Below, in pieces: positions 1 through 64,000 of a stretch of DNA of 64,000 nt. Source of the stretch: Candidatus Bathyarchaeia archaeon (GTDB lineage: Archaea > Thermoproteota > Bathyarchaeia > Bathyarchaeales > Bathycorpusculaceae); assembly GCA_038883795.1 (NCBI GenBank), contig JAVZLK010000007.1:22111-86110 (forward strand), written 5' to 3'. Position 1 is the first letter of the stretch. The number at the start of each line of letters is the position of its first letter. The notes beneath the pieces were generated by a model. It had not been told where the DNA came from, did not search any database, and saw only the letters and a list, made by a program, of their open reading frames with translations. Position numbers and translations under genes: made by a program.

Positions 1-15
1 TTGATACCCTCCTCT

Positions 16-894
16 CTATTTTTTAATTTCAGACAATACGAAGTCCACAATTTCGTCTGCGATGTTAACTTTGGCTACTGACTGCAAGCCCCTCCAGCCT
101 GGTTGACTGTTAACCTCAACAACTAATGGTCCTTTTGGGCTTTCGAGAATGTCTACGCCTGCAATTTTGCAGTCTATGAGTTTTGCAGATTTAACAGCCA
201 AATCTTCCATAGCCTTATCAAGCGTGATTGGTTCTGGTTTGGCTCCTTGGCTATAATTTGTTTTCCAATTGTTTGCAACACGGCGCATGGCTGCAATCAC
301 ACGGTCGCCGACCACGAAGGCGCGAATATCAGAAAATCCATGGTGTATAAACTCTTGGACGTATATGACGCCGTGGTAGAAGGTTATGTTTCTAAATATT
401 GTTGAGGCAATTTCCGCGTCCTTAACTCTTGTTGAACCGATTCCTCTTGAGCCGAAAAGGGGTTTAATGACGACGTCTCCGCCAAGTTCATTAAACGCCT
501 TTAAAGCTTCGTCAACATTTTCTGTTACTGTTGTTCGTGGGACTGGGATGCCGTTTTCTTCTAAAATTGCCAAAATATCATACTTGTCAACGCAATGTTC
601 AATGGCTTCGGGCGGGTTTATAACATAAAAGCCTAAACGCTGAAGCCTATAAAGCATGTCCATCCTAAAAACTATCTCTTCAAGAGAACCACGCCCAATT
701 GGGCGGATTATTAGGGCATCTAAATCTTCTAAGAGGCGGATGTTTCCAACTTTCAAGTATGGCTTATATCCTATACGGGCTGTTAGTTGTGGGAAGCTGA
801 AGCATGTGTGGGGAATTTTGCGTTTTGTTAAGGCTTGTCTAAGCTGGGACGAGCTCCAAGAATTCTTGTTTCGCGTAACGATTCCAATTTTCAA
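16..894 (-). CDS. RimK-family ATP-grasp alpha-L-glutamate ligase (probable H4MPT or F420 glutamate ligase, MptN/CofF-like)
   Basis: ATP-grasp motifs VIKPLFGSRGIG, YVQEFI, DIRAFVVG, WKTNYSQG and EVNSQPGW; close to the mch/fwd genes. Confidence 0.85.
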   Translation of the reverse strand: MKIGIVTRNKNSWSSSQLRQALTKRKIPHTCFSFPQLTARIGYKPYLKVGNIRLLEDLDALIIRPIGRGSLEEIVFRMDMLYRLQRLGFYVINPPEAIEHCVDKYDILAILEENGIPVPRTTVTENVDEALKAFNELGGDVVIKPLFGSRGIGSTRVKDAEIASTIFRNITFYHGVIYVQEFIHHGFSDIRAFVVGDRVIAAMRRVANNWKTNYSQGAKPEPITLDKAMEDLAVKSAKLIDCKIAGVDILESPKGPLVVEVNSQPGWRGLQSVAKVNIADEIVDFVLSEIKK

Positions 895-971
895 AAGGAA
901 ACCTTCTATTCGCTTAATCTGTGAAAAATGCTATGGGAATATGCTCTTAAAGTTTCCGCGCTCATATAACG

Positions 972-1907
972 TTAAAATTTGTGGATGTAAGGAATAAATT
1001 GCCTGGCATTTTCAAACTTTTCCACCAAATCAATTTTTAAATAAGCGCCATAAGCGTTAAAGTATGGTGGTCCCTTCCGTGAAAATAATGTTAAGATTTT
1101 GCCTTTGTGGTTTATTTTGAAGCCTTCCATGCATGGTTCATGTCCCCTAATGAAAACTTTCACATTAAAAATTCTAAGCGTTTGTTCCGTAATTTTTTCG
1201 CCGAAAAGTTTTCCAGCTCCCCGAGGCGATGCACAAGAGTCTTTAACAATTTCGTTTGGGTCGCTCCAAAGCATTTCTTCAAGAAAGGGTTTTTCGGGGT
1301 GATTTTTGTGGGCATAAGCCAAATCCAACAGGGTCTTGGCTGTTGTTGGTAAGCCTCCATGAATCATTAAGCAGTGTTCTTCAACAAAAACTACAGTGTA
1401 GAGGTAATTGAACAGCTCGCGAATTTTTGTGTAGGCTTCCTCCCATTTCTCGCCAAATTTCATTTGAAACTCTAAAGGCAAATCATGCGGCGACGCAAGA
1501 AGGTCTTCTGGACCTTCGTGGTTTCCACGCATCAAAACCACTTGGGATGGAAAAAGAAGCTTCAATTTTAAAACTGTGTAGTAAATTTCTTTTGAGTATT
1601 CTCCTCTGTCGCCATAATCCCCCAAAAAAATGAGAAGTGCATTGGGGCTTTGGTTCATTTTTTGCAGAAAACTGCTTTCTTGGAAAATATGAATTAGGCT
1701 TTCCAAATCGCCGTGTAAGTCGCCAATTATTAAGGCTTCACCTTGAGGTTTTATGTTAACAAGCCTTCCCGTTATGTTTAAGTTTCCAATTTTCCCATTT
1801 TCTTTTGAAAGCATTTGCGTGACATCTTCCACCACTTTCACAAACTCATCGCATCGAGTTTCCAAAGCTTCTTTAACAATTTCAGAAAAGTTTACTTGCA
1901 AAATCAA
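972..1907 (-). CDS. PPP-family Ser/Thr protein phosphatase
   Basis: Motifs GDLHG, GDYGDRG, RGNHE, HGG, LWSDP, SPRGAG, RGHE and TLFS. Confidence 0.9.
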   Translation of the reverse strand: MILQVNFSEIVKEALETRCDEFVKVVEDVTQMLSKENGKIGNLNITGRLVNIKPQGEALIIGDLHGDLESLIHIFQESSFLQKMNQSPNALLIFLGDYGDRGEYSKEIYYTVLKLKLLFPSQVVLMRGNHEGPEDLLASPHDLPLEFQMKFGEKWEEAYTKIRELFNYLYTVVFVEEHCLMIHGGLPTTAKTLLDLAYAHKNHPEKPFLEEMLWSDPNEIVKDSCASPRGAGKLFGEKITEQTLRIFNVKVFIRGHEPCMEGFKINHKGKILTLFSRKGPPYFNAYGAYLKIDLVEKFENARQFIPYIHKF

Positions 1908-1915
1908 TCCTCAAA

Positions 1916-3190
1916 CTATTCGATGCGCACTTTTTTCCCGGCAAAATCCAAAATGTTCCTTTCTATCTGATCCTTATGATTTTGGATTTTCTCCATTGTG
2001 GCATCAATTGTCTGTTCCAAAACGCTTACTTCAGACTCTAAAGCCCGCCTTTTCTGCTCCAGCCTATCAAGATTCTCTTGAAGCTTTACCAAGCCACTTC
2101 TTGTTTCGGCTACTTCCGCTGATGCGGAAAGCTGTTTTCTCCGAAACATAATATCAACACATTTTTTGTGCAAATCCGTTAGAGAATTCTTGTTAAGGAT
2201 GTTGCTTATGGCTTGCTCAGCCTTTCGCATCTTATCCGGTTTCAGCTTAAGCTTCCCACCAGCCATAGCTTTGGCTAATTTTTGGAGAATCTGCCTCAAA
2301 AGAGGATAACCAAACTCTTCTGTAGAAAAGGCTTCAAGGGGTTTCTCCAAATATTGGTTAAGCTTGTTAATCTCTTCCGGGGTTAAACCGCCTCCTTCGC
2401 TATGAAGCGCTAAGGATTGAAGCTTTATGAGGGGTTTTTGAAGATGCTGCAAATTACGCTTCAACTCACCGTTAAGAGCTTCTATTTCCAAATCTATTTG
2501 GCTTAATTGACTTATTCCCCCCTTTCTTTTTAATTCAGCCATTCTTTTTTGAGTTTCAGAAATTTCCCCCTCAACCAAAGCCTTTTCAGTCTCTACACTT
2601 TTCCTCTGTTCACCCAATTTTACAATTTCTTTCTCTAAAGCTTGAAGTTTTTCAATAAGTTGGAAAGTTTCTTCCAAGGTTTTGGTTTTAACATACTCTT
2701 TTGTTAGGAAATCGTTAAGTTCCTTAAGCGACGCTTTCGCCCTTTCAAAAACCGTTAAGAATTTTCTCCTGTCAAGGATGAAAAAGGGTGAAATTCTCGG
2801 AAACCAGTTTCGAATATCAACTTCCGTCACCAAAAACGCCCTCTGAGTTTCTTGGACAAAATCGCGAAAACCATCATAAGAAACCTTTTCCGGAACCTCA
2901 ATTTGCCGCATTCTATCCAAAAACAAACGCGAAAGCTTGTTTAGGGCTCTGGCTCTCCCATAAGTTTTCATATTCCTCTTCTCAATCTCCTTACTACTAT
3001 TATCCAAAAGCATCCTGCTCGAATCCACGAGACTTTCGAGGGATTTACGCATCTCACCAAGCAATTTTTGAGCCTTAGCATGAACGGGAACAAAAATTGA
3101 GCTTGTCTCTTTTTCAAGCCAACCCTTAACCTCGCTGGAAGAGAATTTTAATGCTTCTGTCACACGGTTTTCCCAATAGAAGATACACAT
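1916..3190 (-). CDS. Hypothetical coiled-coil protein (start uncertain)
   Basis: 424-aa ORF rich in E/K/L/Q heptads; co-oriented with the phosphatase, 8-bp gap. Confidence 0.75.
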   Translation of the reverse strand: MCIFYWENRVTEALKFSSSEVKGWLEKETSSIFVPVHAKAQKLLGEMRKSLESLVDSSRMLLDNSSKEIEKRNMKTYGRARALNKLSRLFLDRMRQIEVPEKVSYDGFRDFVQETQRAFLVTEVDIRNWFPRISPFFILDRRKFLTVFERAKASLKELNDFLTKEYVKTKTLEETFQLIEKLQALEKEIVKLGEQRKSVETEKALVEGEISETQKRMAELKRKGGISQLSQIDLEIEALNGELKRNLQHLQKPLIKLQSLALHSEGGGLTPEEINKLNQYLEKPLEAFSTEEFGYPLLRQILQKLAKAMAGGKLKLKPDKMRKAEQAISNILNKNSLTDLHKKCVDIMFRRKQLSASAEVAETRSGLVKLQENLDRLEQKRRALESEVSVLEQTIDATMEKIQNHKDQIERNILDFAGKKVRIE

Positions 3191-3286
3191 AAGCCATATT
3201 TAATTTTCTAGAATTGGACTCTTTTTTGAGTAGCTACTCTTAAATAATAAACTAAATTAACTCAGCATTAGAGTTCGGGATGAAAA

Positions 3287-3883
3287 ATGGATGCGAAACA
3301 AATAGCATTTATAGCAACAATGAGCGCTTTAGGCGCCTCCCTTTCCATAATTTCGCTGCACATGGCGCCCATAACCATAGTGGTTCCAGGACAAGGAGGA
3401 GCAGCCCTAGACTTATCGCACCTTGCCACTTTCGTCGCGGCTGTTTTCGGCGGACCTTACATAGGCGCAACAGTTGGCTTCTTAAGCGGCATTTACGCTG
3501 GTTACTATTTTGGTTATGTGATTGGCGGCCTCGGAATCCTTTCTCTCATAGGAGTGCCTTTTGGAAAAGCTTTGACGGGTTTCACGGCGGGCTTTCTCTA
3601 TAAAAAACTACAAATACATAACAGCCCACGCCCTTCAACATTAACCATTCCCATATTACTCGTTTCTTATATCCCAGAATGCATTTACACAATCGTTTAT
3701 TTCCTATACATAGTTCAGATCGTCTATGGATGGGGAATGGGCTTCATGATACCAATAGTTATTCCAAAAGCATGGATAGAAATAGCCATAATGAGCCTCC
3801 TAATGGGGATGCTTGTTGGAAACGCTGGTTTTAGAGAATTCATTCTTAGGTTCTTTTATGCATCCAAACTGAAAAAATCATAA
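3287..3883 (+). CDS. ECF transporter S component-like membrane protein
   Basis: About 6 TM segments; KQIAFIATMSALG N-terminus and LDLSH...FGGPYIGATVG pattern. Confidence 0.7.
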   Translation: MDAKQIAFIATMSALGASLSIISLHMAPITIVVPGQGGAALDLSHLATFVAAVFGGPYIGATVGFLSGIYAGYYFGYVIGGLGILSLIGVPFGKALTGFTAGFLYKKLQIHNSPRPSTLTIPILLVSYIPECIYTIVYFLYIVQIVYGWGMGFMIPIVIPKAWIEIAIMSLLMGMLVGNAGFREFILRFFYASKLKKS

Positions 3884-4855
3884 AGTAGAACCTTCGAAGC
3901 TAAACGATTCCTTTAGGGCTCTAGTGTTTATTTCTCCATTCTGGAAGGTGTTGCCTGTTTTCACGTTGTTAATTGTTATAACTGCTGGTGCGAAGAGGTT
4001 TGGGTCTATTTTGTAAAAGTCATAGTTGGCTTCTTTGAAAATTTCTATGAAGGGTTTACCATAACTTTTAGACGCCTTAGACGGCGCCTTTTCCACAATT
4101 TTTTTCAGCGTTTCTTCATCATCATGTTCAACTATGAAGTAAGTTGTTCCGCCGTAGAGGATGGCATCGTTTGTTCTCGCCATTGCCCGCGTGAATTTTG
4201 GATGAATTGGCGGAATTGGAGCACATCCGCAAGCATATAATATTGTTTTTGGGTTTAACCCCAACTTTCTGAGTTTGTGGATTCCGGTTTCAACAATTCT
4301 TCCCGCAACTTGTGTGGCGCCGGTTATGCTGGCTGTAGGCGTTAAAATCACAGCCAAGTTTTCTTGTGAAATTTTGCAATCTTTTGCGAATCTTTCTAAT
4401 AGTTTTTCTGGCGGAGGCTTGTCCGTTTCTAAAACTATAATTCCCTTGTCAAAGTCGTCCTTATACCCAATTTCTTCGTAGATTTCCTTGGGCTTTAGGG
4501 CTAAGGCTCTTGCTGGTCCAGAACCTATTGCAAAGTAGTCGCCTTCCTTAATTTGCCAACCAGCATACTGCGAGCCCAAAGTTGAAATGGCTGGATGGTC
4601 TGTATACACAAAAATTGATGGAAGCGCCATGTCGCCATACTGTTTATCGATTATCTCTGTTTTTCCACAGCCTCCCATGCAAATTTCAGTTACGAGTTTT
4701 CCAGCTTCAAATCCACCATTAACATTTATTCCGGCATCCACAATTGTTACGCCAGAACTCGTTTTTTCCACGTTCACTCCATAAAATTCCGCGTTATTGC
4801 AAAGTTTTTCCAAAATTTTCCATGCCAAACGGTTAACGCTTAAAATTTTTTCCAT
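3878..4855 (-). CDS. mch: Methenyltetrahydromethanopterin cyclohydrolase
   Basis: Motifs LSVN, ICMGG, TDHPAISTLGSQYAGW, GSGPARALA, TNDAILYGG and DFYKIDPNLFAPA; start set at ATG 4855 behind GGAG. Confidence 0.95.
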   Translation of the reverse strand: MEKILSVNRLAWKILEKLCNNAEFYGVNVEKTSSGVTIVDAGINVNGGFEAGKLVTEICMGGCGKTEIIDKQYGDMALPSIFVYTDHPAISTLGSQYAGWQIKEGDYFAIGSGPARALALKPKEIYEEIGYKDDFDKGIIVLETDKPPPEKLLERFAKDCKISQENLAVILTPTASITGATQVAGRIVETGIHKLRKLGLNPKTILYACGCAPIPPIHPKFTRAMARTNDAILYGGTTYFIVEHDDEETLKKIVEKAPSKASKSYGKPFIEIFKEANYDFYKIDPNLFAPAVITINNVKTGNTFQNGEINTRALKESFSFEGSTL

Positions 4856-4868
4856 AGCATTTTCTCCT

Positions 4869-5693
4869 TCAAAGAAGCCTTTCATAATGGTTTAGGTGGG
4901 GATTCTTTTCTCTAGAAACATAAAGTTTGCCTTCGCCATTTTCAACCAAGTCTCCGAGGAAAAGGTAGAAAGGTCCAGCAACTGTTTCGCCTTCCTCAAT
5001 TTTCACTTTTTCTTTTATGCTGTCAATGGTGAATGTGGGCAGAATCGACTCCAAGAAGCCTCCTACAACTATTTTTCCGCCCTTCATGCATGCTCCAGCC
5101 CTTCCGCCAGAATCCTTTTCAACAAATATTGTTCCGTCCCGCATGCGCAAACCCAAGAATTGACCAGCATTTCCGTAAATTTTGATTAACCCATTCCTCA
5201 TGTAAGCGCCAGTCTCATTCCCAACATTTCCATAAACAACAATTTTGCCGCCACGCATGCCCTCGCTGCTTCCACGGTAAGGAGCGCCTAAATAGTCGCT
5301 GGCATCCCCGTGAATTTCGATGGTTCCGCCTTTCATCATTGAGCCAGCCCATCCGCCAACATTCCCGTGGACAGTTATTTTTCCTTCTTTCATTTCTTCG
5401 CCTAAATGCATGCCAACATCGCCGTGAATTATGATTTCGCCACTTTTCATGCTTGCGCCTATTCGTCTAACTTTGCTTACATCGCCCTTTATGGTTATGA
5501 TTTCCTTTTCCTGCGGGTTTTCTGTTCTGGTTTCTTCAACTTTGAAGAGTTCTCTGAGCGTTTTTTGTTTGTTTCCCTCCCAGATTTTTAGCTCCTCAAT
5601 TTCTTTGGTTGTTTTGCCGTGGAAAATATCTGGGTTTATGCATTCAGCAATTATTGGAAAATGGAATTCCTTTCTCGGAGTTAGGGTTATCAT
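4869..5693 (-). CDS. fwdC: Formylmethanofuran dehydrogenase subunit C
   Basis: GxxMxxGxIxxxG beta-helix repeats; GAPYRG motif; operon position. Confidence 0.95.
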   Translation of the reverse strand: MITLTPRKEFHFPIIAECINPDIFHGKTTKEIEELKIWEGNKQKTLRELFKVEETRTENPQEKEIITIKGDVSKVRRIGASMKSGEIIIHGDVGMHLGEEMKEGKITVHGNVGGWAGSMMKGGTIEIHGDASDYLGAPYRGSSEGMRGGKIVVYGNVGNETGAYMRNGLIKIYGNAGQFLGLRMRDGTIFVEKDSGGRAGACMKGGKIVVGGFLESILPTFTIDSIKEKVKIEEGETVAGPFYLFLGDLVENGEGKLYVSREKNPHLNHYERLL

Positions 5694-5694
5694 T

Positions 5695-7386
5695 TTACAC
5701 CTTTGCCTCTACATTTATTGGTTGTGAAATTTCAAGATAATTTTCTGTTACTGGATAGTTTTCACATTCAACAGTCCAGTATTCCCTAAACCTTCGCCGC
5801 ATATCCTCACTTATCCTTGCTGGTTCAGAAACTTTCACGTCAAGCCACATGGTGGCGCCCTCCAAATGTTTCACGATTTCTCCATTTTTGACAACAATTT
5901 TCCCACCTTTAATCGTGAAGGCAGCCCTCTTGAAGGCTTTCCTCACAGCCCGATACTTCCTTGAAGGGTCAATTGTCACAGGGTTTAAGTTGTATATGGC
6001 TATGTCTGCATCCGCCCCCACGCCCAAATGCCCCTTACTTTTTAGCCCTAAAGCTTTTGCTTGCCCAGCCCGTGTCATTATCGCTATTTCTTTAAAGCTT
6101 AATTCTCGGTTTATGGATGGGAGAAGGCTTCTGCTTCTTGCCCTTGGATTAATCTTTTTTAGGGTTGCTTCTCTGGCTTTTCTGCTCATGAGCCAAGCAA
6201 TAATTCTTGGATAAGCCGTGAATGGTCCGCCGTTTGGGTGATCCGTGGTTAAGAAAATTTTCCATGGGTCTTTTATTAGGAGGGCTAGTTCTAAGCCTAT
6301 GGACCATTGGATGGCGTGGACATAGCTTTTTCGACGATAGTGGAAGGGAACTATGCCAGCGCTTGTCTCTGTTTCCACATCATGGTTAACCCATTTGTTT
6401 CCGCTCAACTCATAAAGCGTATACTGGAAGGGACCATCAGCAGTCATAGTTGTTGTGTCTGTAAATATCACTTGCCCCATGTCCAAAGTAACATGAGAAT
6501 GGGCATTAACATAGTTGGCAATTTCCTCCGCTCCAGACTCGAGCGTTCTCCAATCGCTACCCTTAAAGGCTGAAAACTGACAATGCGTTATGTGAATTGC
6601 AGGCTTATTTTCGGTGGCTAAATCCTCAACACATTTCATGGTCTCCAAAGCCGTTAAAAAGTTTCCAGGCTTTCCGAGGTTATTTGTGTGAACGTGAATA
6701 GTATGGGGCAAATTAAGAAGCCTATTCACTTTACAGAGTCCCCGAAGGATTTCGCGAGGCGTTATGCAAAAACATGGGATTTGGTCGTCAAGACTTTGGA
6801 CGTTACTGCCAAAACCCCAAGCTTCAAGACCGCCTGGATTAACAATTTTTATGGCATAGCCTTTCGTTGAAGTTATCATCCAAGCCACATGTTTTGCGCA
6901 TTCCTCAATTTTTCCATCTTTCAAATATTCAAGCACGAACCACCAGTCGCCAAGAAGCGGATAACTCGCCTTATCAACCATTGGTGTGTCGCTTAACTCT
7001 TCATGGGTATGTTTAGCCTCTAAGGGTGGCATTGAAGGATTCATTATTGTCGTATAACCCATTCTTGAGTAACGATAACCAGTGGTGAAGGTTGAAGGAA
7101 TCGAATAGCCAACCCCAGACCTTGTCACGGCTGTTTTAGGCTCAAAATCCCTAAAATGGTCTTCGGGTCTTAAAAGTCTGCCACTATTCACTTCGGAACC
7201 TGCAATATGGCAGTGAATGTCCACGCCGCCTGGCATAACGATCATGCCGGAAGCATCTATTTTTCTGGCTTTACGTTCGTTAACCTTTTCAACAATTTTT
7301 CCATCCTTAACGGCTATGTCCATTTTTTCGCCGTCAACACCATTAACTGGGTCGTAGACAAAGCCATTCCTTATTAAAAGCTCCAT
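5695..7386 (-). CDS. fwdA: Formylmethanofuran dehydrogenase subunit A (amidohydrolase)
   Basis: Motifs PGGVDIHCHIAG, KIVNPGG, HVHTNNLG, TMTADGP and TTDHPNGGPF. Confidence 0.95.
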   Translation of the reverse strand: MELLIRNGFVYDPVNGVDGEKMDIAVKDGKIVEKVNERKARKIDASGMIVMPGGVDIHCHIAGSEVNSGRLLRPEDHFRDFEPKTAVTRSGVGYSIPSTFTTGYRYSRMGYTTIMNPSMPPLEAKHTHEELSDTPMVDKASYPLLGDWWFVLEYLKDGKIEECAKHVAWMITSTKGYAIKIVNPGGLEAWGFGSNVQSLDDQIPCFCITPREILRGLCKVNRLLNLPHTIHVHTNNLGKPGNFLTALETMKCVEDLATENKPAIHITHCQFSAFKGSDWRTLESGAEEIANYVNAHSHVTLDMGQVIFTDTTTMTADGPFQYTLYELSGNKWVNHDVETETSAGIVPFHYRRKSYVHAIQWSIGLELALLIKDPWKIFLTTDHPNGGPFTAYPRIIAWLMSRKAREATLKKINPRARSRSLLPSINRELSFKEIAIMTRAGQAKALGLKSKGHLGVGADADIAIYNLNPVTIDPSRKYRAVRKAFKRAAFTIKGGKIVVKNGEIVKHLEGATMWLDVKVSEPARISEDMRRRFREYWTVECENYPVTENYLEISQPINVEAKV

Positions 7387-8841
7387 TTATGATGCCTCCG
7401 CCCTTTTCTTCTTTATCTTCCTAACTTCCGCAAGAATTCGCCTCAGAATTTCTTCATCTGAAAGTACGCCCTTTGGCGGGTCAACCACTTTCTTAAGCGG
7501 AAGCGGAACATGATCCATGCGATAGGCTGTTCCGCCAGCTTCTATGCCAACAAAAGCTGATGGCAAAACAACATCAGCCATTTGGGCAGTCGCATTCATG
7601 TGAGGGTCTATAACTATCAAGGGATTCTTGACTAAGTGTTCAGCTGCTGCTTTTGGAAAGTTGGCAACAGGGTCTGAAGCTATTATTAGGGCTGCGTCTG
7701 ATTCCTTACGCAAGAGAACATCAACCACGGATGTCTCGCCGGGATTATAGCGAGGATAGCCAAGTGAAAAGTCCACAGCGTATGGATAGCCAGTCTGCCA
7801 CGTGAAAACTGTGTTGGCGCCTGTAACGTTAAAGTGTCCCCTCATGGGCATTATCACAAATTTTGTCCGCATGTTTAAGTCCCGAACTAGAGAAAGAGCT
7901 GCGTCAATGTTTCTCAATTTACCACTGCTCATTGTTAATCCAAGCCCGAAGAAAAGCACCCCAAAATCGCATCTGATCATCAAATCGGCAACTTCTTCCA
8001 AATACTCCACTGGAACTCCAGCAACCGTGTCAACATCAATTTCTTGGTCTCGAATCAAAGCCCTGAAGGCTTGGAGAAGCTCATAATCCTTGTTCGGCTC
8101 AACTTGAATGAAGTAGTCGGCGATTTCTGCAGACCTTGTCTTTCTAACGTCAATCACTATGAGTTTTCTACCCTCTTTAAAAAGAGTCGAAGGAGGCTCA
8201 TTCCTAACGTATGTTGGAGCGGAAGGCTTTCCCTTAAAAAACACTCTTCTTATTGCACTTTCAATCTTTTTTCTAACAATTGAGGCTTTAATCTTGTTTA
8301 AGTAGCCTCTCCAAGCACTTTTCTCAAAGCGCCCTTCAGAAAAGGCTGTGTACCTTTCTATGTGGCGTGGATGAGCACTCCAGGGGTTGCTTCCCCAATA
8401 AACGACTAGGTCTGCCCTATGCCTAATCTGCCCAAGAGTGCATGATGGAATCCCAACCTCTTGAATGCTTAAAATTGATGGTCCGTGGCAAACCACTGAT
8501 GTGTTGTCAATTACGCCTCCAACCTCTTCGGCTAATTCTAAGCCTAAGCTTATGGCTTCGCAGCTTGTTGAGCTCCAACCATACAAGACTGGATAGTTAG
8601 CGTCAGCCAAAATTTCCGCAGCCCTTCCAATAGCCTCTTTCATTGAAGCCTTAACAAGTTCCCCATTCTTTCTTATGAGAGGTTTTAAAAGTCTATGCTC
8701 GCTGTTGTAGCCCAGAAATTTTGATTCGCACATGGCGCAGCCATTTTTGACTTTAACTATTCTTCCATCTTCAACCGTTAATTCTATGTCGTCGCATAGG
8801 CTTCCACATATGGGACACGTCACAGCCTTAACAACAGTCAT
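7387..8841 (-). CDS. fwdB: Formylmethanofuran dehydrogenase subunit B (W/Mo-bis-pterin, Cys ligand)
   Basis: CPICGSLCDD Fe-S motif; VCHGPS; HPRH; MRGHFNV; WQTGYP. Confidence 0.95.
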   Translation of the reverse strand: MTVVKAVTCPICGSLCDDIELTVEDGRIVKVKNGCAMCESKFLGYNSEHRLLKPLIRKNGELVKASMKEAIGRAAEILADANYPVLYGWSSTSCEAISLGLELAEEVGGVIDNTSVVCHGPSILSIQEVGIPSCTLGQIRHRADLVVYWGSNPWSAHPRHIERYTAFSEGRFEKSAWRGYLNKIKASIVRKKIESAIRRVFFKGKPSAPTYVRNEPPSTLFKEGRKLIVIDVRKTRSAEIADYFIQVEPNKDYELLQAFRALIRDQEIDVDTVAGVPVEYLEEVADLMIRCDFGVLFFGLGLTMSSGKLRNIDAALSLVRDLNMRTKFVIMPMRGHFNVTGANTVFTWQTGYPYAVDFSLGYPRYNPGETSVVDVLLRKESDAALIIASDPVANFPKAAAEHLVKNPLIVIDPHMNATAQMADVVLPSAFVGIEAGGTAYRMDHVPLPLKKVVDPPKGVLSDEEILRRILAEVRKIKKKRAEAS

Positions 8842-9248
8842 TCAGATTCCTTCCCAAACTCCATCCTAAGAAGCTCTTTTAAACTTAAGATCGGTTTGTC
8901 TGGTGCGGGCTCGACTTCTGCTGGAATTCCCTTGAACGATGGCATTCCAATTCCATGGGTTTCTGGATTAACTATGACATTTGCCCATGGACCATAAGGA
9001 ATAAAAATCACGCCTGGATGAGGCGCCCTAAGAGACTTTAAGGCTTTAATAACAACCGAACCATAATCCGTCGAAACCATAACATTAGTCTTCTCCTTTA
9101 TGCCAAGCCTCTTCAAATCTTCAGGGTCCATGTAACATACGGAAACACTTTCCACATACTCCTTTGAAGCTTTTCCTCGCTCTTTTCCAACGCCTTGCTC
9201 TATGGTTCTTCCAGTAAGCAATGTCACGCGCAGTTTTGGCTTATCCAT
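8838..9248 (-). CDS. fwdD: Formylmethanofuran dehydrogenase subunit D
   Basis: Motifs LLTGRTIEQG, IFIPYGPWAN and GMPSFKG; start set at ATG 9248. Confidence 0.92.
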   Translation of the reverse strand: MDKPKLRVTLLTGRTIEQGVGKERGKASKEYVESVSVCYMDPEDLKRLGIKEKTNVMVSTDYGSVVIKALKSLRAPHPGVIFIPYGPWANVIVNPETHGIGMPSFKGIPAEVEPAPDKPILSLKELLRMEFGKESE

Positions 9249-9376
9249 GTCTAACACGCATTTGAAAGGTAAATTGTGCAACATTATTTAATTAACTTTT
9301 ATCTTCTCGCCTTAATCACCGGAAAGGCTTTTAAGTTAAAGATGATAGTAGAAGGTGCTTTGAATTTGAATTAAGG

Positions 9377-10165
9377 TTGAAGGTGTTGGTTAACGAAGTA
9401 GTCATAGAAGTTAAGGGTTTAGTAAAGCATTATGGAGAAGTTAAAGCCCTTGACGATGTTTCCTTCACTGTTGAAAGTGGAGAAATTTTCGGGCTTCTAG
9501 GACCAAACGGCGCTGGAAAAACTACTTTGATTGAGATACTTTGTGGTTTGAGAAGGTTTGATAAGGGAGAAGCGACGATTCTTGGTTTGGATTTAGCTAA
9601 AGATGCCTATAAAATTCGCAGTTTAATTGGATTTTGCCCACAAGAAACCCTTCTCTATGATTTATTAAGCGTATATGAAAATCTTAGTTTTACAGCTTCT
9701 CTTTATTCGTTATCCTCAAAAAGGTTCAAGGAAAGGGTGGAGTTTCTCTCAAAAGTTTTGGGTATAGGCGAGTTCATGAAAAAGAAGGCGAAGGAACTTT
9801 CAGGAGGAATGAAAAGAAGAGCAAATCTGGCAGCTTCAATAATTCATGACCCGCCCATGCTAATTTTGGACGAGCCAACAGTTGGTTTTGATCCAAATGT
9901 TAAGAGGGAGTTTTGGGAAACCATAAAGATGCTTAAGCGTGATGGAAAAACCGTGCTGCTTTCAACTCATGACATGTATGAGGCTGATGAGCTCTGCGAC
10001 AGGGTCGCCATAATAGATAACGGAAAAATAGTAGCCATAGACAAGCCTCAAGTGCTTAAGGAAAAGGTGGGCGGAAAAGCATCTATACTAATAAGAGTTA
10101 AGGTTTTGGAACCCACGTTAGAAGACGTTTTCGTAAGGTTGACTGGAAGAAAACTTTTGGAGTAA
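9377..10165 (+). CDS. ABC-2 type exporter ATP-binding subunit
   Basis: Walker A GPNGAGKT, LSGGM signature, ILDEPT, STH. Confidence 0.92.
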   Translation: MKVLVNEVVIEVKGLVKHYGEVKALDDVSFTVESGEIFGLLGPNGAGKTTLIEILCGLRRFDKGEATILGLDLAKDAYKIRSLIGFCPQETLLYDLLSVYENLSFTASLYSLSSKRFKERVEFLSKVLGIGEFMKKKAKELSGGMKRRANLAASIIHDPPMLILDEPTVGFDPNVKREFWETIKMLKRDGKTVLLSTHDMYEADELCDRVAIIDNGKIVAIDKPQVLKEKVGGKASILIRVKVLEPTLEDVFVRLTGRKLLE

Positions 10166-10173
10166 GAATCTAA

Positions 10174-11289
10174 ATGAACCCGATAATTGGCGTAGCCGTA
10201 AAAGATATCCGCACATTTTACAGAGAAAAGGGCACCCTTTTCTGGACAATAGCTTTTCCGGTGCTCGTAATGCTCTTATTCTCCGCCATTTTCGGAAGAG
10301 AAGTGCCATTCACGGCAAACATAGGCGTGGTAAACCAAGACTCTTCTAACGTATATGGAATAGCCACAAACGTCATCGCAGGGCTTAATCAAACCGAAGT
10401 TTTCAATGTAAAAACCTTCGAAAACAAAACCAACGCATTAAAGGCTTTAAATGCCACAGAAATCCGCGCCGTCATCACGATTCCAGAAGATTTTTCAATA
10501 AACATCACAACTGGAAAACCAGCGCATGCTTTATTGGCTGTTGATGAAACTAATCCAGACGTGGCTCGAATTGTTAGGGATATAATCAAAACCTTCTTCA
10601 CCGAATTTTACAAGAGTCTAAATACAAACTTTAGTGAGCCCATATCTGTGGTTGAAGAAGCATCATTAATGCGGGAGAAGGTTGGCTATAAAGAGTATAT
10701 TCTTCCAGGCATGTTATGTTATCCGCTTTTATTCTCCAGCATGGTGGTTTCCACAGGCGCAATAGTTTACGAAAGGGAAAAGGGAACACTCAAACGTATT
10801 AGGGCTTCGCCCATACACCCATTAAGCATGCTTTTCGGCAAAACTCTTGCCGCCCTTTTCCAAACAGCCATAACAATCTTAATAATAGCCGCTTTAGGCT
10901 TTCTAGTGCTCAATCCAAAAGTAAACTGGAACATTCCGTCATTAACGCTAATACTGTTTTTGGGTTCGATGAGCGGCATAGCCATAGGCTTACTAATCTC
11001 ATGCATCGGAAGGTCTCCCCAAGAGGCTTCGGGAGCAGCCACAACCATAGGCATAGTGCTTCAATGGTTCACTGGAATGTACTTCCCACTGGAATACCTT
11101 CCAGAATATCTCCAACAAGTGGGCAGAATTGTGCCAATGACCTACGCAGCCCAAGCCATAAGAGACATAATGCTCAGAAATGTCACGTTAAACGATTTGC
11201 TTCAACCCATAATAACGCTCGCAACATCAGCAACAATACTATACATTGTTGGAATATTCCTATACAGAAGATGGGTCGAAAAAGAATAA
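10174..11289 (+). CDS. ABC-2 type exporter permease
   Basis: N-terminal TM, large extracytoplasmic loop, EREKGTLKRI motif, multi-TM C-terminus. Confidence 0.9.
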   Translation: MNPIIGVAVKDIRTFYREKGTLFWTIAFPVLVMLLFSAIFGREVPFTANIGVVNQDSSNVYGIATNVIAGLNQTEVFNVKTFENKTNALKALNATEIRAVITIPEDFSINITTGKPAHALLAVDETNPDVARIVRDIIKTFFTEFYKSLNTNFSEPISVVEEASLMREKVGYKEYILPGMLCYPLLFSSMVVSTGAIVYEREKGTLKRIRASPIHPLSMLFGKTLAALFQTAITILIIAALGFLVLNPKVNWNIPSLTLILFLGSMSGIAIGLLISCIGRSPQEASGAATTIGIVLQWFTGMYFPLEYLPEYLQQVGRIVPMTYAAQAIRDIMLRNVTLNDLLQPIITLATSATILYIVGIFLYRRWVEKE

Positions 11290-11365
11290 AAGTGATTCTT
11301 TTTAATTTTTGCGAAAAGTTTTTAGCCTTAGATGTTGTGTAGTTTTCTAATATTCGGTGTAAAAA

Positions 11366-12217
11366 ATGACACAACAAACCGTTCCTAGAAAAATTAGAAT
11401 TTCAGCAAGGGACACGGCTTTAATTGCTTTATTTGCCGCCTTGATTGCCATACTCACCAGACTTCCAGGAATTCCAATTTCTTTAGGAATTCAATCAGGA
11501 GATATCGAATTTTCGGTTCCATTGTATCCTTTAGCTGGCATTCTTCTTGGTCCATGGGTTGGCGCTTTGGCTGTTATTATAGGCAATTTTATTGCTTGGA
11601 TAATTCCAACATCAAGTGTGTTAGGTTTGTTGCTCATTCCAGCTGGAGCCTTCGCAGCATTATGTGCTGGCTTCCTTACACGACAAGCGAGGTGGGCAGG
11701 TTGGAAAAGTGCCGCCGTTTTGCTTGCAGTTCTAATTGCCCTTTGGTATGTCACGCCCATAGGATTTGAGGCGCCATTTTACCCCTTCTTCCTACACGTT
11801 CCCGCCTTAATACTAATCCTAATCTTTAGAAACAAAATCTTCGATTTCGTAAACAGCGCTTCCAAAAAATTTGTAACGGTAGGTGTTGGAATCACAAGTT
11901 TTGTAGGGGTAATGGCAGACCACATGTGGGGCAATGTTATGTTCCTCATGGCCTTAGAGTACGTTGTCAATATGAGAGCACTTAGAGATGCCCTCAGAAA
12001 TATAGGCATGGCAATAGGCTTAGGATTTTCAGCGAGCAACCCTATGCCTCCGTGGGTATCTCAAATGGTTTCCAATCCCACCTTAGGAGACTGGTTTATG
12101 CTTTCCATTCCAATAGCCACGGTTGAGCGCATAACATTCACGTTGATTGCCACAGTTATAGGCGTAGGCGTTATAATGGCTATTGGAAAAAGTTTCTTCG
12201 CAAAATCCAAAAATTAG
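11366..12217 (+). CDS. ECF transporter S component-like membrane protein
   Basis: ALIALFAALIAIL N-terminus; PLAGILLGPWVG pattern; multi-TM. Confidence 0.65.
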   Translation: MTQQTVPRKIRISARDTALIALFAALIAILTRLPGIPISLGIQSGDIEFSVPLYPLAGILLGPWVGALAVIIGNFIAWIIPTSSVLGLLLIPAGAFAALCAGFLTRQARWAGWKSAAVLLAVLIALWYVTPIGFEAPFYPFFLHVPALILILIFRNKIFDFVNSASKKFVTVGVGITSFVGVMADHMWGNVMFLMALEYVVNMRALRDALRNIGMAIGLGFSASNPMPPWVSQMVSNPTLGDWFMLSIPIATVERITFTLIATVIGVGVIMAIGKSFFAKSKN

Positions 12218-12284
12218 CGGAAAACTAAGGAAAAGAGCTTAAAAGCCGATTACGTATTCTAAATTTTGAACATTCTATTAAAGG

Positions 12285-12764
12285 GTGAAGAGGCTTATGA
12301 GTGAAATTTACCCTTATGTAGTTTTTCTTCCAGCAAAACAAAAAGATAGAATGCTCTCAGCAATTTTCGGCTCCAAAGCTGCAGTCGACATTTTAAGATT
12401 CTCTATAAGGCAAGGAATTTCAAACAAAATTTACCAAAAAGAATTAATTGAAACGCTTTCCTACTCCAACAAAACAATAATTGAACATTTAAAAACACTT
12501 ACAAAACTTGGAGTCTTAGAAGAAGAAATGGAGAAGACAGAGAAACAGAAGCGCACCCTATGGGTTAAGTCTTATAGGCTTTCAAATTTGGGGAAATGGT
12601 TTGCTTTGTTGCTTGCTGAAGAGAAGGATTTAAGCGAAAAAGAGAAAGCGGAAATACTGCAAAACATTTTTAAAATTTACATCCAATGGGTTAAGGGGCT
12701 TTCAGAAAAACTTCACGTAAACAAGAAGGTGTTGGAGGAAATCTTTAGGGAAGAGATGAAATGA
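12285..12764 (+). CDS. Winged-helix DNA-binding protein
   Basis: YQKELIETLSYSNKTIIEHLKTLTKLGVL helix-turn-helix followed by a wing (YRLS). Confidence 0.7.
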   Translation: MKRLMSEIYPYVVFLPAKQKDRMLSAIFGSKAAVDILRFSIRQGISNKIYQKELIETLSYSNKTIIEHLKTLTKLGVLEEEMEKTEKQKRTLWVKSYRLSNLGKWFALLLAEEKDLSEKEKAEILQNIFKIYIQWVKGLSEKLHVNKKVLEEIFREEMK

Positions 12765-13297
12765 AAAAGCCACTAATCATAGCGGTTGTTGGGAGCAAAA
12801 GCTCTGGAAAGACAACAACAATAGAAACCCTAACAAGAGAATTAACCAAAAGAGGCTACAAAATCGCAGCCATAAAGCATATTCCAGAACCAAACTTCAC
12901 AATTGACCATGCGGGAAAGGACACTTGGAGATTTGCCCAGTCAGGAGCAAAAACCATCATCAGCATAGCATCAAATGAAATGGCCATAATAGAAAAGACG
13001 AGTACAGAAAATTTTTCTTTAAAGGAAATTCTGAAAAAATGTGAAGGTCATGACATAATTTTTATTGAAGGTTTCAGAAAATTTGTGGGTGAAGACAAAG
13101 AAATATACAAAATTGTGGTGATAAAATCCGCTGAGGAAGCGTCGGAGGCTATTAGAAATTTTAAGCCAATATTGGCTTTTACTGGACCTTATTCAACTGA
13201 AGCTGTTTATCCAGAAATTCCATATGTGGATTTTTCATCAAATCCAGAAAAAATTGCGGATATTGTGGAAAGAGCTGTCAAGGGATTTTTGCCCTAG
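12761..13297 (+). CDS. mobB: Molybdopterin-guanine dinucleotide biosynthesis protein B
   Basis: VVGSKSSGKTT, IKH, GKDTWRFAQSGA and IEGF motifs. Confidence 0.9.
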   Translation: MKKPLIIAVVGSKSSGKTTTIETLTRELTKRGYKIAAIKHIPEPNFTIDHAGKDTWRFAQSGAKTIISIASNEMAIIEKTSTENFSLKEILKKCEGHDIIFIEGFRKFVGEDKEIYKIVVIKSAEEASEAIRNFKPILAFTGPYSTEAVYPEIPYVDFSSNPEKIADIVERAVKGFLP

Positions 13298-13391
13298 TTG
13301 GTTTGTGGAGGCTTGGAGATTTTGTTTAAGGGGGAGAAAGGAGATTCTTTAAAAGAAGAAGGGGATTTTCTCCAAACCTTTCCACCCAACT
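13296..13391. repeat. Imperfect inverted repeat between the convergent mobB and cdvC genes
   Basis: Left arm AGTTGGTTTGTGGAGGCTTGGAGA (13296-13319); right arm TCTCCAAACCTTTCCACCCAACT (13369-13391). Confidence 0.5.
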
Positions 13392-13419
13392 TCAGGCTTT
13401 TCCCGTTGGCACCTCCTTT

Positions 13420-14580
13420 TTATAGAGCCTTGAAAGCTTCGAACCATCTGTTATAAAGCGCCAGCATGTCAAGGGAAACGCTTGGCTTCCGCTCTTCCAA
13501 TATTTGTCTGAAATCGTCCATTGTTAAGAATCTTGGCTTAGCCAACTTATTTGCGGCTTGACCAGACTCGAAGAATTCGCCTATAATTTTTAGTTGTGCT
13601 GATTGGCAAACGTCTCTTATGTCGCTTCCAGAAAAGCCTTCGGAAAGCCTAGCCAATTCGTGCAGGTCAACGTCTGGAGCAAGCTTCAAATGGCTGGTGT
13701 AAAGCTTAAACATCATCAACCGCGTGTGGTGGTCTGGAAGGGGCACCAAAATTCTTTTCTGAAATCTTCTGATGAAAGCCCAGTCCAAATCCCAAGGCTT
13801 GTTTGTTGCTCCAATAACGTAAACGTGAAGATTCTTACCCTTGTCTATAATGCCGTCGGTTTCCTTCAAAAATTGGTTTCGAACCCGAACTTCCCCGCCA
13901 ACCTCATTTGAATGTCGCCCCATAAGAGAATCCAACTCGTCAATGAAGACTATGGCGGGTTTTCCTTCCAAAGCTGATTTTCTAGCAGAAGCAAAAAGTT
14001 TAGCAACATTTTGTTCAGCTTCGCCTAACCACTTGGACATTATTGAAGCTGCATCAATAGAAATGAAAGTGGCGTCTATCTCTGTAGCAACAGCCGCAGC
14101 CAACAAAGTCTTTCCACATCCAGGCGGACCAAACAATAGAATGCCCCTCGGCCAGCCTAAGGGGAAGAGGTCTGGTCTCTGAACTGGATAAACTATGGCT
14201 TCTTTGATTGCCTTTTTCGCATTTTCCAGGCCGATGACTTCTTCCCATTTCACGTTTGGCTTTTCAGTAACTATTAATTCCTCATAAGTTGATTTTCCCT
14301 GGCTAGTTTTGGCGCCGGCTTCAACATTAGCGGCTTCCTCTTGTGGCGGTATAGGCGCTGCGCCTTGCAAAGCCTTTATTCTTTCTTGGTAGGCTATGGC
14401 TCTTTGAATATACACCTTGTTTAGGCTATATTCGGGATATAACTGTACAAGTTTTAGGAGGCTCTCAATAGCCTTTTGATACATAGTTATTGCCATACCG
14501 CGGGACCCTTGCTTATCTAAGCGAACGGCTTCCAAGGCGTAATTGGTTGCGGCTTTCTCAAGTTCTTGGGAAGCACTCAT
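13420..14580 (-). CDS. cdvC: Vps4-like AAA ATPase CdvC (MIT + AAA)
   Basis: N-terminal MIT domain (A..YALEAVRLD..G...AI.MY); GPPGCGKT; SKWLGEAE; FIDELD; GFSGSDI. Confidence 0.95.
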   Translation of the reverse strand: MSASQELEKAATNYALEAVRLDKQGSRGMAITMYQKAIESLLKLVQLYPEYSLNKVYIQRAIAYQERIKALQGAAPIPPQEEAANVEAGAKTSQGKSTYEELIVTEKPNVKWEEVIGLENAKKAIKEAIVYPVQRPDLFPLGWPRGILLFGPPGCGKTLLAAAVATEIDATFISIDAASIMSKWLGEAEQNVAKLFASARKSALEGKPAIVFIDELDSLMGRHSNEVGGEVRVRNQFLKETDGIIDKGKNLHVYVIGATNKPWDLDWAFIRRFQKRILVPLPDHHTRLMMFKLYTSHLKLAPDVDLHELARLSEGFSGSDIRDVCQSAQLKIIGEFFESGQAANKLAKPRFLTMDDFRQILEERKPSVSLDMLALYNRWFEAFKAL

Positions 14581-14592
14581 ATCGGAACACTC

Positions 14593-15486
14593 CTATCCGG
14601 ATTTTAATTCAATTTTTATTTTTCCTTTGGCTCCCAAACTTTCAAGAGCCTTCTCAATTTCTTCATAAGAGGCTTTCAAATCAACCGAGCAACGTTTCAG
14701 GTCAATTTCTCCATTACTCTTCTTAACATAGTCGAGGAGAACATCTTCTAATGATGGTTTTTCAACTTTTAAGGAAATTTCTTGAATCTCAGCTTTCTTA
14801 AAAGAAAGGAGGGTTTGAGAAGAATTTCTTTCAGAATCCTCGACTGTTTCATTCGCTATGGCTTGCGAACAGTTAGCGGCTAAGGCTACCATTTCTTTTA
14901 ATGTAGTTTTTTCAGGTTCTGGCGTTTCTAAAGTGGCGGGCGGTTCAGGGAGCTCCTCACTCAATTTTTGTTCGAGGAAGCTTGAAACTTCTTTTAATAT
15001 TTCTTCGCCACCGGGTGTTTTCTTGCCCACGGGAATTAGGGTTTCGTCTGCTGTTATTTTTGTTGAATATAACGTTTCGCTTATTGTTTCGTTAACCTTG
15101 CTAAGTTCTGATGAGACATCTGGCAAAACTTCATACAACTGTTGCGAAACACTCTGCAGAATTTTTAGGGCTGGTTTTAAATCGAAAACTATGTCGCTTA
15201 ACTCTTTTATTGTTTCAAGTCTGAGAATTACACGTTCTATGGCTAACTCTACATTGTAAAGAAACTTTATCAGCTTTCTAATTTCTGCAATTTCGTTGGC
15301 GCAGAGGGTTGCCCTTTCCTTATTTTTATTGTTGAGGGCGTTTATGCATGTTTGAAAGAGGATTCTGTCTCTTTCTTTCAGTCTGAAACTTGCTTGTTCA
15401 AGTTTGTTACGTTGAACTTTTAAGGTTTGTATTGATTTTATAACTACTTCACGGAGTGGAGGGCTTTGGCGAATAAATCCTTTAAT
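14593..15486 (-). CDS. cdvB: ESCRT-III protein CdvB with C-terminal winged helix; proposed ATT start, 297 aa
   Basis: The frame stays open 116 codons upstream of the called TTG and encodes a Snf7 core (RATLCANEIAEIRK..ERVILRLETIKEL) paralogous to 16264..16926; MIM2-like ELPEPP; C-terminal wH; GGAGG 8 nt before ATT 15486. Confidence 0.85.
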   Translation of the reverse strand: MKGFIRQSPPLREVVIKSIQTLKVQRNKLEQASFRLKERDRILFQTCINALNNKNKERATLCANEIAEIRKLIKFLYNVELAIERVILRLETIKELSDIVFDLKPALKILQSVSQQLYEVLPDVSSELSKVNETISETLYSTKITADETLIPVGKKTPGGEEILKEVSSFLEQKLSEELPEPPATLETPEPEKTTLKEMVALAANCSQAIANETVEDSERNSSQTLLSFKKAEIQEISLKVEKPSLEDVLLDYVKKSNGEIDLKRCSVDLKASYEEIEKALESLGAKGKIKIELKSG

Positions 15487-15516
15487 AGCTTTTCCCTCCG
15501 CCCGCTACTTTATGCC

Positions 15517-16248
15517 TTATATGCTCGCCTTTCCCAACTCTTTCACATAAACAATCACAGGCGGCTCCGGAAGATCAGGAGCGCTAGGCGATGATGTTGA
15601 CGCCTCAGTTGTTTCTTTACTTTTTTCCTGTTCCAGTGGTTTTGGCGTTTCACCCAATATAATGTTTGTAAGCTTGGTTTTTGTCTGCTCCAGGTCACTT
15701 TTCTTTGCGTTAACTCTTTTCAGATTTTCTTGTATTATGGAAAAAGCTGTTTCATAAGATTGGTCGTCTACTTTTCCAATCTCATGTTCAAGTTCAAGAT
15801 GCACCAAAGCGTAGTTAAGTTCCTTAATTTCGTTGGCGCATTTGGCTATTTCCTTGTCAGTCTCCTCTATAAGGGCTTGGGCTTCAGTTTTCAACTGGTT
15901 TAATGCGCCATCAAAGTTGCTGTGGAGTTCTTCGTAGAGTTCTGATGAAATCTTCTTCTTTTCTAAAAGTTCTTTGAGGGCTTGGTTTTTGCGCCATAAG
16001 AGGGGAATTTGATCGCATAAAGCGTTTGCTTCTGCTTTAATGTGTGATGTGAGTGTAACATCTGCTCCATCGAATTTTAGGTGTTCCATGGAGTATTTTA
16101 AGAATTTTCCGTCGCCTTGTTCTATGAAGACGGCGTCAAATTTTCCGCTTGGAGTTAATGCGAAAGAAGCTATTTTGCCTATTGGGCATCCATATTCGTC
16201 TTTAATTTGTTTTCCAAGAGAAAGAAAAGGATTGGGGGTTTGTGACAT
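15517..16248 (-). CDS. cdvA: Cell division protein CdvA
   Basis: PRC-barrel-like N-terminus (LGKQIKDEYG..IGKI), long coiled coil, LELEHEIG motif, C-terminal PPVIVYV beta-strand; lies between two ESCRT-III genes. Confidence 0.88.
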   Translation of the reverse strand: MSQTPNPFLSLGKQIKDEYGCPIGKIASFALTPSGKFDAVFIEQGDGKFLKYSMEHLKFDGADVTLTSHIKAEANALCDQIPLLWRKNQALKELLEKKKISSELYEELHSNFDGALNQLKTEAQALIEETDKEIAKCANEIKELNYALVHLELEHEIGKVDDQSYETAFSIIQENLKRVNAKKSDLEQTKTKLTNIILGETPKPLEQEKSKETTEASTSSPSAPDLPEPPVIVYVKELGKASI

Positions 16249-16263
16249 GTTTTCTCCCCCTGT

Positions 16264-16926
16264 TTAAGAGGTTTCTGTTGGCGCCTTTTCGCTTATGGGA
16301 GTTGTTGGAATTCCTGGTGGCAGCTCTGGGAACTTTTCTTTGATTCTTTGTTCTGCAACTGTGGCTGCTTCTGTGAGAATTTTCTGGGCATCTTCATTTA
16401 CCGTGTCAAAGTTTAGGGTCATTCCAGAACTTTGTCCAGCCTCGATCATTATGCCGCTTAAAATGTTGCCTATTTCGCCAAGTTCAGTTTCCGCTTCTGG
16501 GAAAACGCTTGCGAGTCCAGCTCTCACAGATCTTAAAACACCAACTGCTGGTCCTAACGTGGAAACTACATCTCCAAGTTCTGATACCGTTCGTAAACGT
16601 AATACTATTTGTTCAAGGGCAAGTCTAGCGTTCATTATTAGTTTCTCCATTTTGCGAATTTCAGCTAATTCATTGGCGAAAACGTTTGCGCGGGCGGTGT
16701 CATGCTTTGTGTAGGCGTCAACTATCCTTGCAAATATCGCTTTGTCTCTCTGGCTGAACCTTTCAGACGCTTGATCTAGCTTCTGAACTTGAAGTTCAAT
16801 GCGTCTTACGGCGAAGTCTAAGCGTGGCTTTAAAGGTCCTGGTGGTCTCACGGCCTCTTTTATGCGGGTTGTGAAGGGTTGCTCTTCTCTTCTGCTTTCC
16901 CATTTTTTACCAAATCTTTCAGACAA
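16264..16926 (-). CDS. ESCRT-III/Snf7 paralog without wH domain (CdvB1/2-like)
   Basis: RANVFANELAEIRK and ALEQIVLRLRTVSELGD motifs; MIM2-like FPELPP; TTG start behind GGAGGT. Confidence 0.92.
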   Translation of the reverse strand: MSERFGKKWESRREEQPFTTRIKEAVRPPGPLKPRLDFAVRRIELQVQKLDQASERFSQRDKAIFARIVDAYTKHDTARANVFANELAEIRKMEKLIMNARLALEQIVLRLRTVSELGDVVSTLGPAVGVLRSVRAGLASVFPEAETELGEIGNILSGIMIEAGQSSGMTLNFDTVNEDAQKILTEAATVAEQRIKEKFPELPPGIPTTPISEKAPTETS

Positions 16927-17152
16927 ATTAATACCTCCGAAAAGAGAAGGGCGCAGAGAATAATCTTATACATTGTTAATATGTTGAAAACATGCACGTA
17001 TATACGTAGAGCTATATGTCCCAGAAAAAACGGTTTTAGGCTTTAGTTAGAAAAATAAAAGATGCTGTTGCTGGTTTTGGAGTAATAGACATAAATGTGT
17101 AAGTTAGACTAAAAAGAGGCTTAATTTGAATTCTAAGCAAAGGTGAAATTAG

Positions 17153-17371
17153 ATGGGTGAAAGGTTAAAGGTTTTCGGATTAGTGGCGCTTTTAGGATTC
17201 ATGGCAGGAATCATAGCCCAACTCACAGCAGACTACATCATTCCAGCACTCTTAGAAATCTTGCCAGCCCTCGTCCAAATAAGATTCTTAGTTTCAGGAT
17301 TTGCAGGAGCATGCCTAACGCTGGTCTTAATAAGCATTTGGGCCTACATCACTGGACCCACAGAAAGATAA
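17153..17371 (+). CDS. Small 2-TM membrane protein
   Basis: 72-aa ORF with two hydrophobic segments; AGGTGA SD; divergent from the cdv operon. Confidence 0.7.
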   Translation: MGERLKVFGLVALLGFMAGIIAQLTADYIIPALLEILPALVQIRFLVSGFAGACLTLVLISIWAYITGPTER

Positions 17372-17425
17372 ATTCACTAATTCCCTTTCTTTACTTTACG
17401 AATTTTTAGCTTATATGCCATTTTT

Positions 17426-17491
17426 GGACTCAGGAGCGGAAAAAGCAATCATCCGCTTAAGGGTCAGTGTACCTCGATTACGTCATCGTCC
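17426..17491 (-). ncRNA. Box C/D methylation guide sRNA
   Basis: Minus strand reads GG-ACGATGA(C)-guide-CTGA(D')-spacer-GGATGA(C')-guide-CTGA(D)-GTCC; terminal GGAC/GTCC stem; 66 nt; intergenic. Confidence 0.8.
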
Positions 17492-17533
17492 ATAATTGAA
17501 ATGCCCATCAAAAGTTATTTAGTTTTCGGACAT

Positions 17534-18085
17534 TTATTTAGGCTGGTACGTTTTTGTCACATCCAAAATTTCCTTGTCTGTCAATGCATAAACCAAATTT
17601 ACGTCTTTATTCCATTCTTGAATGTACATTAAAGGCTGGTCAATTCTTTTTTCAGTAGGGTCCACATGAACCCAACGGTTGTTAATGAAAATTTCAACCC
17701 AAACGTGATCTCCCGCCGCCTTCCTTGACTTGTCTTTGAGGGTAGAGCAGTCGATAACTATGCGACTTTTATAACCATTTGCCAATAGTAAACCGTTGTA
17801 GAGCAAGGCGAATTCTCCACATCGTCCTTTTGATTGATGAATTATTTGTATGGGTAATTCGGCACGGGGTTTGGGTAATTCTTCCCTAGTATATTTAAGG
17901 TGTCTATGCTCCCAGTCCAATAGCTCTTTCCAATCTAAATTTTCAATGGGGTCTTGTAAAACATATTTTGCAAAATTGATAAGTTCCGCCCTATATTCGG
18001 GTGTTGCCATTTTCTCGTAACGCCTCTGATAAATTTCCACAATCTGTGGATGTTTCTGAGATTGCTTAGGCGAGTTGTTTCTCAT
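17534..18085 (-). CDS. Transglutaminase-fold protein resembling the peptide:N-glycanase core
   Basis: Cys-His-Asp triad motifs GRCGEFA, DHVWVE and WVHVDPTE, followed by DQPLMY..W.K. Confidence 0.75.
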   Translation of the reverse strand: MRNNSPKQSQKHPQIVEIYQRRYEKMATPEYRAELINFAKYVLQDPIENLDWKELLDWEHRHLKYTREELPKPRAELPIQIIHQSKGRCGEFALLYNGLLLANGYKSRIVIDCSTLKDKSRKAAGDHVWVEIFINNRWVHVDPTEKRIDQPLMYIQEWNKDVNLVYALTDKEILDVTKTYQPK

Positions 18086-18177
18086 TTATGTTCACTCAAA
18101 ATAGTTTTTGCCCACGTTTTCTGAAAAGCTTTAGTTTAAAAGTTGAAACATATCAACTTTGGAATGAGGCTATTATA

Positions 18178-18969
18178 ATGTGTGGCATATTTGGCTTTGC
18201 ACTAAAAAGGCATGTGCCAATGGTTAAAGTTTTTAGGGTTCTCCAGAAATTGGAAGTTCACCAGTACCCAAATGAGCCTAGACCAGTTGGCGGTTTCGGC
18301 GCAGGTGTGGCTATTCTCAAAAAGGACGGAAGCATTCTTTTGGAAAAGGTTGGAAAATCATATGATGTTTCACCAGCAAGACTTTTGTCTGAAACAGTTA
18401 ACGTTAGCGAAGCTTATGTTCTAGTTGGGCATGTGCGAATGCCAAGTTCCCAATTTATGGAAACGGCGAGGTTTAGGGAAACAGCCCAGCCTTATGTTAC
18501 GCAATGCCTTCCCGATTCAACGATGATTTCAGCCCATAACGGAAATGTAACAAATTACAATACTATAAGGGAAAAACTTGGCGCAAAACACATCTTTGAG
18601 TCGGAAAAAGTAGAGTTAATCGATTCTGAAGTCATCCCACACTTATTCGAAGAACTTTTGCTTAAGAAAGCCAACCCAAAAGAAGCCCTAGAAGCCCTCT
18701 TCCAAACTTTAGAAGGGTCAAATACTTTAAGTCTTCTGCAAATTGAATCAAATCGTTTGCTATTACATTTTGTTCATAAAGGAAAAACTAGAGGGTTAAC
18801 AATATGGAAAAACGATGATGGAGAGGTTGTTTTCTGCTCTCGGAAAGAGCCTTTAATGGAAGAGTTTGGCGATGTTCTAGGCGAAGGTGAGTTCAGAGGG
18901 CAAGTTTCTATCCAATATGGAGAAGAAGCGAGTTTAAAGATGACAATCCCTCTTTCGAGTTTACTATAA
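18178..18969 (+). CDS. Stand-alone class II (Ntn) glutamine amidotransferase domain protein
   Basis: MCGIFG start with catalytic Cys at position 2; GHVR; AQP; HNG; IDSE. Confidence 0.85.
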   Translation: MCGIFGFALKRHVPMVKVFRVLQKLEVHQYPNEPRPVGGFGAGVAILKKDGSILLEKVGKSYDVSPARLLSETVNVSEAYVLVGHVRMPSSQFMETARFRETAQPYVTQCLPDSTMISAHNGNVTNYNTIREKLGAKHIFESEKVELIDSEVIPHLFEELLLKKANPKEALEALFQTLEGSNTLSLLQIESNRLLLHFVHKGKTRGLTIWKNDDGEVVFCSRKEPLMEEFGDVLGEGEFRGQVSIQYGEEASLKMTIPLSSLL

Positions 18970-19011
18970 ACCTAATAAGACCTTGCACTTAAAATATATT
19001 TGAGAGTATAC

Positions 19012-19578
19012 ATGTCCCAATTAAGTAAGCATTTGCAGCCTGATGAGAAAGTTTTATGGAGCGGCAAACCAGCTTTGATACCCTTCATATTTTCTGGACT
19101 TATTGTGATTCCCGTTATCGGAATCGTATGGCTGATTTTTGCTACATTTTTTGTGTTGTCTGCTCTTTCAATGAATGCGCCCATGTTTCCCTTTGTACTC
19201 TTTAGCTTGTTCATCATTTTGATGGGTCTCGGTATAATTGTTGGACCATTATTTGTTGAGTTTTTAAGGTATAGAAATACGGAATACATGATTACTGACC
19301 AACGTATAATAGCGCAGACGGGAGCAATAGGAATCGACACAAGATTTGTTGAACTTAACAAAATTCAAGAGGTATATGTAATCGTTAGCTGGTTAGATAA
19401 AATTTATGGAACAGGCTCAATAGTGGCTGTAACAGCGGGCTACGTTCCAGTTGGTGTACCAAGCCCATACAACCCGCTTGTGCGTCCAGCTTTAAAGGCA
19501 ATAAGCCACCCATATGAAGTTCAGAAGCTCCTTCAAGAAGCCGTAAGAAGGGCAAGCAGCTCCCAGAGTAAGATTTAG
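19012..19578 (+). CDS. Membrane protein with bacterial PH domain
   Basis: DEKVLWSGKP, two TM segments, then YMITDQRII..G..KIQEV...DKIYGTGSI. Confidence 0.75.
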   Translation: MSQLSKHLQPDEKVLWSGKPALIPFIFSGLIVIPVIGIVWLIFATFFVLSALSMNAPMFPFVLFSLFIILMGLGIIVGPLFVEFLRYRNTEYMITDQRIIAQTGAIGIDTRFVELNKIQEVYVIVSWLDKIYGTGSIVAVTAGYVPVGVPSPYNPLVRPALKAISHPYEVQKLLQEAVRRASSSQSKI

Positions 19579-19628
19579 TAAAGGATAAGTGGTGTTTTTA
19601 CAAATTTAACCTTCGGCGACGCTTAGTA

Positions 19629-22529
19629 ATGAAAAGTCCCTCGGAATCTAATGTTTTCACTATTCTTGCTTCGTCAATTCAAGAAGGATTAAAGGAGCTT
19701 GGCTTTCTTAAACCCACTTTGCCTCAGGTTATGGCTATTCCACCAATTTTTGCTGGAGAAAATGTGCTTTTGATTGCGCCAACCGGAACTGGCAAGACGG
19801 AGGCTGTTCTCCTTCCAATTTTTTCAAAATTGATGCAGCAAGAAAAGAAAGATGGCATAATAATCGTTTATGTTACACCTTTAAGGGCTTTGAACCGGGA
19901 CTTGTTAAAGCGTTTATCTTTTTGGGCAAACCATTTAGGCATTTCAATTGAAGTTAGGCATGGCGATACAGAATTAAGGCTGCGGAGACGACAGGCTATT
20001 TCGCCGCCCCAAATGTTAGTTACCACCCCTGAAACGCTTCAAGCCATTCTTCCAGGCACACGTATGAGAAAACACTTGAGCCATGTTCAATTTGTTGTTG
20101 TGGATGAGGTGCATGAATTAGCCTCTAGCAAGCGTGGTGCGCAGCTGACAATTGCTTTGGAACGCTTGTATGAGGTTGTTGGGAGAGAATTTCAGAGAGT
20201 GGGGTTGTCGGCAACTGTTGGCAATCCAAGGGAAGTTGCAAAGTTTATTGCTGGGACAAATAGAAGCGTAAGAGTTGTTCAGGCTTTATTGCCGAAGGGT
20301 TATAGGTATTATGTGGAAAATCCAGCGCCAACAGAAGCTGATTATGACTTAGCTGGGAAACTTCAAACTTCGCCGGAAGCAGCAGCCAGAATTAGGCGTA
20401 TAGCCGAACTTGTTGACGCCCACAAGTCTACATTGATTTTTGTAAATAGCAGACCGAACGCTGAAATGTTGGGTTACAAGTTTAGTCAGTTGGGAAGGAT
20501 GGATATTGCTGTTCATCACGGTTCCATATCAAAGGAGGAGCGCATCCAAATAGAGGACGATTTTAAGGCTGGAGTTTTGAAGGCAATAATCTGCACAAGC
20601 ACCTTAGAGTTGGGCATAGACATAGGCGACGTAGACTTGGTTATCCAATATCTTTCGCCTAGGCAAGTTAGCAGCCTAATTCAGAGGGTTGGGCGCAGTG
20701 GTCATCGTTTAGACATGCTTTCTGAGGGAGTTATTGTAACAGCTTTTTCAGATGATACTCTTGAGTCCACGGCAGCCATAAGAAATGCTTATGAGAATAA
20801 GATTGAGCCAGTTTTGATTCATTATAACGCCTTAGATGTTTTGGCTCATCAAATTGTTGGAATATTAATGGATAAGGGAACTGTGGAATTAAAAGAGGTT
20901 TCGGAAATTGTTAGGAGAGCATATCCGTACAGAAAAATTTCTCAGAAAACGCTTTTGGATGTGATATACTTTTTAGACAGCCTTGACGAATTAAGATTTG
21001 AGGAAGAAGGAAAAGTTTTGAGAAAAACACGCAAAACAAGGAGCTACTACTACGAAAATCTAAGCATGATTCCAGACGAGAGACGCTACCCAATAATAAA
21101 CGTAATTTCCGACAGAAAAATCGGCACCTTAGGCGACGAATTCATGGCTTTAAGGGCTCGCATAGGCTTAAACTTCATTGTTAAGGGGAAGGTTTGGCGC
21201 ATAGTCCAAATAGAAGAGGAAACGGGAACCGTTTACGTTGTCCCATCAGAAGACACTTTTGCGGCTATTCCAGGATGGGACGGAGAAATGCTCCCAGTTC
21301 CATTTAACTTGGCACAAGAAACTGGAAGGTTAAGGGAAGAAATTAGAAAAGCTTTAATGGAATCTGGAAAGGCTGAAGAAGCAGCGAAGAGGCTTGCAGA
21401 AAAGCTCAAAATAAACCAGACTGTTTTGTTAGCTGCCGTTAGGGAAGTGGAGGAACACATAAAGCAGGGAGCCCCCCTGCCAACGCATAACCATATTCTG
21501 ATTGAAGCCTTCGAAAAATACCTCATAATTCACGCTTGCTTCGGCGAAATAGTAAACTCCACTTTGGGAGGTATCTTCGACGCAATACTTTCAGACAGAG
21601 AAATCATAACTGGATGGTGGAACGATGGCTACCGAATACTAATTGAAACTCCACGAAACTTAACGCAGCAAGAAGTTGAAAAAATGCCAGAAATCCTCCT
21701 TAAACTCTCTGATGAAGAGGTGGATAAAGCCTTCAAAGATTATTTAGAGGCAAGGTTTCCATTCGCTTACAAAATGAAGTTTGTAGCCGAACGTTTCGGA
21801 GCCTTGCCCCGTGGAAAAACTATGGGTCCGGAAAGACAGAGTCGGCTGCCAAGCAAGTTTAAGGGAACACCAATTTATGATGAAACCTTACGAGAAGCCA
21901 TGCTGGAAAGGGTAGACATTGAAAAGGTGAAAGAAATAATGCATGCGATTAAAGAGGGAAAAATGAAAGTTAGCACCTTATATCGCCATGAAAAGCCAAC
22001 ACCCTTAGCCTTTCACATATTGGCGAAATATTCAGATCTTTCAGAGCTAATGGCTCCGGAAAGAGTGTTGTTAAGCAATGTAGAAAAAATGAAAAAGGCT
22101 GTTGAAGCCAGAACAGCCACGCTATTGTGTATGTCATGTGGTGAGTGGGCTTGCGAGGAAAAGGTTAGGGATTTGCCAGAACAGCCCGCATGCAAGAAAT
22201 GTGGGTCGAGGCTTTTGGCTCTTTTACATCCGAAACAAGATGTCAACCATTTAAAAGAGCTTTTGAAGAGAAGACGAGAAGCAAAAGAATTTGGGGAAGA
22301 AGAGCTTAAAGAATTGACAAAAGCGAGACGAACTGCAGACCTTATTTTAAGTTATGGAAAAAAGGCAATTATAGCCCTAGAAGTCAAAGGTGTTGGTCCA
22401 GAAACAGCCTTTAGAATTCTTGGAAAAATGCACCCATTAGAGGATGAGTTTTACTTAGATTTGTTGAAGGCGAAGATTCAGTATTTGCGAACCAGAGAGT
22501 ATTGGGAAGATAAGAAGGCTTTAGATTAA
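19629..22529 (+). CDS. lhr: Lhr-family DEAD/H helicase with C-terminal Zn finger
   Basis: APTGTGKT, TPLRALNRD, TTPE, DEVH, SAT and QRVGRSGH motifs; CxxC..CxxC near the C-terminus. Confidence 0.9.
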   Translation: MKSPSESNVFTILASSIQEGLKELGFLKPTLPQVMAIPPIFAGENVLLIAPTGTGKTEAVLLPIFSKLMQQEKKDGIIIVYVTPLRALNRDLLKRLSFWANHLGISIEVRHGDTELRLRRRQAISPPQMLVTTPETLQAILPGTRMRKHLSHVQFVVVDEVHELASSKRGAQLTIALERLYEVVGREFQRVGLSATVGNPREVAKFIAGTNRSVRVVQALLPKGYRYYVENPAPTEADYDLAGKLQTSPEAAARIRRIAELVDAHKSTLIFVNSRPNAEMLGYKFSQLGRMDIAVHHGSISKEERIQIEDDFKAGVLKAIICTSTLELGIDIGDVDLVIQYLSPRQVSSLIQRVGRSGHRLDMLSEGVIVTAFSDDTLESTAAIRNAYENKIEPVLIHYNALDVLAHQIVGILMDKGTVELKEVSEIVRRAYPYRKISQKTLLDVIYFLDSLDELRFEEEGKVLRKTRKTRSYYYENLSMIPDERRYPIINVISDRKIGTLGDEFMALRARIGLNFIVKGKVWRIVQIEEETGTVYVVPSEDTFAAIPGWDGEMLPVPFNLAQETGRLREEIRKALMESGKAEEAAKRLAEKLKINQTVLLAAVREVEEHIKQGAPLPTHNHILIEAFEKYLIIHACFGEIVNSTLGGIFDAILSDREIITGWWNDGYRILIETPRNLTQQEVEKMPEILLKLSDEEVDKAFKDYLEARFPFAYKMKFVAERFGALPRGKTMGPERQSRLPSKFKGTPIYDETLREAMLERVDIEKVKEIMHAIKEGKMKVSTLYRHEKPTPLAFHILAKYSDLSELMAPERVLLSNVEKMKKAVEARTATLLCMSCGEWACEEKVRDLPEQPACKKCGSRLLALLHPKQDVNHLKELLKRRREAKEFGEEELKELTKARRTADLILSYGKKAIIALEVKGVGPETAFRILGKMHPLEDEFYLDLLKAKIQYLRTREYWEDKKALD

Positions 22530-22571
22530 AGCTTTAATAACAATAACTGTTTAGGAAACATTCTTTAAGGT

Positions 22572-23843
22572 GTGTTCATGAGCAATGAAGAAGCTCCAGA
22601 GAGTCGACTTAAGCCAACCTTAGGCTTGTTTGACGCCACTGCCATAAGTGTTGGCGCTATTATTGGGGCTGGAATATTTGTTGTTACTGGTATTGCTGCT
22701 GGTTATGCTGGTTCAGCTTTGATGGTTTCAATGGTTATAGCGGCAATAATTGCCATGTTCACTGCCTTAAGTTTTGCAGAATTAACGGCTTGGATGCCTA
22801 AGGAAGGAAGCGTTTATGAGTATACGCATCGGTTGATTTCGCCTTTTGCTGGCTTTTTAACTGGTTGGATGTGGGTTGTCTCCAACACTTTTACTGGCGC
22901 TGCAGTGTCTCTCGGATTTGCCTACTACTTGACTGCTTTATTTCCAAGCGTAGAAGCGAAATGGGTTGCAGCCTTCCTCTGCATGTTTTTTACAGTTCTG
23001 AATTATTTTGGTGTTCGCCAATCCGCAATTGTCAACAATATTTTGGTGGCGGCAAAACTATTCATTTTGGCTTTTTTCTGCATTTTTGGCGCCTTCCACA
23101 TAAACCCATCAAATTTCGCATCCTTTAACCCGTTTAAAATGGGAGTTTTTTACGGCGCAAGCTACATCTTTTTCGCCTATGGAGGCTTTGCAAGGGTTGC
23201 TGTAATAGCTGAAGAGGTTAAGGACGCAAAGCGAAATGTTCCAAGAGCAATGCTACTCTCGTTAATCATATCTACAATTTTCTACATCCTCGTAGGCGCC
23301 GTCGCCATCGGACTTGTTGGAGAAAGAAGTTTGGCGGGTTCCAAGTCGCCACTAAAAGAAGCTATTGGCATTACGGAAAATTCAGCAGCAGAATACCTTG
23401 TATCCCTTGGAGGATTGTTAGCCACAGCAAGCGTTTTACTCACATCAATTTTAGGAGTTTCGCGCATGGCTTATGCAATGGCAAGAAGGCAAGACCTGCC
23501 ACAAGCCTTAAGTAAAGTTCATAAGAAATATGCCACGCCATACTATTCCATCTGGATTATTGGCGCTTTAATGATAATCCTTGTCTTATCCATAGACCTA
23601 ACAAGCGTTGTAGCCATAAGCACTTTCGCATTACTTTTCTATTACGCTTTGGCAAATCTTTCAGCCTTAAGGTTAAAGACGAAGGAGAGAAGATATCCAA
23701 AATTCATTCCCACAATTGGAGCATTTACTTGTTTGGCGCTTTTGGTTTTTATCCTATTTGTTTCACCGCAAGCATGGGTTATGGGCACCACAACCTTATT
23801 AATAGGCGCAGTCTATTACGCTGCAAAACATAAACTCAGCTAA
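22572..23843 (+). CDS. APC-family amino acid permease
   Basis: GAIIGAGIF, FAYGGF and AEEVKD motifs; about 12 TM. Confidence 0.9.
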   Translation: MFMSNEEAPESRLKPTLGLFDATAISVGAIIGAGIFVVTGIAAGYAGSALMVSMVIAAIIAMFTALSFAELTAWMPKEGSVYEYTHRLISPFAGFLTGWMWVVSNTFTGAAVSLGFAYYLTALFPSVEAKWVAAFLCMFFTVLNYFGVRQSAIVNNILVAAKLFILAFFCIFGAFHINPSNFASFNPFKMGVFYGASYIFFAYGGFARVAVIAEEVKDAKRNVPRAMLLSLIISTIFYILVGAVAIGLVGERSLAGSKSPLKEAIGITENSAAEYLVSLGGLLATASVLLTSILGVSRMAYAMARRQDLPQALSKVHKKYATPYYSIWIIGALMIILVLSIDLTSVVAISTFALLFYYALANLSALRLKTKERRYPKFIPTIGAFTCLALLVFILFVSPQAWVMGTTTLLIGAVYYAAKHKLS

Positions 23844-23857
23844 CGGGAGAAACTATA

Positions 23858-24664
23858 ATGTGGGATTTGCTGTTAACCCTATTCGGTTTTATTATTGGAA
23901 TAATAGCTTCTCTAACGGGTATAGGGGGAGGCGCCTTCATAGTTCCCATACTAACAATCCTATACAATTTTGTTCCAGCCAACGCCGTGGGAACAAGCCT
24001 AACCTCTATAATTTTCACTGCAGCAGCATCAACAATAAACTATGCAAGACAAAAGCGAATCTACTACAAAACTGGCTTAATTTTGGCTACAACCACAGCG
24101 CCCGGAGCTTTCTTAGGCGCTCGCCTCACTAGAATAATACCGCCAAATATGCTGGGATTGATTTTTGGGTTCTTCATAATCTTCGTAGCCTTGCGCATGA
24201 TTATCAGCGTAAACGATTTCAGACGGAAGAAGGCAAATCTTGAAAAAGAAACCACTCAAATAATTTTAAAATCCGACGATGAAGTCATAAGTTCTGGAAG
24301 AACAGTCTTGTGGGGGGCAGGATTAAGCTTCTTTGGAGGACTTGCTTCAGGACTTTTGGGCATCGGCGGCGGAGTATTAGTCGTGCCAATAATGGTTTTC
24401 GCTCTGAAAATGCCCATTCACAATGCCACCGCAACGTCCATGTTCACAATGATTATAACATCCATTTCTGGCGTTGTGGAACATTATATGGCAGATCACA
24501 TATACTTTGATTATGCGCTTCTTTTAGCCCTAGGAACAATTTTCGGCGCTCAGGTTGGCGCTTACACTTCTAAAAAAATTTCTGGTAAAGGGCTTCGCAG
24601 AATTTTCGGCATGGTCTTGCTATTTGTATGCTTACAAATGATTCTAAAATACTTGCCCTCATAA
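23858..24664 (+). CDS. TauE/SafE (sulfite exporter) family membrane protein
   Basis: Duplicated GIGGG..VP motif; AVGTSL and ATATS. Confidence 0.9.
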   Translation: MWDLLLTLFGFIIGIIASLTGIGGGAFIVPILTILYNFVPANAVGTSLTSIIFTAAASTINYARQKRIYYKTGLILATTTAPGAFLGARLTRIIPPNMLGLIFGFFIIFVALRMIISVNDFRRKKANLEKETTQIILKSDDEVISSGRTVLWGAGLSFFGGLASGLLGIGGGVLVVPIMVFALKMPIHNATATSMFTMIITSISGVVEHYMADHIYFDYALLLALGTIFGAQVGAYTSKKISGKGLRRIFGMVLLFVCLQMILKYLPS

Positions 24665-25138
24665 CCTTTCAAGGCTTTTGAAGGAGAAATGCTTAATCAC
24701 ATCTGTTTTTAGGGAAAACAGGAAACTTTCAGCCGAAGAAATTTTGGAGCCAAGTAAGCCTTTAAGTTCACGGGAAAAAATGGAAAAATCCGTGAAGTCC
24801 TTATGAATTGAAACCAGCAAAAGAGTTTTTCCGTCGAGACCTTCGCCAGAAGTTATGAAGAGGATTTTCGGATTTTTAAAAATCCAATCTTGAACCTCCT
24901 TTGCTTGTTCCAAATTTATGTTTGACGCTAGAAAGTTTAGTGCTACCATTTCAAATCCAATTTTCTCTAGGTTTGGGATTACGGTGTATTCACGGATATA
25001 TCCTAACTTTTCAAGGCTTTTCCGCATTCTTGTTATTGTTGGCTGAGAAACCTTAACGGCTTTTGCAATTTCTCTGTCGCTTCTTTTAGAATTTATCATC
25101 AACTCGTAAAGAAGATCTATCATTTTCTGTTTCGGCAT
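24659..25138 (-). CDS. Lrp/AsnC-family transcriptional regulator
   Basis: NSKRSDREIAK...SQPTITR..LEKLGYIREYT HTH with a RAM-like C-terminus. Confidence 0.85.
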   Translation of the reverse strand: MPKQKMIDLLYELMINSKRSDREIAKAVKVSQPTITRMRKSLEKLGYIREYTVIPNLEKIGFEMVALNFLASNINLEQAKEVQDWIFKNPKILFITSGEGLDGKTLLLVSIHKDFTDFSIFSRELKGLLGSKISSAESFLFSLKTDVIKHFSFKSLERL

Positions 25139-25163
25139 ACTAAAGAAACCACGCTGTTTTGAG

Positions 25164-27617
25164 CTATTTCTTTTCTTTCCTTTTTAGCATGTTCTCCAAA
25201 ATTGGACGCAACTTCTCATTTTCCGCTTTAATCTTCTCCTTGCCTAAGGCGTGCATCTGCTCGGTCATTTCCCTAATGAGTTCTGCAAATTTTACGCCTT
25301 CTGCAGCGGAAACATATTCCACTCGGAATCTTTCTGGGCTTAATCCAAGCTTGTGAAGCATTGGCGCCAAAGCATCCATCCGCGCTTTCATTTTCCAGTT
25401 TCCACTAATATAATGGCAGTCGTAGGGCAGGTGACATGCAGCGACAAGAACCATTCCAGCGCCAAGCCTTAAGGCTTCCAAAACAAAGTCTCTGTCAACT
25501 CTGCCAGAACACATTACACGTATAGGGCGTATTGTTGGCGGATATTCAAATCTGCTTGTTCCAGCCAAATCCGCTCCAGCATAGCTGCACCAGTTACATA
25601 GGAAAGCCAAAATCTTGCCTTCAGGGTTCGTTTCGAGGGCAGCTCTTATTTGGGCAAAGATTTGGGCGTCTGTAAAGTGCATTTGTGTTATGGCATCTGC
25701 TGGGCATTCAGCTACGCATGTTCCACATCCATGACACATGGCGGTTATAACTTCTGCTGGTTTCTTTTCTTCAATTTTAATAGCCCCATAAGGACAGCGT
25801 TCCGCACAAATTCCACACTTTGTTGTAACGTTTCTGCACTTGTTTGGGTCTACTATGGAAACTATGGGCTCAATTTTCCAGGTAGGCTTTGAAAGCACAG
25901 TTGCCGCTCTGGAAGCAGCACCGCATCCTTGTGAAACGCTGTATGGTATATCCTTAGGCGCTTGGCATGAGCCAGCTAAGAATATTCCATCAGTCGGCGC
26001 ATCTAAGGGTTTAAGCTTGGGATGGCTTTCCATGAAGAATCCGTCTGCCCCCCGTGTTAAGTTAAGTATTCGGGCTATTTCTTCTGAACCTTTTTTGGGT
26101 ATGGCTGCGGTTGCGAGAACAACCATGTCGGCTTCAATTTCTATTGGTTGACCCAATGTCATGTCTTCAGCGTGCAAAATCAAGTTCTTTGTCTCTGGGA
26201 TCTCTAAAACGCGGCTTACCCTTCCACGGATGAAGTTTACGCCAAGCTCCCTTGCCCTTTGATAGAATTCTTCAAAACCCTTAAAGTTGCTCCGTATATC
26301 CATGTAGAAAACGTAAACTTCAACATCATCCTTATACTTCTCCTTAAGTTGGACTACGTGCTTAAGCGTGTACATGCAGCAGAAGTTGGAGCAATATGGA
26401 TACTTGTTTGTGTCCCTTGAGCCAACGCATTGGATGAAAGCTACACTATGCGGCTTTTGTCCATCAGAAGCCCTAACAACCTTCCCGCCCGTTGGTCCCG
26501 CCGCAAGGATTAGCCGTTCAAACTCGAGGGATGTTATTACATTGGCGTATTTGCCATATCCATATAATTGGTTGTCATAGGGCAAGTATATGTCATAGCC
26601 TGTTGCCACAATTATGGCGCCAACTTCCAACTCTATTTCTTCCGGCTTCTGTTCAAAGTTTATGGCTTGTCTCGCCCCGCAAGCATCAACACACTTGTAG
26701 CATTCAATACAATAATCCTTGTTTATGGTGTAAACAAGCGGAACGGCTTGGTCGAAGGGGACGGATATGGCTTTTCTAACGCCTAAATTCATGTCCCACT
26801 CGTTGGGATATTCTATGGGACAGACTTCTTTACATTCACCGCAACCGGTGCAGTTTTCAGCTATAACATAACGTGGGTTTTTGCGAATCCTAACCTTAAA
26901 GTTCCCTATAAAACCGCTAACGCTTAGCAAATCAGCAAAAGCTATAATTTCAATGTTCGGATGCCGCCCCACATCAACCATTTTTGGACCTTCAATGCAT
27001 ATGGAACAGTCAAGGGTTGGAAACGTTTTATCCAACTGAGCCATGTGACCGCCAATGCTTTCTCCCTTCTCAAGCAAGTAAACCTTAAAGCCCATCTCCG
27101 CCAAGTCCAGGGCTGCATTCATCCCAGCAATGCCACCGCCTATGACTAACGCCTTATTGATTACTGGGACCTGTATTGTTTCAAGGGGTTGAAGCAACCT
27201 CGCTTTTGCCACAGCCATTTTTATCAGTTCTTTCGCTTTTTCGGTTGCTTCCTTCGGTGTGCTTGGATGGCACCATGAAGAGAACTCTCGGATATTCGCC
27301 ATCTCAAACAAATAGGGATTCAAATTTACATCGGAAACTGTTCTTCGAAACGTGGGCTCATGCATCCGCGGTGAACAAGCTGCAACAACAACACGATTAA
27401 GTTTATGCTCCTTAATCCCCTTCCTTATTTCTTCTTGTCCAGGGTCTGCGCATGTGTAGCGATTATCCTTCACATAAACAACATTTGGCAAAGTTTTTGC
27501 GTATTCGACCAGTTCTTTTATGTCTATTACGCCTGCAATGTTTAAGCCGCAGTGACATATGAAAACTCCAATCCTTGGCTCTGCGGTTTCAATTTTCTTT
27601 TCAGCCATATTATGCAC
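25164..27617 (-). CDS. hdrA: HdrA-MvhD fusion flavoprotein
   Basis: CHCG, ACSP, GGGIAG, DKTFPTLDC, IQCVGSRD and CSNFCC motifs plus ferredoxin motifs; C-terminal MvhD (CNWCSY, RVMCSGR, CHY). Confidence 0.95.
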   Translation of the reverse strand: MHNMAEKKIETAEPRIGVFICHCGLNIAGVIDIKELVEYAKTLPNVVYVKDNRYTCADPGQEEIRKGIKEHKLNRVVVAACSPRMHEPTFRRTVSDVNLNPYLFEMANIREFSSWCHPSTPKEATEKAKELIKMAVAKARLLQPLETIQVPVINKALVIGGGIAGMNAALDLAEMGFKVYLLEKGESIGGHMAQLDKTFPTLDCSICIEGPKMVDVGRHPNIEIIAFADLLSVSGFIGNFKVRIRKNPRYVIAENCTGCGECKEVCPIEYPNEWDMNLGVRKAISVPFDQAVPLVYTINKDYCIECYKCVDACGARQAINFEQKPEEIELEVGAIIVATGYDIYLPYDNQLYGYGKYANVITSLEFERLILAAGPTGGKVVRASDGQKPHSVAFIQCVGSRDTNKYPYCSNFCCMYTLKHVVQLKEKYKDDVEVYVFYMDIRSNFKGFEEFYQRARELGVNFIRGRVSRVLEIPETKNLILHAEDMTLGQPIEIEADMVVLATAAIPKKGSEEIARILNLTRGADGFFMESHPKLKPLDAPTDGIFLAGSCQAPKDIPYSVSQGCGAASRAATVLSKPTWKIEPIVSIVDPNKCRNVTTKCGICAERCPYGAIKIEEKKPAEVITAMCHGCGTCVAECPADAITQMHFTDAQIFAQIRAALETNPEGKILAFLCNWCSYAGADLAGTSRFEYPPTIRPIRVMCSGRVDRDFVLEALRLGAGMVLVAACHLPYDCHYISGNWKMKARMDALAPMLHKLGLSPERFRVEYVSAAEGVKFAELIREMTEQMHALGKEKIKAENEKLRPILENMLKRKEKK

Positions 27618-28533
27618 CCATCCACCCCAACCTTTTTTCCACAGACTCCATAACCTTTTGAGAACCTTTAGCCTTCAACTCCTTACTCATCACAATAGGA
27701 GACGCCAACCTTTCCAAAGCTTTATTCCAAGCTCCAGAACGGACTGGCGTGTGAATTATTTTTGTTCTTTCAAGCTCTAGGGCTTCCTCCACTGGACAAA
27801 CAACTTTGCAGGCTCCACAGTAAACGCAGAAAACCTCGTTTACATGAACCTTTTTATCTTCATCGGAAAAGTATAAGGCTCCAGTTATTGGGCAAACGTC
27901 TAAACAGTCTGTACATCCTTCTGGACATTTTTCTTGGTGGATGAGGATTTTTCCATGAAAGAATTTGCGCACGTGGATGGTGTCTTCTGGGCATTTGAAT
28001 TCGCAGATTCTGCAACATGGGCAACGTTCCTTTTCAATGTCAATTTTCACTTTAATTCCTTTCCTCTTCCTTTTTGGTCTGGTTTCTAAAACCTTTCCAT
28101 CCTCCGTCATCCACCCAATTTTAATTAAGCCTAAAGGACAAGCCTCTTCACATTCAACACATTTTATTGGACATTTGCTCGTGTCAACTTGAATTTCGCG
28201 AACCAATTGGGGGAAGCTTTCTTTCTCCAAAACTGAAAGGATGTGTTCGCCGTTTATGGTTAATTTTATCGCCCCGAAGGGACAGAGTATATCGCATATT
28301 CCACAGAAATTGCATTTTGCCAAGTCGATGTCAACTTTAGCCTTTTTGGCTTTCTCACCTTGAATTTTAGGCTGTTTCTCAATTTTGATGGCTTCTTTTG
28401 GACATGCTAAAGCGCAGATTTGACAGCCCACGCACAAGTCTTTGTTAAGGTTTAGTCTGTAATTTTTTACATGCAAAATCCATTCTAATGTTAATGTTTG
28501 GGCTGTATCCGTTTTCATGGTTTTTAACGGCAT
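27610..28533 (-). CDS. Polyferredoxin, FwdF-like (six 4Fe-4S motifs)
   Basis: Six CxxCxxCxxxCP-type motifs; overlaps the hdrA start. Confidence 0.85.
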   Translation of the reverse strand: MPLKTMKTDTAQTLTLEWILHVKNYRLNLNKDLCVGCQICALACPKEAIKIEKQPKIQGEKAKKAKVDIDLAKCNFCGICDILCPFGAIKLTINGEHILSVLEKESFPQLVREIQVDTSKCPIKCVECEEACPLGLIKIGWMTEDGKVLETRPKRKRKGIKVKIDIEKERCPCCRICEFKCPEDTIHVRKFFHGKILIHQEKCPEGCTDCLDVCPITGALYFSDEDKKVHVNEVFCVYCGACKVVCPVEEALELERTKIIHTPVRSGAWNKALERLASPIVMSKELKAKGSQKVMESVEKRLGWMGA

Positions 28534-28634
28534 TTAATTCACCAAACCGCATCTTTATGATGTGGTAGCCGTAATTGAAGTATAGCCTATAAATTCACTT
28601 TCATATATAGTTTGGTTTTAAAACTTCCCATAAT

Positions 28635-29195
28635 TTAATGATAAATTTTGGTGCAAACAGCCACATAACACTTCAACCCTTCACTTTTCAAACTAAAGGG
28701 CTTGAGACTGGCATGACGTAGTAACTCTTCAAACTCTTCTTTAGTGAAGCTTTTCTTCAAACCAGAAACAACTATAACTGCATTCTCCTTTGCAACCCGC
28801 TTGATCTCCTCTAATGTTTTGGTTGGGTTTGGCATGTTTTGGAGAACAGTAATCCCAAAAACGTGAGTAAACGTGCCTTCTTTTATGGGAATATTATCCG
28901 CATCAGCCAAAATTAGATGCGCATCATCAAAATTTTTTGCACGATTCTTGGCGTAAAGCAAAATCTTCTTTGAAATGTCCAACCCAACAACGGTTTCAGC
29001 TTTTTCGGCTATATAATCGAATAAGATTCCAGTTCCACAGCCGACATCCAAAACCCAAGCGAATTTCTCCATTTTAAGCTCGTCCAATGCTGCCTTGATT
29101 TTCGCTGTTTGTTCTTCGGCATAGCGCATATCATAAATTTGCGCCGTCAAATCGTAGCGACGCATTATACTGCGCTTTTTCTTCCATTCACTCAT
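28635..29195 (-). CDS. Class I SAM-dependent methyltransferase
   Basis: VLDVGCGTG motif I; GLDIS. Confidence 0.85.
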   Translation of the reverse strand: MSEWKKKRSIMRRYDLTAQIYDMRYAEEQTAKIKAALDELKMEKFAWVLDVGCGTGILFDYIAEKAETVVGLDISKKILLYAKNRAKNFDDAHLILADADNIPIKEGTFTHVFGITVLQNMPNPTKTLEEIKRVAKENAVIVVSGLKKSFTKEEFEELLRHASLKPFSLKSEGLKCYVAVCTKIYH

Positions 29196-29255
29196 GGGGA
29201 CTCTTCAGAAGTCTTATGTATGCATGCGCCCTTCTAAAATTATTGGCGAATTAAA

Positions 29256-30035
29256 GTGACAAACTCTAAGAGTTTAAATTTGCTAGTAAATCCCACCGTG
29301 GCTGAAGCGGTTGAGGCTGTTAGGGATGCAGTTTTGCAACATAAAACGGTTATTGTTGTTGGCAAATGTTGGGTTCACTACGTTGGTAGAGCAAAATCGA
29401 AACTGGAACCAGGCGAACGCATACTAATAATAAAAGAAGACGGCTCCCTTCTAGTCCACCGTTCCGTAGGCTATGAACCAGTGAACTGGCAACCGCCAGG
29501 CTGCCTATTCCAAGTCCAAGCCAAAGATAATGTTCTTGAAATTCGGGCTGTGAGGCGTAAGCCAGCCGAATCCGTGAAGGTGTTTTTTGACAAAATCCAA
29601 CTTTTCTCCGCCTTAGACCTTATGGATTCTGGCGAATTCGCCTTGTATGCAAGCGAAGAGGACATGCATAAAGCCATCTTATTGGAGCCTTCACTTTTGG
29701 AAGAAGGCTTCAAACCAATAAGTTATGAGAAGAAGGTTGAGCCAGGTTTTGTGGACGTTTATGGCGTGGACAAGAGTGGGAGGCTTGTTGTGGTTGAGAT
29801 TAAACGTAAAACTGCTGGAAGGGAAGCGGCCCTTCAACTTGCAAAATACATAGAAGCCATCAAACTCAAAGCAAACCGAGAAGTGCGAGGAATCCTTGCA
29901 GCGCCAAATATTGCCAAAGATGTTCAAAGGTTATTGGCAACTCTTGGGTTAGAGTTTAAAGCTTTAGACCCTAAAAAGTGCGCGGAAATCCTAACGAAGA
30001 CTGAAACTAAAAGGCTTGAAGCCTTTTTCAGATAG
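29256..30035 (+). CDS. nucS: Mismatch endonuclease NucS/EndoMS
   Basis: YVGRAKS, KEDGSLLVH, PVNWQP, VEIKR and QLAKY motifs; PIP-like C-terminus. Confidence 0.95.
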   Translation: MTNSKSLNLLVNPTVAEAVEAVRDAVLQHKTVIVVGKCWVHYVGRAKSKLEPGERILIIKEDGSLLVHRSVGYEPVNWQPPGCLFQVQAKDNVLEIRAVRRKPAESVKVFFDKIQLFSALDLMDSGEFALYASEEDMHKAILLEPSLLEEGFKPISYEKKVEPGFVDVYGVDKSGRLVVVEIKRKTAGREAALQLAKYIEAIKLKANREVRGILAAPNIAKDVQRLLATLGLEFKALDPKKCAEILTKTETKRLEAFFR

Positions 30036-30047
30036 TAGTTTTAGCTT

Positions 30048-30872
30048 CTAAAAATCAGTGGCACCATATTTGAATGTTGCATACTGCCTCCACATCTCTT
30101 GCGAAAAAGGCCTTTCCACCTGAACGCTGAAACCCATTGACTTATACTTCTCCTTGATTTCACCTATCATTAGATCTTCCACTGGATCTATTAGAAGGAT
30201 TCTTAAGTCGGATTGTAGGATTCTTACTGCTTTGGCTTTTATGTAACATTCAACCGCAACAATTCCTTCTAACGTATAGCCTTCCCTAATTGAGGTTAGA
30301 TTTTGAATAAAATCTGAATCTTGAGGTCTAGGAAACCAAAGAACACCAGCACACTTAGTGCCAGCCTTTTTATCTGTTACAATAACTGCATATCCGCCAA
30401 GTTTCACTAATGAGGTTTCACATAAACTCTTCAAGTCTTCGGGTTTTAGGGGATTTTTAAAAGTTATAAAAACCTCAATTAAAGAATCAGCAGTAAGCGT
30501 ATCTAAAAGTGCATTTAGAGCGTTCGTTCGTGAGTTCACATAAGCCGTGAGGTTTTCTTCAGAGGTTATATGGGCTTCTATGTGAATGGATATATAGCCT
30601 TTTTCTCGTGGATTATAGTGCATTTCGCGTACTACTATGTCACCGCCTAAGAAACTTATCCTTTCTATCTCTTTTGGACTCCATACACTTTCGTCAAAAT
30701 TTGAAAAGAATATTGATGGCAAAAAAGCCATGGCAACACATGCGGTAAATAACAAGCCTCCAATAAGAATTGAAATGTATATAGGCGCAGCTAATCTAGT
30801 GAGATTTGTTGAAACTGGCTTTTTTGGTTTTGGACACCAATTCCACAACTTTTGACGAATACCCATTTTCAT
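30048..30872 (-). CDS. Hypothetical single-TM membrane protein
   Basis: Basic WNWCPKP N-terminus, one TM, large soluble domain; ATGA overlap with the upstream HTH gene. Confidence 0.7.
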   Translation of the reverse strand: MKMGIRQKLWNWCPKPKKPVSTNLTRLAAPIYISILIGGLLFTACVAMAFLPSIFFSNFDESVWSPKEIERISFLGGDIVVREMHYNPREKGYISIHIEAHITSEENLTAYVNSRTNALNALLDTLTADSLIEVFITFKNPLKPEDLKSLCETSLVKLGGYAVIVTDKKAGTKCAGVLWFPRPQDSDFIQNLTSIREGYTLEGIVAVECYIKAKAVRILQSDLRILLIDPVEDLMIGEIKEKYKSMGFSVQVERPFSQEMWRQYATFKYGATDF

Positions 30873-31330
30873 CCACCTATAATTTTTGAGAATAAAATTT
30901 CAGCCAGTTTAGAGGGCATCATCGAGTTTGCGTTTTCTGGAAGTTGCATATTGCGATCCTCTGCTTCTACCAACAACATTTTTCTGCAAGTTTCAAGTTG
31001 ATCACAATTTCTGCAGTCTCCTTCATGTTTATACCATACCTGAACACCATTTTTTGCTGAGAACGTGATTATTGCATCTGTTTTGAAATCTGAGCTATAA
31101 CCAACCAATATTCCTTGAGCTGAATCTATTGTTTTGATTTTAATTTTATTTATTGTAGCTGCTTCTTCAAGAGCTGCATAGATTTTGGAATTTGCAACGT
31201 CCAAAGCCTTATGAACGGTTTGGCGGGTCACTTTGAGTTTTCTAGCAATGCTTACCTCAGATAACCCCCTACTTTTCAGATCCCAAATCATTTTCTGCTT
31301 AGGAGTAAGATAACCGGTGGTTAAGCTCAT
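30869..31330 (-). CDS. HTH DNA-binding protein with Cys-containing C-terminal domain
   Basis: LTPKQ..IW..GLSEVSIARKLKVTRQTVHK HTH; CRNCDQLETC motif. Confidence 0.75.
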   Translation of the reverse strand: MSLTTGYLTPKQKMIWDLKSRGLSEVSIARKLKVTRQTVHKALDVANSKIYAALEEAATINKIKIKTIDSAQGILVGYSSDFKTDAIITFSAKNGVQVWYKHEGDCRNCDQLETCRKMLLVEAEDRNMQLPENANSMMPSKLAEILFSKIIGG

Positions 31331-31344
31331 TGCGACGAATCCTA

Positions 31345-31364
31345 GTAAGCCTTAAGAGGCTGAC
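31345..31364. promoter_or_regulatory. Imperfect palindrome, candidate operator
   Basis: GTAAGCCT-TAAG-AGGCTGAC, 14 nt upstream of the HTH gene in a divergent intergenic region. Confidence 0.4.
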
Positions 31365-31413
31365 AAACATATAAATCTTTCGTAAAGCAGAATCTACCGA
31401 GAAGGAACACACA

Positions 31414-32322
31414 TTGATTCGGAGAATTGTTCCTTTAGCCTTTGACAGTTTTGGTGTTCGTTCAATGGCAACTTTCATAGAAACAGACGACCTAAAAATC
31501 CTAATAGACCCCGGAGTTGCTTTGGCGCCTATTCGCTACGGATTGGAACCGCATCCTTTAGAGTGGGAGAGGCTTGAGGAAACTTGGGAAGTTATCAAGC
31601 AATATGCAGAAAATGCTGATGTTTTGGTTGTTACGCATTATCATTATGACCATCATGACCCAGACACTCCAGAACTGTACAAGGCGAAAAATGTCTTCAT
31701 AAAACATCCAACAGAAAACATAAACCTAAGCCAAAAAGAAAGAGCAGCCATTTTCCTAGAAGCCATAAAAGGAATGCCCAAGAAACTCGAAACTGCCGAT
31801 GGTAAAAGCTTCCAACTTGGCAAAACCCGCATAAGCTTTTCAAAGGCTGTTTGCCACGGAACAAATCCACGCCTCGGATACGTAACAGAAGTAAGCATAA
31901 AAAGCAATAATGAAAAATTCCTTTACACGTCTGATGTTGAAGGCTCATCCTTGGAAGATCAGATACGCTTCATTCTCGATGAAAAGCCAGACATCCTTTT
32001 TGTCGATGGACCAATGACCTACATGCTTGGATTCCGCTATTCCTTCAAAAGTCTAGAAATTTCAAACGCTAATCTTGTCAGAGCCATAAGAGAGACGAAC
32101 CTTCATACTTTGGTTTTGGACCACCATTTTCTACGAGACTTAAACTATAAATTGAGGATAAAGCTAGTTTATGAAGCTGCTGAAAAGCGTGGGGTAAAGG
32201 TTGTTACGGCAGCAGAATTTTGTGGGAGAAAGATTGAGATGCTTGAGGCTTTGAGGAAGGAGCTTTATGCAAAATATGGCGAAATGGAGTTTAAGGGCAA
32301 AAAACGTGCATTGCGTGAGTGA
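31414..32322 (+). CDS. Metallo-beta-lactamase fold protein (UPF0282-like)
   Basis: LAFDSFGVRSMA, THYHYDH, SDVEG, DGP and DHHFLRD motifs. Confidence 0.85.
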   Translation: MIRRIVPLAFDSFGVRSMATFIETDDLKILIDPGVALAPIRYGLEPHPLEWERLEETWEVIKQYAENADVLVVTHYHYDHHDPDTPELYKAKNVFIKHPTENINLSQKERAAIFLEAIKGMPKKLETADGKSFQLGKTRISFSKAVCHGTNPRLGYVTEVSIKSNNEKFLYTSDVEGSSLEDQIRFILDEKPDILFVDGPMTYMLGFRYSFKSLEISNANLVRAIRETNLHTLVLDHHFLRDLNYKLRIKLVYEAAEKRGVKVVTAAEFCGRKIEMLEALRKELYAKYGEMEFKGKKRALRE

Positions 32323-32909
32323 GGAAAACTAAATTAGCAAGTTCGCTATTTAGCTTGAAGGTTATGTCCATGAACATTTGGAAAGATATCCCCTCAGGCG
32401 ATAAGCCTCCAGAACTGCTCAACATGGTTGTTGAAGTCATTATGGGTTCAAGAGACAAGTATGAATACAATCTCGAATGGGAAACTTTTGTTTTAGACCG
32501 CATCATACCCTCATCTGTGGTTTTTCCGGTTGATTATGGCTTTGTTCCCCAAACATGGTTTGACGATAATGACCCCCTTGACATAATGGTGCTAAGCTAT
32601 GAACCGCTTGAGGTTGGCTGTATAGTTAAGGTTAGAGTCATAGGCGCCTTAATAGTGGAAGACGAAGAGGGCGAAGACCCAAAAATATTGTCTGTGCTAG
32701 TTAATGATGCGAGGTTTGAGGGCTATAAGGATATTACGGATGTGCACAAGCATAAACTTGTAGAGATTCAAGAATTTTTTGAAACCTATAAGCGGTTGGA
32801 ACCGCATAAATGGGTTAGGTTTAAGGAATGGAGAAACGCTGAAGAAGCCAAAAAGATTGTGAATTACGCCATTAAAAAGTTTAAAGAACTTAACAAAAAC
32901 AGTTCTTAA
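32319..32909 (+). CDS. ppa: Inorganic pyrophosphatase (true start probably 8-10 codons downstream)
   Basis: KYEY, LDR, YGFVPQT, DNDPLD and FFETYKRLE motifs. Confidence 0.95.
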   Translation: MRKTKLASSLFSLKVMSMNIWKDIPSGDKPPELLNMVVEVIMGSRDKYEYNLEWETFVLDRIIPSSVVFPVDYGFVPQTWFDDNDPLDIMVLSYEPLEVGCIVKVRVIGALIVEDEEGEDPKILSVLVNDARFEGYKDITDVHKHKLVEIQEFFETYKRLEPHKWVRFKEWRNAEEAKKIVNYAIKKFKELNKNSS

Positions 32910-33028
32910 CATTAAATCTGGCGAACGTTAAAAAAGATATTTGCAAGCTATTCCTGAATGTGCGATATTCTTAAATCGCCCTAATGCTGTTCGCCTATTA
33001 TAGTTGAGGTACAGTAGGCGCATGGAAC

Positions 33029-34693
33029 TTGCGAAAATATCTGATAAGCTTCGTCGGTGGACTATTCATCCTTGGCGTAATGACTTGGCTAATTGTAACT
33101 TTCGTGAATTATCCAGAAATTAAAAATCTTCCATTATACACATTTAGCACAGTTTTGAGAATTATAATCACACTTCTAATTTCGGTTGCTTGGGGAGTTT
33201 CTTTCGGCATTTTAGCCGCGACAAACAAGTGGGCATCACTTATCCTCACGCCCTTCATAGACCTCTTACAGTCAATTCCCATACTCGGATACTTCCCAAT
33301 GGTGATAAGCTTTCTATTCGCTTTAGGCCCCTTAGGAATTGAACTTTCAGTAATCATCTTACTCTTCACATCCATGGCTTGGGCCATATTCTTTGGAGTG
33401 TTAGGAGCCATAAGAGGCATCCCAACAAACGTTGTAGAATCAGCTCGAAGCTTCGGATTGACTGGATGGCGATATATTAGACACGTGATTTTGCCCGCAA
33501 TTACTCCCGCTGTGATTTCTGGAGCAAATCTCGCGTGGTGTGATGGCTGGTTCTTCATGATAGCCGCAGAATACATCCAATACAAAGGAACAGTAGTAAC
33601 GCCGCCTTCAGGTGGATTGGGTTCTCTCTTAGCGATGGCTGCTTATGAATGGCAAGACATGAACGTTTCCTTAATCCTTCTCGTATTCATAACTTTCATT
33701 GTTGTCTATTTCAACACTTTAACTTGGCACAGGCTTATGGAGAAGGCTAGCACTGGCACTTTTAAGCCGGTTTTCACGGTGGACTTGTCTGGAGTTGGAA
33801 AAATTGGAGTTGTTAGAGCAAGAAGGTTGCTGCATTTTGGAAGATTCCACTGGCCAAAGGCTTTTTCTATTGCCTCCCAACGTTTGCGAAAGTACACACG
33901 CATCGAAAAGAGTATTGCTATAATTCTGGCTTTTTCAGTCGTCTTCTTTTTCTTGTACTATATGTTTGGTCAGTTTCCAACATGGGGAATAATTCGTGGA
34001 GGATTTAATGAACCGCCAGCAGAACACCTAGCCCATCTTCCATTTTTAATTGCTTTTACCATGGGAAGGCTTGCAATAGCTTATGGAATTTCTCTTGTTG
34101 CGGCTATTAGTATGGGTGTTTTGGCCGCAGAGCATAAGAGAATTGCAGCTATTTTTTATCCTCTTTATGATATTGGGCAGGGAGTGCCAATATTAGCGTT
34201 ATTTCCGGTGCTTTTTCTCGGATTAAAGCAGCTCATTGGAATTCCTGGAATTGCCCTTGAACTTACTTGTATAATAATGCTTGTTCTGGACATGATATGG
34301 TACATGTTCCTTAACATTGTAAGCGCTGTGAAAAATATTCCAACAGAAATAAAGGAGGTTGGTCAACTCTTCGGGTTTAAAGGCTTGAAAAGAATAACGC
34401 ACATAGTTATTCCATCAATCCTGCCATCTATAGTTACGGGAAGCATACTTTCATGGGGAACAGGTTGGAACACAATTATATTTGCAGAGTACATGCCCTC
34501 AACAGAACCCACAATTCCGCCGCTTTCTGTTCCGGGTTTGGGTTCGCTGCTGGATAAGGCTGGATATGAGTATGGAAACACAGTATTACTCATTTTCCTC
34601 CTTGGCATAGTAGCAGTAATTGTGCTTTCAATGGAAGCATTTGTTTGGAGACGTTTACTCAGAAAGTTTGAAAAATATCATGTGGAGGTATGA
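33029..34693 (+). CDS. NitT/TauT-type ABC permease with two fused TM domains
   Basis: Two copies of D..Q..PIL..FP and EAA-loop-like motifs. Confidence 0.85.
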   Translation: MRKYLISFVGGLFILGVMTWLIVTFVNYPEIKNLPLYTFSTVLRIIITLLISVAWGVSFGILAATNKWASLILTPFIDLLQSIPILGYFPMVISFLFALGPLGIELSVIILLFTSMAWAIFFGVLGAIRGIPTNVVESARSFGLTGWRYIRHVILPAITPAVISGANLAWCDGWFFMIAAEYIQYKGTVVTPPSGGLGSLLAMAAYEWQDMNVSLILLVFITFIVVYFNTLTWHRLMEKASTGTFKPVFTVDLSGVGKIGVVRARRLLHFGRFHWPKAFSIASQRLRKYTRIEKSIAIILAFSVVFFFLYYMFGQFPTWGIIRGGFNEPPAEHLAHLPFLIAFTMGRLAIAYGISLVAAISMGVLAAEHKRIAAIFYPLYDIGQGVPILALFPVLFLGLKQLIGIPGIALELTCIIMLVLDMIWYMFLNIVSAVKNIPTEIKEVGQLFGFKGLKRITHIVIPSILPSIVTGSILSWGTGWNTIIFAEYMPSTEPTIPPLSVPGLGSLLDKAGYEYGNTVLLIFLLGIVAVIVLSMEAFVWRRLLRKFEKYHVEV

Positions 34694-34696
34694 CCC

Positions 34697-35511
34697 TTGT
34701 CAGTGCTTGAAGTGGAAAACATATCGAAAACATTCGCAACGGATAAATCAAAAATATTAGTCTTAGACAACGTGAGCTTTTCAGTTGGAAACGACGAGTT
34801 CGTCTGTTTAGTTGGGCCTTCCGGATGTGGAAAATCCACATTGCTTAGAATAATTGCTGGTCTCGAAAAGGCTGATTCGGGCAAAGTGTTATTCCGTGGA
34901 CGACCCATAACTCAGCCTACTCCAAAAATTGCCATGGTCTTCCAGCTTTTCGGGCTGCTACCATGGAAAACTGCATTAGAAAATGTTGAAGTACCCTTGG
35001 AAGTTCTCGGCATAGAAAAGGAAAAAAGGAGGCACATTGCTGAAGAATACTTGAGAATGGTTGGGCTTGAAGGTTTTGAGAACACTTATCCCCATGATCT
35101 TTCAGGTGGAATGAAACAGCGTGTTGGGATTGCAAGGGCATTAGCCTTAAAACCAGAAGTCTTGTTAATGGATGAACCATTCTCTTCCTTGGATGAACTT
35201 ACGGCTAAAACCCTTCGTAAATTGGTTCTTGACATTTGGCGAAATCCAGCCTTGCCAACAAACACTTTCATAATGGTTAGCCACAATGTTGAAGAGGCAT
35301 GGCAGACAGAGTTATAGTGATGTCGCCCAGACCAGGAAAAGTTGTTGGAGAAGTGAAAATTGAAATCCCAAGACCCAGAGAGAAGCATCTAAGGGACTCT
35401 ACCTACTTTAATCTGGTAGACAAGGTCGTAGAAATACTTGAGAAAAGTAAGGCGATAACACAAACTGAAAGTCCCATATCCTTAACGGCTAACAGAACAA
35501 ACAAAACTTGA
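34697..35511 (+). pseudogene. NitT/TauT-type ABC ATPase, frameshifted near 35299
   Basis: GPSGCGKS, LSGGM, MDEPF and SHNVEEA in one frame; MADRVIVMSPRPG continues in another frame. Confidence 0.75.
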
Positions 35512-35528
35512 GAAAATGCTTGTCAAAA

Positions 35529-37169
35529 TCAAGGCTGAGTAGGAGCCTTTGAAAAAGGTTCTGCGAAAGCTTCATATTCTTTCTCTGAAAACCAGCCTTC
35601 CGCCTTAAGCTTTTCAATTCCACCTTTAATTTTTTCACGCATCCCATTTGTCTTTAAAATGTCAGCCTTCTCCCCAGCCTCGCTTATCTCTCTCTCAAAA
35701 ACCGCATCTTGCCCAATCAATGAAGGAAGTTGTTGAAGGAAGGAACTTATAGCTTTGAACCTTGGAACGAGAAGCTGTTTAACTTTTGTCTTGCCTAAGG
35801 CTCCTTTAATTTTCGCCAAAAAACTTACACTGTTCACTATTGACGGCGGAAATAAAACATAACGCTTTTTTGATTCAAACTGGTAACAAGCCACATAGAA
35901 AGGTATGTAGATTAAAGCGCTCTTCACCCGTGTTTGTCTGATTCCCAAAGTTTCAAAATTGGAAATTTCCATTTCCCTCATTTTAGCCATCTTATTAATT
36001 TGCTCAATTATGGCAGAAGTCTGTTTTTCCAGCTTTTCCATTTCTTGAATGAGAAGTTGGATTTCGGCATCCCTCGAGGCTTCAAGCTCCAGCAACTCCT
36101 TCTGGGCTTCTTTAATTTTGGCTTCCCATTCAGACCTTAACCTAAAAGTTTCAGCAGACTTGTTGTCTTCCGTTTCCTTTATCTTCCCTTCAAGTTCCTC
36201 TATCTTAACTTCGATTTCAGAAAACTCCTTTCTGCTTTCAGTCTCTTTCTCTTTCCATTTCCGTTCGCCAACACCGTCCTTATTAGCGGCGCATGTTTTT
36301 GCTTCCATTTTGCAGCGTTCAATTTTGGCACGAGTTTGCTCTCTGAGTTTTTCATATTTTACCTTCTCCTTTTGTAGGGAAAGGAGTTGCTTCTCAAAAT
36401 TTCTTGTTAGCTGAGTTATTAGCTCATCGTATTCTTCGTTTATGCGTTCAACCTTTGGCATTATAGCCTCTTTTTGCTTTTCAATTTCGCTGTTGAATTC
36501 TTCTTTGACGGTTCTTATTTTACCACGTAATGTTTTAGTGAAGTTGCGGGTTGTTTTATTTAGGAGTTTCATGCTATTGTAAAGAAGGGCGACATCCTCT
36601 TTAAATTGTGATTTTAGGTTTCCAAGTTCTTGAACAGCGGATAAAATTGCGGTTTCATCGATCACTGGTGGCAAAAACACCATTTCAAAAGGTGAAGTTT
36701 CTGCTTTAGCCTCTAAAAGGTATAAGCTAAACTCGTTAAGGAAGTTTGGTTCTGTAATAAGCGCATCTATTGTCATTGTTTTTTCGCTTGCAGAAATTTG
36801 AAAATAGTTAATACTGTCGGACAGAAAAGTTATGTAAGTCTCTATGCTTTTTGAGCTCCTCTGCACATTCTCCATGAAGTTTCTTACGTCTGGAACAATT
36901 TTGTAAGTTAAAGTATGCGCCTTTGTTTTCAATCCATCAAAAATTAGACTTAAATCGTTCCATGGAAGAAGCCATAACGGATAACCGAACTCAGCTAGAA
37001 AAACAAGCTTCTCCTCGGGCTTCTTTAATATTAAACCGCCACCCCTTTCCCGCTCTAACTCGGCAAAACAGTAAATGGCGCCGTTTTCCATCTCGCTTGA
37101 AAAGGGTTCTATGCGATTTTCAGATGGAACCGAAAAGGGAAGAATCAGTTTTTGAGTTTTTTGAGACAA
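35529..37169 (-). CDS. Hypothetical protein with long central coiled coil
   Basis: 546 aa; globular ends (YPLWLLPW, YIPFYVACY) flank a long E/K heptad region. Confidence 0.75.
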   Translation of the reverse strand: MSQKTQKLILPFSVPSENRIEPFSSEMENGAIYCFAELERERGGGLILKKPEEKLVFLAEFGYPLWLLPWNDLSLIFDGLKTKAHTLTYKIVPDVRNFMENVQRSSKSIETYITFLSDSINYFQISASEKTMTIDALITEPNFLNEFSLYLLEAKAETSPFEMVFLPPVIDETAILSAVQELGNLKSQFKEDVALLYNSMKLLNKTTRNFTKTLRGKIRTVKEEFNSEIEKQKEAIMPKVERINEEYDELITQLTRNFEKQLLSLQKEKVKYEKLREQTRAKIERCKMEAKTCAANKDGVGERKWKEKETESRKEFSEIEVKIEELEGKIKETEDNKSAETFRLRSEWEAKIKEAQKELLELEASRDAEIQLLIQEMEKLEKQTSAIIEQINKMAKMREMEISNFETLGIRQTRVKSALIYIPFYVACYQFESKKRYVLFPPSIVNSVSFLAKIKGALGKTKVKQLLVPRFKAISSFLQQLPSLIGQDAVFEREISEAGEKADILKTNGMREKIKGGIEKLKAEGWFSEKEYEAFAEPFSKAPTQP

Positions 37170-37231
37170 GGTTCACCAGTTTACAATGATAAGGATATGT
37201 TTGGTTTAAATGTTTTACGAATAACATACAA

Positions 37232-38473
37232 CTATGATTCTGCCCTTCGTTTAAGTAATGGAATGCCTACACTAGCTATTATTGCGGTAGCCAAAATCAC
37301 TATAACAGCAAGATTGATGTAAACGGGTGACAAAACCTCAAAAATGGAACTTGCCTCCGGATATTTTGTTGGATCAGCATATTGTAATGGTAATGTTGCT
37401 AAAACAGCAGCTGCTAAGCCCCTTGTCAGCATTACGCTCATAATCGACCGTTCCTTTGCGAGGTCATCGCTGCGGACAGTTGTTAATGCCACAGCGCCAA
37501 ATCTAACCAAAAGAAGTATAAGTGAAAGAATTATTCCAGCTATCACAATTGCAACATCAGTAATTGACACAATTAAGCCTATATAGACAAAAAAGAAGGT
37601 TCTCAAAAGGAACGCAACTTCAGACTCAAACCTCTTTAATCCCATATCAACCGCCATGTTTGGGGGTCTCTCCATCCTAAGAATTTTGTAAATCTCCTTT
37701 TCATTACCCAACATAATGCCAAACAGGAGGGAACAGAGGGAACCACTTCCACCTAAAAATTCGGAAAGGGAATAAGCTAAAAGCACCACAGCCAAGGTGA
37801 GTATGTAAACGTAAGAGGCTTTTGCAATTCGCTTTAATACGCTTAACCAGATTAGGCCGAAAATTATTCCAAGCACTATTCCAGTTGAGAATCGACTTGC
37901 AATAGATTGCCCAATGGTTGTTAAGTCCACAGCACCCTTTAATATTATTTCTATGATTACCAATGAAAAAACTATGCAAAAAATATCCGTAAGCGCAGAT
38001 TCGAGGCTTAATACTGTTGAACATTTTTCACTAACTTTAAGGCGTGAAGTCAAGGAAATTACGGCTACACTGCTGCTTCCTCCAAAAATCGTTCCAAACA
38101 GAACAGAATACAAAAATGGCACATTCGACGGAATTACTATATATGCCATAAACAGCGTTGTTGCAATAACACTTAGCGCAAATCCGACTATGGCGAGAAT
38201 GAAAGCCCTCGGACTTTCGGCGAAAACACGATAAATGTTCATGGCCATTCCGCCATCAAACAAAATGAAAATCAATGCCAAAGCAGCCAAATATGGAGCC
38301 AAACCCATGATAGAAGAGGCGTCCACCCAACCGAAAACTGGTCCAAACAGTATGCCCAAAATTATGAGGAGGAGCGTGTCTGGAAAACCCTTACGTTCAA
38401 ACAAGTAATTGCCAAGAAAACCTATTACAATTATTGAACCAGCAAGTATCAATGCAAGCGTGACCGGATCCAT
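37232..38473 (-). CDS. CPA1/NhaP-type cation:proton antiporter
   Basis: ILFDGG, LESALTD, FFFVYIG and TRGLAAAVLA motifs. Confidence 0.9.
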   Translation of the reverse strand: MDPVTLALILAGSIIVIGFLGNYLFERKGFPDTLLLIILGILFGPVFGWVDASSIMGLAPYLAALALIFILFDGGMAMNIYRVFAESPRAFILAIVGFALSVIATTLFMAYIVIPSNVPFLYSVLFGTIFGGSSSVAVISLTSRLKVSEKCSTVLSLESALTDIFCIVFSLVIIEIILKGAVDLTTIGQSIASRFSTGIVLGIIFGLIWLSVLKRIAKASYVYILTLAVVLLAYSLSEFLGGSGSLCSLLFGIMLGNEKEIYKILRMERPPNMAVDMGLKRFESEVAFLLRTFFFVYIGLIVSITDVAIVIAGIILSLILLLVRFGAVALTTVRSDDLAKERSIMSVMLTRGLAAAVLATLPLQYADPTKYPEASSIFEVLSPVYINLAVIVILATAIIASVGIPLLKRRAES

Positions 38474-38590
38474 ATATCTAAACCTTTTATCCCCTAATTA
38501 ATAATGCTGCTTAAAGATTTTTCGTCAAATATGTAAGTAAAAGATAAAAATACGATAGGTATGCATATGTAGTCGGAAGCGTGTCTTGAA

Positions 38591-39532
38591 GTGTTTGATC
38601 TTGTACTAAATGTTTTGGCATTAGCTCTTTCGCTGATCATATTAGCTGTGGCTAGCCAATTTACCATTAAATCAATTGAAAGATTAGTCGAGCTTACACA
38701 TCTCAGTGAAGCCTCTGTAGGCTTTGTCGTAATGTCTGTAATGACGAGCATTCCTGAAATTTTTGTTGCTGTATCCTCTGTTTTGCATGGTAAACCTGGA
38801 TTTTCTGTAGGTGACGTGCTTGGTTCGAATGTTTTTAACATAGGAATTGTGGTGGGCATTTTAGCGACAATGGGTTTCCTTAAGAAATGTTCTAGTGGGC
38901 TTTTAACAGAGCTTGTTGACATTCTGTTTCTTTCATCATCGATTCCCTTAATTCTTGTCGTCTTTGGAACGGCTCACTTTTTGGTGGGTGCAGCGCTTAT
39001 AGGGATTTTCATATTTAGCGTTCGTGAAATGACAAAGAAGAGAAAACAGCAAATATTGATTAATAATGAAATAAATAACAAAGCGATAAGCAAAAAAGCC
39101 GTCACCTTTAAGATAATTGTTGGAATCTCGGTGGTTATTACAGCAGCTGAGCTCATCATAATGTCAGCATCTAACATTTCAATAATCCTCGGCGTTGCAC
39201 CAATACTTATAGGTGCAAAAATTATCGCGATAGGAACATCAATGCCAGAACTTGCGCTTGATTTAACGGCTGTTCGCAGAGGACGAGTTAATCTTGCCCT
39301 TGGAGACTTAATTGGTTCCAATTTGACTAATATCACTCTCATTTTAGGCATTGTTTTATTGTTTTCCCCAGCGGGGGCGGTTAACCTTTCAATTCTTGCT
39401 GAAATTGTTCCTTTTATTCTGATAACAACTCTCATTTTATGGCGTTACCTTACAAAAGGTGGAGTTTCACAATTTGGCGGAATAATGTTAATTATTGTTT
39501 ACGTTATATTTCAAGCCATCATAACAGCATAA
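38591..39532 (+). CDS. Sodium:calcium exchanger family protein
   Basis: Alpha repeats TSIPE..GDVLGSN and GTSMPE..GDLIGSN. Confidence 0.9.
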   Translation: MFDLVLNVLALALSLIILAVASQFTIKSIERLVELTHLSEASVGFVVMSVMTSIPEIFVAVSSVLHGKPGFSVGDVLGSNVFNIGIVVGILATMGFLKKCSSGLLTELVDILFLSSSIPLILVVFGTAHFLVGAALIGIFIFSVREMTKKRKQQILINNEINNKAISKKAVTFKIIVGISVVITAAELIIMSASNISIILGVAPILIGAKIIAIGTSMPELALDLTAVRRGRVNLALGDLIGSNLTNITLILGIVLLFSPAGAVNLSILAEIVPFILITTLILWRYLTKGGVSQFGGIMLIIVYVIFQAIITA

Positions 39533-39540
39533 AACTCATT

Positions 39541-40185
39541 TCACCAGATTTTGTCCACTTTCAAATGGGTTAAATATCCACTTGTACCGTAAAGTGATAA
39601 AGAGATAACTTCAAGCATGTTTCCAACACTAATTGGAAATTTAACAAAAGCAAAAAATCCTAAGGCTAGAAGAAAAATTCCATAGACTGTTAAAGATTTA
39701 AAGTCGTGGAATGTTTCTTGCGTTTTCCAGCTTAGGCGTATTCCGGAAAATAAAATCCAGATTAGTAAAGGTGCAAACAATAAAATTGCATACTTTTTAT
39801 ACCATGGCAAATCTTCAGTTGCTTCTCCATCCTTCTTTCTTCTGTAGATAAAAGGCAAGTCTGGAAGGAAATTGCTATAGAAGAAAATTAATATTCCCCA
39901 AAGCATAGAGCCCAAAGCGTTTTCATTGAAAAAGTAGAAAAGTGAAAACACGTAGATGAGGCTTGCTGGCAAAATCATCCACTTAAACACTTCAATAACA
40001 GAGTGGACATGCTCTAAAGTTTCTTCTTCCATACGCCAAAGGGGAAACTTTGACCTAACCCTGCGGTTTAGGCTCTTAAAGGAGTGAAGCACAAAACCGA
40101 AAAGAGCATTGTATAAGCCAACAAGTATGCCTCGAAGCGCTTTAAAGAAGCCCTTAATTTTAGATTCCCTCGTAGCTATCGCCAC
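39541..40185 (-). CDS. Hypothetical membrane protein (possible metal-dependent hydrolase-like)
   Basis: About 5 TM; FLPD, TFH and YLTHL.VD motifs. Confidence 0.65.
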   Translation of the reverse strand: MAIATRESKIKGFFKALRGILVGLYNALFGFVLHSFKSLNRRVRSKFPLWRMEEETLEHVHSVIEVFKWMILPASLIYVFSLFYFFNENALGSMLWGILIFFYSNFLPDLPFIYRRKKDGEATEDLPWYKKYAILLFAPLLIWILFSGIRLSWKTQETFHDFKSLTVYGIFLLALGFFAFVKFPISVGNMLEVISLSLYGTSGYLTHLKVDKIW

Positions 40186-40234
40186 GTAACTGTCTCGCTA
40201 TTCATGTTTTTATCCATTACTTAAATTTTAAACG

Positions 40235-41590
40235 TCACATTTTAGAAATAAAATCTGTTATCTTCCTTTGGAAAAGCGCATTTTTCAACAGTTCGCTTTT
40301 CATAATCCACCGTTTTATTGGGATTTGGAATCTGTTTGCAATAAACTTTAAGGCTTCATCCAAAGTTTTGAAAGCGTAGGGTTTTTGGCGCATGGCATTC
40401 CTCACGTTTTCACGGACTTGCCAAACGCCCACGGGCATTATGTAGCCTGGATGCGCTTCCCGCAAGACTATGACTGCGGCTTGGCGTTGTTCTTTTACGA
40501 GGTGTTCGCAAACTGCTAGGCGTGCAGCGTAATAGCAGCCTCCAATTTCCGCGTAGGTTGTTCTTCCTTCGTAGCCTTCCCAATCAGAAAACATGACAAC
40601 GTTTCTGCCGCTTGGGTTCCAAACCGTTCCTGGATACCATGCTTCTATGGCTTCATAACTCCATGCGCTTGGAAGCATTAAAACTTCAAAAATGTTGTCC
40701 AAATAAACTGATTCGTAAACGCGGTATTCGCTTATTTCCGGAAAAGTTTTGACTTTCTCCATGAGCTCTTTTGAGATTATGCTGTCAACGGCTGTTATGC
40801 TCCAGCGGGTTGGCACAAAACGCCTATTTTTTTCTAAACCGAAGGAGCCAACGCTGAAAGCCCTTTGAATTTTGGTAACCAATACGCCTTTACTGTAAAG
40901 CTCCAAGACTGCTTCAGCCGCCCTCAAATCAGTATCATTATAGGCTTTCTCTATCTGATGATCCCAGCGAGCATTGCCAACAATTAAGTCTCGGATAGGC
41001 GCAGAAGGACCGAAGGGTTGAACCTCATCGTCTAAGAGTATGAAGCCTCTTGGCTTTTTCTTAAGGATAAGCTCAACGTCTACGGGTTTTACTGCCAGAG
41101 CCAATTCTCTGGTTTTGTCAATTATTTTCCCAGCTTTTTCAAACTTCTGCACGTGAACTCGATGTTTTCCACGGATAAGCAGGGAGCGAAAACCAACAAT
41201 TTCGTCTATGGATTTTCCAAACCAAAACTCCGGCAAATCATAAACGCTGGTATCCTCTTGAACTGGCGGAACAAGGGGACCAGCATAAACGTAGGGATAG
41301 CCAATCCTTCCAACAAAAACGCTTGGGGGAGAGGCGCCAGCAATGTCTTCGCTCTGCATTAGGGGCACACTTTTCAGGAAGTAGTTAGCTTTAACAATTA
41401 TTGGACAGCGGGTTTTACCACACAAAAAACGTGAACCCTTGCAGGCGACGCATAAGCCGCTCGACGAAGCCCTAGCAACCAAAAGGTTTTCATCAAATTT
41501 CACTTCCGCTCCAAGGTTTGAGTCTTTTAAAACGTCAAGTAACCAAACATTCGGCGAACACCTATCCACACGCCTTGGAGAAGACCACAA
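40235..41590 (-). CDS. nreA: Archaeal DNA repair protein Nre
   Basis: CVACKG..LCG..CP; SPPSVFVGRIGYP; VPTRWSITAVD; C-terminal PIP box QRKITDF. Confidence 0.9.
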   Translation of the reverse strand: MWSSPRRVDRCSPNVWLLDVLKDSNLGAEVKFDENLLVARASSSGLCVACKGSRFLCGKTRCPIIVKANYFLKSVPLMQSEDIAGASPPSVFVGRIGYPYVYAGPLVPPVQEDTSVYDLPEFWFGKSIDEIVGFRSLLIRGKHRVHVQKFEKAGKIIDKTRELALAVKPVDVELILKKKPRGFILLDDEVQPFGPSAPIRDLIVGNARWDHQIEKAYNDTDLRAAEAVLELYSKGVLVTKIQRAFSVGSFGLEKNRRFVPTRWSITAVDSIISKELMEKVKTFPEISEYRVYESVYLDNIFEVLMLPSAWSYEAIEAWYPGTVWNPSGRNVVMFSDWEGYEGRTTYAEIGGCYYAARLAVCEHLVKEQRQAAVIVLREAHPGYIMPVGVWQVRENVRNAMRQKPYAFKTLDEALKFIANRFQIPIKRWIMKSELLKNALFQRKITDFISKM

Positions 41591-41711
41591 CTTTACTCAT
41601 CAAAATTTGATTAAAACACATTCATATGCTTTCTGTTATTGACACTCATCCGAAAGAAAAACTTAACTGTTTACACATCAAAATTTAAGCTTCCAAAAAG
41701 AGGCGAAACCC

Positions 41712-42836
41712 ATGAAAGTGGATAAATTTTTGGTTGAAAGATTCATAGGCGCATATGAACATGAAGTGGAGCTTAATCTTGCAGAAACATGCGTTAACCC
41801 CTTCACCCTAGGCGAATTTCTAACCCTTATGGGTAGAGAAAAGTTTTTTGAAGAGCTTAAAGAAACCCAGCTTACATATGGTTTCGTTGACGGTTCTCCC
41901 GAACTTAGAAAAGGAATTGCAAAACTATACAAAAGTATGAAGCCAGAAAACATTCTCATTTCAGGAGGAGCCATAGGCGCCAACTTTCTTGTTTTTTACA
42001 CTCTTGTTGAGCCCGGAGACACGGTTATTTCCGTTTTTCCAGCCTATCAACAACTTTACAGCGTAGCCAAATCTTTTGGCGCCAATGTTAAACTATTAAA
42101 ATTACGTGAAGAAAATCATTGGTTGCCAGATGTTAACGAATTATCTGAACTTGTTGACGACAAAACCAAACTAATAGTGCTCATAAACCCCCACAACCCA
42201 ACAGGAAGCCTCATCCACGATAAGCTTTTGAAAGAAATCTGCGCTGTTGCAGAAGATGCAGGCGCATATTTACTCTGCGACGAAGCCTATAGGGGCCTTT
42301 ACATAAACCCTAACGATTATGTTCCATCTGCTGTAGATTTAAGCGATAACGCCATAGCAACAGGATCCTTTTCCAAGGTTTTTTCACTTACAGGTTTAAG
42401 GTTGGGGTGGATAGCAGCCAACGAAGAGATTATTGAGGAATGCAAACTTCATAGGGATTATACAACAATCAGCAATGGTTTAATAGATGATACCCTCGCA
42501 ACCCTCGCCGTTAAAAACGTGGATAAAATCTTTAAACGCAACCTAAAAATCATCCGCACCAACCACCAAATTCTCTTTCAATGGATTGAAAATGAACCCT
42601 TAATCGACTGGGTTCCTTCAAAAGCAGGAAGTATCGCCTTCCTCCGCTATAAACTAAAAATATCATCAGAAACTCTATGCCTACGCCTAATAAAAGAAAA
42701 GGGAACACTGCTTGTTCCAGGCTCATGCTTCGGAATGGAAGGATACTTACGAATTGGTTATGGATGCAAAACCGAAACATTAGAAGAAGGATTAGCAAGA
42801 TTCAAAGATTTCCTAAACTCTCACCGTAAAAGCTAA
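41712..42836 (+). CDS. PLP-dependent class I/II aminotransferase-fold enzyme
   Basis: NPHNPTG, DEAY and SFSKVFSLTGLRLGW motifs. Confidence 0.9.
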   Translation: MKVDKFLVERFIGAYEHEVELNLAETCVNPFTLGEFLTLMGREKFFEELKETQLTYGFVDGSPELRKGIAKLYKSMKPENILISGGAIGANFLVFYTLVEPGDTVISVFPAYQQLYSVAKSFGANVKLLKLREENHWLPDVNELSELVDDKTKLIVLINPHNPTGSLIHDKLLKEICAVAEDAGAYLLCDEAYRGLYINPNDYVPSAVDLSDNAIATGSFSKVFSLTGLRLGWIAANEEIIEECKLHRDYTTISNGLIDDTLATLAVKNVDKIFKRNLKIIRTNHQILFQWIENEPLIDWVPSKAGSIAFLRYKLKISSETLCLRLIKEKGTLLVPGSCFGMEGYLRIGYGCKTETLEEGLARFKDFLNSHRKS

Positions 42837-42853
42837 GCAATCCATAAAAATTT

Positions 42854-42931
42854 TGGCGCCCTGGCCGGGATTTGAACCCGGGTCTAGCGGGCGACAGCCG
42901 CTTATACTAGACCGGACTATACTACCAGGGC
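42854..42931 (-). tRNA. tRNA-Asp(GTC), CCA encoded
   Basis: Cloverleaf; anticodon arm AGCGG-CTGTCGC-CCGCT; T loop TTCAAAT. Confidence 0.95.
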
Positions 42932-43050
42932 TGTTGATGCGAGATGTCGAAAGAATAGAGGAGATTTTTGATTAATTAAGTTTTCTTGAGTTTATAGGTT
43001 AGAAATAATTTCGTTAGGCTTATGTAAAAGTTTAGTTTCATTAACAACTT

Positions 43051-43968
43051 ATGATTTCGATAATTGGTGCTGGAAAAGTTGGGAGTTCTGCCGCTTTTAG
43101 GATTTTGGAATTTAGAATTAGCGATGTTGTTTTAATAGACATAGCTGAAAATTTGGCGCATGGCGAGGCCTTGGATATGATGCAAGCCGCCCCCGCCATA
43201 GAGTTTGATGGAAAAATAAAGGGAACAAGCGATTTTAGCGAAATGGAAGGCTCAGAACTTGTGATTGTAACGGCTGGAGAAGCCCGAAAACCTGGAATAA
43301 GCCGATTAGACCTCATGGCCAAAAATGCAAGGATAGTAAAATCTATAGTTAAGGAGGTTGTCAAATACGCTCCAGACTGCAAACTCATGATGGTAACAAA
43401 CCCAGTGGACGTCATGACCTACATTGCCTATAAAGAGTCTGGGTTTGAAAGAAACCGAGTCTTCGGCATGGGAAACATATTAGATACGCTTCGTTTCAGA
43501 TCTTACATTGCCTTAGAACTTGGCGTTTCAAGAGAAGACATTCGCGCCCTCGTCATTGGAGAACATGGAGACTCCATGGTGCCCCTTGTAAATTATGCCT
43601 CTGTTTCCGGAATACCAATAACCGCTTTACTTAGTAAGGAGCAAATTGAAAAAATAGTTAATTTGACAAGAACTTCGGGCGCTGATGTCATCAAGCTTAA
43701 AGGCGCAACCACCTATGCGCCAGCAGTCGTAATTGCGGTAATGACTGACGCTGTTTTGAGGGGCAGAAACCGTGTTATGAGCGTTTCAACATACCTACGA
43801 GGCGAATACGGATTTTCAGACGTTTCCATTGGCGTGCCTTGCATTCTCGGAAAAAACGGCGTAGAAAAAATTTTGGAGCTCAAATTAGATTTTGAAGCAA
43901 AAGAAGAGTTCAAAAAATCTGTTGCTATCGTAAAAGAAGCCATAGAAAAAATGAAAGAGATAACGTAA
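43051..43968 (+). CDS. mdh: Malate dehydrogenase (LDH-like)
   Basis: IIGAGKVG, RKPGISRLDL, TNPVD, LDTLRF and GEHGD motifs. Confidence 0.92.
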   Translation: MISIIGAGKVGSSAAFRILEFRISDVVLIDIAENLAHGEALDMMQAAPAIEFDGKIKGTSDFSEMEGSELVIVTAGEARKPGISRLDLMAKNARIVKSIVKEVVKYAPDCKLMMVTNPVDVMTYIAYKESGFERNRVFGMGNILDTLRFRSYIALELGVSREDIRALVIGEHGDSMVPLVNYASVSGIPITALLSKEQIEKIVNLTRTSGADVIKLKGATTYAPAVVIAVMTDAVLRGRNRVMSVSTYLRGEYGFSDVSIGVPCILGKNGVEKILELKLDFEAKEEFKKSVAIVKEAIEKMKEIT

Positions 43969-43972
43969 AAAA

Positions 43973-44797
43973 TCATATAGGTATGGAGCGGTGCGCATAT
44001 AACCTGTACACAAACATTAAAAGAGCAACTATTCCAGTCCAAAATGTTACCACACGAACCGCTGTTTGGTTCACGCCATGCACATTAATGTATGTTGGAT
44101 CATGAATTAAGAAAACGGCACAAAACACGAAAATGCCAATGGTTGCTGCAGCTAAAACATCAAGGAAACGCTCTTTTCTATAAACTGGAATTTCTGAGAC
44201 ACTCCGTGGCAGCACTTTCCGAAAGGCTAATGCTGTTATAATTAGTAGAAAAGCAACGATGATGTAAGCTGAAGGGGAAATCCGCGGAGCTTCGGGCATG
44301 TTTAATTGGATGCTTATGCGAAAAGCTAAACCAACAATTATGAGAACTGCCAAAAAAGCTGTTTGCTGTACCTTTGAAAGCAGTTTATGGTTCCAGTTTC
44401 GAGGAAAGAGGCGATTTGCAAGGTAAAATGTTAAAACGCCTTGAACAGCGCCCCACCAAACAAAATTAACAAAAAATAGGGCAAGCCAGTTTATGCCAAA
44501 AGCTTGCGGTTCCACAAACTGGGTAGCAGGCACGAACAAAGTGAAGGCTGTGCCGAAAAAGAAGCCTACAAGCAAAAGATGATAATCACGAAAACGATAT
44601 CTTGTAATTAAATCTTCAACCAACACGAAATATGGAAAATAAACTAAAAACAAGAAGAATGGGAGAATGGAATGGACAAGCAAATTGTTAATGCCACGCA
44701 TAGAATACTCAAAAAGCAAGTTAAAACTCACAGCAACAAACACAATTTTCCAACGATTTAACACGTTTTTATCAGTCATCAACATGACCCAACTCAT
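43973..44797 (-). CDS. Hypothetical multi-pass membrane protein
   Basis: About 8 hydrophobic segments; start moved downstream of tRNA-Ser (ATG 44797, 44785 or 44779). Confidence 0.7.
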   Translation of the reverse strand: MSWVMLMTDKNVLNRWKIVFVAVSFNLLFEYSMRGINNLLVHSILPFFLFLVYFPYFVLVEDLITRYRFRDYHLLLVGFFFGTAFTLFVPATQFVEPQAFGINWLALFFVNFVWWGAVQGVLTFYLANRLFPRNWNHKLLSKVQQTAFLAVLIIVGLAFRISIQLNMPEAPRISPSAYIIVAFLLIITALAFRKVLPRSVSEIPVYRKERFLDVLAAATIGIFVFCAVFLIHDPTYINVHGVNQTAVRVVTFWTGIVALLMFVYRLYAHRSIPI

Positions 44798-44806
44798 TAT
44801 GGATTT

Positions 44807-44918
44807 TGGCGCCGGGGGTGGGATTTGAACCCACGCGGCCCCGAGGGGCCACAGGCTGAATGGCGTTTTAACGCTTTTGTCTCCAGGCCTGCTCCATACC
44901 TGACTAGGAGACCCCGGC
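44807..44918 (-). tRNA. tRNA-Ser(GGA) with 23-nt intron at 37/38 (44858..44880), CCA encoded
   Basis: Acceptor GCCGGGG/CCCCGGC; anticodon arm CAGGC-CTGGAG[intron]A-GCCTG; long variable arm GGCCCC-TC-GGGGCC. Confidence 0.9.
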
Positions 44919-45030
44919 ACGTTTTGTTCATGTTTATTTTGGTTTTTTGGTTTATTATGGTTTCTAAGCGTTTTTGTTTGAAAAGGTTTATATGTTGGGT
45001 TTTGAATGTGTGTGGGAAAATGGATCGCCT

Positions 45031-45981
45031 ATGGAGCCTTTGATTTTAGGCGCCATTGCCTTCATCATAAGTTTGTTGCTCCTGTATGTTGGCGCTAAAA
45101 AAACTTTGCAGGGAGCCGTTTGCTTAGCCAACAGTCTATATATCAATAAGGTTGTGGCTGGTACGGTTGTTGTGGCGTCTATTACTGCTTTGCCAGAGTT
45201 GATGAGTTCGCTTGTGGCGGTTTTTTGGGAGTCTTCCCATTTGGCGCTTGGAAACCTTATAGGCTCGAACATTTACAATGTGCCATTAATCATTGGGTTA
45301 TGTGGTTTAATAAGAGAGTTTAAGATGAAAAATTCCTCGGTTGTGACTGAAAGCGCTTTCATGATTGCTTTAAGTTCGTTTTTTGCCCTAACTATAATCT
45401 TAACTGGTCAGGTTACATGGTGGTTGGGTCTCATTTTCTTATTTGCATATCCACTTTTCATCTATTATTCGATTCGAAAGTCAAACAACAATCATGAGGG
45501 GGACGGAAATGGCAATCCAAAGAAGGCTTTGGTTTACGTGATTTTCGGTGGCGCTGTCCTTTTAAGCGGCACAGTATTGCTTGTCCGCAGCGCTTTACTC
45601 ATAAGTGAAGCTTTTGGTTTAAAGGAGTTTTATGTGGGGCTCACAATAACCGCAGTGGGATGCATAATTCCAGAAGCCGCAGTTTCCATATTCGCTGCTT
45701 TACAAGGGGAACAAGAAATTTCCATCGGCAACGTTATTGGAGACAACATTATAACAATCACTTTGGTTTTTGGTTTAATAGCCATAATAGTTCCTTTGAG
45801 GGGACATTCTTTTGATGTTGCGCTTCCAGAAATTCTAACAACCGTGCCGTTCATGGTGCTTGTCACGGTCTTATTGCTTTTTATGAGTAGGGCACATCAA
45901 AGAATTACTAAACCATTAAGTATTCTAATGTTAGTCATCGCTGCAATAAGTTTCATAACCCAAACAATTTTCCTAACGTAA
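45031..45981 (+). CDS. Sodium:calcium exchanger family protein (second paralog)
   Basis: TALPE..GNLIGSN and CIIPE..GNVIGDN repeats; start set at ATG 45031. Confidence 0.85.
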   Translation: MEPLILGAIAFIISLLLLYVGAKKTLQGAVCLANSLYINKVVAGTVVVASITALPELMSSLVAVFWESSHLALGNLIGSNIYNVPLIIGLCGLIREFKMKNSSVVTESAFMIALSSFFALTIILTGQVTWWLGLIFLFAYPLFIYYSIRKSNNNHEGDGNGNPKKALVYVIFGGAVLLSGTVLLVRSALLISEAFGLKEFYVGLTITAVGCIIPEAAVSIFAALQGEQEISIGNVIGDNIITITLVFGLIAIIVPLRGHSFDVALPEILTTVPFMVLVTVLLLFMSRAHQRITKPLSILMLVIAAISFITQTIFLT

Positions 45982-46041
45982 ACAAAATTGGGGTGGTTAC
46001 CGTTTTAAACTTCATTCTACATAAAACTATAATGGTGAGCG

Positions 46042-46266
46042 TTGTTGAAAGTGAACAAGAAGTATGCGACGGTTTTGTTTGGGGTTTTCATGTCGTTAGG
46101 CATGTCCTTCTCTCAGTCTTTAATCATTAGCATAATAAATTTGAGAGGTTTCTACTTGGAAAGGTGGCTTTTGGCATTTGCCCTAGGCTTTGCCGTGAGT
46201 CTCCCCACATCCTTGGCTATAATTCCAATAGTGCAGAGAATCGTAAAAAAATTAACTATAGATTAG
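46042..46266 (+). CDS. Small 2-TM protein (DUF2798-like)
   Basis: FMSLGMS..WLLAF..FAVSLP..PIV pattern. Confidence 0.65.
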   Translation: MLKVNKKYATVLFGVFMSLGMSFSQSLIISIINLRGFYLERWLLAFALGFAVSLPTSLAIIPIVQRIVKKLTID

Positions 46267-46879
46267 AATGACACTTTTCTGCCATTAAAACGCGGTAACC
46301 ACTCTTTCTTGCTAGAATTTGGAAATTTCCAAAGGCTTCTTCAAAAAATGATTGAAGTCTTTCTTTGCCAATTTTTGATTTTACAACCATTTGAAACACG
46401 CCATTAAAAGCCAAATGTTCTGGTGCTCCAGAAATTATTGCCTTTAAAGTTTTCATTCCAGCGCTCACCGGAGGGTTAGAAAGAATGCAGTTAAAGGTTA
46501 AGCCTTTAACAGGCTCATAGAGGTTTCCATGCCTAACCTCCGCATTTTTTACATGGTTAATTTCAATGTTCTTTTTTGCAAGCCAAACCGCCCGAGTGTT
46601 CACATCCACCATTACAACATGCAAATTTGGATTAAAAGCGGCAGCGGCAATCCCAACAGCTCCATAACCGCATCCAACATCTAAAACATAACCCTCTTCA
46701 GGTAGAAGCATGGATTCAATAAGCACTCTTGTGCCCAAATCCACACGCCTTTTGGAGAAGACGCCCGAGGCTGTTAAAAATTGGAAGGGAATTCCACGGA
46801 TGTTTGCGTGTATTATTCCAAGCTTAAGCTTAGATTTTGGATGTTCTTGGAAATAGTGGTTTACGCTTTTCTTTTGCAT
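46256..46879 (-). CDS. RsmC-like small SAM methyltransferase
   Basis: HYF, GVFS..VDLGT, LDVGCGYG and SNPP motifs. Confidence 0.88.
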   Translation of the reverse strand: MQKKSVNHYFQEHPKSKLKLGIIHANIRGIPFQFLTASGVFSKRRVDLGTRVLIESMLLPEEGYVLDVGCGYGAVGIAAAAFNPNLHVVMVDVNTRAVWLAKKNIEINHVKNAEVRHGNLYEPVKGLTFNCILSNPPVSAGMKTLKAIISGAPEHLAFNGVFQMVVKSKIGKERLQSFFEEAFGNFQILARKSGYRVLMAEKCHSNL

Positions 46880-47903
46880 TTATATTTCGCCGCTTTTCCA
46901 GCATTTTGGGTATGTGCCTCTATTCATTAGTACTCTTTCGGTTTTGGCGACAACTCCATGGCCCATTTTGAAAATTTCTTCTGTGGAAGCCGCTGCTTTG
47001 GCTAGGGCAACTGCTTCGCCCTTTAAGGTGAGGATGGCAACTATGGAATCCGTGTTTATTCCAGTTTCAAGGGATAAAACTCCAGGCGCTGTTAGGCTTG
47101 CTCCGTGGCAGATGGCGTCGACAGCCGAGTCTCTAACGTAAATTTTTGGAATTAGCGCTAAAGCCCTTTCCATTGGTTGGATAAATTTGCGCAGGAGCTG
47201 TTCGTCTTTTTGTTTTTGCCACTCCATAAACCAGTAAGCCACATCATGCAATGTTACAATATCCCCATTTTCAGTGAATGGGCCAGCCCTTGTTCTGCGA
47301 AGTTCCTGCATGTGCGCTCCGCATCCCAAAACTTCTCCTATGTCAAAGCAGAGCTTACGAATATATGTTCCTCCTTCACATCCCACCTTGAAAAGGACAT
47401 TACGTCCATCCATTTCCAGAAAATCTATGTAATAGATTCTTCTCGTCCTCAGTTGACGCTTAACAGAAGCCCTCAAGGGTGGTCTCTGATAAATTGTGTC
47501 CTCAAACTCGCTTAAGACTTCCCTAACCCTTTGCTCAGCCATGTCGCCGTGAAGTTTCATTAGGCAAACGTATTCTTTGCCACTGTAAAGCAGGGCTTGA
47601 ACGACTTTTCTGGATTCCTCTATGGTTATGGGTAAGACGCCGGTCACTTTGGGATTTCTCTGGCTTTTAAGCCTCTAGAGTCCCGCCGTGACCGACGCTT
47701 TGAAGGTTGAGGATGCGTTTAACCCATGCAGCAACTTCATGACTTGTTGGACCCGCTGGCTTATCAAGGTTTATGACGCCATATTTTATGTAGTCTTCTG
47801 CTGGTCTCTCTTCTGGTTTATGCCCGTAACGTGGGTTTGTTTTATCCTCAGCCTTCACCAATAGCTGGCGCTTAATTTCCCATGGAGCAACTGTTCTAGG
47901 CAT
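46880..47903 (-). CDS. cbf5: H/ACA pseudouridine synthase Cbf5, two exons (47903..47675 and 47655..46880), 334 aa after splicing
   Basis: NLDKPAGPTSHEV; GHGGTL|DPKVTG restored by removing 19 nt; GTYIRKLC; C-terminal PUA domain; follows rpl14e; exact start codon uncertain. Confidence 0.93.
47656..47674 (-). other. 19-nt bulge-helix-bulge mRNA intron in cbf5
   Basis: RNA folds as GGGA-CUCU-[AG^A]-GGCU-UAAA-AGCC-AGAG-[AA^A]-UCCC, a strict BHB; excision yields CUA GAU CCC. Confidence 0.92.
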
Positions 47904-47958
47904 ATGTGGATGCATCACTCCTAACAATGTAAGAAAAGACTTAAGGAGTATAAGAGGC

Positions 47959-48249
47959 TTAAACTATGCCAATTGCTGGCTTAACCATCTGCACCATTTC
48001 TTCCAGCTTGCCAGCAGCTTTTAATGCTTCTATCACTTCTTCGTCTGAAGCTCCCCGCTTAATAGCTATTTTTTCTTGGAGGGGTTCAATGTGGTTTATG
48101 TTTGCCCTCCGCCTTTTTACGCCCGTAACATTTTTTGGTCCAGTTATTAATACGAAGCTCTTATCAATTATATCCACTATAACGCATTTTCTCCCAGCCT
48201 CTCGCCCAGTCAGCTTAACACAGATTCTGCCAACCTCTATCGCTGGCAC
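47959..48249 (-). CDS. rpl14e: 50S ribosomal protein L14e
   Basis: [46 protein letters not shown]. Confidence 0.97.
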
Positions 48250-48326
48250 ATCCTAAGCCTCCTTAACATGCGTAATAGAAACCGTTGTAGACATATATTT
48301 ATTGGTTGCCCCAATAAGAGTTAGGC

Positions 48327-49001
48327 TTGATTGAATTGAAGATAGGATTAGTAACAATTGGGCAGTCGCCGAGGACAGATGTAACGCCGATTTTAAGAAA
48401 TACGCTTGGTTCGAAGGTTGAGCTCATTGAAAAAGGCGCCTTGGATGGCTTAACAAAGAAGGAAATTGAAAAGTTGGCTCCAGCAGCACGAGATTATGTA
48501 TTGGTTACACGATTAAATAATGGAACATCTGTTAAGGTAGCAAGGAGGCATATTGTTCCCAGAATTCAAAAATGCATAAGAGAGCTTGAAGAAATGGATG
48601 TTGATTTAAATCTGCTTTTGTGCACAGGAGAATTTCCCAGTTTTAAGGCGAAAAAGCCTTTGATAATGCTAGACAAACTAATCTCCAACGTTGTTCAATG
48701 TGTGAAGGGCGGAAAAATTGGCGTAGTTGTTCCAGAAATGGAGCAAATATCCCAAATTAAAAGGCGATGGAAAAGCTTGGGATTGTCTATTATTATAACC
48801 AGCGCTAATCCTTATGGCGAAAATGAAGCCTTTGAAGAGGCTGCCAAATTTTTGGCCAAAGAAAATGTGGATTTGATAGTTTTGGATTGTATTGGATATA
48901 CCCCAAAAGTTAAGGATTTATTTGGACGCTTAACTGAGAAACCTGTTTTGTTGCCGCAGACGATTCTTGGAAGCATATTAATGGATTTAATTAAGTCATG
49001 A
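48327..49001 (+). CDS. AroM-family protein
   Basis: VTIGQSPRTD, LVTRL, LLCTGEF and LDCIGY motifs. Confidence 0.85.
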   Translation: MIELKIGLVTIGQSPRTDVTPILRNTLGSKVELIEKGALDGLTKKEIEKLAPAARDYVLVTRLNNGTSVKVARRHIVPRIQKCIRELEEMDVDLNLLLCTGEFPSFKAKKPLIMLDKLISNVVQCVKGGKIGVVVPEMEQISQIKRRWKSLGLSIIITSANPYGENEAFEEAAKFLAKENVDLIVLDCIGYTPKVKDLFGRLTEKPVLLPQTILGSILMDLIKS

Positions 49002-50349
49002 ATTTTTCAACGATAGCGTATAGGACGCTTGTTCCAAACACTAGATTTTCTATGGAAATTCTCTCATCTATTCCATGAGCCATTTTCAGAATTTCTCCAT
49101 AGGATAAATCGGCACGCATGGGTTCAAAACCATAGCATACACTGCCCATTTTTCTAAAGAATCGAGAGTCTGTTCCACCAGTAAGTAGGAATGGCACTGC
49201 AGAACAGTTAGGCTCAAACTCTTTCAGAACATTCACAATCAAATCATAAAGTGGCGTGTTTGTCGGCGATTCTGAAGGGTCATTGGCTTGGATTATTTCA
49301 AAATCCAACTTTTCTAAACCAACATCCTTTAGCAAGTTTTTAATATACTCAAACGCTTCTTTGGTGTTCTGTCCTGGCAGTATTCTGCAGTCAAAAATTG
49401 CTTCACATTCCGATGGAATAATATTCTCTTTAACGCCGCCGTGGATTATTGTGGGAGTTATTGTCATTCTGAGCATAGCTCGAAGCTGTTCAGCCATGGC
49501 TTTGTCTTGCTGGGCTAGCATGTCCAATATTTGGTCGCCCATGTCTGGGTTTTGAAGCAAAAGCGAAACTCCTTGTTTTAGGGTTGGGTTTTCCTTTGCC
49601 ATCTCGTTTAAGAAACCTTTCATTGTTGGTACTATGGAAATTTTTGCCCTATGATTTCCAAGCTTTTCCACAACCCTATTCATGCGCAATATGGCGTTAT
49701 CCGCTGCGCCCGGAACAGAACCGTGTCCCGGGCTGCCTTTGGCTTTAACTTTGAACCATAAAATTCCCTTTTCCGCAGTTTGTATGGTGTAGATGTTTTT
49801 GCCATTTATTGGGATGGCTAGTCCTCCTCCCTCGTTTATAACGTAATCCGCCCGAACCTTTTCTGGATGGTTGCGCACAAGCCATCCTGCTCCAGCTTCT
49901 CCGCCCTTTTCTTCGTCTGCGGTTGCAGCCAATATTATGTCGCCTTTAGGTTTTACGCCATTCCTTTTTAAGAGTTTTATTACCATGACTTCCATGGCTG
50001 TCATGGATTTCATGTCTATTGCGCCGCGTCCCCAAACAAAGCCATCTTTGATTATGCCTCCGAAGGCGTCTACACTCCATTCTTTTGGGTTTGCAGCCAC
50101 CACATCCAAATGGGAAAGCAAAAGTAGGCTTGGCTTTGCTTTTTCTCCTTTAAGCCGTGTTATAACGCTTCCCCTGCCAGGCGAAGACTCTAAAAGTTCA
50201 CATTTGAAACCTTCTTTTTCGAGAGTTTTTGCCAAATATTTTGCCGCTTCCGTTTCGTTTCCAGGAGGGTTTGTAGTGTTTATGCGGATTAAGTCGCTGA
50301 GAAGGTTGGTGATTTCCTCCTCGATTTCCTTTAACATTTGAGCGCCCAT
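48991..50349 (-). CDS. M20/M25/M40 metallopeptidase or deacylase
   Basis: SHLDVV, GRGAIDMK, DEE, NEGG, GHGS, GGTD and HGIDERI motifs. Confidence 0.9.
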   Translation of the reverse strand: MGAQMLKEIEEEITNLLSDLIRINTTNPPGNETEAAKYLAKTLEKEGFKCELLESSPGRGSVITRLKGEKAKPSLLLLSHLDVVAANPKEWSVDAFGGIIKDGFVWGRGAIDMKSMTAMEVMVIKLLKRNGVKPKGDIILAATADEEKGGEAGAGWLVRNHPEKVRADYVINEGGGLAIPINGKNIYTIQTAEKGILWFKVKAKGSPGHGSVPGAADNAILRMNRVVEKLGNHRAKISIVPTMKGFLNEMAKENPTLKQGVSLLLQNPDMGDQILDMLAQQDKAMAEQLRAMLRMTITPTIIHGGVKENIIPSECEAIFDCRILPGQNTKEAFEYIKNLLKDVGLEKLDFEIIQANDPSESPTNTPLYDLIVNVLKEFEPNCSAVPFLLTGGTDSRFFRKMGSVCYGFEPMRADLSYGEILKMAHGIDERISIENLVFGTSVLYAIVEKFMT

Positions 50350-50414
50350 TTTAATGGTTCACCTTTTAGAGCAAACTAATAAAATGCCCATTCCACTTAA
50401 GGTTTTATCCCTCT

Positions 50415-50786
50415 TTAACAGGTGAGGTGGAAAGCTCCAGCAACCCGTTTGCCAGAAGCCAAAATTTTGTTAAAGGTTTGATATGCCTCTTTTGTGGGCT
50501 GAGTTACCAATTCAATTCCATGAGATTTTAGGGCCTCTCCAACCTCATTCGAAACTTTCAAAAGTCCAGAAAAACCTGTGCCAACTACTAAAACTTGAGG
50601 TTTAGGCTCAAAACTGAAAACCTTACCTAAATCTTCCACGAATAATCTGTGGCCTTCCTTTCTCCACCAACCATCAAAAACCTTTTCCTGATAAACTATT
50701 AGGTCGCTTGTGTATCTTTTACCCTTTATAACCATAACACCAAAGTCATAGGACTCTATCATATCAAGCGCACCAATAATAATCAT
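50415..50786 (-). CDS. Mth938-like protein (start probably at MIESY)
   Basis: IESYDFG, WWRKEGH, VVGTG and FHLTC motifs. Confidence 0.85.
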   Translation of the reverse strand: MIIIGALDMIESYDFGVMVIKGKRYTSDLIVYQEKVFDGWWRKEGHRLFVEDLGKVFSFEPKPQVLVVGTGFSGLLKVSNEVGEALKSHGIELVTQPTKEAYQTFNKILASGKRVAGAFHLTC

Positions 50787-50851
50787 TAAAGCTTTTACAA
50801 TTTAAATTTCATCACTCCAAAATATTATTTTAGGGATTAGGAATTAAGAAA

Positions 50852-51436
50852 ATGGAAGTACTGCCTAAAAGTTTCTATAAGAGAGCACCAGACGTTGTAG
50901 CCAAAGAATTGCTTGGAAAAATTTTGGTAAGAAAATTGAATGGTGTGCGTTTGTCTGGGAAGATCGTTGAAACAGAAGCCTATTACGGAGAAAGGGACCC
51001 GGCCTCAAAAGCGTATAAGGGTAGGAAAGGTTTTAATGAACTAATGTTTTTGGATGTTGGAAGAACCTTCATTTACATGGTTCATGGAAACTGGCTTCTA
51101 AACATTGTTGCGCATCCAAAAGGCGATGTTGGAGCTGTTTTGATAAGGGCTCTGGAGCCGATTAATGGACTGGAAATCATGAAAAAGAATAGGAAGGTGA
51201 AGAATCTGCGCTTTTTGACTAATGGTCCTGGAAAACTATCAAAGGCTTTAGCGATAACCAAAGAACTAAACGGGGTTTATGTCACAAAAAGGAACAGCCC
51301 AATAATGGTGATGGAAGGAAAAAGGGAAAGCTTTGAAATTTGTTCGTCCCATAGGATAGGCGTGAAATTTGATTTACCACAAAAACTAAGATTTTTCATA
51401 AAAGGCAACAAGTTTGTCTCTAAAGCCTCTGGCTAA
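50852..51436 (+). CDS. mpg: 3-methyladenine DNA glycosylase (AAG/MPG family)
   Basis: VAKELLGK, IVETEAY, AVLIRALEP, TNGPGKL and RIGV motifs. Confidence 0.92.
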   Translation: MEVLPKSFYKRAPDVVAKELLGKILVRKLNGVRLSGKIVETEAYYGERDPASKAYKGRKGFNELMFLDVGRTFIYMVHGNWLLNIVAHPKGDVGAVLIRALEPINGLEIMKKNRKVKNLRFLTNGPGKLSKALAITKELNGVYVTKRNSPIMVMEGKRESFEICSSHRIGVKFDLPQKLRFFIKGNKFVSKASG

Positions 51437-51482
51437 GATTCTTATTTCTGAAACGCTAAAATTGGTTAGAGAGGAAAAGTCA

Positions 51483-52027
51483 ATGACTTACCAGCAGCCC
51501 AAAATTCTTTCTAAACCGCCTGAATATGCTGTGGCGAAAACTGTGGGTTTAATTTCTGACACCCACATACCAGTAAGGGCTAGAACTATTCCAAAAAGGT
51601 ATTCGAAGTTTTTGAGAAAGTGGATTTTATAGTTCATGCTGGCGATTTGGTGCAATTATCCGTAATTGACGAGTTAGAGCAGTTGGCGCCTGTTTTGGCT
51701 GTTTATGGAAACATGGATGGACCAGAAATTCGTGGAAAACTTCCAAAAATGAATTCTGTTAAGGTTTTTGACTGGAAAATTGGAGTTATGCATGATCCTG
51801 GAGCCCTTTTTGGAATGGGAAAAATGCGTGAAATTGCTAAACAGAACGGTTTTGATGTGCTGGTTTATGGGCATACCCATAATTCAAGCGTAAAATGGGA
51901 AGGAAAAACTTTGTTTATAAATCCTGGAAGCCCCACTAATCCCATTCCGCCTTTTATAACAAAACCGACTTTAGCCTTGCTAAAAATAACAAAAGAAAAA
52001 ATTGTGCCAGAAATAATCCAAATATAG
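51483..52027 (+). pseudogene. YfcE/MJ0936-type metallophosphoesterase, split at an A5 run (51593-51597)
   Basis: ISDTH in the first frame; HAGD, GNMD, GHTH and NPGS in the second; one extra A restores IPKKVFEVFEKVDF. Confidence 0.7.
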
Positions 52028-52028
52028 A

Positions 52029-52463
52029 TTATTCTTTTTCAAAAAATCGTTTGTGTTCCATCATTATGCACTTGTCCATAATTACAGTCAATCCCGCTTT
52101 TCTCGCCTTTTCTGCTGCTTTTTCGTTGACTATTCCAAGCTGCATCCAAACCACATGGGGCAAGCCATGATGCTTTCGCAATTGGATGACTTGTCCAATT
52201 ATTGGCGAAACTTCATCCGATGGTCTGAAAATGGCAACAATCTCCAAGGTTTTTTGAACTTCCTCTGGTATGTCTAAGAGGCTTTTGTAGCTTTTTTCGC
52301 CGAGAATCTCATCTGCCGTTGGGTTTACCGGAATTATGTTGAAGCCATTTTCCTTCAAATATTTAGCAACTCTATAACTGTCTTTTGATGGATCTTTTGA
52401 TAATCCCACAACAGCTACATTCCTATATTTTGACAAAATCTTTCTCAAACCTTCCGAATTCAA
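52029..52463 (-). CDS. CoA-binding protein (YccU-like)
   Basis: VAVVGLS, IIPVNP, IFRPS, WMQLGI and MDKCI motifs. Confidence 0.9.
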   Translation of the reverse strand: MNSEGLRKILSKYRNVAVVGLSKDPSKDSYRVAKYLKENGFNIIPVNPTADEILGEKSYKSLLDIPEEVQKTLEIVAIFRPSDEVSPIIGQVIQLRKHHGLPHVVWMQLGIVNEKAAEKARKAGLTVIMDKCIMMEHKRFFEKE

Positions 52464-52606
52464 ACCTTAACTCTCCAAGAAAAGGTATGCGTTAACTTCA
52501 CTTTAACTTATCTCTCTCCCTAGTATGCAAATGTTGTTTGGCAGAGAGTTTTAAAAGGAGAAGAAGTTGAGCATCTTGATTGATTTGCGAGTGGAGGTTC
52601 GCTTTA

Positions 52607-52744
52607 ATGGAACATTGCAAAAATCCGTGGAACAAAGGGTGCAAAAGTAATGACATTGAAGTTTACATTCTTTTTAGAGGTGAGAAACTACCAATTTGTA
52701 GGCGATGTTGGAGCAGAATAGCCAATAAAGATTTGGAGTGGTAA
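52607..52744 (+). CDS. 45-aa Cys4 zinc-finger microprotein (absent from the ORF track)
   Basis: MEHCKNPWNKGCKSNDIEVYILFRGEKLPICRRCWSRIANKDLEW; GGAGGT SD upstream; stop 3 nt before the next ATG. Confidence 0.75.
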   Translation: MEHCKNPWNKGCKSNDIEVYILFRGEKLPICRRCWSRIANKDLEW

Positions 52745-52747
52745 TGG

Positions 52748-52993
52748 ATGGAGCGGTTTGGCTTAAACACGGCGAAATCCTTCATCGGAAAAAACGTTAA
52801 CCTACATTTGAAAGATGGTTCAGTCATAGTTAATGTTTGTTTTTCAGAGATTTTGAGGGATGAGTTTGGAAGAGAAACCTTCGTTAAATGCGTTCCATAC
52901 AAGAAGCAAAAAGAGTTTAGGATACCCTTAAAGAACATTGCGTGGGCTGAAATCCTAAACTTAAACCTCATTTTGGCTGAAAACAGAAACTAA
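52748..52993 (+). CDS. Small protein with possible Sm/LSm-like fold
   Basis: FIGKNVNLHLKDGSVI resembles Sm1; FRIPLKNIAWAE resembles Sm2. Confidence 0.55.
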   Translation: MERFGLNTAKSFIGKNVNLHLKDGSVIVNVCFSEILRDEFGRETFVKCVPYKKQKEFRIPLKNIAWAEILNLNLILAENRN

Positions 52994-53061
52994 AAAGATT
53001 TTACATAAAAACGTCAAAAACTCTTAAATAAGGAATGACAATTTTTGTCATTGGTGATAAT

Positions 53062-54060
53062 ATGCCTTGCACAGTCATAGCTGGAGCCTTCTGGGGAGAT
53101 GAAGGCAAGGGAAAAATAATTTCCTATTTAGCCTTAAAGGACAAGTTAGATGTTTGTGTAAGGACGGGATCTGTTAACGCTGCCCACACCGTTTGGATTG
53201 AAGGAAAACGTTACGCTTTACACATGGTTCCAGCAGCCTTTGTTTATGAAAAATGTCGCTTGCTTATAGGCGCAGGCTCAAACATTCATGTTGCCCAACT
53301 TCTTAAAGAAATTGAAGAAACAAAGGTTGAAAACCGCATAGGCATAGACCAGCAAGCTTCCATAATTGAAGAGAAACACTCAACCCAAGACAAAACAAGC
53401 ACCCACCTAAAAGGAATTGGAACAACAGGATGGGGGGTTGGACCAGCCATAGAAGAACGAGTTCGCAGAACCGCAAAACTCGCAAAAGACATTCCAGAAC
53501 TAAAGCCATACTTAACCGATGTGGCGGAAGAAGTTAACAACGCCATAGATAAAGGCAAAAAAGTCCTATTGGAAGGAACACAAGGTTTACTATTGTCGCT
53601 TTATCATGGAACATACCCCTACGTGACAGGAAGAGACACAAGCGCCGCAGCCATATGCTCAGAAGCCGGAGTAGGACCAACAAAAGTGAACGACGTCCTA
53701 ATAGTTTTTAAATCCTTCATGACCCGGGTTGGCGCAGGACCATTACCAGGAGAATTAACAAAGGAAGAAGCCATAAAACGTGGATGGTTTGAAACTGCTG
53801 CTGGAACAGGCCGCGACAGACGTTCAGCCCCATTCAATTTTGATTTGGCAAGAAAAGCCGTAAAAATTAATGGCGCAACACAAGCGGCTTTAACGAAACT
53901 TGATGCTGTATATCCAAAATGCAAAGGCGCAAAAACCTATGAAGAGCTTCCAGAAGAAGCGAAGGAATTTGTGAAAGAAATTGAAAGGCAAACGGGCATA
54001 CCCGTTGTGCTTATTGGAACGGGCCCAGAAGCCTTAGACATAATTGACAGAAGAAAATAA
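53062..54060 (+). CDS. purA: Adenylosuccinate synthetase (short archaeal form)
   Basis: WGDEGKGK, EGTQG, GTYPYVT, TRVGAGP and TKLD motifs. Confidence 0.95.
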   Translation: MPCTVIAGAFWGDEGKGKIISYLALKDKLDVCVRTGSVNAAHTVWIEGKRYALHMVPAAFVYEKCRLLIGAGSNIHVAQLLKEIEETKVENRIGIDQQASIIEEKHSTQDKTSTHLKGIGTTGWGVGPAIEERVRRTAKLAKDIPELKPYLTDVAEEVNNAIDKGKKVLLEGTQGLLLSLYHGTYPYVTGRDTSAAAICSEAGVGPTKVNDVLIVFKSFMTRVGAGPLPGELTKEEAIKRGWFETAAGTGRDRRSAPFNFDLARKAVKINGATQAALTKLDAVYPKCKGAKTYEELPEEAKEFVKEIERQTGIPVVLIGTGPEALDIIDRRK

Positions 54061-54139
54061 TTTTCCTTCGCTAACATTGTTTTTAAATGCTCTTTATTTT
54101 CCTTAAAACAAATTAACCGATTTTGACAAATAAAACGCT

Positions 54140-54803
54140 GTGAAGTGTATGGGTAAGATTGTAAGAAGGGTTTACTATTTTGATGAGCCGGGTAAGCAAA
54201 ACACGAAAGAAGTAATAGAAGTTGTTAAGAATGTAATTAAAAAAGCGAAAATAGATTGTTTAATAGTTGCGAGTACATCTGGTGAAACGGCCCTAAGATT
54301 CGCAAAGGCGTTAAAAAATGAAAAAGTTAAGATGATATGCGTTTCTGAACCGCCTTCTAGGAAAATATTCGGCGATAAATGGCCTTGCATCAATAGTAAA
54401 AATCAGAAAAGAGCTGGAAAAATACAATGTGGTTATGGTGGAACGTGTTCCATACAAATTTCATGATTCAGTCCTGGAAATGGCGAAGTGGTATACACCA
54501 ATCCCTGAACACATAGTTGGCGACACCCTTGCCTTCGTTGGAGGGCAAGGATTAAAGGTTGCCGTAGAAGTCATGTTTATGGCGGTGCAAGGAGGTTATG
54601 TTGAGCCAAACAAAGAGGTTATCTCTGTAGCTGGATACGGAGGCGGAGCCGATACTGCCGTAATTTTGAAAACTTGCTTCCCAGAAGACATGTTCTCCGC
54701 AGATGTTGAAAAAAGACCAGAGGTTAGGGAAATAATTGCCATGCCGAGAAAGAAGAAGTACTGGGATTGGGATAGGAGAAGCTGCCTTAAACAATCTTTG
54801 TAA
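54140..54803 (+). pseudogene. Pyruvate kinase C-terminal alpha/beta domain protein (MTH1675-like), split at an A5 run (54398-54402)
   Basis: YFDEPGKQNT and VASTSGETA in the first frame; GQGLKVAVE and GGADTA in the second; deleting one A restores KIRKELEKYNV. Confidence 0.7.
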
Positions 54804-54823
54804 ACATCAAAAATAATAAAAGA

Positions 54824-56068
54824 TTGATAACCATTGGCTTAATAATCTCCAAGTCCCAAGGTGCATGGGGTTCAGGTTTGAGCTTTAACAAGCTACAGAA
54901 TATCTTAAGGTCAAGTTTTCCCTTCTATGTGTTAAGTAGGGATTTGAAACTAATTTATGCATGCAACCTTGTAGGATCTTTTGGGGATGGTCTTTATGCT
55001 TATCTCTTACCATACTATATAACAAACACTCTTAATGCGGGTTCTGTGGAGGTTGGTGTCCTCTACGCTGTAATGACTTTGGTGGCTGCTTCAACGCTGT
55101 TTTTTGCTGGAACCCTTGCAGACAAGTATGACCGCAAAAAGATTATGCTCATTGGATGGCTTGCGTGGTTGCCAGCGCCTATAATTTTCTCTTTTGCAAG
55201 AAACTGGATTGAAATGTTGCCAGGAATGGTTTTGTGGGGTGTTTGGCTTGGCGGTCCAACGGGCACAGCCTACATTGTAAGCGCTGCTGATGAGAAGCGG
55301 GTGACGTTAACTTTTGCCATGATTTCTTCTTCATGGTCTTTTGGATACATTTTCTCTCCTGCCTTTGGCGGTTATTTAGCTGGGATTGTCGGAATGCGAA
55401 CCGTGTTTTATTTAGCCTCAACCTTCTATGCCATTGCCACGCTTATTCTTGTCTTTATTAAAAGTCAAAAGGCAAAGGGCTATGCTGTTCGCTCTTCAGA
55501 GGAAGACATTTCATTTTTTCAGTTATTAAAGACGAGAAGGTTGCTGAAGCTTTCGGTTTTCTTTGCCTCAATGATGTTTATCATAATGATGTTTAGACCT
55601 TTTGTTCCAAAATTTCTTGCGGATGTTTATGGTTATGGCGATTTTGAAATTGGAGTTTTAGGCTCCATATCTTTTTTCGGCTCTGCGGTTTTAGGAATTC
55701 TTATAGGAAAAATTGGAGACAAGTGGAAGAAAGCCTACGCCCTATCAGCTTCTTTGCTCTTGTGCAGTCTCTCCCTTGCGCTTCTCTTGTTTTTTGGAAA
55801 TTTTGAAATATTAACCGTAACATTCTTCTTAACTGGTGGCTCCTACCTAACATGGTCCCTCCTAGGTGCTGTTGTGGGACCTCTGGCTCCAGAATCCATA
55901 AGGGCAAGGTGGGTTTCTGTGCCCCAAACCGTAACTATGTTTGCCTCTTTCATTGCTCCATATATAGGAGGCGTTCTTTACGGCATTTCAGCCTACTACC
56001 CCTTTATGGCAGCAATAGCTGTTGCCTTAGTTTTGGCGTCTGTAGCCTTTGCAATGCAAGACGTTTGA
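54824..56068 (+). CDS. MFS transporter
   Basis: About 12 TM; GTLADKYDRK and GKIGDKWKK motif A copies. Confidence 0.88.
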   Translation: MITIGLIISKSQGAWGSGLSFNKLQNILRSSFPFYVLSRDLKLIYACNLVGSFGDGLYAYLLPYYITNTLNAGSVEVGVLYAVMTLVAASTLFFAGTLADKYDRKKIMLIGWLAWLPAPIIFSFARNWIEMLPGMVLWGVWLGGPTGTAYIVSAADEKRVTLTFAMISSSWSFGYIFSPAFGGYLAGIVGMRTVFYLASTFYAIATLILVFIKSQKAKGYAVRSSEEDISFFQLLKTRRLLKLSVFFASMMFIIMMFRPFVPKFLADVYGYGDFEIGVLGSISFFGSAVLGILIGKIGDKWKKAYALSASLLLCSLSLALLLFFGNFEILTVTFFLTGGSYLTWSLLGAVVGPLAPESIRARWVSVPQTVTMFASFIAPYIGGVLYGISAYYPFMAAIAVALVLASVAFAMQDV

Positions 56069-57244
56069 CTAAGCTTCCCTTTCGCCTAATTCTAACGATA
56101 TTTCCAAAACTGTACCGTTGCGCTTAACTTTCAAATGTATGATGTCTCCCGGGGATTTGTATCTTTCCAAATATATAAGCAAGTCTTCTGGGCAAGTAAC
56201 TGGGCGACCGTCAACTTCTATTATTATGTCTCCTTCCATCAGTTTACCATGTGCTGGTCCATGAGGGTCTATGTAGACCAGATATACTCCACCCAAGTAT
56301 TGGCTATCGCACAGTATGCCCATGTAAGGATGCGTGTAATTGCCTTTGTCAATTAAGGCTGGAACAACCCGGTTAAGAATTATTGAGGGTATAGCAAAAC
56401 CGATTCCTATGAAAGCTGGAATTTCTTCTACGGTTTCTATGGCGAAGGTTACGCCAACAACTTCGCCCAAACCATTTAATAATGGACCACCGGAATTGCC
56501 AGGATTAACCGCAGCATCAAACTGTATAAGATCAACTATGGAATAGTTTCCCCAAGGCGCTGGAACACCCAAATCGCTTAGACGTATGACTCTGCCCAGT
56601 TGGCTGACTATTCCAGCAGTCATAGAACCCCTCCAACCAAACGGGTTTCCAATGGCGTAAACGGGCTCGCCAACCATAAGCATAGTTGAGTTTCCAATAA
56701 TTAGTGGCTGAGATAGCTCAGGTATCTTATTTACCTCATCTTCGTTTATTTTTACCACTGCCAAGTCACTGTAAACGTCATATGCCAAAACCTGGGCTTG
56801 AAGGGTTGTCCCATTAAAAAACGTAACATTAACGCTTACTGCTTTTTCAAAGCCTTGTTGGGTTACTTTGCCGACAACATGGCTGTTTGTAACAATATAT
56901 CCTCTGGCACGATAAACGAAGCCTGACCCTTGAACGCTGGAGCCATCTTGAAGGGTGCATGAAACCAGCACTACGGAATATTTTGTTCTATTGTAGATAT
57001 CAACAGCTGTTAAGTTAATTACTCGCCCATGATATTGGGATTCAATAAGTTCTTGAAGCCGCTGCATTTGAATTAAAAGAGTTTCATACTTACTATCCAA
57101 AATTTCATACTTTTCGTTTAAAGCTTTAAAATCAGCTTTCAAATCCAAATAGATGTAGGCGAAACTTCCGCCCAAAATTAGGCAGACGAGAAACATTAAT
57201 GCAATAAATTTTTTATCAACCATTAATCCGGGAATTTTCTCCAT
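56069..57244 (-). CDS. Membrane-anchored HtrA/DegP-like serine protease with PDZ domain
   Basis: N-terminal TM and coiled coil; TNSHVV, DLAV, GNPFG and GNSGGPL motifs; C-terminal PDZ. Confidence 0.92.
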   Translation of the reverse strand: MEKIPGLMVDKKFIALMFLVCLILGGSFAYIYLDLKADFKALNEKYEILDSKYETLLIQMQRLQELIESQYHGRVINLTAVDIYNRTKYSVVLVSCTLQDGSSVQGSGFVYRARGYIVTNSHVVGKVTQQGFEKAVSVNVTFFNGTTLQAQVLAYDVYSDLAVVKINEDEVNKIPELSQPLIIGNSTMLMVGEPVYAIGNPFGWRGSMTAGIVSQLGRVIRLSDLGVPAPWGNYSIVDLIQFDAAVNPGNSGGPLLNGLGEVVGVTFAIETVEEIPAFIGIGFAIPSIILNRVVPALIDKGNYTHPYMGILCDSQYLGGVYLVYIDPHGPAHGKLMEGDIIIEVDGRPVTCPEDLLIYLERYKSPGDIIHLKVKRNGTVLEISLELGEREA

Positions 57245-57312
57245 ACGTTATGGCTCCTATATTGTTTGTATATAATGCATAACAAAACTGCAATAAATAC
57301 TTAACAAAGCGT

Positions 57313-57390
57313 TGGTGGGGCTGCCCGGATTTGAACCGGGGTCTAGAGAGCCCAAGTCTCCAAGCCTAGACCAAGCTAGCCGACAGCCCC
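57313..57390 (-). tRNA. tRNA-Pro(TGG), CCA encoded
   Basis: Cloverleaf; anticodon arm GGAGA-CTTGGGC-TCTCT. Confidence 0.95.
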
Positions 57391-57463
57391 TCTTCTCTTA
57401 TATTAGAATAATAGAATTTTGAAGGCTTAATTTAAGATTATTCTCTTTAAAATAAAGATTTGT

Positions 57464-57796
57464 TTAGTGTTTTTTGATGCTGCATTGCAACACTTTTGGG
57501 CAGATTAGGCATTCATCTGGGATTGGCATGTCTTTTGGAATTGCGTTTAGGAATCCGAAGTAGTGGGCGCATTTTGCTGGTGTTTCAAAAACCTTTGGGT
57601 ATTCTGCTGGTTTGACGCTTACTATTTTCATGTTTTCTACTGTTATGTCGATTTTTGACATGCAATAGGGACAAGCGTAATAGGTTTCTCTTGGTATTGT
57701 GGAATTATCCGTAAGAATTGTTGGTTTGTCGAAGGTTTTTCCACATCCCTTATAGGGACATTTAAGTTTTTCATCGTGAATGTGGAAAGGCGGCAT
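57464..57796 (-). CDS. Cys-rich double zinc-finger-like hypothetical protein
   Basis: CPYKGC..CPYC and CAHYFG..CLIC..C motifs; GGAGG SD. Confidence 0.75.
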   Translation of the reverse strand: MPPFHIHDEKLKCPYKGCGKTFDKPTILTDNSTIPRETYYACPYCMSKIDITVENMKIVSVKPAEYPKVFETPAKCAHYFGFLNAIPKDMPIPDECLICPKVLQCSIKKH

Positions 57797-57882
57797 GCTT
57801 TGTCCTCCGATATGAATCGTTAATATTAATATTTAATAAACATTTCTGTCCACAAGCACAACAAAAATACACAAAAAACAAA

Positions 57883-57956
57883 AGCCTCGGCCGGGCTTTG
57901 AACCCGGGACCTGCGGTTTACGAGACCGCCGCTCTACCAAGCTGAGCTACCGAGGC
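57883..57956 (-). tRNA. tRNA-Thr(CGT)
   Basis: Cloverleaf; anticodon arm GCGGT-CTCGTAA-ACCGC; no encoded CCA. Confidence 0.95.
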
Positions 57957-58069
57957 ACCACATATCAATTTTTATAAATCACATATTTAAGCAGAAGCAA
58001 ATGAAGAAATTATGAAATGTTAATTTGGAGCTAGGAAAGTCGTTTTAAATAACTTAGAGTGTAGTAAGA

Positions 58070-58345
58070 TTGGGAAATAAGATGAATACAAGTTTACTTG
58101 CGCCATGCACCATTTATTGTGGCAATTGCGCCCTTTACAGAAAAGGTAAATGCTTGGGATGTGCCGAAGAAAGCAAAAAGGCCCAAAGCGTTGGAAAAAT
58201 GTTCTGCGACATTTATTCCTGTGCTAAAGACAAAAACCTAGTTGCATGTTCTGATTGTGGGGATTATCCCTGCGAAAAATATGATAAGGGGATTTTCTCT
58301 GAAAGTTTCATTAAATGGGTTAGGGAGAAACTGAAAGAAACGTGA
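58070..58345 (+). CDS. DUF3795-like Cys-rich protein
   Basis: APCTIYCGNC, CLGC, CDIYSC and CSDCGDYPC motifs. Confidence 0.75.
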   Translation: MGNKMNTSLLAPCTIYCGNCALYRKGKCLGCAEESKKAQSVGKMFCDIYSCAKDKNLVACSDCGDYPCEKYDKGIFSESFIKWVREKLKET

Positions 58346-59364
58346 AAGTTGTAGGGAATAAAAGAATGAAACTACGGAAAAATTTAGGTGAAAGAAAAAT
58401 AATTGAAATCATACAAAATCGCTTAGACTTACTGCCGAAAATGCCCATACCCTTCGGTGATGACGTCTCCGCTTATGACGTTGGAGATGGTAAACTTGCA
58501 GTTTTGAAAGCAGACATGCTCGTTGATAAAACTGATGTTCCACCTGGCATGAGTTTGTGGCAGGCAGCCCGAAAGGCTGTTGTCATGAATATTAGCGATT
58601 TTGCAGCAAAGGGCGTTAAACCATTAGCAATCCTCACATCTCTCGGATTGCCAAGAACACTAACGGAAAAGGACATAGAAGAAATTGGAAGCGGGTTAAA
58701 TGCTGGAGCGCGCGAGTATAGCGCTTATGTTATTGGAGGAGACACAAATGAAGCCTCAGACCTTGTAATCAGCATTTCGCTCTTTGGAACAGCCAAAAAG
58801 GCGGGAATCATGCTGCGGAGCGGAGCAAAAGCTGGCGACGTTGTTGCGGTTACAGGCTTTTTTGGCAAAACAGCCGCTGGATTAAAAATTCTTGTTGACG
58901 GTTTTGAGGCGCCAGCCAAAATTCGCCGTAAGCTTGTGGAATCGGTTTTGATGCCGAAAGCCCGTTTAAAGGAGGGTTTAGCCCTAAGCCAAACAAAGGC
59001 GGTTACGGCATCCATAGACTCAAGTGATGGTTTGGCATGGAGTCTTCATGAAATTGCGAGGGCAAGCAAGGTTGGCTTCTTAATTGATAAATTGCCAATA
59101 GCCAAAGAGGCTGAAAAGTTTGCTGAAATCCATAACCTTAACCCATTAGAGTTGGCGCTTTACGGTGGAGAGGAGTATGAGCTTGTTTTGACTTTAAAGC
59201 CTAAACTTTGGGAAAAAACTGAAAAAGCCATCCGAGAGGTAGGTGGAAAACTCTTGCCCATAGGAAAGGTTAGGGCTGATGAGCAGATTCTTTTAGAAAT
59301 AGACGGAAAGAAGAGTGTTATTGAGCCTCGTGGTTGGGAGCACTTCAGAAGCCTTAAAAGTTAA
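58342..59364 (+). CDS. thiL: Thiamine-monophosphate kinase
   Basis: GE..II, GDD, NISDFAAKG, GGDT, DSSDGL, GGEEYEL and GWEHF motifs. Confidence 0.93.
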   Translation: MKVVGNKRMKLRKNLGERKIIEIIQNRLDLLPKMPIPFGDDVSAYDVGDGKLAVLKADMLVDKTDVPPGMSLWQAARKAVVMNISDFAAKGVKPLAILTSLGLPRTLTEKDIEEIGSGLNAGAREYSAYVIGGDTNEASDLVISISLFGTAKKAGIMLRSGAKAGDVVAVTGFFGKTAAGLKILVDGFEAPAKIRRKLVESVLMPKARLKEGLALSQTKAVTASIDSSDGLAWSLHEIARASKVGFLIDKLPIAKEAEKFAEIHNLNPLELALYGGEEYELVLTLKPKLWEKTEKAIREVGGKLLPIGKVRADEQILLEIDGKKSVIEPRGWEHFRSLKS

Positions 59365-59391
59365 TTTTGAAGTTTATGCCATTGTATTTGA

Positions 59392-60465
59392 GTGGTAATG
59401 TCTGATTTAACACATTATCCAACCGTTCGAAAGGCAATTTTCTATGAAAAATTATCTGGCAACAAGGTTAGATGCAGCCTCTGCGAAAGAAGATGCGAAA
59501 TTCCATCTGATGCTAAAGGGTTTTGCAAGACAAGAGTTAACATTAACGGCGAATTATACACGCTTGTTTACGGCAGCATAAGCGCAATAGAAAGCCGTCC
59601 AATCGAAATTAAACCCTTCTTCCATTATTGGCCAGGCTCCACAGCCCTCACATTTTCTACATGGTCTTGCAATTTAGACTGCGTTTGGTGCCAAAACTTT
59701 CACCTTTCAAAGACGGAACCAAACCCGGCAAAAGCTGTTTATTATCCGCCTGAAGAGATTGTTAAATTAGCCCTTTACAATGGTGATGCAGGCTTATGCG
59801 CAAGCTTTCAAGAACCAACCCTTCTTTCTGAGTGGGCGCTTTCGCTTTTCAAGTTTGGCAAGGAAAGGGGAATAAAATATTGCTGTTACGTTTCGAACGG
59901 TTACATGACTTTAGAAGTGCTTAAGGCACTTTTTGAGGCTGGAATGGATGGACTAAAAATTGATGTGAAAGGCAAAAGCGCGATTTATGCGCAATATTGT
60001 GGAGGCGCCGATGCAGAGAAGGTTTGGAGAAATGCCAGAGAAGCCAAAAATTTTGGTTTGCATGTGGAAATTGTAAATTTGGTTGTTAGAGACGTTAATG
60101 ACGACGATGAAGCCTTAAGGTGGGTTATTGAGAAGCATTTGGAAAATGTTGGACCAGAAACGCCATTACATTTTACACGTTACTTTCCAGCCTACAAGTT
60201 CAATAATCCGCCAACAAAAATTGAAACTTTAGAGCGAGCATATGAAATGGCAAAGAAGGCTGGAGTTCTCTACCCATATATTGGAAATGTTAACGGCCAT
60301 AAGTATGAAAACACTTACTGCCCAAACTGCGGGGAAAAGTTGATTAAAAGGTTTGGACCTCATGTGGTTTCTTATTCGCTTACTCCAGACAAGAAGTGCC
60401 CAAAATGTGGCACGTCCATACCGATAAAAGGCAAATATGTACGGTCTTCTTTCCTTAGCTTATAA
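59392..60465 (+). CDS. AmmeMemoRadiSam-type radical SAM enzyme
   Basis: CSLCERRC, PIEIKPFFH, CNLDCVWCQN, HFTRYFPAY and YIGNV motifs; C-terminal Zn ribbon. Confidence 0.88.
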   Translation: MVMSDLTHYPTVRKAIFYEKLSGNKVRCSLCERRCEIPSDAKGFCKTRVNINGELYTLVYGSISAIESRPIEIKPFFHYWPGSTALTFSTWSCNLDCVWCQNFHLSKTEPNPAKAVYYPPEEIVKLALYNGDAGLCASFQEPTLLSEWALSLFKFGKERGIKYCCYVSNGYMTLEVLKALFEAGMDGLKIDVKGKSAIYAQYCGGADAEKVWRNAREAKNFGLHVEIVNLVVRDVNDDDEALRWVIEKHLENVGPETPLHFTRYFPAYKFNNPPTKIETLERAYEMAKKAGVLYPYIGNVNGHKYENTYCPNCGEKLIKRFGPHVVSYSLTPDKKCPKCGTSIPIKGKYVRSSFLSL

Positions 60466-60466
60466 T

Positions 60467-61699
60467 TTATTTTTCCTTTAAGGTTTCTTTTAAGTTTAGG
60501 TGTAGTATTGCGCCGATTATTCTGCCAACCATCGAAACCATGTAAACAATTTGCAATCCAACAATTAACCCAAAAGCGTCAATCGTGTAGGCGGATAAGT
60601 AGCCTCCAATAAGGGAACCAAAAAAGGAAGTTATGCCCAAAACTAGGTTGAAGACTGCTGTGAAGCTTCCACGATATTCCGGCGGCGAAATGTCCAATAG
60701 ATAAGCTGTTATTCCAGCCTGTCCAAGGGCTGTAATTAATCCCCAGAAGGCACCGATGGCTATTAGGGCGTTTATGTCTGGTGCGAACGCATAGGCCATA
60801 GGCACTGTTATTAGGCTGAATCTGTAAATGATTAAGGCTGGCCTTCTCCCCATAGTGTCTGTGAACCTTCCAGCCCATCCCTGAAAAATTATGGTCAGCA
60901 AAGATTGGACAACAGAGAGTAAGGCTATTTGCAGCATAGAGGCACTCAACACATCTACTTGTGTTCTTGGGATGAGTGGCCAGCAGATAGACATGGAAAA
61001 TTCGAAGAAGCCAACAACAGCGCAGTATTTTACGAAGGTGTGGCTTTTTCCCGCATACTTTAGCATGCTAAAAAAGTCTGAGGCAAATTCCCTTGTTAAG
61101 TTTAGTTTTTCGCCGCTTTTTCTCTCTTTTATGGAAAACATCGGCAAACATGACGTTATGCCGCAAATGGTTGCAATTAATAATGGCAAAAACATGATTT
61201 CTTGGGGAGTCCCTCCAACACTTATCATAAGCCAACCAGAGGCTATGGTGGCTATTAGGCTTCCAGTTGATGCCCAGAGGTTTATGTTGGCGTTTGCCCT
61301 TCCAAGCATTGATGATGGAACCAAATCGCCTATGAGCGCTGTTAGGGCTGGGGTTGCCATAGAACCCAAAACCGCTTGGATGGCAATTAAAATGATGAGT
61401 TGGGTTGCGTTTGCTACAAAAATCATTGGAATCCAAAGCAAAGCCATAGTTAATGTGCCTACGATTATGAAGGGTACTCTGCGCCTTACTTTGTCGCTGA
61501 GTCTTCCCCAAAAAACTTGCATTATATTGTTAGATATATTAGAAGAAGATTGGTACCATCCCATTTCTGCTGATGAGGCGCCAAGTTTTACGGCGTAAGC
61601 CCCCATGAATGGGCTTACCATTCCAGTGCCTAGGGAGTTAACTACCGAACGGATGTAAAGGGGCTTCAAATCTGCTTCTTTCTTGTCGCTGTTTTCCAT
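60467..61699 (-). CDS. MFS transporter
   Basis: WGRLSDKVRRR and GRFTDTMGRR motifs; about 12 TM. Confidence 0.88.
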   Translation of the reverse strand: MENSDKKEADLKPLYIRSVVNSLGTGMVSPFMGAYAVKLGASSAEMGWYQSSSNISNNIMQVFWGRLSDKVRRRVPFIIVGTLTMALLWIPMIFVANATQLIILIAIQAVLGSMATPALTALIGDLVPSSMLGRANANINLWASTGSLIATIASGWLMISVGGTPQEIMFLPLLIATICGITSCLPMFSIKERKSGEKLNLTREFASDFFSMLKYAGKSHTFVKYCAVVGFFEFSMSICWPLIPRTQVDVLSASMLQIALLSVVQSLLTIIFQGWAGRFTDTMGRRPALIIYRFSLITVPMAYAFAPDINALIAIGAFWGLITALGQAGITAYLLDISPPEYRGSFTAVFNLVLGITSFFGSLIGGYLSAYTIDAFGLIVGLQIVYMVSMVGRIIGAILHLNLKETLKEK

Positions 61700-61897
61700 T
61701 TTGTTTTCACATTGTATAGTTTTTGTTAGATTTTCAGTAAAGCCTAAAAGAAGCTTAAAAACTTAATCGGCTTTTTAGCCTAAGATTTGCATGTTGTTTT
61801 TGTTGTTTTTGGAGCGAAAATTATATTTGAGGGTTCTTTTTGTTTTTTCAATCTCGGTTCGAGATTCAGAATTTTGGGCGAAAATGGTTATATTGGC

Positions 61898-62197
61898 TTA
61901 TTTCTTTTTCTTTTTGCGTTTCTTAACAATAGCAACTGTGGATGTTTGGGTTAGTTGTCGAATTCTTGCGTTTGGGAATATGCGTTCGATTTCTTTTCGA
62001 AGTTTTGTTAGGTTCACTTCGCCATAGGTTTTCACGTCTATTACGGGTTTTTCATTTTCGTCATAACTCACAGATACTGTATAACCGGAGCCAACTTCAA
62101 CTTGTGTTGGTTCCAAAACAAAACCAGATTCTTCAGCTTCTAGTTCGATGATGCCTTGGGTTTCATGTTTTTGTTTGCGTTCCGCCATTTCAACCAC
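61898..62197 (-). CDS. Hypothetical protein with acidic N-half and poly-Lys tail
   Basis: 99-aa ORF co-oriented with its neighbours. Confidence 0.6.
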   Translation of the reverse strand: MVEMAERKQKHETQGIIELEAEESGFVLEPTQVEVGSGYTVSVSYDENEKPVIDVKTYGEVNLTKLRKEIERIFPNARIRQLTQTSTVAIVKKRKKKKK

Positions 62198-62235
62198 AAC
62201 ATTATAGGATATAGCATGTGCAAATTAAAGGGTTG

Positions 62236-62805
62236 TTATGTTTCAATATGGATTTGCATTCTGTCCAATAGATAGTTTAGGATGGTTATGCACGAAGAAG
62301 CCAAATAGGGCTTTTTGCCCAAAGAAACCTTTTCGCCATAACGCAAGGCGAAGGCTTCAACCTTTTTGGGTAAACCCACATGATCCCCTAAAACGAAAAT
62401 TGGGTTTGCGCCGATTTCAGTTTCAAATATGTCTTTTCCGCCCTCTTCTAAAACATAAATTTTTGATGTTTCAGCCTTAACCCTTATTAGAGCTTCAAAG
62501 CTGGTTTTTGATAGGCTTACGCCTGGATGCGGCTTGCCAGATAATGCCTTTTTTAAGATTTGTTTCCATGTCTCTTGGTCTGTGCGAACATCGTGAAGAG
62601 TTGCACCATCAATTTTTAATTGCAAAGGCGGGTTTGGCGGACCATTAAGTATGGCGTGGAATATCACGTTTTTGCGGATGGCATGGCTGAGGAAGAGGCT
62701 GGCAACCGCGCATTCGTAAACTATGTCTAAGCGTCCAGCATCATGCAAACTAGTCCAATTCGCGTCTGTTCTACCCAAACGAGAGTATAAAATAAATTCT
62801 CGCAT
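62236..62805 (-). CDS. trmY: tRNA pseudouridine-54 N1-methyltransferase (SPOUT)
   Basis: MREF, GRLDI, SLFLSHAIR, FVLGDHVG and SLG motifs. Confidence 0.85.
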   Translation of the reverse strand: MREFILYSRLGRTDANWTSLHDAGRLDIVYECAVASLFLSHAIRKNVIFHAILNGPPNPPLQLKIDGATLHDVRTDQETWKQILKKALSGKPHPGVSLSKTSFEALIRVKAETSKIYVLEEGGKDIFETEIGANPIFVLGDHVGLPKKVEAFALRYGEKVSLGKKPYLASSCITILNYLLDRMQIHIET

Positions 62806-62871
62806 TGTCTTTTTCCCAATAGTTGATATGTTTTGTTGGAGTTATTGTTTGCTGTGGAAAGGTATATAAGT

Positions 62872-62889
62872 GTTATAGTTGTTATAGTT
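62872..62889 (+). promoter_or_regulatory. Tandem 9-bp repeat just downstream of a TATA-like box; candidate TA operator
   Basis: GTTATAGTT x2 after GGAAAGGTATATAAG; near copy GTTATTGTT at 62841-62849. Confidence 0.45.
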
Positions 62890-62901
62890 TTTGTGATTTT
62901 T

Positions 62902-63171
62902 ATGACGACTATATCTGTTACTGAAGAAGTGAAGCAGAAGCTGCTAAAAATAGCCTCCGAGCTTCAGATTAAGCTTGGGCGGCGGGTGGATTTGGACGAG
63001 GCTCTGCGGTATTTATTAAGCGAGAGGGAGAAGAAGCCATGGCTGCTGGAAAAAGCTTGCAAACCCTTGTCTGGGGGTGAGGAGATGCTTGAGGATTTGT
63101 ATAGGGAGAGGAAGCTTGATGAAAAGCGGCTTGAGCGGAAGATTGGCAGTAGACACAAGCGTTCTAATTGA
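62902..63171 (+). CDS. VapB-type antitoxin (RHH-like)
   Basis: MTTISVTEEVKQKL..LDEALRYLL; overlaps the PIN gene; start set at ATG 62902. Confidence 0.75.
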   Translation: MTTISVTEEVKQKLLKIASELQIKLGRRVDLDEALRYLLSEREKKPWLLEKACKPLSGGEEMLEDLYRERKLDEKRLERKIGSRHKRSN

Positions 63172-63574
63172 GTTGGTTTCTGGAACTCCTCGGGGCACTT
63201 TATTTAAGGATTTATTAAAGAACGGTGTTGTGGAAGCCTTTGTTAGCGAAATAGCTGTTGCAGAATTGCGCTATATTCTTTGCCGAAAACATGGATGGAC
63301 TGTTTCAATGGAGCGAGTGGATGACCTATTAAAGTCTGGATATTTCCATGTGGAAGAAACCTCCTTTCTAATCGAGGATGCTGCTAGGCTGAAATGTGAA
63401 AGGACTCTTTCGCTTGCAGATTGCTTTTGCCTCGCTTTAGCGAGAAGATTCGCCTGCAAAGCCCTTTTTGCAAAGAAAGAAGATGATTTGTTGAGGGAAA
63501 TACACAAAAAACCTTTTGACATTGAAATATTATTCCTAGAAGATTACAAGCAAGAATCGGCGACATCCGAATAA
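63119..63574 (+). CDS. vapC: PIN-domain VapC toxin
   Basis: AVDTSVLIE, IAVAEL and LSLADCFCLALA motifs. Confidence 0.85.
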   Translation: MKSGLSGRLAVDTSVLIELVSGTPRGTLFKDLLKNGVVEAFVSEIAVAELRYILCRKHGWTVSMERVDDLLKSGYFHVEETSFLIEDAARLKCERTLSLADCFCLALARRFACKALFAKKEDDLLREIHKKPFDIEILFLEDYKQESATSE

Positions 63575-63835
63575 TATACGCAAATCCTCTGGAACCAAAA
63601 AAGAATTCATATACTAATCATCGCACTAAGAGAAAGAGCCCACTAAACCCAAAGAGAAGAATTCTAAAAATCTATAGAGGGAGGTCTGCTATTGGCTTTT
63701 CCCGCAACCAAAAACCTATAGAGGGTATCCAATTTAACAACGCAACAAGCCATAAAATTGACGCGACAACTACACCAATAAGACTTCTGAAACCACCTTT
63801 AAATTTCGCAAAACCAACATTTCTTACCAACAAAA

Positions 63836-63909
63836 AGCCTCGGGCGGGCATCGATCCCGCGACCTACGGCTTACAAGGCCGTTGCTCTACCAGGCTGAGC
63901 TACCGAGGC
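63836..63909 (-). tRNA. tRNA-Thr(TGT) with atypical T loop ATCGATG
   Basis: Cloverleaf; anticodon arm ACGGC-CTTGTAA-GCCGT; T arm GCGGG-ATCGATG-CCCGC. Confidence 0.9.
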
Positions 63910-64000
63910 ACGCATGCGCAATACGCATATCGCAACAACAAAAATAAAAATATTCCCAACACCAAAAACCCTTATAACGTACATACGCAATACTTATATC

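Follow-up and report, generated by a model that had tools for sequence, protein, structure and literature searches.

Sequence comparison indicates with high confidence that AUH (AUU, AUC or AUA) is the true start codon of the winged-helix cdvB gene in most of the Bathyarchaeia compared, and that the gene analysed here starts at ATT. At the position aligned with this ATT, 97 distinct orthologous loci from Bathyarchaeia have ATC in 56 cases, ATT in 16 and ATA in 12 (together ATH, 84/97); the other 13 have ATG (8), GTG (3) or TTG (2). As the same arrangement recurs in so many relatives, the ATT is more than a chance occurrence. The best overall explanation is probably a weak near-cognate start at ATT 15486 which depends on a Shine-Dalgarno (SD) sequence and has long been retained.

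The window, by which we mean the whole 64,000-nucleotide stretch of DNA that was analysed, carries a tightly packed cluster in the order cdvB paralog, cdvA, cdvB and cdvC, with cdvB third (Table 1). The stop-to-stop frame of cdvB covers 303 codons of the minus strand (14593..15504), the ATG of cdvC lies 12 nt past the cdvB stop, and 30 nt of intergenic sequence separate the cdvA stop from the ATT. The paralog matches Pfam Snf7 at an E value of 2.8e-04, which is below the cut-off. In 96 of 97 loci cdvA lies on the same strand as cdvB and upstream of it. A sequence-only reading of the window had drawn attention to the odd start, and this observation as a whole is confirmed: the first in-frame ATG, GTG or TTG is the TTG at 15138-15136, the upstream in-frame TAG, placed by that reading at about 15505, occupies 15507-15505, GGAGG (15499-15495) stands exactly 8 nt before the ATT (spacer 15494-15487), and the 116 codons said to have been missed do separate ATT 15486 from TTG 15138 ((15486-15138)/3).

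Table 1. Features of the cdv cluster in the window, in the order in which they are read on the minus strand.
Feature	Position	Strand	Remarks
cdvB paralog, ESCRT-III (CdvB-like), no winged helix	16264..16926	-	First gene of the cluster; ORF; TTG start
cdvA	15517..16248	-	ATG start; stop TAA 15519-15517; Pfam CdvA coiled-coil domain, E 1.3e-09
Non-coding conserved motif GTAGCGGGCGGAGGG	15494..15508	-	Contains the SD core GGAGG (15499-15495)
ATT, proposed initiation codon of winged-helix cdvB	15484..15486	-	
C CCT CCA, Pro codons 9-10 and the preceding C	15457..15463	-	Includes CCCTCC, the complement of the SD's GGAGGG
Winged-helix cdvB CDS, redrawn	14593..15486	-	297 codons and stop TAG 14595-14593
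TTG, first canonical in-frame codon of the cdvB frame	15136..15138	-	Not the start
cdvC, Vps4-like AAA ATPase	13420..14580	-	Pfam AAA, AAA_lid_3, MIT, Vps4_C

The ortholog collection kept the best 80 of about 314 relatives, and the start of each locus was chosen among start-capable codons no more than three codons from the aligned position, so that the presence of only start-capable codons at the site is partly by construction. In this collection the ortholog comparison proposed by the sequence-only reading shows the near-cognate codon to be conserved, and supports the ATT rather than the TTG as the start of the gene. Canonical codons, where present, occupy the same aligned codon, and they are not the rule among close orthologs, as three of the four congeners have ATT and one has ATG. 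In 63 of the 84 ATH loci the frame is free of canonical codons from the upstream stop as far as codon +10; the other 21 have one nearby (upstream or within the first 10 codons) as a possible alternative start. In six loci (L069, L094, L097, L099, L101 and L110) an in-frame stop lies one codon upstream of the ATH. The consensus varies at every third base 3′ of the ATH, whereas the motif 5′ of it does not. At L078 and L083 a new ATG stands at the next codon and the old ATH is now GTC; the related L080 reads ATC ATG.

The neighbouring genes of the same loci served as a control, and start canonically in all 94 assessable cases for cdvA and in 94 of 97 for cdvC. A lineage-wide habit of ATH starts was not borne out in the one comparator, Kae1/TsaD, where the ATC start of this genome is a singleton and 28 of 28 assessable relatives are canonical. 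Behind an SD, the genome has scattered further candidate near-cognate starts (ATT, ATC, ATA and CTG); the same filter returned 205 canonical starts.

On the tree, 90 of the 106 rows of one clade (support 95) have ATH. All 11 outgroup rows are canonical; outgroups start with ATG, and their 5′ ends read ATG-ATC/ATT/GTT-AAA. The large clade would have lost the ancestral ATG and since then begun at the codon after it, be it ATC, ATT or ATA, going back now and then to a canonical codon (ATG, GTG or TTG). In total 31 changes of the start codon are placed on the tree, with 12 between ATH and canonical codons; the latter is a minimum, and at least nine are forced by well-supported branches. Judging from these sequences, the near-cognate start is inherited over a long time and is not accidental.

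The same history can be read as a neutral relic, in which an ATG was lost by chance, a strong SD suffices, and the identity of the start drifts with no regulatory meaning. We regard this as unlikely, although it is the strongest of the alternatives. The third base of the start does turn over freely, as the changes on the tree attest, candidate near-cognate starts are scattered elsewhere in the genome (the Kae1 singleton among them), and the share of ATG at the site (8 of 92 ATN codons, 8.7%) is not far from the 16.2% of G at four-fold sites of cdvB. However, ATC makes up 61% of the ATN codons at the start, whereas it accounts for 27.7% of internal Ile codons and C for 25.5% of four-fold sites; with such an excess the start site is not drifting like a silent site. 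ATH has also lasted through most of a deep clade in loci whose cdvA and cdvC are canonical, genes usually prefer ATG, and SD spacing is tighter in ATH than in canonical loci. Selection against ATG at the start site is suggested by these sequences; as the deficit is mild (about half the G share) and the sequences are related, selection for a weak start is likewise only suggested. That low or tuned CdvB output would be the selected function has, in our view, slightly less than an even chance.

The SD itself is almost universal, with GGAGG no more than 22 nt upstream of the start in 96 of 97 loci. The 8-nt spacer is found in 69 of 96 loci overall, and in 65 of 84 ATH loci versus 4 of 13 canonical ones (Fisher p 0.0014, relatedness being ignored). 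GGAGG forms part of the longer motif GTAGCGGGCGGAGGG, which shows position-wise conservation of 59-100% across 96 loci, lies in differing frames relative to the cdvB ORF with spacers of 3-13 nt, and includes a 12-mer that occurs once in the genome. The motif is not an extended SD, because within it the 16S 3′ end of the genome (...GATCACCTCCT) is complementary to GGAGG only, and nine conserved bases precede GGAGG. A slippery GGGAAAA heptamer was also considered and rejected, as the stretch is not conserved. No Rfam family was found in 15300-15700 at E values up to 1, and a promoter and terminator scan with bacterial-type models gave no usable result.

The SD may further be paired within the mRNA, with Pro codons 9-10 of cdvB as its partner (Table 1). 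Of 93 loci, 88 have CCT at codon 9 and 80 have CCA at codon 10, whereas the codon that follows varies freely (CCA 30, CCG 24, CTC 14, CCC 13, CCT 11). In the predicted 8-bp helix 92.6% of cells are paired; shifting the partner segment by 1-3 columns lowers this to 52-80%. Minimum-energy folds pair at least four of the five SD bases in 94 of 96 orthologs, compared with 30 of 71 canonical GGAGG-led starts of the genome, and they pair the SD with the Pro-codon segment in 75 of 96 loci; only 4% of the 71 canonical starts fold as stably as -18.8 kcal/mol. The Pro codon usage points to a constraint at the RNA level that the protein sequence alone does not impose. Other codon columns of cdvB are skewed as well, e.g. 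TCT in 82 of 97 loci at S228. Covariation was not found in the predicted helix, whose columns hardly vary; a double change in one pair was also seen in 375 of 500 shuffles. RNAalifold returned no consensus structure, and the folds of single sequences have modest z-scores (-1.20 for the window, mean -1.59 across loci). The ATH loci L020, L027, L028, L110, L114, L115 and L125 are without the CCUCC partner, and since L027 and L028 keep the upstream motif all the same, the helix cannot explain that motif. A function for the SD/CCCUCC helix is a tentative proposal, about one chance in three by our estimate. If conserved for function, the helix may add coupling to cdvA translation, as it would hide the site until opened by ribosomes that reach the end of cdvA, 30-48 nt upstream.

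A stricter form of such coupling is termination-dependent re-initiation, in which only ribosomes that have just completed cdvA restart at the AUH and free subunits do not. In all 96 loci with flank, 30-48 nt (median 36) separate the cdvA stop from the cdvB start. This constrained spacing is consistent with such re-initiation, as are the predicted pairing of the SD in nearly every locus and an initiation region in the most structured 4% of the genome's GGAGG-led starts. But a gap of this length is long, re-initiation coupling being usually described for overlapping or abutting genes, and a conserved SD with a fixed 8-nt spacer is a requirement of de novo binding. We consider re-initiation of this kind improbable.

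Under the preferred reading of an SD-dependent weak start, GGAGG, 8 nt upstream, would hold the small subunit on the polycistronic mRNA, and AUU would be read by the initiator Met-tRNA despite a mismatch at the third base, so that the protein would begin M-K-G-F-I. Near-cognate codons are poor initiators, and CdvB output is therefore likely to be below that of CdvA and CdvC. The near-cognate start would in this way hold CdvB synthesis under that of its neighbours from one transcript, and may limit CdvB dosage. The sequences establish the layout, how widely it is conserved and how it is distributed on the tree; initiation at AUH, its weakness, and the retention of weakness or coupling by selection are inferred from them. 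A second likely effect would be the dependence of CdvB synthesis on an optimally placed SD. ARAGORN found no tRNA with a CAU anticodon in the assembly, which is 87% complete, whether or not introns were allowed. AUH initiation may be very poor, as Sulfolobus solfataricus aIF1 blocks the binding of AUU mRNA to 30S complexes in vitro (PMC4705826). A bolder proposal is that division is licensed at translation initiation, with CdvB made only when cdvA ribosomes open the helix and the stringency set by aIF1 accepts AUH. We put its chances at around one in eight. If true, CdvB supply and the timing of the ESCRT-III ring would report the translational state of the cell, an archaeal counterpart of the IF3/infC logic for cytokinesis.

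The protein sequence bears on where translation begins. The codons upstream of the TTG had been said to encode the ESCRT-III core, and both a Snf7 match and the alignment with the paralog back this. In the protein started at the ATT, residues 18-143 match Pfam Snf7 (E 3.1e-07, 30.7 bits, cut-off 27.3), and the N-terminal 116 residues align with residues 22-134 of the paralog at 40% identity (E 2e-28). A profile of 30 orthologs matches the solved structures of CdvB2 (9s97, E 2.3e-33), from profile position 1, and CdvB (9s9j, E 1.3e-28); profile position 1 corresponds to chain residue 23 of CdvB2, with cdvB residues 1-5 aligned to I23-F27. At the other end, profile positions 247-294 give a weak but specific match to 2xvc_A, named ESCRT-III (E 8.8e-04), where Pfam has only a sub-threshold TFA2_Winged_2 (16.4 bits vs 26). 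In Sulfolobus, the C-terminal winged helix of CdvB binds CdvA. Between the two, L179-P180-E181-P182-P183 is invariant in the 30 orthologs and aligns with LPDLP of the solved CdvB; we take this proline-rich stretch to be a candidate MIM2, the motif bound by the MIT domain of Vps4.

It is therefore highly improbable that translation begins at a canonical codon farther downstream (TTG 15138 here, a Met at about residue 19 in relatives), with the upstream sequence as an untranslated leader. Gene callers often pick such a codon, leaving 96 of the 120 best database relatives N-truncated, and the in vitro rejection of AUU by aIF1 (PMC4705826) also speaks for it. Yet the upstream codons are protein-conserved from residue 1 and variable at third positions, they align to CdvB2 from the first profile position, and the first canonical codon has no conserved position, falling anywhere between codons 1 and 121 in the ATH loci. 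With a TTG start the protein would lose 116 residues, among them most of the Snf7 match, and the ESCRT-III hairpin would be left without helix 1 and much of helix 2. The sequence-only reading had also expected the gene to be annotated as truncated. This does not hold for the gene of the window, whose public protein is already 297 aa long and begins MKGFIRQ, and three NCBI entries (P0003, P0008 and P0084) likewise begin at the aligned position of the ATT; it does hold for most relatives, 77 of the 120 being 280 aa long, with the inspected ones beginning MQTLK. In Sulfolobus a short N-terminal amphipathic segment is required for membrane binding (PMC12818579), and as this segment is absent from the truncated entries, alignments, structure predictions and expression constructs made from them would be wrong.

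That the ATT is a misread ATG, or that CdvA and CdvB are fused by read-through or frameshift, has almost no probability, for although the congener L005 has ATG at the start codon and cdvA and cdvB share a reading frame in the window, sequencing error is ruled out by ATT in three independently assembled congeners, with ATH in most loci besides, and a fusion by the even spread of relative frames across loci (35/32/29) and by two intervening stops. A check of the base in raw reads, made through Logan contigs, agrees but is weak: three DNA runs span 15424-15551, with no difference at 15484-15486 among the matches listed. In two runs the contigs start precisely at 15486, possibly a sign of adjacent strain variation, and RNA-library contigs (X10) span only 15011-15406 and so show neither a start nor transcription.

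To our knowledge, conserved near-cognate starts are rare and the textbook cases are bacterial. Bacterial pcnB starts at AUU. So does infC, the bacterial gene for IF3 (PMC4705826). As in those genes, an AUU-type codon behind an SD is kept across the orthologs of one gene while its neighbours are canonical. Unlike infC, the host is archaeal, with start selection by aIF1, aIF1A and aIF2 rather than IF3, and cdvB has AUU, AUC and AUA interchangeably at its putative start, with AUC the commonest. Autoregulation of the infC type, which the sequence-only reading had brought up, is not applicable as such: the product is an ESCRT-III protein, and since CdvB is not an initiation factor the feedback loop cannot apply directly. 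Control of cdvB by the level of aIF1, which would not be autoregulation, is possible.

The cluster shares with that of the Sulfolobales the cdvA-cdvB-cdvC linkage, the ESCRT-III core, the winged helix (2xvc) and a Vps4-like cdvC downstream. It differs in the extra CdvB paralog that leads the Bathyarchaeia cluster, in an N-terminus shorter than that of Sulfolobus CdvB2, and in its non-canonical start, Sulfolobus cdvB starting with ATG. Hairpins that sequester an SD, with translational coupling in polycistronic mRNAs, are a textbook bacterial mechanism. The arrangement at cdvB is similar in that SD and start lie in a predicted stem-loop with its 3′ arm in the CDS, and the upstream gene ends nearby at a constrained distance; unlike the textbook hairpins, its helix rests on the conservation of the arms, the constraint on the Pro codons and stability, with no covariation and with some loci without the 3′ arm. 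Non-canonical starts have been verified by proteomics in Deinococcus deserti, according to an excerpt of that report (PMC2830850). Those ATC- and CTG-type prokaryotic starts, as excerpted, were also missed by gene callers; they come from one genome, whereas the cdvB trait concerns one gene across a deep archaeal clade. A full-text literature search returned no archaeal example of a near-cognate start that one gene keeps throughout a clade, and none on cdvB.

The gene with the odd codon is the central ESCRT-III gene for division in an archaeal class that is widespread and largely uncultured, and the codon has been carried through deep divergence. It would offer a testable handle on the control of Cdv protein ratios from one transcript in archaea, and on the in vivo stringency of their start selection.

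Four genes in tandem on the minus strand, from 16926 to 13420, include the winged-helix cdvB, which very probably starts at an ATT codon (15486-15484). Its open frame contains no canonical start (ATG, GTG or TTG) before a TTG at 15138. The ATT follows a GGAGG Shine-Dalgarno (SD) sequence (15499-15495) with a spacer of exactly 8 nt, and the cdvA stop lies 30 nt before it. The sequence-only reading had described this same frame, TTG, ATT and GGAGG spacing, and all are borne out, with the upstream TAG refined to 15507-15505. Contigs of two independent metagenome runs (X1 and X4) have their first base precisely at 15486, where the start codon begins, which may mark a strain-level branch point beside it.

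Genes of the cdv cluster and other genes with candidate near-cognate starts in the window's own genome (G000; C, contig)
Feature	Location	Strand	Remarks
ESCRT-III paralog	16264-16926	-	TTG start
cdvA	15517-16248	-	ATG start; stop 15519-15517
Winged-helix cdvB open frame	TAG 15507-15505 to stop 14595-14593	-	303 codons
cdvC, Vps4-like	13420-14580	-	ATG start
Type I restriction R-subunit-like gene	G000 C50:820-3144	+	candidate ATT start behind SD; Pfam family
Cytidylyltransferase-like gene	G000 C22:11133-11480	+	candidate ATT start behind SD; Pfam family
FdhD-like gene	G000 C7:21332-22108, ends 3 nt left of window	-	candidate ATA start behind SD; Pfam
NAD-dependent epimerase	G000 C1:93273-94286	+	candidate CTG start behind SD; Pfam family
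AIR-synthase-related gene	G000 C5:10060-11064	+	candidate CTG start behind SD; Pfam family
Kae1/TsaD gene	G000 C2:19131-20135 (loci L131/L137)	-	ATC 6 nt after GGTGA; no canonical start

Judged by protein similarity, the 116 codons skipped by the TTG are coding. They are 40% identical to the ESCRT-III paralog (E 2e-28), and in the protein read from the ATT Pfam Snf7 matches residues 18-143. A 30-ortholog profile can be aligned, from position 1 onwards, with residues 23-213 of solved CdvB2 (9s97, E 2.3e-33); it also matches solved CdvB (9s9j, E 1.3e-28) and, at its C-terminus, the CdvB winged helix (2xvc, E 8.8e-04). A start at the TTG would delete helix 1 of the ESCRT-III hairpin and much of helix 2. 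Residues 1-5 correspond in the alignment to I23-F27, where the second amphipathic helix of CdvB2 ends, and the Pro-Pro-Leu-Arg segment to the start of the third. In Sulfolobus, according to one study, CdvB paralogs bind membranes via short N-terminal amphipathic helices and removal of 15 residues from CdvB abolishes liposome binding (PMC12818579), and hence the exact N-terminus is likely to matter. Further along the protein, L-P-E-P-P (residues 179-183; window 14938-14952, minus strand) is invariant in the 30 orthologs and lines up with LPDLP in the solved Sulfolobus CdvB; the P182 codon is skewed, being CCG in 74/97 loci. We take this to be, probably, the Vps4 MIT-binding motif.

The gene was present in 40 of 41 related genomes searched, and a scan of species-representative genomes gave 314 relatives, of which the best 80 were used, every one titled as a Candidatus Bathyarchaeia or Bathyarchaeota MAG. 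Collapsing loci identical over -60 to +120 nt reduced 110 loci to 97, with start codons ATC (56), ATT (16), ATA (12), ATG (8), GTG (3) and TTG (2). The near-cognate ATH (ATT, ATC or ATA) is thus conserved in 84/97, as the comparison of ortholog 5' ends proposed in the sequence-only reading allowed for. Starts were placed by extending the protein alignment back to residue 1 of the query and taking the nearest start-capable codon before a Lys/Arg codon (13 were set by hand, at most three codons away), so that the presence of only start-capable codons at the site partly reflects the rule itself. When protein and DNA were aligned independently with MAFFT, these start codons fell in a single column in nearly all rows.

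Several features point to the ATH codon as the start. Between the upstream stop and codon +10 there is no canonical in-frame codon in 63 of the 84 ATH loci, and none through codon +17 in 59, while six loci have an in-frame stop one codon upstream of ATH (e.g. GGT TAA AAA ATT in L097). The conserved block upstream lies 3-13 nt from ATH, in different frames among loci, and is therefore non-coding; downstream, the consensus varies at every third base. Canonical codons, in the loci that have them, occupy the same aligned codon. Loci L087 and L090 have ATT AAG, their relative L080 has ATC ATG, and L078 and L083 have GTC ATG; with an adjoining ATG present, ATH was evidently free to turn into a codon unable to start. 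A CdvA-CdvB fusion by read-through or frameshift is excluded, as cdvB takes all three frames relative to cdvA in similar numbers of loci (35/32/29).

A wider sample of the class (121 genomes, 25 matching at a cut-off of 1e-35) supplied 20 further distant loci, 6 ATH and 14 canonical, several of the latter reading ATG ATC AAA, ATG ATT AAA or ATG GTT AAA. In a FastTree tree of 117 rows, with N-terminal columns excluded and three rows of another family as root, outgroup rows are canonical in 11/11 cases and a single clade with support 95 comprises 106 rows, 90 of them ATH and 16 canonical. At least 12 changes between ATH and canonical starts are needed, at least 9 of them forced by well-supported branches, although these counts are rough, the tree being quick, with related rows and some flagged long branches. 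On the simplest reading, an ancestral ATG would have been lost once and the following Ile codon used since, with some ten shallow returns to ATG, GTG or TTG. The ATT of the window is, on this comparison of sequences, one instance of a near-cognate start that the main division gene has kept clade-wide and for a long time.

The start site is unlike a silent site or an Ile codon. The third base of ATN starts is C in 60.9%, T in 17.4%, A in 13.0% and G in 8.7%, against 25.5%, 31.8%, 26.4% and 16.2% at four-fold sites of cdvB, and 41% of its internal Ile codons are ATA. ATC is favoured and ATG has roughly half the frequency of silent G, which in related sequences is only suggestive of an avoidance of ATG. 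The 8-nt SD spacer occurs in 65/84 ATH loci versus 4/13 canonical loci (Fisher p 0.0014, uncorrected for kinship), a difference that fits a weak codon needing exact placement.

Among the neighbouring genes, cdvA has a canonical start in all 94 assessable loci of the 97 and cdvC in 94/97, the remainder being one N at the site and two ACG. The ACG codons (L011 and L073) stand 9 nt after GGAGG with no canonical codon within six codons, and this operon may contain a further near-cognate start there. A genome-wide filter for SD-led long coding frames gave 205 canonical starts and a handful of ATT, ATC, ATA or CTG candidates; the five tabulated, on C50, C22, C7, C1 and C5, lie outside the window and have no canonical codon nearby, the epimerase CTG presumably standing where the usual Met of the family would be. 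Kae1/TsaD makes t6A, a modification beside the anticodon of tRNAs reading ANN codons. Its 5' end in this genome differs from four congeners, which begin ATG AAG, and the start is canonical in 28/28 assessable relatives (one further locus is cut by a contig end). On these controls together, the lineage does not use ATH starts freely; that of cdvB stands out by its conservation. ARAGORN found no CAU-anticodon tRNA (initiator, elongator Met and Ile2 alike) among 50-60 tRNAs in this assembly, which is 87% complete with 3.4% contamination, and found three tRNA-Ile(GAU) genes, nearly identical and each on its own contig.

Upstream of the start, GTAGCGGGCGGAGGG, which has no second copy in the genome, shows 59-100% conservation at individual positions. 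As the 16S rRNA ends in ...GATCACCTCCT, only the GGAGG of this motif can pair with it. The nine bases directly 5' of the SD core, GTAGCGGGC (window 15500-15508, minus strand), are conserved across genera (59-90% per position) and have no possible pairing with the 16S 3' end. In the 47 loci with six codons between the nearest upstream in-frame stop and the start, that stop falls at the TAG of the motif; the eight inspected have TAG, TAA or a TAG-equivalent there. Pro codon 9 is CCT in 88/93 loci and Pro codon 10 is CCA in 80/93, the next codon being freely variable, and with the preceding C they form CCCUCC, which is complementary to GGAGGG. In favour of a helix, the SD is paired in the minimum-energy fold of 94/96 loci, in 75 of them with the Pro-codon segment; by comparison, 30/71 canonical GGAGG-led starts of the genome have a paired SD, and only 4% of the 71 match the stability of the cdvB fold (-18.8 kcal/mol). 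Against a functional helix, RNAalifold gave no consensus structure, the invariant helix columns show no covariation, fold z-scores are modest, and seven ATH loci lack the Pro-codon partner, two of them retaining the upstream motif. A functional role for the predicted helix is possible.

The expectation that such a gene would be annotated as truncated fails for the window's own protein, which is 297 aa long in the public collection and begins MKGFIRQ, but holds for 96 of the best 120 database relatives, which lack the N-terminus; 10 start at the ATH position, 11 are longer and 3 slightly shorter. Of these 120, 77 are 280 aa long, and those inspected begin MQTLK. The NCBI-sourced entries P0003, P0008 and P0084 begin at the same aligned position as the window's protein, where the P0003 locus has ATT and the P0084 locus ATC; at least one pipeline therefore already calls such starts. 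Full-text literature, covering main texts outside subscription journals, yielded no mention of cdvB starting non-canonically or of an archaeal AUU-type start that is conserved.

In SD-led archaeal initiation the SD duplex brings the start region into the P site, and the codon is checked by aIF1. The S. solfataricus factor blocked binding to AUU mRNA in vitro (PMC4705826; see also PMC6237735), and the AUH of cdvB should thus initiate poorly. A weak AUH in an operon of otherwise ATG-started members would reduce CdvB output compared with CdvA and CdvC, and could make that output sensitive to aIF1 activity. The cdvA stop, 30-48 nt upstream among loci, and the possible helix would leave room for coupling to cdvA translation. 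A dosage meaning of the ATH start, as the sequence-only reading proposed, or a regulatory one may reasonably be inferred.
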